Source: Eledone cirrhosa (lineage: Eukaryota). Taken from it: 64,000 nt of DNA. The position numbers were made by a program, and so were the translations under genes. The stretch lies in the NCBI GenBank assembly GCA_964016885.1, contig OZ024749.1:8494001-8558000 (forward strand). The letters run 5' to 3'. A model generated the notes under the pieces. It saw nothing but the letters and a program-made list of their open reading frames with translations. It made no database searches and was not told where the DNA came from. This document shows positions 1 to 64,000 of this stretch, piece by piece; positions within the stretch are counted from its first letter, which is position 1, and the number at the start of each line of letters is the position of its first letter.

Positions 1-22232: not shown

Positions 22233-25200
22233 ATATATATATTTATATAATTGCAGTTATATATATATATATATATTTATATAATTGCAGTTATATATAT
22301 ATATTTATATTTATATAATTGCAGTTATATATATATATATATAATTTTATATAATTGCAGTTATATATATATATTTATATAATTGCAGTTATATATATAT
22401 AAATCTCCACTACGGTAACCCTCTACCTTTGTTTTGTTTTCATCTTTGTCTCTCTCAATTTTCACTTTCACCTGTTTTTCCTATCTATCTTTCACTTCCT
22501 ACCTCGAGATTTCCCTCTGCATTGTTGTGGCTTTCTTAACTACATATCTTACACATTTCACAATGCTTCAAGCAAACTTTAACACCCTCATATATATATT
22601 TATATAATTGCAGTTATATATATATATATTTATATAATTACAGTTATATATATATATATATTTATATAATTGCAGTTATATATATATATATATATTTATA
22701 TAATTGCAGTTATATATATATATATATATTTATATAATTGCAGTTATATATATATATATATATTTATATAATTGCAGTTATATATATATATATATATTTA
22801 TATAATTGCAGTTATATATATATATATATATTTATATAATTGCAGTTATATATATATATATATTTATATAATTGCAGTTATATATATATATATATTTATA
22901 TAATTGCAGTTTTATATATATATATATTTATATAATTGCAGTTTTATATATATATATTTATATAATTGCAGTTTTATATATATATATATTTATGTAATTG
23001 CAGTTATATATATATATATATATTTATGTAATTGCAGTTATATATATATATATATTTATATAATTGCAGTTTTATATATATATATATTTATATAATTGCA
23101 GTTATATATATATATATATATATTTATGTAATTGCAGTTTTATATATATATTTATATAATTGCAGTTATATATATATATTTATATAATTGCAGTTTTATA
23201 TATATATTTATATAATTGCAGTTATATATATATATATATTTATATAATTGCAGTTTTATATATATATATATTTATATAATTGCAGTTATATATATATATT
23301 TATATAATTGCAGTTTTATATATGTATATTTATATAATTGCAGTTATATATATATATATATATATATTTATGTAATTGCAGTTTTATATATATATTTATA
23401 TAATTGCAGTTATATATATATGTTTATGTAATTGCAGTTTTATATATATATTTATATAATTGCAGTTATATATATATATTTATGTAATTGCAGTTTCATA
23501 TATATATTTATGTAATTGCAGTTATATATATATTTATATAATTGCAGTTATATATATATATATATTTATATAATTGCAGTTATATATATATATTTATGTA
23601 ATTGCAGTTTTATATATATATATATTTATGTAATTGCAGTTATATATATATATTTATATAATTGCAGTTTTATATATATATATATTTATATAATTGCAGT
23701 TATATATATATATATATATTTATATAATTGCAGTTTTATATATATATATATATTTATATAATTGCAGTTATATATATATATATTTATATAATTGCAGTTA
23801 TATATATATATATTTATATAATTGCAGTTATATATATATATATATTTATGTAATTGCAGTTTTATATATATATTTATATAATTGCAGTTATATATATATA
23901 TTTATATAATTGCAATTATATATATATATATTTATATAATTGCAGTTATATATATATATATATTTATATAATTGCAGTTTTCTATATATATATATATATT
24001 TATATAATTGCAGTTATATATATATATATATATTTATATAATTGCAGTTATATATATATATATATTTATATAATTGCAGTTATATATATATATATATTTA
24101 TATAATTGCAGTTTTATATATATATATATTTATATAATTTCAGTTTTATATATATATATATTTATATAATTGCAGTTTTATATATATATATATTTATATA
24201 ATTGCAGTTTTATATATATATATTTATATAATTGCAGTTTTATATATATATATATTTATATAATTGCAGTTTTATATATATATTTATATAATTGCAGTTA
24301 TATATATATATATATTTATATAATTGCAGTTTTATATATATATATATTTATATAATTGCAGTTATATATATATATATATTTATATAATTGCAGTTTTATA
24401 TATATATATTTATATAATTGCAGTTATATATATATATTTATGTAATTGCAGTTTCATATATATATTTATGTAATTGCAGTTATATATATATATTTATATA
24501 ATTGCAGTTATATATATATATATATTTATATAATTGCAGTTATATATATATATTTATGTAATTGCAGTTTTATATATATATATATTTATGTAATTGCAGT
24601 TATATATATATATTTATATAATTGCAGTTTTATATATATATATATTTATATAATTGCAGTTATATATATATATATATATATTTATATAATTGCAGTTTTA
24701 TATATATATATATATTTATATAATTGCAGTTATATATATATATATTTATATAATTGCAGTTATATATATATATATTTATATAATTGCAGTTATATATATA
24801 TATATATTTATGTAATTGCAGTTTTATATATATATTTATATAATTGCAGTTATATATATATATTTATATAATTGCAATTATATATATATATATTTATATA
24901 ATTGCAGTTATATATATATATATATTTATATAATTGCAGTTTTATATATATATATATTTATATAATTGCAGTTATATATATATATATATATATTTATATA
25001 ATTGCAGTTATATATATATATATATTTATATAATTGCAGTTATATATATATATATATTTATATAATTGCAGTTTTATATATATATATATTTATATAATTT
25101 CAGTTTTATATATATATATATTTATATAATTGCAGTTTTATATATATATATATTTATATAATTTCAGTTTTATATATATATATATTTATATAATTGCAGT

Positions 25201-25520
25201 TTTATATATATATATATTTATATAATTGCAGTTTTATATATATATATATTTATATAATTGCAGTTATATATATATATATTTATATAATTGCAGTTTTATA
25301 TATATATATTTATATAATTGCAGTTTTATATATATATATATTTATATAATTGCAGTTTTATATATATATTTATATAATTGCAGTTATATATATATATATT
25401 TATATAATTGCAGTTTTATATATATATATTTATATAATTGCAGTTATATATATATATTTATGTAATTGCAGTTTCATATATATATTTATATAATTGCAGT
25501 TATATATACATATTTATATA
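22233..25520. repeat. Minisatellite with ~26-36-bp unit TTTATATAATTGCAGT(T)-(TA)n
   Basis: Roughly 100 units with variable (TA)n length; interrupted at 22401-22590. Confidence 0.95.
22400..22590 (+). mobile_element. Tail-bearing 3' fragment of the PLE family at 47510-48295, inserted in the minisatellite
   Basis: aaatctccactacggtaaccct...cctacctcgagatttccc.tctgcattgttgtggctttct.aactacatat matches the reverse complement of 47510-47645 and continues ~45 nt further. Confidence 0.8.
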
Positions 25521-25521
25521 A

Positions 25522-28230
25522 TAGGCTGTTCTATTTCGCCCCACTCGCCCTCGGCCTCCCCAGCTCGGGCGCTGACCGAGGCGGCCGGTCAACCGCAGCC
25601 TTCGTCAAGGCCAATGTCTCGTCATTTGGGCGTGCGCCCATTCCAAGCTTGCCTAGGGACGCCACACACCCCACCCTCAGGTACCCCCTATCCTCCACCC
25701 CCGAGGCCAGCGCCAAGCGTTTGAGTGACCAGGTAAACGCAAAGTTTATCATGGGTGATGTCTCGGCCGCAGTCAGAGTTGTTGCCTCAGAGGACACTGT
25801 CCTCCAACCCACCGAGGAGATCCTGGCTGCTCTGCGGCTCAAACACCCTGAGCCACCCACTGATCTCAGACCCATACCCCCACCCGACCCCCACATGCTC
25901 CTTGTGGCTACTGATGCAGATATCATGTCCGCCATCAGGTCCTTCCCAGCTAGCAGCTGCGGAGGTGTTGATGGTCTCCGACCAGGCCACCTCAAGGAGT
26001 TGACTTCTCCCTCTCCGCTGAGGCCGGGCGCCGCCTTCTGAGTGCAATTGTGGCGCTCACCAATAGGCTCATTCATGGTGCCTTCGACCTTTACGCCCGA
26101 GGCCTCTTTTTTTTCGGCCAGCCTCACCGCTCTCAGGAATAAAGAGGGTGGCATACGCCCCATTGCTGTGGGCAATGTCTTCCGGAGGCTGGCTGCCAAG
26201 GTGATCTGCAAGTCCGTCACACACGAACTGGGTGAGGAGTTTAGTCCGGTGCAACTGGGTGTCGGCGTGTCCGGTGGCTGTGAGGGAGCCTCTCATGCAA
26301 TCAGGCAGTTCTTCAGCAGCTGCCTATCGGTACCGGCATCCAGGGACTCCAGGCACCTCATTGTCAAGCTTGACATGGGGAATGCCTTTAACTCTTTACG
26401 CCGGGATCATCTGCTCGAGGCCTGTCTCAGCCGAGCCCCCTCTGCCTACCCGCTGGCCTACCTGTCATATGTAGCCCCGAGCATGCTCCTAGCTGCTCAT
26501 ACGGTCATACCCTCGGCTACTGGGGTCCAACAGGGCGACTCTTTGGGACCCCTCCTGTTCGCCCTTGGTATTGACCACATCGCCCGGAGTATCACGACCC
26601 CTCTCAACGTTTGGTATCTGGATGATGCTTCGTTGGGCGGGCCCGTACGGATGGTCTGCCAAGACCTTCAATCGGTGATTCCTGCCCTGGCGGGAGTCGG
26701 CCTCCAGGTCAACTCGGCCAAGTCGGAGGTGGTGAACGTCGGCCTCGATGCTGTGAGCTTTGCAGCCTCCATCTTGGACGTGCGGTCCATTCTCCGCCAG
26801 ATTCAGGTGCCCCCGAAGAGGATGTCCTCATCCTCGGGTCACCGATCCACCCGCCGGCCATCCGCTCCACCATCAGGTCCAGGCTTCAATAGCTCCAGAC
26901 TCTCACGAGCCGACTGGGCTTGATTGACGACCACCCAGCTCTCTTTCTGCTGAGGAACTGCTTCGCCATGCCGAAGCTCCTCTATACGCTCCGCAGCGCT
27001 CCATGCTACACTCAGACATCTCTCCTCGCTGACCTCGATATTTGTATCCGAGCAGCAGCCGAGGGGATATGCAACGTCAAGTTTGACGACATAGAGTGGC
27101 AACAGACCACTTTACCGGTCAGGTATGGCGGCCTAGGCCTCCGGTCCCCCATCTCACTAGCTTTGCCGGCGTATCTTTCGTCGGTAAACACGTGCCGCGT
27201 CCTCATCAGCAGGGTTCTTCAAAACAGAGGACGTGAGGCCGCCTGTGAGACGTGGGACCGGCTGGGACTTAGCCCAGTAGACGTCCCTCCTCCTTCTCCT
27301 CATGTTGACGTCAAGTCCCCCCACCGCACTTGGGATGACATCCAGTGCAGCCTGGCCTCAGACAGGCTCACGCGCCAGCTCGACCAGCACCGCCTTGCTT
27401 GTTTTCGTGCGGCCTCCAAACCCCACAGTGGTGCCTGGCTCCATGCTCTGCCATCCTTCTCCACTGGCACGCAGCTAGACAACCATAGCCTGTGAATCGG
27501 CGTTTCTTGAGGCTCGGCCTCTGGATCTGCCAGCCACACCAATGTCGCTTGCGCTTCCACCGTGGACTCTTTCGGCCTCCACCCGCTTTCCTGTCACCAC
27601 AGTGCTGGCCACATTCCACGCCATACTGCCCTCAACGAGGTCATTAAGCATGGCTTGGACACTGCAGGCTTCCCTTCCCAGCTCGAGCCGGTGGGGCTGG
27701 ATCGAGGGAACGGCAAAAGGCCAGATGGCATGACCATCTTCCCGTTCCGCGGTGGCAAACCCCTCGTCTGGGATGCCACTTGCACCGACACTTTCTGCAG
27801 CCGCAACCTGGTGCAGTCTGCGACTGACCCAGGTTCTGCTGCACGTCGGGCTGAGGGGACCAAACTCCTCAAATACCGGTCGCTCTCCGACAGGTTTGCG
27901 GTCGTTCTCCTGACAGTGGAAACTTCTGGTCCCCTAGGCCCCAGGGCTACCTCCTTACTCACCACCATAGGCGCTGAGCTGGCCAGCCGTAGGTGTGAGC
28001 CCCGCGAGTTGGAGTGGCTTTTCCAGCGCGTTTCCCTTGCCGTCCTCCGGGGAAACGCCTTCTCCATTCTGTCCGCCGGGGCTGTGGGTGGGCCCCATCG
28101 CGTACAATTACATTAGTTGAATACCATTCTTTCATCTCATACAAACTAAAGATAAACCTCACGATTACACAGCCAATCCTCCCTCACCACTAAGCCACAC
28201 GACATATAAATGTCAATCAATGTGTTTAAA
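25522..28230 (+). pseudogene. CRE-clade non-LTR retrotransposon (RT, CCHC finger, restriction-like endonuclease); 5'-truncated and disrupted
   Basis: Across several frames: GGIRPIAVGNVFRRLAAK, QLGVG, KLDMGNAFNS, GVQQGDSLGPLLF, WYLDD, LPVRYGGLGL, GAWLHALP, GLHPLSC...RHTALNEVI, KRPDG...WDATC, VETSG, QRVSLAVLRGNA. Frameshifts or stops near 26030, 26820, 27495 and 27550. Confidence 0.9.
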
Positions 28231-28260
28231 ACATATATATACATATATACATACATATAT

Positions 28261-28660
28261 ATGGTGGCTGCCAACTCGTTTTCGAGTACGGCCACTACTT
28301 TATATCCATGTAGGAGAACCCCTACCGATGCGCTGAACGAGTGTGACTTTTTAGTCCAGCCAGCGACTTGAAAACTCTGGTACAAACACTACACTTGTAA
28401 CAATTATTGACACATAGTGCTGGGCCCATGGTACCATGTGACGACAAGTGCAGAGATCTCCAGATATAAAGCAATGCCTGTGCCGTGAAGCTTTTATAGT
28501 GAGCAAAGGCACTGCACAAAGCCAGTCCCACTCTCTTAACCAAGATGATATTTACCAAAAAGAAGAACAAGTCAACATCATTGGATACCATCAGGGTTGC
28601 AGGTGTTATATCAGAGTTTTCCTTCTAGAATTCTGCCTTGACAAAGGCTAAGGGGTCATC
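28261..28660 (-). mobile_element. Bipartite RTE-derived element, copy 2 (5'-truncated)
   Basis: Near-identical reverse complement of ~3543-3946. Confidence 0.85.
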
Positions 28661-29171
<511 letters not shown>

Positions 29172-29360
29172 ATAACGAAGGAAGTGTGGTAAGGAACCAG
29201 ATGAACTATAACGCACCAGAGTAATCAATACTTAGGGTAGTAGAGTGGGTAATAGGCAAATGTTTAACCCCGACGGCAGAGCTCAAGCCGTTTCGACGGC
29301 TATTTCAGAAATAGCTGTCGAAACGGCTTGAGCTCTGCCGCCGGGGGTAAACATTTCCAT
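29172..29360. mobile_element. Snap-back palindrome of HHR 3' halves plus tail (family H, copy 1)
   Basis: ccccgacggcagagctcaagccgtttcgacggctatttc-a-gaaatagctgtcgaaacggcttgagctctgccgccgggg, centred at ~29307; tail on the left. Confidence 0.8.
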
Positions 29361-29409
29361 ATATATATATATATATATGTGTGTAAATATTATTATATAT
29401 TTATTATTA

Positions 29410-29598
29410 GGGCAGTGGATTGGCAGTATCGGTAGAGGGTCGGACGCCATGCTTTCCAGCATAGTTACGTCCCTTTACGATCTGAGTTCAAATCCCGCCG
29501 AGGTTGACTTTGCCTTTCATCCTTACGGGGTCGATAAAATAAAGTACCAGTAATGCACTGGTTAATTGCTGGCCTTGTGCCTAAAGTAGAAACAATTA
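29410..29598 (+). mobile_element. tRNA-derived SINE with a Meta-domain-like body
   Basis: A box tggcagtatcgg, B box gagttcaaatcc, body gcctttcatccttacggggtcgataaaataaagtaccag, (ATT)n tail; three other copies. Confidence 0.85.
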
Positions 29599-29687
29599 TA
29601 TATTTATTATATTACCGAGGTTAATCTCTGTTGCTCTTCTAACTTTCGAAGATTGCCACTAATCACCGACATATCATATATTTATGG

Positions 29688-29910
29688 AGTGTGTGTGACT
29701 GCATGTGTGTGTCTGTGACTGCGTGTGTGTGTCTGTGACTGCGTGTGTTTGCGTGTGTGTGTCTGTGACTGCGTGTGTGTCTGTGTGTGTCTGTGTGTGC
29801 CTGTATCTGTGTGTCTGTGTGACTGCATGTGTGTGTCTGTGTGTCTGTGTGTGCCTGTATATGTGTGTCTGTGTGACTGCGTGTATGTGTATGTGAATGC
29901 GTGTGTTTGC

Positions 29911-29942
<32 letters not shown>

Positions 29943-30031
29943 CTGCATGTGTGTGTATGTGACTGTGTGTGTTTGCGTGTGTGTGTGTGTGTGTGTGTGT
30001 GTCTGTGTGACTGCATGTGTGTGTCTGTGAC

Positions 30032-30095
<64 letters not shown>

Positions 30096-30366
30096 CGTAT
30101 CTGTGTGTCTGTGTGACGGCATGTGTGTGTCTGTGACTGCGTGTGTTTGCGTGTGTGTGTGTGTGCTCGTATATGTGTGTCTGTGTTTGCGTGTGTGTGT
30201 GTGTGTGCCTGTGTGTGTGTCTGTGTGACTGCGTATGTGTGTCTGTGACTGCGTGTGTTTTCGTGTGTGTCTGTGTGAGCCTGTATCTGTGTGTCTGTGT
30301 GACTGCGTGTGTGTCAGTGTGTCTGTGACTGCGTGTGTGTGTGTGTGTGTGTGACTGCGTGTGTGT
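29688..30366. repeat. Degenerate (GT)n array with recurring GTGACTGC units
   Basis: Direct reading. Confidence 0.9.
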
Positions 30367-30440
30367 TATATATATATAGATCGATAGATAGATCACCTGA
30401 TCAAACGATAGATAGACAGACAGCCAAACAAATAGATATG

Positions 30441-31578
30441 TTTCTTTATTAGCCACAGGGGCACAAAAGAAGGGGACAAATACAAAGGGGGAAGTTTACA
30501 TACAATAAAAACGTGTAAAATGTTATCACAAATGCAATTTTAAAAAATCAGTCGATTTTCCCCAATAGGGGGAGACATTACATATGGGTAACACATACCC
30601 CCGAAAAAATGTGCAACCCTCATCTCCAGGAGTACAAAGAGTTTGTACTCCTTTCCTCTCCCCCTCCTTTTCCTCAACCTACAGGCTGATATAGAGAGAA
30701 GGCCCATTCACTCGGCCATTCTCGCCACTTTCACCCCCCTTTCATAAAACTTGCTGGGGTACAGCACCTCTCCCTCCATCCTGGGGTACAGCACCTCTCC
30801 CTCCATCCTGGGGTACAGCACCTCTCTCTCTCCATCCTGGGGTACAACACCTCTCTCTCTCCATCCTGGGGTACAGCACCTCTCTCTCCATCCTGGGGTA
30901 CAGCACCTCTCTCTCCATCCTGGAGTACAGCACCTCTCTCTCCATCCTGGGGTACAGCACCTCTCCCTCCATCCTGGGGTACAGCACCTCTCTCTCTCCA
31001 TCCTGGGGTACAGCACCTCTCTCTCCATCCTGGGGTACAGCACCTCTCTCTCTCCATCCTGGGGTACAGCACCTCTCCCTCCATCCTGGGGTACAGCACC
31101 TCTCCCTCCATCCTGGGGTACAGCACCTCTCTCTCTCCATCCTGGGGTACAGCACCTCTCTCTCTCCATCCTGGGGTACAGCACCTCTCTCTCCATCCTG
31201 GGGTACAGCACCTCTCTCTCCATGCTGGGGTACAGCACCTCTCTCTCCATCCTGGGGTACAGCACCACTCTCTCCATCCTGGGGTACAGCACCTCTCTCT
31301 CCATCCTGGGGTACAGCACCTCTCTCTCCATCCTTGGGTACAGCACCTCTCTCTCCATCCTGGGGTACAGCACCACTCTCTCCATGCTGGGGTACAGCAC
31401 CTCTCTCTCCATCCTGGGGTACAGCACCTCTCTCTCTCCATCCTGGGGTACAGCACCTCTCTCTCCATGCTGGGGTACAGCACCTCTCTCTCTCCATCCT
31501 GGGGTACAGCACCTCTCTCTCCATCCTGATTCTTCTTCCAAAGTGGTATTTGAAAAAAAGAATCAGTTGTCACGAACA
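30441..31578 (-). mobile_element. Tx1/L1-group LINE 3' fragment containing an internal minisatellite
   Basis: 3' end (gtggctaataaagaaa) and ORF end FFKYHFGRRIRMEREVLYP...SKFYERGVKVARM match the copies at 44788, 49846 and 54095. Confidence 0.85.
30753..31528. repeat. 27/29-bp minisatellite (CTGGGGTACAGCAC(CT)nCCATC), ~28 units, derived from LINE ORF2
   Basis: The unit corresponds to the single-copy segment gatgaagagagaggtgctgtacccc at ~51091-51116. Confidence 0.92.
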
Positions 31579-31654
31579 GATCGATAGATAGATCACTTGA
31601 TCAATCGATAGATAGACAGACAGACGAACAGATAAATCGGCAGACAAGTGAAAC

Positions 31655-31836
31655 TAATAATTGTTTCTACTTTTGGCACAAGGCCAGCAATTATCCCAGT
31701 GTATTACTGGTACTTTATTTTATCGACCCCGTAAGGATGAAAGGCAAAGTTAACTTCGGCGGGATTTGTACTCAGACCATAAAGGGCCGTAACTCTATGC
31801 TGGGAAGCATGACGTCCGAAGCCTCTACCGATACTG
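31655..31836 (-). mobile_element. tRNA-derived Meta-like SINE, copy 2
   Basis: Reverse complement of the 29410 SINE. Confidence 0.85.
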
Positions 31837-31990
31837 TCCTTATAACACTGTCCTTATAACACTTGTACTCCCTCTTCGCTTCCTCGTTTTTTGTGTTTTT
31901 GTTTGTTCTTTTTTTGTTTTTCTGTTCACTTTAATATATATATATATATACGATATTAACAAGTGGAAACTATATTTATAAAACCATATT

Positions 31991-32055
31991 TATTTCATTA
32001 TACATATTTCAAGGACACCAAGTTAAATTATGGTGTCCTTTCATCAGATAAAATA
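31991..32055 (-). ncRNA. Type I hammerhead ribozyme (family B)
   Basis: Reverse complement reads tattttat CTGATGA AAGGACACCA taatttaact TGGTGTCCTT GAAA tatgta TA atgaaata; perfect 10-bp stem II. Confidence 0.87.
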
Positions 32056-32314
32056 TAATATAGATCAGTTATATAAATAAATATTGACATATCCTTAAAG
32101 AATGCAACCATTTTCTCTCTCTCTCTATTTCTTTCTCTCTCTCTCCTTCTCTACCTTTCTCTTTCTACGTAACCCAACGGCTTATTTTAAAAATAAAAAT
32201 ATCCAATACTAATAATATATTTAAAGCTACAACTCCACTATCCGGGAGCTTCCAACAGTAATGGTTGCATTTTTTAAGGGTATGTCAATATTTATTTATA
32301 AAACTGATCTATTA

Positions 32315-32379
32315 TATTTTATCTGATGAAAGCACACCATAATTTAACTTGGTGTCCTTGAAATATGTATAATGAAATA
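32315..32379 (+). ncRNA. Type I hammerhead ribozyme (family B)
   Basis: tattttat CTGATGA aagcacacca taatttaact tggtgtcctt GAAA tatgta TA atgaaata. Confidence 0.85.
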
Positions 32380-32507
32380 AATATGGTTTTATAAATATAG
32401 TTTCCATTTGTTAATATCGTATTTTTACTAGAAAATATTTGTTGAGTGCTTTATATTAGTTATAAAAATATTTGCTTGTTGTATCCCAACAATTTAAATA
32501 GAACTTT

Positions 32508-32572
<65 letters not shown>

Positions 32573-32577
<5 letters not shown>

Positions 32578-33249
32578 AGGTTAATTATAACGCTCGCGAA
32601 AATGAAAGTCAATTTTCTGACAAGTGAATGTGTTTTTTTTTTTTTTTTTTTTTTTTTTACAATGTAAGTTACGATACACTATTTGTTTATTTACAACAGG
32701 TCTCTATAGTGATATGGTGTTAATTAGTATTGCGTGTGTGATTATTTTCTTTTATATATATATGTGTGGGTGTGTATATGTGTGTATATATATGTGTGTC
32801 TGTATGTATATATATATGTGTTTTTGTATATATATATATATGCGTTTGTGTCATCATCATCGTTTAGATGTTTTTACCCAAATCCCTTATCATTCTCTGT
32901 CCTTCTTATGACCCGGCCTTAATTTGTTTATAGTTGGTGCCAACTTTGGCAAGATATTACAAAAACATCTAAACGATGATGATGACACAAACACATATAT
33001 ATATATACAAACACACATATATATATACATACAGACACACATATATATACACACATATATACACACCCACACATATATATATAAGAGAAAATAATCACAC
33101 ACGCAATACTAATTAACACCATATCACTATAGAGACCTGTTGTAAATAAACAAACTGTATCGTAACTTTCAATGTAAAAAAAAAAAAAAAACACATTCAC
33201 TTGTCAGAAAATTGACTTTCATTTTCGCGAACGTTATAATTAACCTATG

Positions 33250-33251
<2 letters not shown>
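32573..33251. mobile_element. Foldback/MITE-like element with ~300-bp terminal inverted repeats
   Basis: Termini GGCATAGGTTAATTATAACG...CGTTATAATTAACCTATGCC; arms ~32573-32875 and ~32961-33251; ~85-nt spacer; inserted in (TA)n; no ORF or HHR seen. Confidence 0.8.
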
Positions 33252-33290
<39 letters not shown>

Positions 33291-33296
<6 letters not shown>

Positions 33297-33575
33297 TGCC
33301 AACTCGTTTTCAAGGACGGCCACTACCTTATATCCATGTAGGAGAACCCCTACCGATGCGCTGAACGAGTGTGACTTTTTAGTCCAGCCAGCGACTTGAA
33401 AACTCTGGTACAAACACTACACTTGTGACAATTATTGTCACATAGTGCTGGGCCCATGGTACCATGTGACGACAAGTGCAGAGAGATCTCCAGATATAAA
33501 GCAATGCCTGTGCCGTGAAGCTTTTATAGTGAGCAAAGGCGCTGCTCAAAGCCAGTCCCACTCTCTTAACCAAGA
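33291..33575 (-). mobile_element. Bipartite RTE-derived element, copy 3 (5'-truncated)
   Basis: Reverse complement of ~3660-3945. Confidence 0.85.
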
Positions 33576-33683
33576 GATAAATTGATATGATATATATATA
33601 GAGAGAGAGAGAGTGAGAGTGAGAGTGAGAGAGAGACAGAAAATTAAAACGAACGAGCGAAAAACGGTGAAGTATTAAGTGGA

Positions 33684-33901
33684 GTGGCGGTAGCAGTAGA
33701 AATGGTAGTGAGGGGAGCAGTAGCCGTAGAAATAGCAGTAGCAAAAGTAGCAACAGTAGCATTGGCAGTAGCAGTAATAACAACAGTAACAGTAGCAGTA
33801 GCACCAGTAGCAACAGTAGCAGTAGCAGTAGTAGTTGTAGCAGCTGTAGTAGTAGTAGCAGTGGCAGTAGTAGTAGCAGTATCAACAGTAGCATTAGTAG
33901 C

Positions 33902-33936
<35 letters not shown>

Positions 33937-47509: not shown

Positions 47510-48295
47510 ATATGTAGTTTAGAAAGCCACAACAATGCAGATGGGAAATCTCGAGGTAGGAAGTGAGTGAGAAATAGGAGAAAAGTGAAAATTGAGAGAA
47601 ATGAAAACAAAACAAAGGTAGAAGGGTTACCGTAGTGGAGATTTAATCCCAATATTTCGGGCTCACGCCCATCAACGGGGGAAAGTTCCAAAAGGGGGGG
47701 AACAGGCTAAGCCGGAGAAAGTTGTATTGTCGTTAAAACATAGGAATGCCGTTATGGGGAACATTCAAACGATGGAAAGAATGCGCGTGCACGTGATAGG
47801 CTGTGGCAAAAGCTACTGACCAATTGGGTTAAATCAATAGGGTGCGCTAGCGTGTGAAAGCCGTAAAATATGTGTGTGTAAATATATATGTGTGTGTAAC
47901 TGTGTGTGTATATGTGTATGTGTGTATGTATGTGTATGTGTGTATGTATGTGAGTGTGTGTGTGTGTGAAAGATAGTGGGCCGTAGAAGCTGGAAATCAA
48001 AGGGTGTGAAAGGTGGTAGGTTGTATAAACATGTGTGCGTGTATAAATATAGATGTGTGTGTGTATGTGTATGGGTATACATATAAGTGCGTGTGTGTGA
48101 GAGATAGTAGGCCGTAGGGGCTGTTACTGGTCACTATGGTTAAATTAGCCATGTCAGCTCATTTCTCTCAGCCCGGTTGTTAAGTGGGGGTCTGAGGTTC
48201 TTAATAACAAGTGCTTCCTTTATCCTTAAGGATCCGATGCTGCGTTCAGTCGCTAGGACTGTGACCAAGGGTCTGCCCTGTGGGTTTCCGCATTA
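47510..48295 (-). mobile_element. PLE 3' fragment: GIY-YIG C-terminus, (CA)-rich UTR and pLTR with a degenerate HHR
   Basis: Minus strand ~48142-48290 reads VTVLATERSIGSLRIKEALVIKNLRPPLNNRAERNELTWLI*; HHR-like motif at 47647-47682. Confidence 0.75.
47647..47682 (-). ncRNA. Degenerate hammerhead-like motif
   Basis: TCCC CCGTTGA T GGGC gtga GCCC GAAA TA TT GGGA. Stems are intact but the core differs from CUGANGA at two positions. Confidence 0.45.
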
Positions 48296-48311
48296 TCTAT
48301 ATATATATATC

Positions 48312-48529
48312 TATAACGAAGGAAATGTGGTAAGGAACCAGGTGGACCATAACGCACCAAAGTACTCAATACTTGAGGTAGTAGAGTGGGTAATAGGAAC
48401 CAGTAAGACCCCGACAGCTGAGCTCAGGCCGTTTCGACGGCTAATTCTGGACGGCTATTCTGGACACATAATATGTCCAGAATTAGCCGTCGAAACGGCT
48501 TGAGCTCAGCTGTCGGGGTCTTACTGGTT

Positions 48530-48533
<4 letters not shown>
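48312..48533. mobile_element. Snap-back palindrome of HHR 3' halves plus tail (family H, copy 3)
   Basis: ...gtccagaattagccgtc GAAA CGGC ttgagctca GCTG TC gggg mirrored around ~48470, with a small duplication at the pivot; tail on the left. Confidence 0.8.
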
Positions 48534-48574
<41 letters not shown>

Positions 48575-48735
48575 ATACATACATAGATGCAATGGTATGC
48601 TGGACATAACACATTATTATAAAGCAGTATTTATTGTATAGGAATTCTATAAGTTCTGATTGATGAAGTATCCAGTCAAGATTATATTCACATATATTGT
48701 CGGCCATTTCTTTCACACAACGAAAATCCGGTATT

Positions 48736-48810
48736 TCGATAAAATAAAGTACCAGTAATTCACTGGTTTAATTGCTGGCCTTGTGCCAAAAGTAGAAACA
48801 ATTATTATTA
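48736..48810 (+). mobile_element. Meta-like SINE, 5'-truncated
   Basis: tcgataaaataaagtaccag...ctggccttgtgccaaaagtagaaacaattatta. Confidence 0.75.
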
Positions 48811-48900
48811 CAACCTGCTTACTTCAGCCCCAAAGTACATACTTTGTGTCTCGAGTGCTCACTTTTGTGAACCAATAGTAACGTTATAAATAAATATATA

Positions 48901-49180
48901 GTTATACTTGGGGAGGGTCATATTGTAATAATATTGCCAGAATTAATAACAAAACACACTTACTGTTTGGTTGGTTTTCGCTTGTCGCTTTTGTGTCTTT
49001 TATATCGGTAATCTAACTTACTCGGTCCTCAATGTTGCCATTGACTGACCGACGGTCAAAAATAATACAGATACAATATAGACACAAACACATATATATA
49101 GTTTATCATAAATCTTTCGTTGCACATCTGCAACATCGTCAGTGGTGCTATCTTTTCCTCCTGTTGTATTGTATGTCTAT
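48901..49180 (-). mobile_element. Solo pseudo-LTR of the 7718 PLE family (tail-less), HHR at 49105-49146
   Basis: High similarity to 7720-8010; CTGACGA...GAAA motif retained. Confidence 0.85.
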
Positions 49181-49521
49181 TGTATCTATATCTATATATC
49201 TATCTATCTATATCTCTCTCTCTATATATATATATATATATCTATATCTATATATCTATATATATATAAATATATATATCTATATATATCTCTCTCTATA
49301 TATATCTCTCTCTATATATATCTCTATATATATATCTATATATATCTATATATATATATATATATCTATATATATATCTATATATCTCTCTCTATATATA
49401 TTTCTATATATATATCTATATATATCTCTATATCTATATACCTCTATATATATCTATATATCTATCTATATCTCTCTATATATCTATATCTATATCTGTA
49501 TATCTATATATATATATCTAT

Positions 49522-49785
49522 ATCGGCGATGAATTAGTTTTGCGAGGCTTTTTATATGAAATCGTGTGTCGAAATATATATTGTTATACTTGGTGAGGGT
49601 CATATTTGTGTAATATTGCCAGAATTAATAACAATGTTGCCATTGACTGACCGACGGTCAAAAATAATACAGATACAATATAGACACAAACACATATATA
49701 TAGTTTATCATAAATCTTTCGTTGCACATCTGCAACATCGTCAGTGGTGCTATCTTTTCCTCCTGTTGTATTGTATGTCTATTGT
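49522..49785 (-). mobile_element. Solo pseudo-LTR of the 7718 PLE family with tail and an ~80-nt internal deletion, HHR at 49707-49748
   Basis: Starts with the reverse complement of the 10547-10600 tail; lacks the segment present at ~48952-49030. Confidence 0.85.
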
Positions 49786-49845
49786 ATCTATATCTATATC
49801 TATATATCTATATCTATATATCTATATCTATATATATAGATATCT

Positions 49846-51412
49846 ACAGTAATGGTGTCGAGCACCTCGCAAATCGGGGAGATCGGCGCCTTACTGGAGG
49901 AATACAAAAGGTTCACAGGAGCGAAGCTGAACCGGGACAAATCCGTCGGTTTGCAACTCGGAACGTGGAGAGACAAACCGATGCCTAACGATGGCGTCGT
50001 CGTACGCTGGACGGAAGGACCGGTAAAGCTGCTCGGGGTCTGGTTTGGTCCTAACCTCCAGGTGGAGAAGAACTGGAACGAGGTGACGGCCAAGATGTTT
50101 GCGCTGACCCAGAAGAGGGTCGAGTACAAACTATCCTTAAAAGGTCGAGCGGGGGTGGCGAACACTTTTATAGCGTCCGTCATCTACTACCGCTTGACCG
50201 TTGTGCCTTGTCCAGCCAAAACGCTCACCAAAATGGAGCGCGCACTCTTCCAATTCTTTTGGAAGAAACGGGTTCCTTTGGTGAGAAGATCCATCTGCTG
50301 CCAACACCCTTCAAACGGAGGGCTGGGGATGCCGAAGGCTGACGATGCGCAAACACGCGCTCAGACTGCGACACCTCCAGGTATTCCTCACCAGACAACC
50401 GGTGTTGGCCCTGTTCGTGAGGCGAGCCTTCCCACTACTCGTCTCGCTGACCGAGCTGCAGTCCTGGGTCAAGCAAAGACCGAGGAAAATGGGTGACTGA
50501 CACATCGAATGTGCTCAGGCGCTCACAGTCCTCTGGCAAACGGGCCCGGCGATTAGTGGAGACTCCACTTCGACATTCTATAGAGGGTTGGTCCGCAACA
50601 AGTGCGACGACACGCTCGGAGAAGCTCTAGGCGTAGAGGAGGACGAACTGGCCAGTCTGTTCGGTAGGACCTTCCGCCCGGGACCAATGGACAACTTCCA
50701 AAAGTCCCTGGCCTGGCAGTGCTACCGAGGAGCTCTACCAGTTCGAGACAAGCTCTACAGACACGGGCGCCCAGGTAGGGACTCCTCGAAAAAGATCTGT
50801 CCGAGATGCGTGCGCGACGAGGAAACCGTCGCACACGCATTTGTACACTGCCCGGGCGTTACCGACCTGTGGGTCTATGTAGAACGACTATTGTCGCGGT
50901 TGGGACCAATCCAGTTGACCACCGAGTCCATTGTCATGATCAAACCGCCACCCTCCTTCAAAAACGAGGGAGAGGCGGTTTTCCTATGTGTTATGGCTAT
51001 GGTGAAAGAGCTTATATGGTGGACGAGGTTAAAAGGGCTGAGGTCAGACACCTTTCTCTCCGACGAGCTTTTTTCAAATATCATTTTGGAAGATGAAGAG
51101 AGAGGTGCTGTACCCCAACAAAGTTTATAAAAGGTGGGTGAATGTGGCAAAGATGGCCCGTGTGGTTGAGCCTTCTCTCTATATAAGCCTGTAGGTTGAG
51201 GAAAAAGAGGAAGAGAGGAAGGGAGTACACACTCTTGGTGCTCCTGGAGATGAGAGTTGTACATTTTTTCGGGGTGTGTACAACCCCTGTGTAACCCCCC
51301 CCCCCTATTGGGGATTTCAATTGTTATTTGTTATTGTATTAATAGTTTTATTTTCACATACCTGTATGTAAACTCCCCATTTGTATTTGTCCCCTTGTGG
51401 CCAATAAAGAAA
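49846..51412 (+). mobile_element. Tx1/L1-group LINE 3' half, frameshifted ORF2
   Basis: TGAKLNRDKS, VKLLGVWF, LSLKGR, GGLGMP, LAWQCYRGALPVRDK, CPRC..ETVAHAFVHCP; ends ccaataaagaaa within (TCTATA)n. Confidence 0.92.
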
Positions 51413-52085
51413 TTTATATATATCTATATATATATATATATCTATATATAAATGTATATATATATCTATATCTATATATATATCTATATATATATCTATA
51501 TCTATATATCTATATCGTTTTTCTGTTTCCATGCTTGTATAAACTTAAATAATTACTTTTTATATTACAATCTATTGAAACAAACTAGGACCCTATATCG
51601 TCTTCTAAATCATCTAACTTTATTTTCATTCACCTTATCTTATTTCACTTTATTTTATCTTAATAATACTTTTTTAAAAAATGTTTGCACTTCTTAATAA
51701 ATCTTTCACTATTTAAACCCTAAATAAATAGTATACTTAATTTCTATATCTGTAATCATAAGCATCATCATCCATAAACCTCATTAACTTTTAAATTTAA
51801 AATCTTATTAATTTATTTAATTTATTTATAAATTTTACAACCGTTTTTTTTCAGTCGTCTCTCTGTGCGAGACAGCGTTTCTCAGTTTAAATATTTATCT
51901 TTCCTCCTTCTTATAATCTTGCTCCGTTATCCTTTCCTTCTTTTTTTCTTTTTCCTTTCTTCATCTCCCTTACCTTTCTCCCCTTCCTTTCCTAATCTAT
52001 ATCGTTTTAAATTTATTGATCATATGTTGTTTAGACACTACCTTGCTCTCAAGTGTCTTTTTTTAAGCTTCATATCATGTCTCCC

Positions 52086-52156
52086 TATTTTATCTGATGA
52101 AAACGCAAATATCGTCGCTGGATGATATTTGTTTTTGAAATGCGCATCATAAAATA
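52086..52156 (+). ncRNA. Type I hammerhead ribozyme (family A variant), at the end of an AT-rich island (~51515-52195)
   Basis: tattttat CTGATGA aaacgcaaatatcgtc gctg gatgatatttgttttt GAAA TGCGCA TC ataaaata. AUC triplet; stem II substitutions keep pairing. Confidence 0.87.
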
Positions 52157-52193
52157 CATGGAACTTTTCTAACCATCTTTTAATTTCTTCTTA

Positions 52194-52242
<49 letters not shown>

Positions 52243-52291
52243 AAATAACAGGAGGCTGGACTTGTGTAAATCCTTGAAAGGTTTATTTATT

Positions 52292-52349
52292 ATACTATGA
52301 TCATTTCAATGACCGGGTTCCGTATGAATCCGGTGATATCATCAGGTAT
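52292..52349 (-). ncRNA. Type I hammerhead ribozyme in a short pLTR-like island (~52238-52490)
   Basis: Reverse complement reads ATAC CTGATGA tatcaccggattc atacg gaacccggtcatt GAAA TGATCA TA GTAT aataaataaa; palindromic stem III. Confidence 0.78.
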
Positions 52350-52485
52350 TCGAAATATAATAAATGAATGTAATAGATAAAATCCATGACGGTTGAGCTG
52401 CTTTACGTTGAGTACTCTCCATATTATTACATCAAGATTGACCATACGGAATGACCAGCTCTATCCAGTGGTGAACCTTCAAACC

Positions 52486-52530
<45 letters not shown>

Positions 52531-52537
52531 GCACACA

Positions 52538-52568
<31 letters not shown>

Positions 52569-52977
52569 CATAAAATATATATATATATATATATACATAA
52601 AATATATATATATAAATATACATATATATAAATATATATACATAAAATATATATATATAAATATACAAAAACTATATATATATATACACACATAAACTAT
52701 ATATATATATACACACATAAACTATATATATACACACACACACAAGACGGACATCTACAGCTTCCGTGTGTCATACATGTCTATTGCATCCATTGTATTA
52801 TTTATCAGGTTTCTATCATTTTTATTACCACAGTGCATTGCCGGAGCGTAACCGGAAGCTTCTGACCTCACACAGAAAGAACTCCTATTATATATATATA
52901 TAAATATATTTCGTTTCTGAAAAAAATGGCGTAGGACAGAAGAAAGGAAAGGCACAGAAACAAAGAAAGAAATCCCC

Positions 52978-53022
52978 AGTCACTGAAGAGGTCACAGAGT
53001 GTGTGACGAAAGGACTATGACT
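52978..53022 (+). ncRNA. Minimal hammerhead ribozyme in a pLTR related to the 7718 PLE (island ~52905-53172)
   Basis: AGTCA CTGAAGA g GTCACA gagtg TGTGAC GAAA ggac TA TGACT. The island ends atgaccctcccaaagtataacaat, like the 7718 family terminus. Confidence 0.8.
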
Positions 53023-53351
53023 ATATATAAACAACTATCTGGTTGTGGAACCAACCAACCAACCAGAAATTTATAAATTTGTAAATTTTTAAATATATAA
53101 TAAATTGAAGTGAAAGCAACTGGTGCGTGTGTTTCTTATTGGCAACATGACCCTCCCAAAGTATAACAATATATAAATATATATATATATATATATCAAG
53201 TAAGTATGTTTTGAAACAGTGAGCGAGTTTGAAATTAGAAAATATATAGCTTTCACCGTATTTTTGACTAAAGGAATTTTAGCTTGATAACGGGGTTTAG
53301 AACCCTCAGATAAATGGAAAAAGATGAGTATTGACGTACACACACACACAC

Positions 53352-53421
<70 letters not shown>

Positions 53422-53523
53422 AGTGAGGTTGTTTTACAAAATGAAAAAAAAAACGTAAAAGTAGAATTGAGATGGAGGGTTTGTGGTTTTTGAAAAACCA
53501 CAAAAACTTCCATCTCAACTCTA

Positions 53524-53559
53524 CTTTTGAAAAGCAGAAGAACTGCGAAACCGGTAAAG
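53524..53559 (+). ncRNA. Minimal hammerhead ribozyme, U3-A8 variant, preceded by an inverted repeat (~53457-53528)
   Basis: CTT TTGAAAA GCAG aagaa CTGC GAAA CCGG TA AAG ... aaataaa; ACCGGT palindromic stem III, GUA triplet. Confidence 0.65.
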
Positions 53560-53653
53560 GAACCAAATAAATATATATTTAAAAAAAAAAAAACTCCAGT
53601 TGCATTTTCTATTTCATCTTTTTTCCTTATATATATATTATATATATATTATA

Positions 53654-53704
<51 letters not shown>

Positions 53705-53799
53705 TATATATATATAGATAGATATGTATAGATATATATATATATATAGATAGATATATATAGATATGTATAGATAAATATATATATATATATATATAG

Positions 53800-53930
53800 G
53801 TGTGTGAGTCTAGATGTGTGTGAGTAAGGGTGTGAGGAGTCTAGATGTGTGTGAGTAAGGGTGTGAGGAGTCTAGATGTGTGTGAGTAAGGGTGTGAGGA
53901 GTCTAGATGTGTGTGAGTAAGGGTGTGAGT
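53800..53930. repeat. 31-bp tandem repeat (GAGTCTAGATGTGTGTGAGTAAGGGTGTGAG), ~4 units
   Basis: Direct reading. Confidence 0.85.
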
Positions 53931-54094
53931 GTACATGTGTGTGAGTGTACATGTGTGTGGGTAAGGGTGTGCGTGTGGGGGATATATATATAAGCATGTA
54001 TATATATGTGTATAGTATACACGTATATACAAACATATACATATAGAGGGATATATATATATATATATATACAGAGTGAAGGACAGAAATATAT

Positions 54095-54684
54095 ATTTCT
54101 TTATTTGCCACAAGGGCGCACAAGAAAAGGGGACAATACAAAGACATGCCGGGATTTTACATACAGTCGTGTAAAAAATATAAAAACAAACAATTACAAC
54201 AATCGAAATCCCCAATAGGGGGGAGGCGCCACAAATGGGTTGTTTCATACCCCGTCGATAGAACAACCCTCAACTTCAGGAGCGTGTGGTGCAAGTGCTC
54301 CTTTCTTCCTTTTGCTCTCTTCTTCAACCTACAGGTTTATAAACAGAGAAGGCCCAATCACTCGGGCCATTTTTGCCCCATTCACCCACCTTTCAGTAAA
54401 TTTACTGGGGTGCAGTGCCTCTCTCTCCACTGATTCTCCTTCTAAAGTGGTAACTAAAGAAGGGAATGAGTTGTTGTCCGGAGAGAAAGGCATCTGTCCT
54501 CAGTCCTCTCAATCTCATCCACCATAGCCACTGTACAGAGGAAAACCGCCTCTCTTTCGTTTTTGAAAGAAGTTGGCAGTTTGATCCTTACTATGGACTC
54601 GGCAGTCAACTGGATTTGTCCCATACGCGACAGCAGTTGTTCTGCGTATTTCCACAGGTCGGGTATCCCCGGGCAGTGTACAAT
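54095..54684 (-). mobile_element. Tx1/L1-group LINE 3' fragment
   Basis: IVHCPGIPDLWKYAEQLLSRMGQIQLTAESIV...EAVFLC; flanking direct repeat tgaaggacagaaa at 54077 and 54685. Confidence 0.88.
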
Positions 54685-54924
54685 TGAAGGACAGAAAGAT
54701 AGATAGAGTGTGTGATAAACAGCGAGAAGATGTAGATAAAACAAAAGGATAAAAAGAGAGAGAGAGTGTGTATGTGTGTGAGAGAGAATGTGTGTTTGTA
54801 AGAGAGAGTGTGTTTGTGTGTGTGTGTGTGAGAGAGTGTGTGTGTGTGAGAGAGAGTGTGTGTGTGAGAGAGAGTGTGTGAGAGAGTGTGTGTGAGAGAG
54901 GGTGTATGTGTGTGTGTGTGAGAG

Positions 54925-55014
<90 letters not shown>

Positions 55015-55283
55015 TGTGTATGTGTACGTGTGAGAGAGAGTGTGTGTGTACGTGTGAAAGAAAAAAGGTAGAAGGGAGAGGTGTGTTTATCAGGTAGGGT
55101 ATTAAAGGTAAACGATATCAAGTAAACATTTCACTAGCACCGCACGTACCGACACACATATATACGCATACACACCTACATATACACACATACACACATA
55201 CACACACACATACATACACCGACACTACCACATCAAAACACACACCCACACATACACATACATATATATATATATTTACACAC

Positions 55284-55327
55284 ATGATGGCTGCCCCCTC
55301 GTTATCGAGTATGGCCATTGCACGAGA
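55284..55327 (-). mobile_element. Very short RTE-type 3' terminus related to the bipartite element
   Basis: Reverse complement tggccatactcgataacgagggggcagccatcat versus tggccgtactcgaaaacgagttggcagccaccat. Confidence 0.55.
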
Positions 55328-55393
55328 AAAAAAAATATTAATAACAATAATAATAATAATAATAACAACAATAATAATAACGACAACAACAAC

Positions 55394-55583
55394 AATAATT
55401 GTTTCTACTATTGGCACAAGGCCAGCAAATACCCAGTACATTACTGGTACTTTATTTTATCGACCCCGTAAGGATGAAAGGCAAAGTTAACCTCGGCGGG
55501 ATTTGAACTCAGAATAGCAAGGGCCGTAACTCTATGCGTCAAAGCATGGCGTCCGACCATCTACCGATACTGCCAATTCACCG
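55394..55583 (-). mobile_element. tRNA-derived Meta-like SINE, copy 4
   Basis: Reverse complement of the 29410 SINE with A and B boxes. Confidence 0.85.
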
Positions 55584-55674
55584 ACAACAATAACAATAAT
55601 AATATACATATATATATATACACACACACGCACACACATAAACATATCTATACACACACACACACGATAGCAAT

Positions 55675-56683
55675 TAACAGCGCTGCGGTCGAATGTGGCT
55701 TTTTAGCCCAGCCAATGATCTAAAATGTCTTGCACAGAGTCGGCAACCAAAACATCCACTGGGAATAGTCGTCTATGGTTGGAGTTCGTGTACTTTTGCA
55801 TGTCACTTGAGCCCTCCTGCTGATTTACATTCTCTACCACATGTTTGGCAAGCATGATGAGTAGCATCTCCAACAGCAGCCTGGTAGTCAACCACTGGTC
55901 TTACTTTATGACTGCGAAGATGACTTTCGAGTCCAGCTTTGCTTAGGCAGAGTTTCGCACAGACGCTGCATGTCATTACCATAGGAGGACCTTCGCCGTC
56001 TGGAAGTGCAACAGCAATGCCCTTCCTCACGTCCCGCTTTACTTTCTCGTATACGATTCGAGATGCCTCAAAGGCAAATTTTCCCTCATATACAGTCTTT
56101 CTCCATTTATTACGATCAGCAGCAATATTTTCCCATGTATCAGCAGAGATGTTAACGTCTTTCAAAGAGGTTTTCAAGGAATCCTTATACCTCTTTTTTG
56201 GTTTATGTGGCGGTCGTTTTCCTTTAACTAACTCTCCATAAAAGAGTTGTTTTGGTATTCTAGAATCCTTCATCCTTGCAAGGTGACCACTCCAACGGAG
56301 TCGTTGCTTAAGCACAAGAGCTTCTATACTGTCACACATAGAGCTTTCCAAAATCTCGACATCACTGATATGGTCCCTCGAGTGAACGCCATGGATCCGT
56401 CTGAGACACATCTGATGGAAATGCTCCAATTGCTTAAGGTGGTGTCGATAGGTGACCCAGGTCTCGCAGGCAGTAAGAAGATAAGAGAGCACACATGCCT
56501 TGTACACCTTTACCTTTGTGCTCTTGCATATGTCTCGCCGACCCCAGAGTCGCCTTTCTAGCTTTCCGAAAGCATCACTTGCTTTCCTAATCCTAAGTGA
56601 GATTTCACTATCAAGGTTGCTGTATCGATTGACAGTGCTTCCCAGGTAGACAAACTGATCAACCACTTCATGTCCTTTACCAT
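55675..56683 (-). pseudogene. RTE-clade LINE 3' fragment with C-terminal C2H2 fingers
   Basis: VVDQFVYLGS, RIRKASDAFGKL, CETW, RLRWSGHLARM.DSRIPKQLFYGEL..GKR...PKKRYKD, CSVC...GLESHLRSH, CQTCGRECKSAGGLK. Confidence 0.92.
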
Positions 56684-56705
56684 ACACATAGATATATACA
56701 TACAC

Positions 56706-57088
56706 ATGGTGGCTGCCAACTCGTTTTCGAGTACGGCCACTACTTTATATCCATGTAGGAGAACCCCTACCGAAGCGCTGAACGAGTGTGACTTTTTAGT
56801 CCAGCCAGCGACTTGAAAACTCTGGTACAAACACTATACTTGTGACAATTATTGACACTTAATGCTGGGCCCATGGTACCATGTGAGGACAAGTGCAGAG
56901 AGATCTCCAGATATAAAGCAATGCCTGTGCCGTGAAGCTTTTATAGTGAGCAAAGGCACTGCACAAAGCCAGTCCCACTCTCTTAACCAAGATGATATTT
57001 ACCAAAAAGAAGAACAAGTCAACATCATTGGATACCATCAGAGTTGCAGGTGTTATATCAGAGTTTTCCTTCTCCTAGAATTCTGCCT
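56706..57088 (-). mobile_element. Bipartite RTE-derived element, copy 4 (5'-truncated)
   Basis: Reverse complement of ~3564-3946. Confidence 0.85.
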
Positions 57089-57539
57089 ACATACACATAC
57101 ATATATACATACACACATATATTCGTACATACATACATAAGTACGTACAAACATACCTACATATATACATACATAAGACACACACACATACATGCTTACA
57201 TCATACATACATATATATACATACACATACATATATACACACACACACACATACAATCATGTACACACACACATATTCGTACATACATACATAAATACAT
57301 ACAAACATACATACATATATACATACATATAGACACACACACATAGATGCTTACATAATACATACATATATACATACGTACATGCTAACATAAGTACACA
57401 CACATACACAAATTCATACATACATACATACATACATACATACACTGATACCTACCTACGCGCGCACACACACACACACACACACACGCACACACAGCAA
57501 CAACCATCAACATCAATTCAAACCACTTCCTGGGACTAT

Positions 57540-57780
57540 CACCACCACCGCCATCACCGCCATCACCACCACCACCACCACTGCCATCACCTCCAACGCC
57601 ATCAGCTGCATTACCACCCCCACCGCCAGCACCACCACCACCACCGCCAGCACCACCACCACCACCGCCATCACCACCGTCATCACCACCGCCAGCATCA
57701 CCCCCACCCCCCATCATCACCTCCATCACCACCGCCATCACCGCTGAAACAACCATCACAACAACAATAACAACAACAAC
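57540..57780. repeat. Degenerate (CCA/CCG)n then (CAA)n trinucleotide repeat
   Basis: Direct reading. Confidence 0.85.
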
Positions 57781-57789
57781 AGTGTTACA

Positions 57790-58834
57790 TGTTTATTACA
57801 ACAACACATGCCACACCCGACAACCCCTTCGGATCAACTACAACACGAGAAAACCAGTCTAGAAATAGCAGCGAAACTTCCCTCAAATCTCACCCACACC
57901 AGAAGCCAGACAAGGACCTCTACGCAGACGAACCTCTTCCTAGAAATAGCACCAAAAGATCCTTCAAATCCCACTGAGACCGTCTGAGAAAAGCGCTTGA
58001 TAACGTGTTACTGGGTTCTTGTTACATTGGAAGAGCAAAAAAAAAGGAATGGTCACATCTGGAAAGACGATGATGGGTCTGTTTGAACTGAACCGACATG
58101 GAGACTAAACAACAACAACAACAACACAATAGATGCCGCACCACAACAGAACAAAACATGTCATACCACAACCACAACACCACGAGGGACCACACAACAT
58201 AACAACAAAACCACGAGGCACCACACAACACAACCACAAGACCACGAGGGACCACACAACACAACCACGAGGGACCACACAACACAACCACGAGGGACCA
58301 CACAACACAACCACGAGGGACCACACAACACAACCACAAGACCACGAGGCACCACACAACACAACCACAAGACCATACCACACAACACAACCACAAGACC
58401 ACGAGGCACCACACAACACAACCACAAGATCACACCACACAACACAACAACAAGACCACACCACAACGCGGCCATCTCAACATTGTGTCCTTAAAAAAAA
58501 TAGGGTGAAAGAAGGAAAGAACCACTGACAGACACATTGGATGATGTAGTCCCTGATAAACCTCTACCACACACAAGATGGTCACGGCTGGACTACAGTT
58601 TACTCAACAGATACAACAGAACACAAAGTGAGCCAATGTAGGATATTTTACGTGGCCGTATGACCAGCTGGAAATAGGAACCAAATCATCACAACCCACA
58701 CGTTTCTGCCATAAGAAAGGAAAGGACACGTTGAATGATAGAGTTCTAGACATACTTCTAAAAAGGTTAGGATCCCTGTGGCTATAATGTCTTTTATAAT
58801 GGATCTATTGAGTAAGGACACAGCATACACCCAC
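57790..58834 (-). other. Candidate 3'-terminal exons of an unidentified host transcript
   Basis: Minus strand: acceptor gttatag|58834, donor 58756|gtatgt, 88-nt intron, acceptor ttcctatttccag|58667, in-frame hydrophobic peptide ending at TAG ~58593. A further acceptor gtttag|~58104 and AATAAA at ~57795-57800. Confidence 0.3.
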
Positions 58835-58849
58835 CTATAACACACAACA

Positions 58850-61300
58850 GACCGCACCACAACATAACACATCACAACACCACAACACCCCTCACATTAA
58901 ACCACAAAGTCACTAGACCACACCACAACATAACACATCACAACACCACAACATCCAACACCCCTCACATTAAACCACAAAGTCACTAGACCACACCACA
59001 ACATAACACATCACAACACCCAGCACACCTCACATTAAACCACAAAGTCACTAGACCACACCACAACATAACACATCACAACACCACAACACCCAACACC
59101 CCTCACACTAAACCACAAAGTCACTAGACCACACCACAACATAACACATCACAACACCACAACACACAATACCCCTCACACTAAACCACAAAGTCACTAG
59201 ACCACAGCACAACATAACACATCACAACACACAGCACACCTCACATTAAACCACAAAGTCACTAGACCACACCACAACACATCACAACATCACAACACCC
59301 AACACCCCTCACACTAAACCACAAAGTCACTAGACCACACAACAACATAACACATCACAACACCACAACACCCAACACCCCTCACACTAAACCACAAAGT
59401 CACTAGACCACACCACAACATAACACATCACAACACCACAACGCCCAACACCCCTCACACTAAACCACAAAGTCACTAGACCACACCACAACACATCACA
59501 ACACCACAACACCCAACACCCCTCACACTAAACCACAAAGTCACTAGACCACACCACAACATAACACATCACAACACCACAACACCCAACACCCCTCACA
59601 CTAAACCACAAAGTCACTAGACCACACCACAACATAACACATCACAACACCACCACACCCAACACCCCTCACACTAAACCACAAAGTCACTAGACCACAC
59701 CACAACATAACACATCACAACACCACAACACACAACACCCCTCACACTAAACCACAAAGTCACTAGACCACACCACAACATAACACATCACAACACCCAA
59801 CACCCCTCACACTAAACCACAAAGTCACTAGACCACACCACAACACATCACAACACCACAACGCCCAACACCCCTCACACTAAACCACAAAGTCACTAGA
59901 CCACACCACAACATAACACATCACAACACCCAACACCCCTCACACTAAACCACAAAGTCACTAGACCACACCACAACATAACACATCACAACACCACAAC
60001 ACCCAACACCCCTCACACTAAACCACAAAGTCACTAGACCACACCACAACACATCACAACACCACAACACCCAACACCCCTCACATTAAACCACAAAGTC
60101 ACTAGACCACACCACAACATAACACATCACAACACCACCACACCCAACACCCCTCACACTAAACCTCAAAGTCACTAGACCACACCACAACATAACACAT
60201 CACAACACCACAACACCCAACACCCCTCACACTAAACCTCAAAGTCACTAGACCACACCACAACATAACACATCACAACACCACCACACCCAGCACACCT
60301 CACACTAAACCTCAAAGTCACTAGACCACACCACAACATAACACATCACAACACCACAACACCCAACACCCCTCACACTAAACCACAAAGTCACTAGACC
60401 ACACCACAACATAACACATCACAACACCACCACACCCAACACCCCTCACACTAAACCTCAAAGTCACTAGACCACACCACAACATAACACATCACAACAC
60501 CACAACACCCAACACCCCTCACACTAAACCACAAAGTCACTAGACCACACCACAACATAACACATCACAACACCCAGCACACCTCACACTAAACCACAAA
60601 GTCACTAGACCACACCACAACATAACACATCACAACACCACAACACCCAAAACCCCTCACACTAAACCACAAAGTCACTAGACCACACCACAACATAACA
60701 CATCACAACACCACCACACCCAACACCCCTCACACTAAACCACAAAGTCACTAGACCACACCACAACACATCACAACACCCAACACCCCTCACACTAAAC
60801 CACAAAGTCACTAGACCACACCACAACATAACACATCACAACACCCAACACCCCTCACACTAAACCACAAAGTCACTAGACCACACCACAACATAACACA
60901 TCACAACACCACAACACCCAGCACACCTCACACTAAACCTCAAAGTCACTAGACCACACCACAACATAACACATCACAACACCATAACACACAACACCCC
61001 TCACACTAAACCACAAAGTCACTAGACCACACCACAACATAACACATCACAACACCCAGCACACCTCACACTAAACCACAAAGTCACTAGACCACACCAC
61101 AACATAACACATCACAACACCATAACACACAACACCCCTCACACTAAACCACAAAGTCACTAGACCACACCACAACATAACACATCACAACACCCAGCAC
61201 ACCTCACACTAAACCACAAAGTCACTAGACCACACCACAACATAACACATCACAACATCCAGCACCTCTCACACTAAACCACAAAGTCACTAGACCACAC
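58850..61300. repeat. ~60-73-bp CA-rich minisatellite (core AAACCACAAAGTCACTAGACCACACCACAAC), ~35 units
   Basis: GTCACTAG recurs at 58909, 58982, 59047, 59120 and onward. Confidence 0.95.
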
Positions 61301-62814
61301 AACATCACAACACCACACCACACCGTAACACCACACACGTCGCATCACAACATACATAACACACAACGCCATACACCACACCACATTTCAACACCACCAC
61401 AGCACCATACCACACAACTCCACACCACCACAGCATACCACACCACACAACTCTAGACCATGCTACCACAGCACGCCACACCACCGCACCACAACACCAC
61501 CATACCATACCACACAAGTCTACGCCACAACACCACAACACCACCACACCACACCATACCACACAGCACAACACCACACACCACAACACCACAACACCAC
61601 ACCACATTACCAGACAACACCACACCACCACACCACAAGACAACACCACACCACCTCACCACCACCACACCACACCACCACAGCATGCCACACCACACAA
61701 CTCTAGACCATGCTACCACAGCACGCCACACCACCGCACCACAACACCACCATACCACACCACACAAGTCTACGCCACAACACCACCACACCACACAATA
61801 CCACACCACACCACACCACCAGACAACACCACACCACCTCACACCACACCACCAGACAACACCACACCACCTCACACCACACCACCACACCACCAGACAA
61901 CACCACACTACCTCACACCACACCACCAGACAACACCACACCACAACACACCACCACACCACCACACCACACAACACCACACCACCATACCGTAACAGTA
62001 AAAACATACAATAAGAGACACAGACAACACAGCTACACACACACACACACACCATACATACACAGTACACACATACACATACACCATACACTGTTCACAC
62101 ACACACACCATACACTGTTCACACACACACACATACACCATACACTGTTCACACACACACACATACACCATACACTGTTCACATACACCATACACACACT
62201 CTATTTACACACACTCAACAAACACATACACTGTACACACACACACACTTCACACATTATTTACACACACACACACTCAACAAACACACACACACCCACA
62301 CTCACTCACAATACCACACACACATACACACATTATTTACACACAGACTCACTCGACAACCCCCCCTCCGCACACACACACACATTTCACACATCATTTA
62401 CACACGCACTCAACAAAAACACACACACACACACACACACGCGCGCGTGCACATCCCTTTAACAATCCTGTATAATATATACCTATCACTCTCTCTCTCT
62501 CTAGATAATTATCTGTCTCTCTCTCCCGCTCTAGTTATCTATCTGTCCCTCTCTATCTATCTATTTCCCTCTCTAATTAACTATCTGTCTCTCTCTCTCC
62601 CCCTCTCTAGTTATCTATCTGTCCCTCTCTATATATATCTCTCTCCCTCTCTAGTTATCTATCTGTCCCTCTCTATCTATCTCTCTCCCTACTCTGTGTA
62701 TCTATTTAACTATATATCCCTCTCTGCATCTCCCTGTCCATCTCTCTCTGTAGCTCTTCCTTTCTCTCTCTCTCTCTATCTATCTATCTTCCTCTCTCTC
62801 TGTATCTCTCCCTT

Positions 62815-62845
<31 letters not shown>

Positions 62846-63200
62846 GTATCTCTTTCCCGCTCTCATATCTCTATACCTATCAAACTCTCTCCTTCTCTCC
62901 CACTCTCTGTTACCTGTGTAACTCACTCCCTATCTCTCCCTATCTAACTCTCCCCTTTTCACTCTTTCTCTCACTCTCTTTCCGTCTTTTTCTGATATCT
63001 CTCTCCGCCTCTCATACAAACTCACACATTTTCTCTCTCTCTCCCTCCCTCTCTCTCCGTCTCTCATACACACTCACATTCTCTCTCTCTCTCTCATACC
63101 CACTCACACATTCTCTCTCTCCGCCTCTCATACACTCACATTCTCTCACTCCCTCCGCCTCTCTTAAGCACTCACACCCTCTCTCTCTCTCTCTGACATT
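61301..63200. repeat. Low-complexity (CAC)n, (CA)n and (CT)n/(CTAT)n block
   Basis: Direct reading. Confidence 0.9.
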
Positions 63201-63508
63201 ACATTTCATCCAACTGTGACCCTTGAAACATCAGGTAAGAATGAAAAGCAAGAGGACGGGGCTAATGTTGACTTGTTGACTGATTGTCTGTATGTCTGTC
63301 TATCTATCTGTCTGTCTGTCTGTGAGTCTGTCTGTCTGTCTGTCCGTCTGGCTGGCTAGGGAATTGGTTGGTCGGTTGGTTAGTTAGGTGAGTGGTTGGT
63401 TGGCTGGCTGGTCGGTGGGTAGTCTTGTTGGCTGGTTTTCTGGCTGGTTGATTGGTTTCTATAGCCGTATAGAGAGGAGGGGAGTGAGAGAGAGCGAGAG
63501 AGTGTGTG

Positions 63509-63540
<32 letters not shown>

Positions 63541-63718
63541 ATAGAGAGAGAGAGAGACAGAGGGAGGAGTGAGCTAGCATCACGCTAGTACAACGAACAT
63601 CGAAATTCTATCATCGGAAGCTGATCTGCCGCTACCTTTACATCTCTTTTAAGCTTAGCTAAAAGCTAACGGTTTCTACCTGACCTGCGTCTCTGCTTGC
63701 TTCGCCTATATATATATT

Positions 63719-63751
<33 letters not shown>

Positions 63752-64000
63752 ATATATATATGGCCAAGGTTTTTAAAAATGATAAACTTAAATATTACAT
63801 ATATACACGCCAAGTATGACGGAAAAAAGTAGGCGAGAAATATTTCGATATACATACTTGTGTATAAAAACTGATAAATACGAGAAAAGGAAAACCATGA
63901 GAGAGTAAAAAGCTTCGTTTCGAAATTAAGGAAGAAGAAGAAAAAAAAAAAGAAAACCTTAAAAGAAAAAAAAAAAAAAAAATTACGCCACACCACAAAC

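Follow-up and report, generated by a model that had tools for sequence, protein, structure and literature searches.

The 64-kb window analysed here (G000:C9:8494001-8558000, the whole stretch of DNA under study, from the 3.0-Gb assembly of Eledone cirrhosa) carries three short palindromic insertions, each built of a tail-bearing arm and a tail-less mirror arm whose 3' ends point outward into (TA)n on both sides. This arrangement, including the different centres of the three copies, is as the initial annotation had described it. In copy 1 (29175-29358), the tail-bearing arm occupies the minus strand (29175-29306, with the tail at 29175-29254) and the tail-less arm the plus strand (29306-29358); they extend 12 and 14 nt upstream of GAAA, respectively, and the centre is a 1-nt overlap between them. 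Copy 2 (38217-38414) has its tail-less arm (38217-38274) on the minus strand and its tail-bearing arm (38282-38414) on the plus strand, separated by a 7-nt insert (38275-38281) that repeats arm sequence, a kind of centre that recurs genome-wide in both polarities. In copy 3 (48316-48531), the tail-bearing arm (minus strand, 48316-48452) and the tail-less arm (plus strand, 48475-48531) flank a 22-nt insert (48453-48474) that is templated in part by arm sequence. The arms of all three copies contain GAAA, a 4-bp stem III with a GAGCTC loop, a GUC, GUA or GCC triplet, and GGGG. The tail-less arm of copy 1, for instance, holds this 3' half of a hammerhead motif at 29320-29347 (plus strand; GAAA, stem III, the triplet GCC and the 3' strand of stem I). 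No CTGANGA is found 5' of these 3' halves in the window sequence of copies 1-3.

Two further pieces of the same kind, absent from the initial annotation, were identified in the window. A diverged fourth copy (18763-18910) has its tail-less arm on the left and its tail-bearing arm, with a shortened tail, on the right, and its stem III loop is like that of a sister family whose long copies have a canonical C3:G8 core. A 36-nt piece on the plus strand between (TA)n runs (38159-38194) consists of GGA, which is the start of a tail-less arm, followed by the last 33 nt of the tail, and is possibly a minimal two-arm insertion. The repeat search of the window was dominated by (TA)n, and the matches listed in the Rfam scan (150 of 603) were all between microsatellites and miRNA models. 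Two hairpin-forming stretches (21727-21814 and 53460-53525, the second on both strands) gave weak miRNA-model matches.

Genome-wide, exact matches to a 28-nt arm pattern number 49,916, against 0 for its reversed control, which excludes chance, and short palindromes with both 15-nt arm cores exact and at most 30 nt between them occur at 12,477 sites. The oriented sample of short palindromes comprises 121 fetched copies (41 taken in genome order and 80 from two match lists), and it is to these 121 copies that the joint orientation statistics refer. Long head-to-head pairs were picked from the first 100 core-motif matches, giving 21 loci, two of which (L189 and L191) are compound and were omitted (n=19). 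The samples come from the initial 82 Mb of a single contig, arm extents were measured as exact matches to 33 natural upstream variants with overlaps included, and all evidence on mechanism comes from finished insertions.

The genome-order sample includes long copies, in which the order of elements is CCCC, UUGANAA, the 5' strand of stem II, a loop of ~40 nt with a distal helix, the 3' strand of stem II, GAAA, stem III, GUC and GGGG. The true 5' strand of stem II lies ~45-57 nt upstream of GAAA in these copies, and what had been taken for stem II at the symmetry centre of the palindromes is instead the 3' strand of stem II facing its own inverted copy in the mirror arm. The initial annotation also expected CTGANGA directly 5' of the gacggcta hairpin; none of the 23 matches to this arrangement belongs to the family, whose parent core reads UUGANAA. 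A wider search for CTGANGA 8-38 nt before GAAA gave 73 matches that are a mixture of heterogeneous joints and chance occurrences, with no shared stem II in the 30 that were read.

The core of the main family thus reads U3:A8, with 6,335 exact core-motif matches genome-wide, and is represented by U3:A8 at 21 of 24 loci and by C3/A8 at the other three, A8 being fixed by the search pattern. The C3/A8 subfamily (L121, L130 and L131), in which the 3:8 pair is expected to be broken, has still been amplified, so that cleavage may be dispensable. A series of core states is seen in related families of the genome: 30 sister loci comprise 20 with U3:A8, two with U3:G8, seven with C3:G8 and one (L316) that matched the core pattern by chance and was removed from the C3:G8 count. 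The canonical CUGAUGA/CUGACGA core is confined to this sister family (7 of 30 loci); as the canonical Hydra hammerhead core does not occur in the main family, its motif is a variant. Pairing tests were done on long copies. In an alignment of 30 natural copies, 89.5% of cells pair versus 20-52% in slid controls, although the shuffle test is inflated by kinship among the copies and the core is partly fixed by the search patterns. Position 3:8 covaries in the 30 aligned copies (UA 20, CG 7, UG 2, other 1), N7 is free, and U4, G5, A6, A9 and G12-A14 are invariant, in part through the search patterns. Minimum-energy folding gives the hammerhead in all three main-family copies tested and in neither of two decayed sister copies, where the hammerhead fold lies 0.9 and 8.3 kcal/mol above the minimum. 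Judged by sequence and predicted pairing, the long copies hold a complete type I hammerhead motif, with core, stems I-III, NUH triplet and 3:8 pair. The U3-A8 state is a compensatory form of C3:G8 that is reported to be active in vitro (PMC3088659), and U3-A8 hammerheads are present in schistosome Penelope-like elements, or PLEs (PMC4209133). The GUC site was read through in every arm, in line with an uncleaved RNA as the probable template; uncleaved RNA serves as template for the Poseidon PLE (PMC11167929). At two loci (L089 and L172) the tail-bearing arm ends near the predicted cleavage site, after GUC, and is joined there to the mirror arm; these ends could be run-off from cleaved RNA or deletions.

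Upstream of the hammerhead motif, long copies contain ~1.2 kb of untranslated DNA and then an open reading frame, and in three of them (L096, L102 and L115) the arm is connected to the end of an ORF and to a frame of 710 aa. The parent is best seen in a compound insertion (L189:309-6127; G000:C1:11225900-11232500) that consists of an inverted tail-bearing arm and a partial tandem with an ORF, the arms being 98.8% identical. Its open 719-aa ORF (L189:3180-5339) has reverse transcriptase (RT) and GIY-YIG motifs, namely RWR at residue 37, DKT at 117, YRDD, CNCPDRSIC at 572 (CxCX5C), VIY/YIG, CNLCSEE at 670 (CxxC-E) and, read by eye, CKH (CxH) 9 residues past the N. The endonuclease motifs fall within residues 591-694, i.e. 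the endonuclease is C-terminal. Successive anchors are 3,118 nt apart, slightly above the '<3 kb' described for the Hydra clade, and since the tail continues into the 5' region of the ORF, it is the start of the next tandem unit. Homologs of the ORF number 403, those listed being mostly 35-52% identical; Pfam RVT_1 was matched in one of the four homologs scanned (36% identity to the element protein), and the L115 protein itself matched no Pfam family and no PDB sequence.

A single RT/GIY-YIG ORF, partial tandems, inverted 5'-truncated copies and a tail are found together here, as in endonuclease-bearing (EN+) PLEs. The RWK-like motif, the change of DKG to DKT, CxCX5C, CxxC and CxH around E and N, and insertion into (TA)n are those by which the Hydra clade is defined (PMC8557442), and the C-terminal endonuclease and the unit of ~3.1 kb also resemble that clade. 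The parent is therefore almost certainly a Hydra-clade PLE, its placement being by motifs and not by a tree, and the arms, as had been predicted, correspond to the 3' portion of a hammerhead motif of a PLE and link to a PLE ORF. A Naiad reading was rejected, as Naiad has an N-terminal GIY-YIG domain and no hammerhead whereas the endonuclease lies here at residues 591-694 of 719, and a Helitron-type reading was dropped after the ORF was found.

Exactly one tail is present in 119 of the 121 short palindromes, a TA run follows the tail-less end in 112 and the tail in 113 of these 119, and the tail-less end falls at a single position in 95. There are thus two fixed 3' ends, separated by ~80 nt, and within the element both of them immediately precede a TA. 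Among the 121 palindromes, 107 distinct oriented centres were counted, which indicates that palindromes are built anew at each insertion and not copied as a MITE; the uniform full-length palindromes that would mark an ordinary MITE were not what was found. At the joints the arms either overlap by 1-5 nt or are separated by a short insert in which nearby sequence is repeated, a pattern expected of polymerase-theta end joining. The two arms nearly always belong to the same subfamily (12 mixed palindromes versus 2,614 + 2,443 matched), which points to a shared template for both. Palindromes with both tails are rare, with 161 genome-wide compared with the 12,477 short palindromes, which were counted with a different pattern. 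Subfamilies are mixed in about 5 of 50 listed both-tail palindromes, by eye, and in the sample in 2/2 both-tail versus 1/88 one-tail cases; such cases would fit two RNAs, but are not relied on because one of them (L328) is compound and the other (L330) is a tandem start. At several loci (L025, L004, L008, L011 and L328) one insertion occupies the (TA)n flank of another, or insertions stand in tandem, so that new targets are provided by earlier insertions.

The 5' truncation of the arms is sharply localized. In a genome-order sample of 92 arms, the end lies 11-26 nt upstream of GAAA in 64, 14 reach the core, 12 end earlier and 2 end slightly further, and the genome-wide ratio of core to arm matches (6,335 versus 49,916, obtained with different patterns) agrees with this. 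The stop zone spans 16 nt of the 3' portion of loop II, where the distal helix has its 3' strand. The prediction that pivots would cluster was thus borne out, while their location in stem II was not, and stem II does not template a fold-back. Tail-bearing arms of ~140 nt and tail-less arms of ~60 nt end at the same template positions, and four solo arms end at 5, 12, 19 and 22; hence the stop is set by position and a palindrome is not needed for it. Candidate causes are the predicted distal helix of loop II and a 6-bp hairpin (-6.7 kcal/mol) that could form in the new cDNA just behind the stop zone, and thus behind the enzyme. In a DNA run, summed contig depth climbs at the stop zone from ~200,000 to 2,860,000; being a sum of depths and not a copy number, this figure gives no more than a weak hint. 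On the RNA side, one contig was found in one small-share RNA run.

Taken as insertions, the palindromes are 5'-truncated head-to-head copies of a Hydra-clade PLE in (TA)n. It is probable (roughly 65%) that each of them represents two cDNAs of one RNA, primed at both ends of a break and joined head to head. The element enzyme would cut both strands of (TA)n, one 3'-OH would prime at the distal start to yield the tail-bearing arm, and the other would prime at the proximal start, ~80 nt further in, to yield the tail-less arm. Both cDNAs would likely come to a halt in loop II of the hammerhead motif, at one and the same position of the template, after which host end joining, perhaps of the polymerase-theta type, would anneal their 3' ends by microhomology and fill in. 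Strand displacement might allow both cDNAs to be made from a single copy; alternatively, a tandem or circular RNA might supply two copies. Purified Poseidon PLE cuts and extends both strands, and two internal starts bound its tail (PMC11167929). In that reaction the start site was alike on both strands, so that the in vitro result leaves the one-tail rule unexplained.

The alternative closest to the published self-priming proposal (PMC3846280), and to an endonuclease-resolution idea (PMC8557442), is that a stalled tail-bearing cDNA snaps back, pairing over a few bases, and serves as its own template, after which the endonuclease trims the mirror at the TA before the tail and later one-sided deletions blur the asymmetry. 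This is in essence the mechanism of the initial annotation moved from stem II to loop II. It directly accounts for the matched subfamilies and the single tail of each pair, and the commonest centres do resemble small fold-backs. However, a snap-back needs a tail-bearing arm at least as long as its mirror, and the tail-less arm is often the longer, which fits a simple snap-back poorly. In 119 short palindromes the tail-bearing arm is longer in 56, the tail-less arm in 45 and neither in 18 (p = 0.32 for symmetry), i.e. the tail-less arm is longer in 45 of the 101 unequal cases; in the 19 long pairs the corresponding numbers are 6, 8 and about equal in 5. The pairs with a longer tail-less arm include young ones: in L192 and L201 its excess reaches ~2 kb while the shared part is 99% identical (in L201, ~2 kb and 99.5% over the shared 197 bp). 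Against a snap-back also stand solo tail-less copies, the occurrence of the same joint in both polarities, and, among 14 short arms with an incomplete partner, 12 in which an intact tail-less arm is fused, by reading, to a tail-bearing stub that stops short of GAAA. The near-equal arms of 5 of 19 long pairs count against priming at both ends, as a snap-back predicts them too; three more pairs differ by only ~80-120 nt, so that 8 of 19 are within ~120 nt. For the short palindromes, one-sided deletion after insertion could produce symmetric statistics from a snap-back. On balance the snap-back is considered rather unlikely, and the polarity test on the present sample disfavours self-priming as published (PMC3846280). 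Of the original mechanism, the rebuilding of palindromes at insertion into a mimic of a MITE agrees with the 107 distinct centres, and simple fold-back does not agree with the longer tail-less arm in about half of the unequal cases.

A variant with two primers would retain priming at both ends and place the stop in the template: the RNAs would be transcribed from copies that were already truncated or palindromic, or would have been cut within loop II, and the arms would stop at the template end and not at a pause of the RT. The tens of thousands of short copies could indeed be transcribed, a shared template end would explain correlated arm lengths, and some complex centres recur. Nevertheless, the 107 centres among 121 copies and the recurrent joints of both polarities disfavour the copying of finished palindromes, and short templates are regarded as improbable. 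The ~200-bp size, high copy number, TA flanks and inverted structure would suit an ordinary palindromic MITE that a DNA transposase inserts at TA sites; target-site duplications are unreadable inside (TA)n. Such an element is refuted by the link to an RT/GIY-YIG ORF, reached through a continuous series of arm lengths, and also sits badly with the variable centres, the absence of terminal inverted repeats (there is a tail at one end) and the covariation in the hammerhead core, and its likelihood is negligible.

Priming at both break ends can be extended to PLEs at large, tentatively and with somewhat less than even chances. PLEs would integrate by double target-primed reverse transcription, in which a dimer with one RNA would prime the tail-bearing and tail-less cDNAs on opposite break ends; the hammerhead fold would be a roadblock that ends ~85% of events as 200-bp palindromes, and the ribozyme would thereby limit the spread of its own element. 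If this were true, the tail, the inverted pLTR and the mini-palindromes would all follow from one mechanism.

Inverted 5'-truncated copies with a one-sided tail belong to the standard anatomy of PLEs (PMC8557442), and palindromes at PLE head-to-head joints have been interpreted as self-priming (PMC3846280). The initial claim of an undescribed inversion therefore cannot be kept in that form. The present family shares with the PLEs of these two reports the head-to-head 5'-truncated copy, the single tail, palindromic or microhomologous joints and partial tandems (L189). It differs from them, as far as those PLEs are described in the available parts of both reports, in that most insertions are ~200 bp with 5' ends clustered in a 16-nt zone of loop II, and in a tail of ~80 nt versus 30-40. 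The Hydra clade was described with canonical hammerheads in the available part of PMC8557442, whereas here a U3:A8 core is combined with a structured loop II of ~40 nt and a 4-bp stem III; U3-A8 Hydra motifs may already be contained in supplementary file S2 of that report. The compensatory U3-A8 change is shared with the Cercyon PLEs of Schistosoma (PMC4209133) and with other natural variants (PMC3088659); in S. mansoni, dual hammerhead motifs have been noted on opposite strands 100-700 bp apart (PMC4209133). Unlike Cercyon, as described in the accessible portion of PMC4209133, C3:G8, U3:G8 and U3:A8 coexist here in related families of one genome, and the length of stem III suffices for folding as a monomer. 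Similarity to the Poseidon PAc reaction (PMC11167929) extends to an AT-rich target, cutting and extension of both strands, two starts bounding the tail and an uncleaved RNA template; Poseidon belongs to another clade, and in the available text its starts are without strand bias and are not linked to inverted pairs.

Twin priming of LINE-1 is a further parallel. In that process a single RNA is copied into two cDNAs, one primed from each target end, with a microhomology joint, and an upstream segment is inverted without being duplicated. Both primers of the present element, by comparison, would start near the same 3' region, which yields an inverted duplication. No paper on a two-primer model for PLE inversions, or on a stop in hammerhead loop II, was found in a literature search of partial coverage. 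Earlier publications already cover inverted pLTRs, tails, self-priming and U3-A8 hammerheads of PLEs; what is new is the stop in loop II together with the evidence that disfavours a snap-back. How the tandem and inverted structures of PLEs originate is 'undefined' according to PMC8557442 and unvalidated according to PMC11167929. The present family is a large natural data set on this question, as with more than 12,000 separate joints, fixed starts, a sharp stop and an open ORF, snap-back and priming at both ends can be separated by counting and then in vitro. It also illustrates that MITE-like palindromes can be by-products of a retrotransposon and that searches restricted to CUGANGA miss whole families of hammerheads.

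Further CTGANGA...GAAA motifs in the window, at 52983 on the plus strand and at 7973, 49142, 49744, 40227 and 27209 on the minus strand, look like hammerheads of other PLE families from their sequence, and several of them adjoin TA runs. Pieces of the 52983 type were also seen directly 5' of truncated arms at two loci (L059 and L071). Another repeat family with CTGATGA...GAAA is present in the window at 6763, 21877, 21664, 32323, 32047 and 52094. Two opposite-strand pairs of this repeat family, ~200-300 bp apart (21664/21877 and 32047/32323), possibly represent the same head-to-head architecture in a family other than the one described here.
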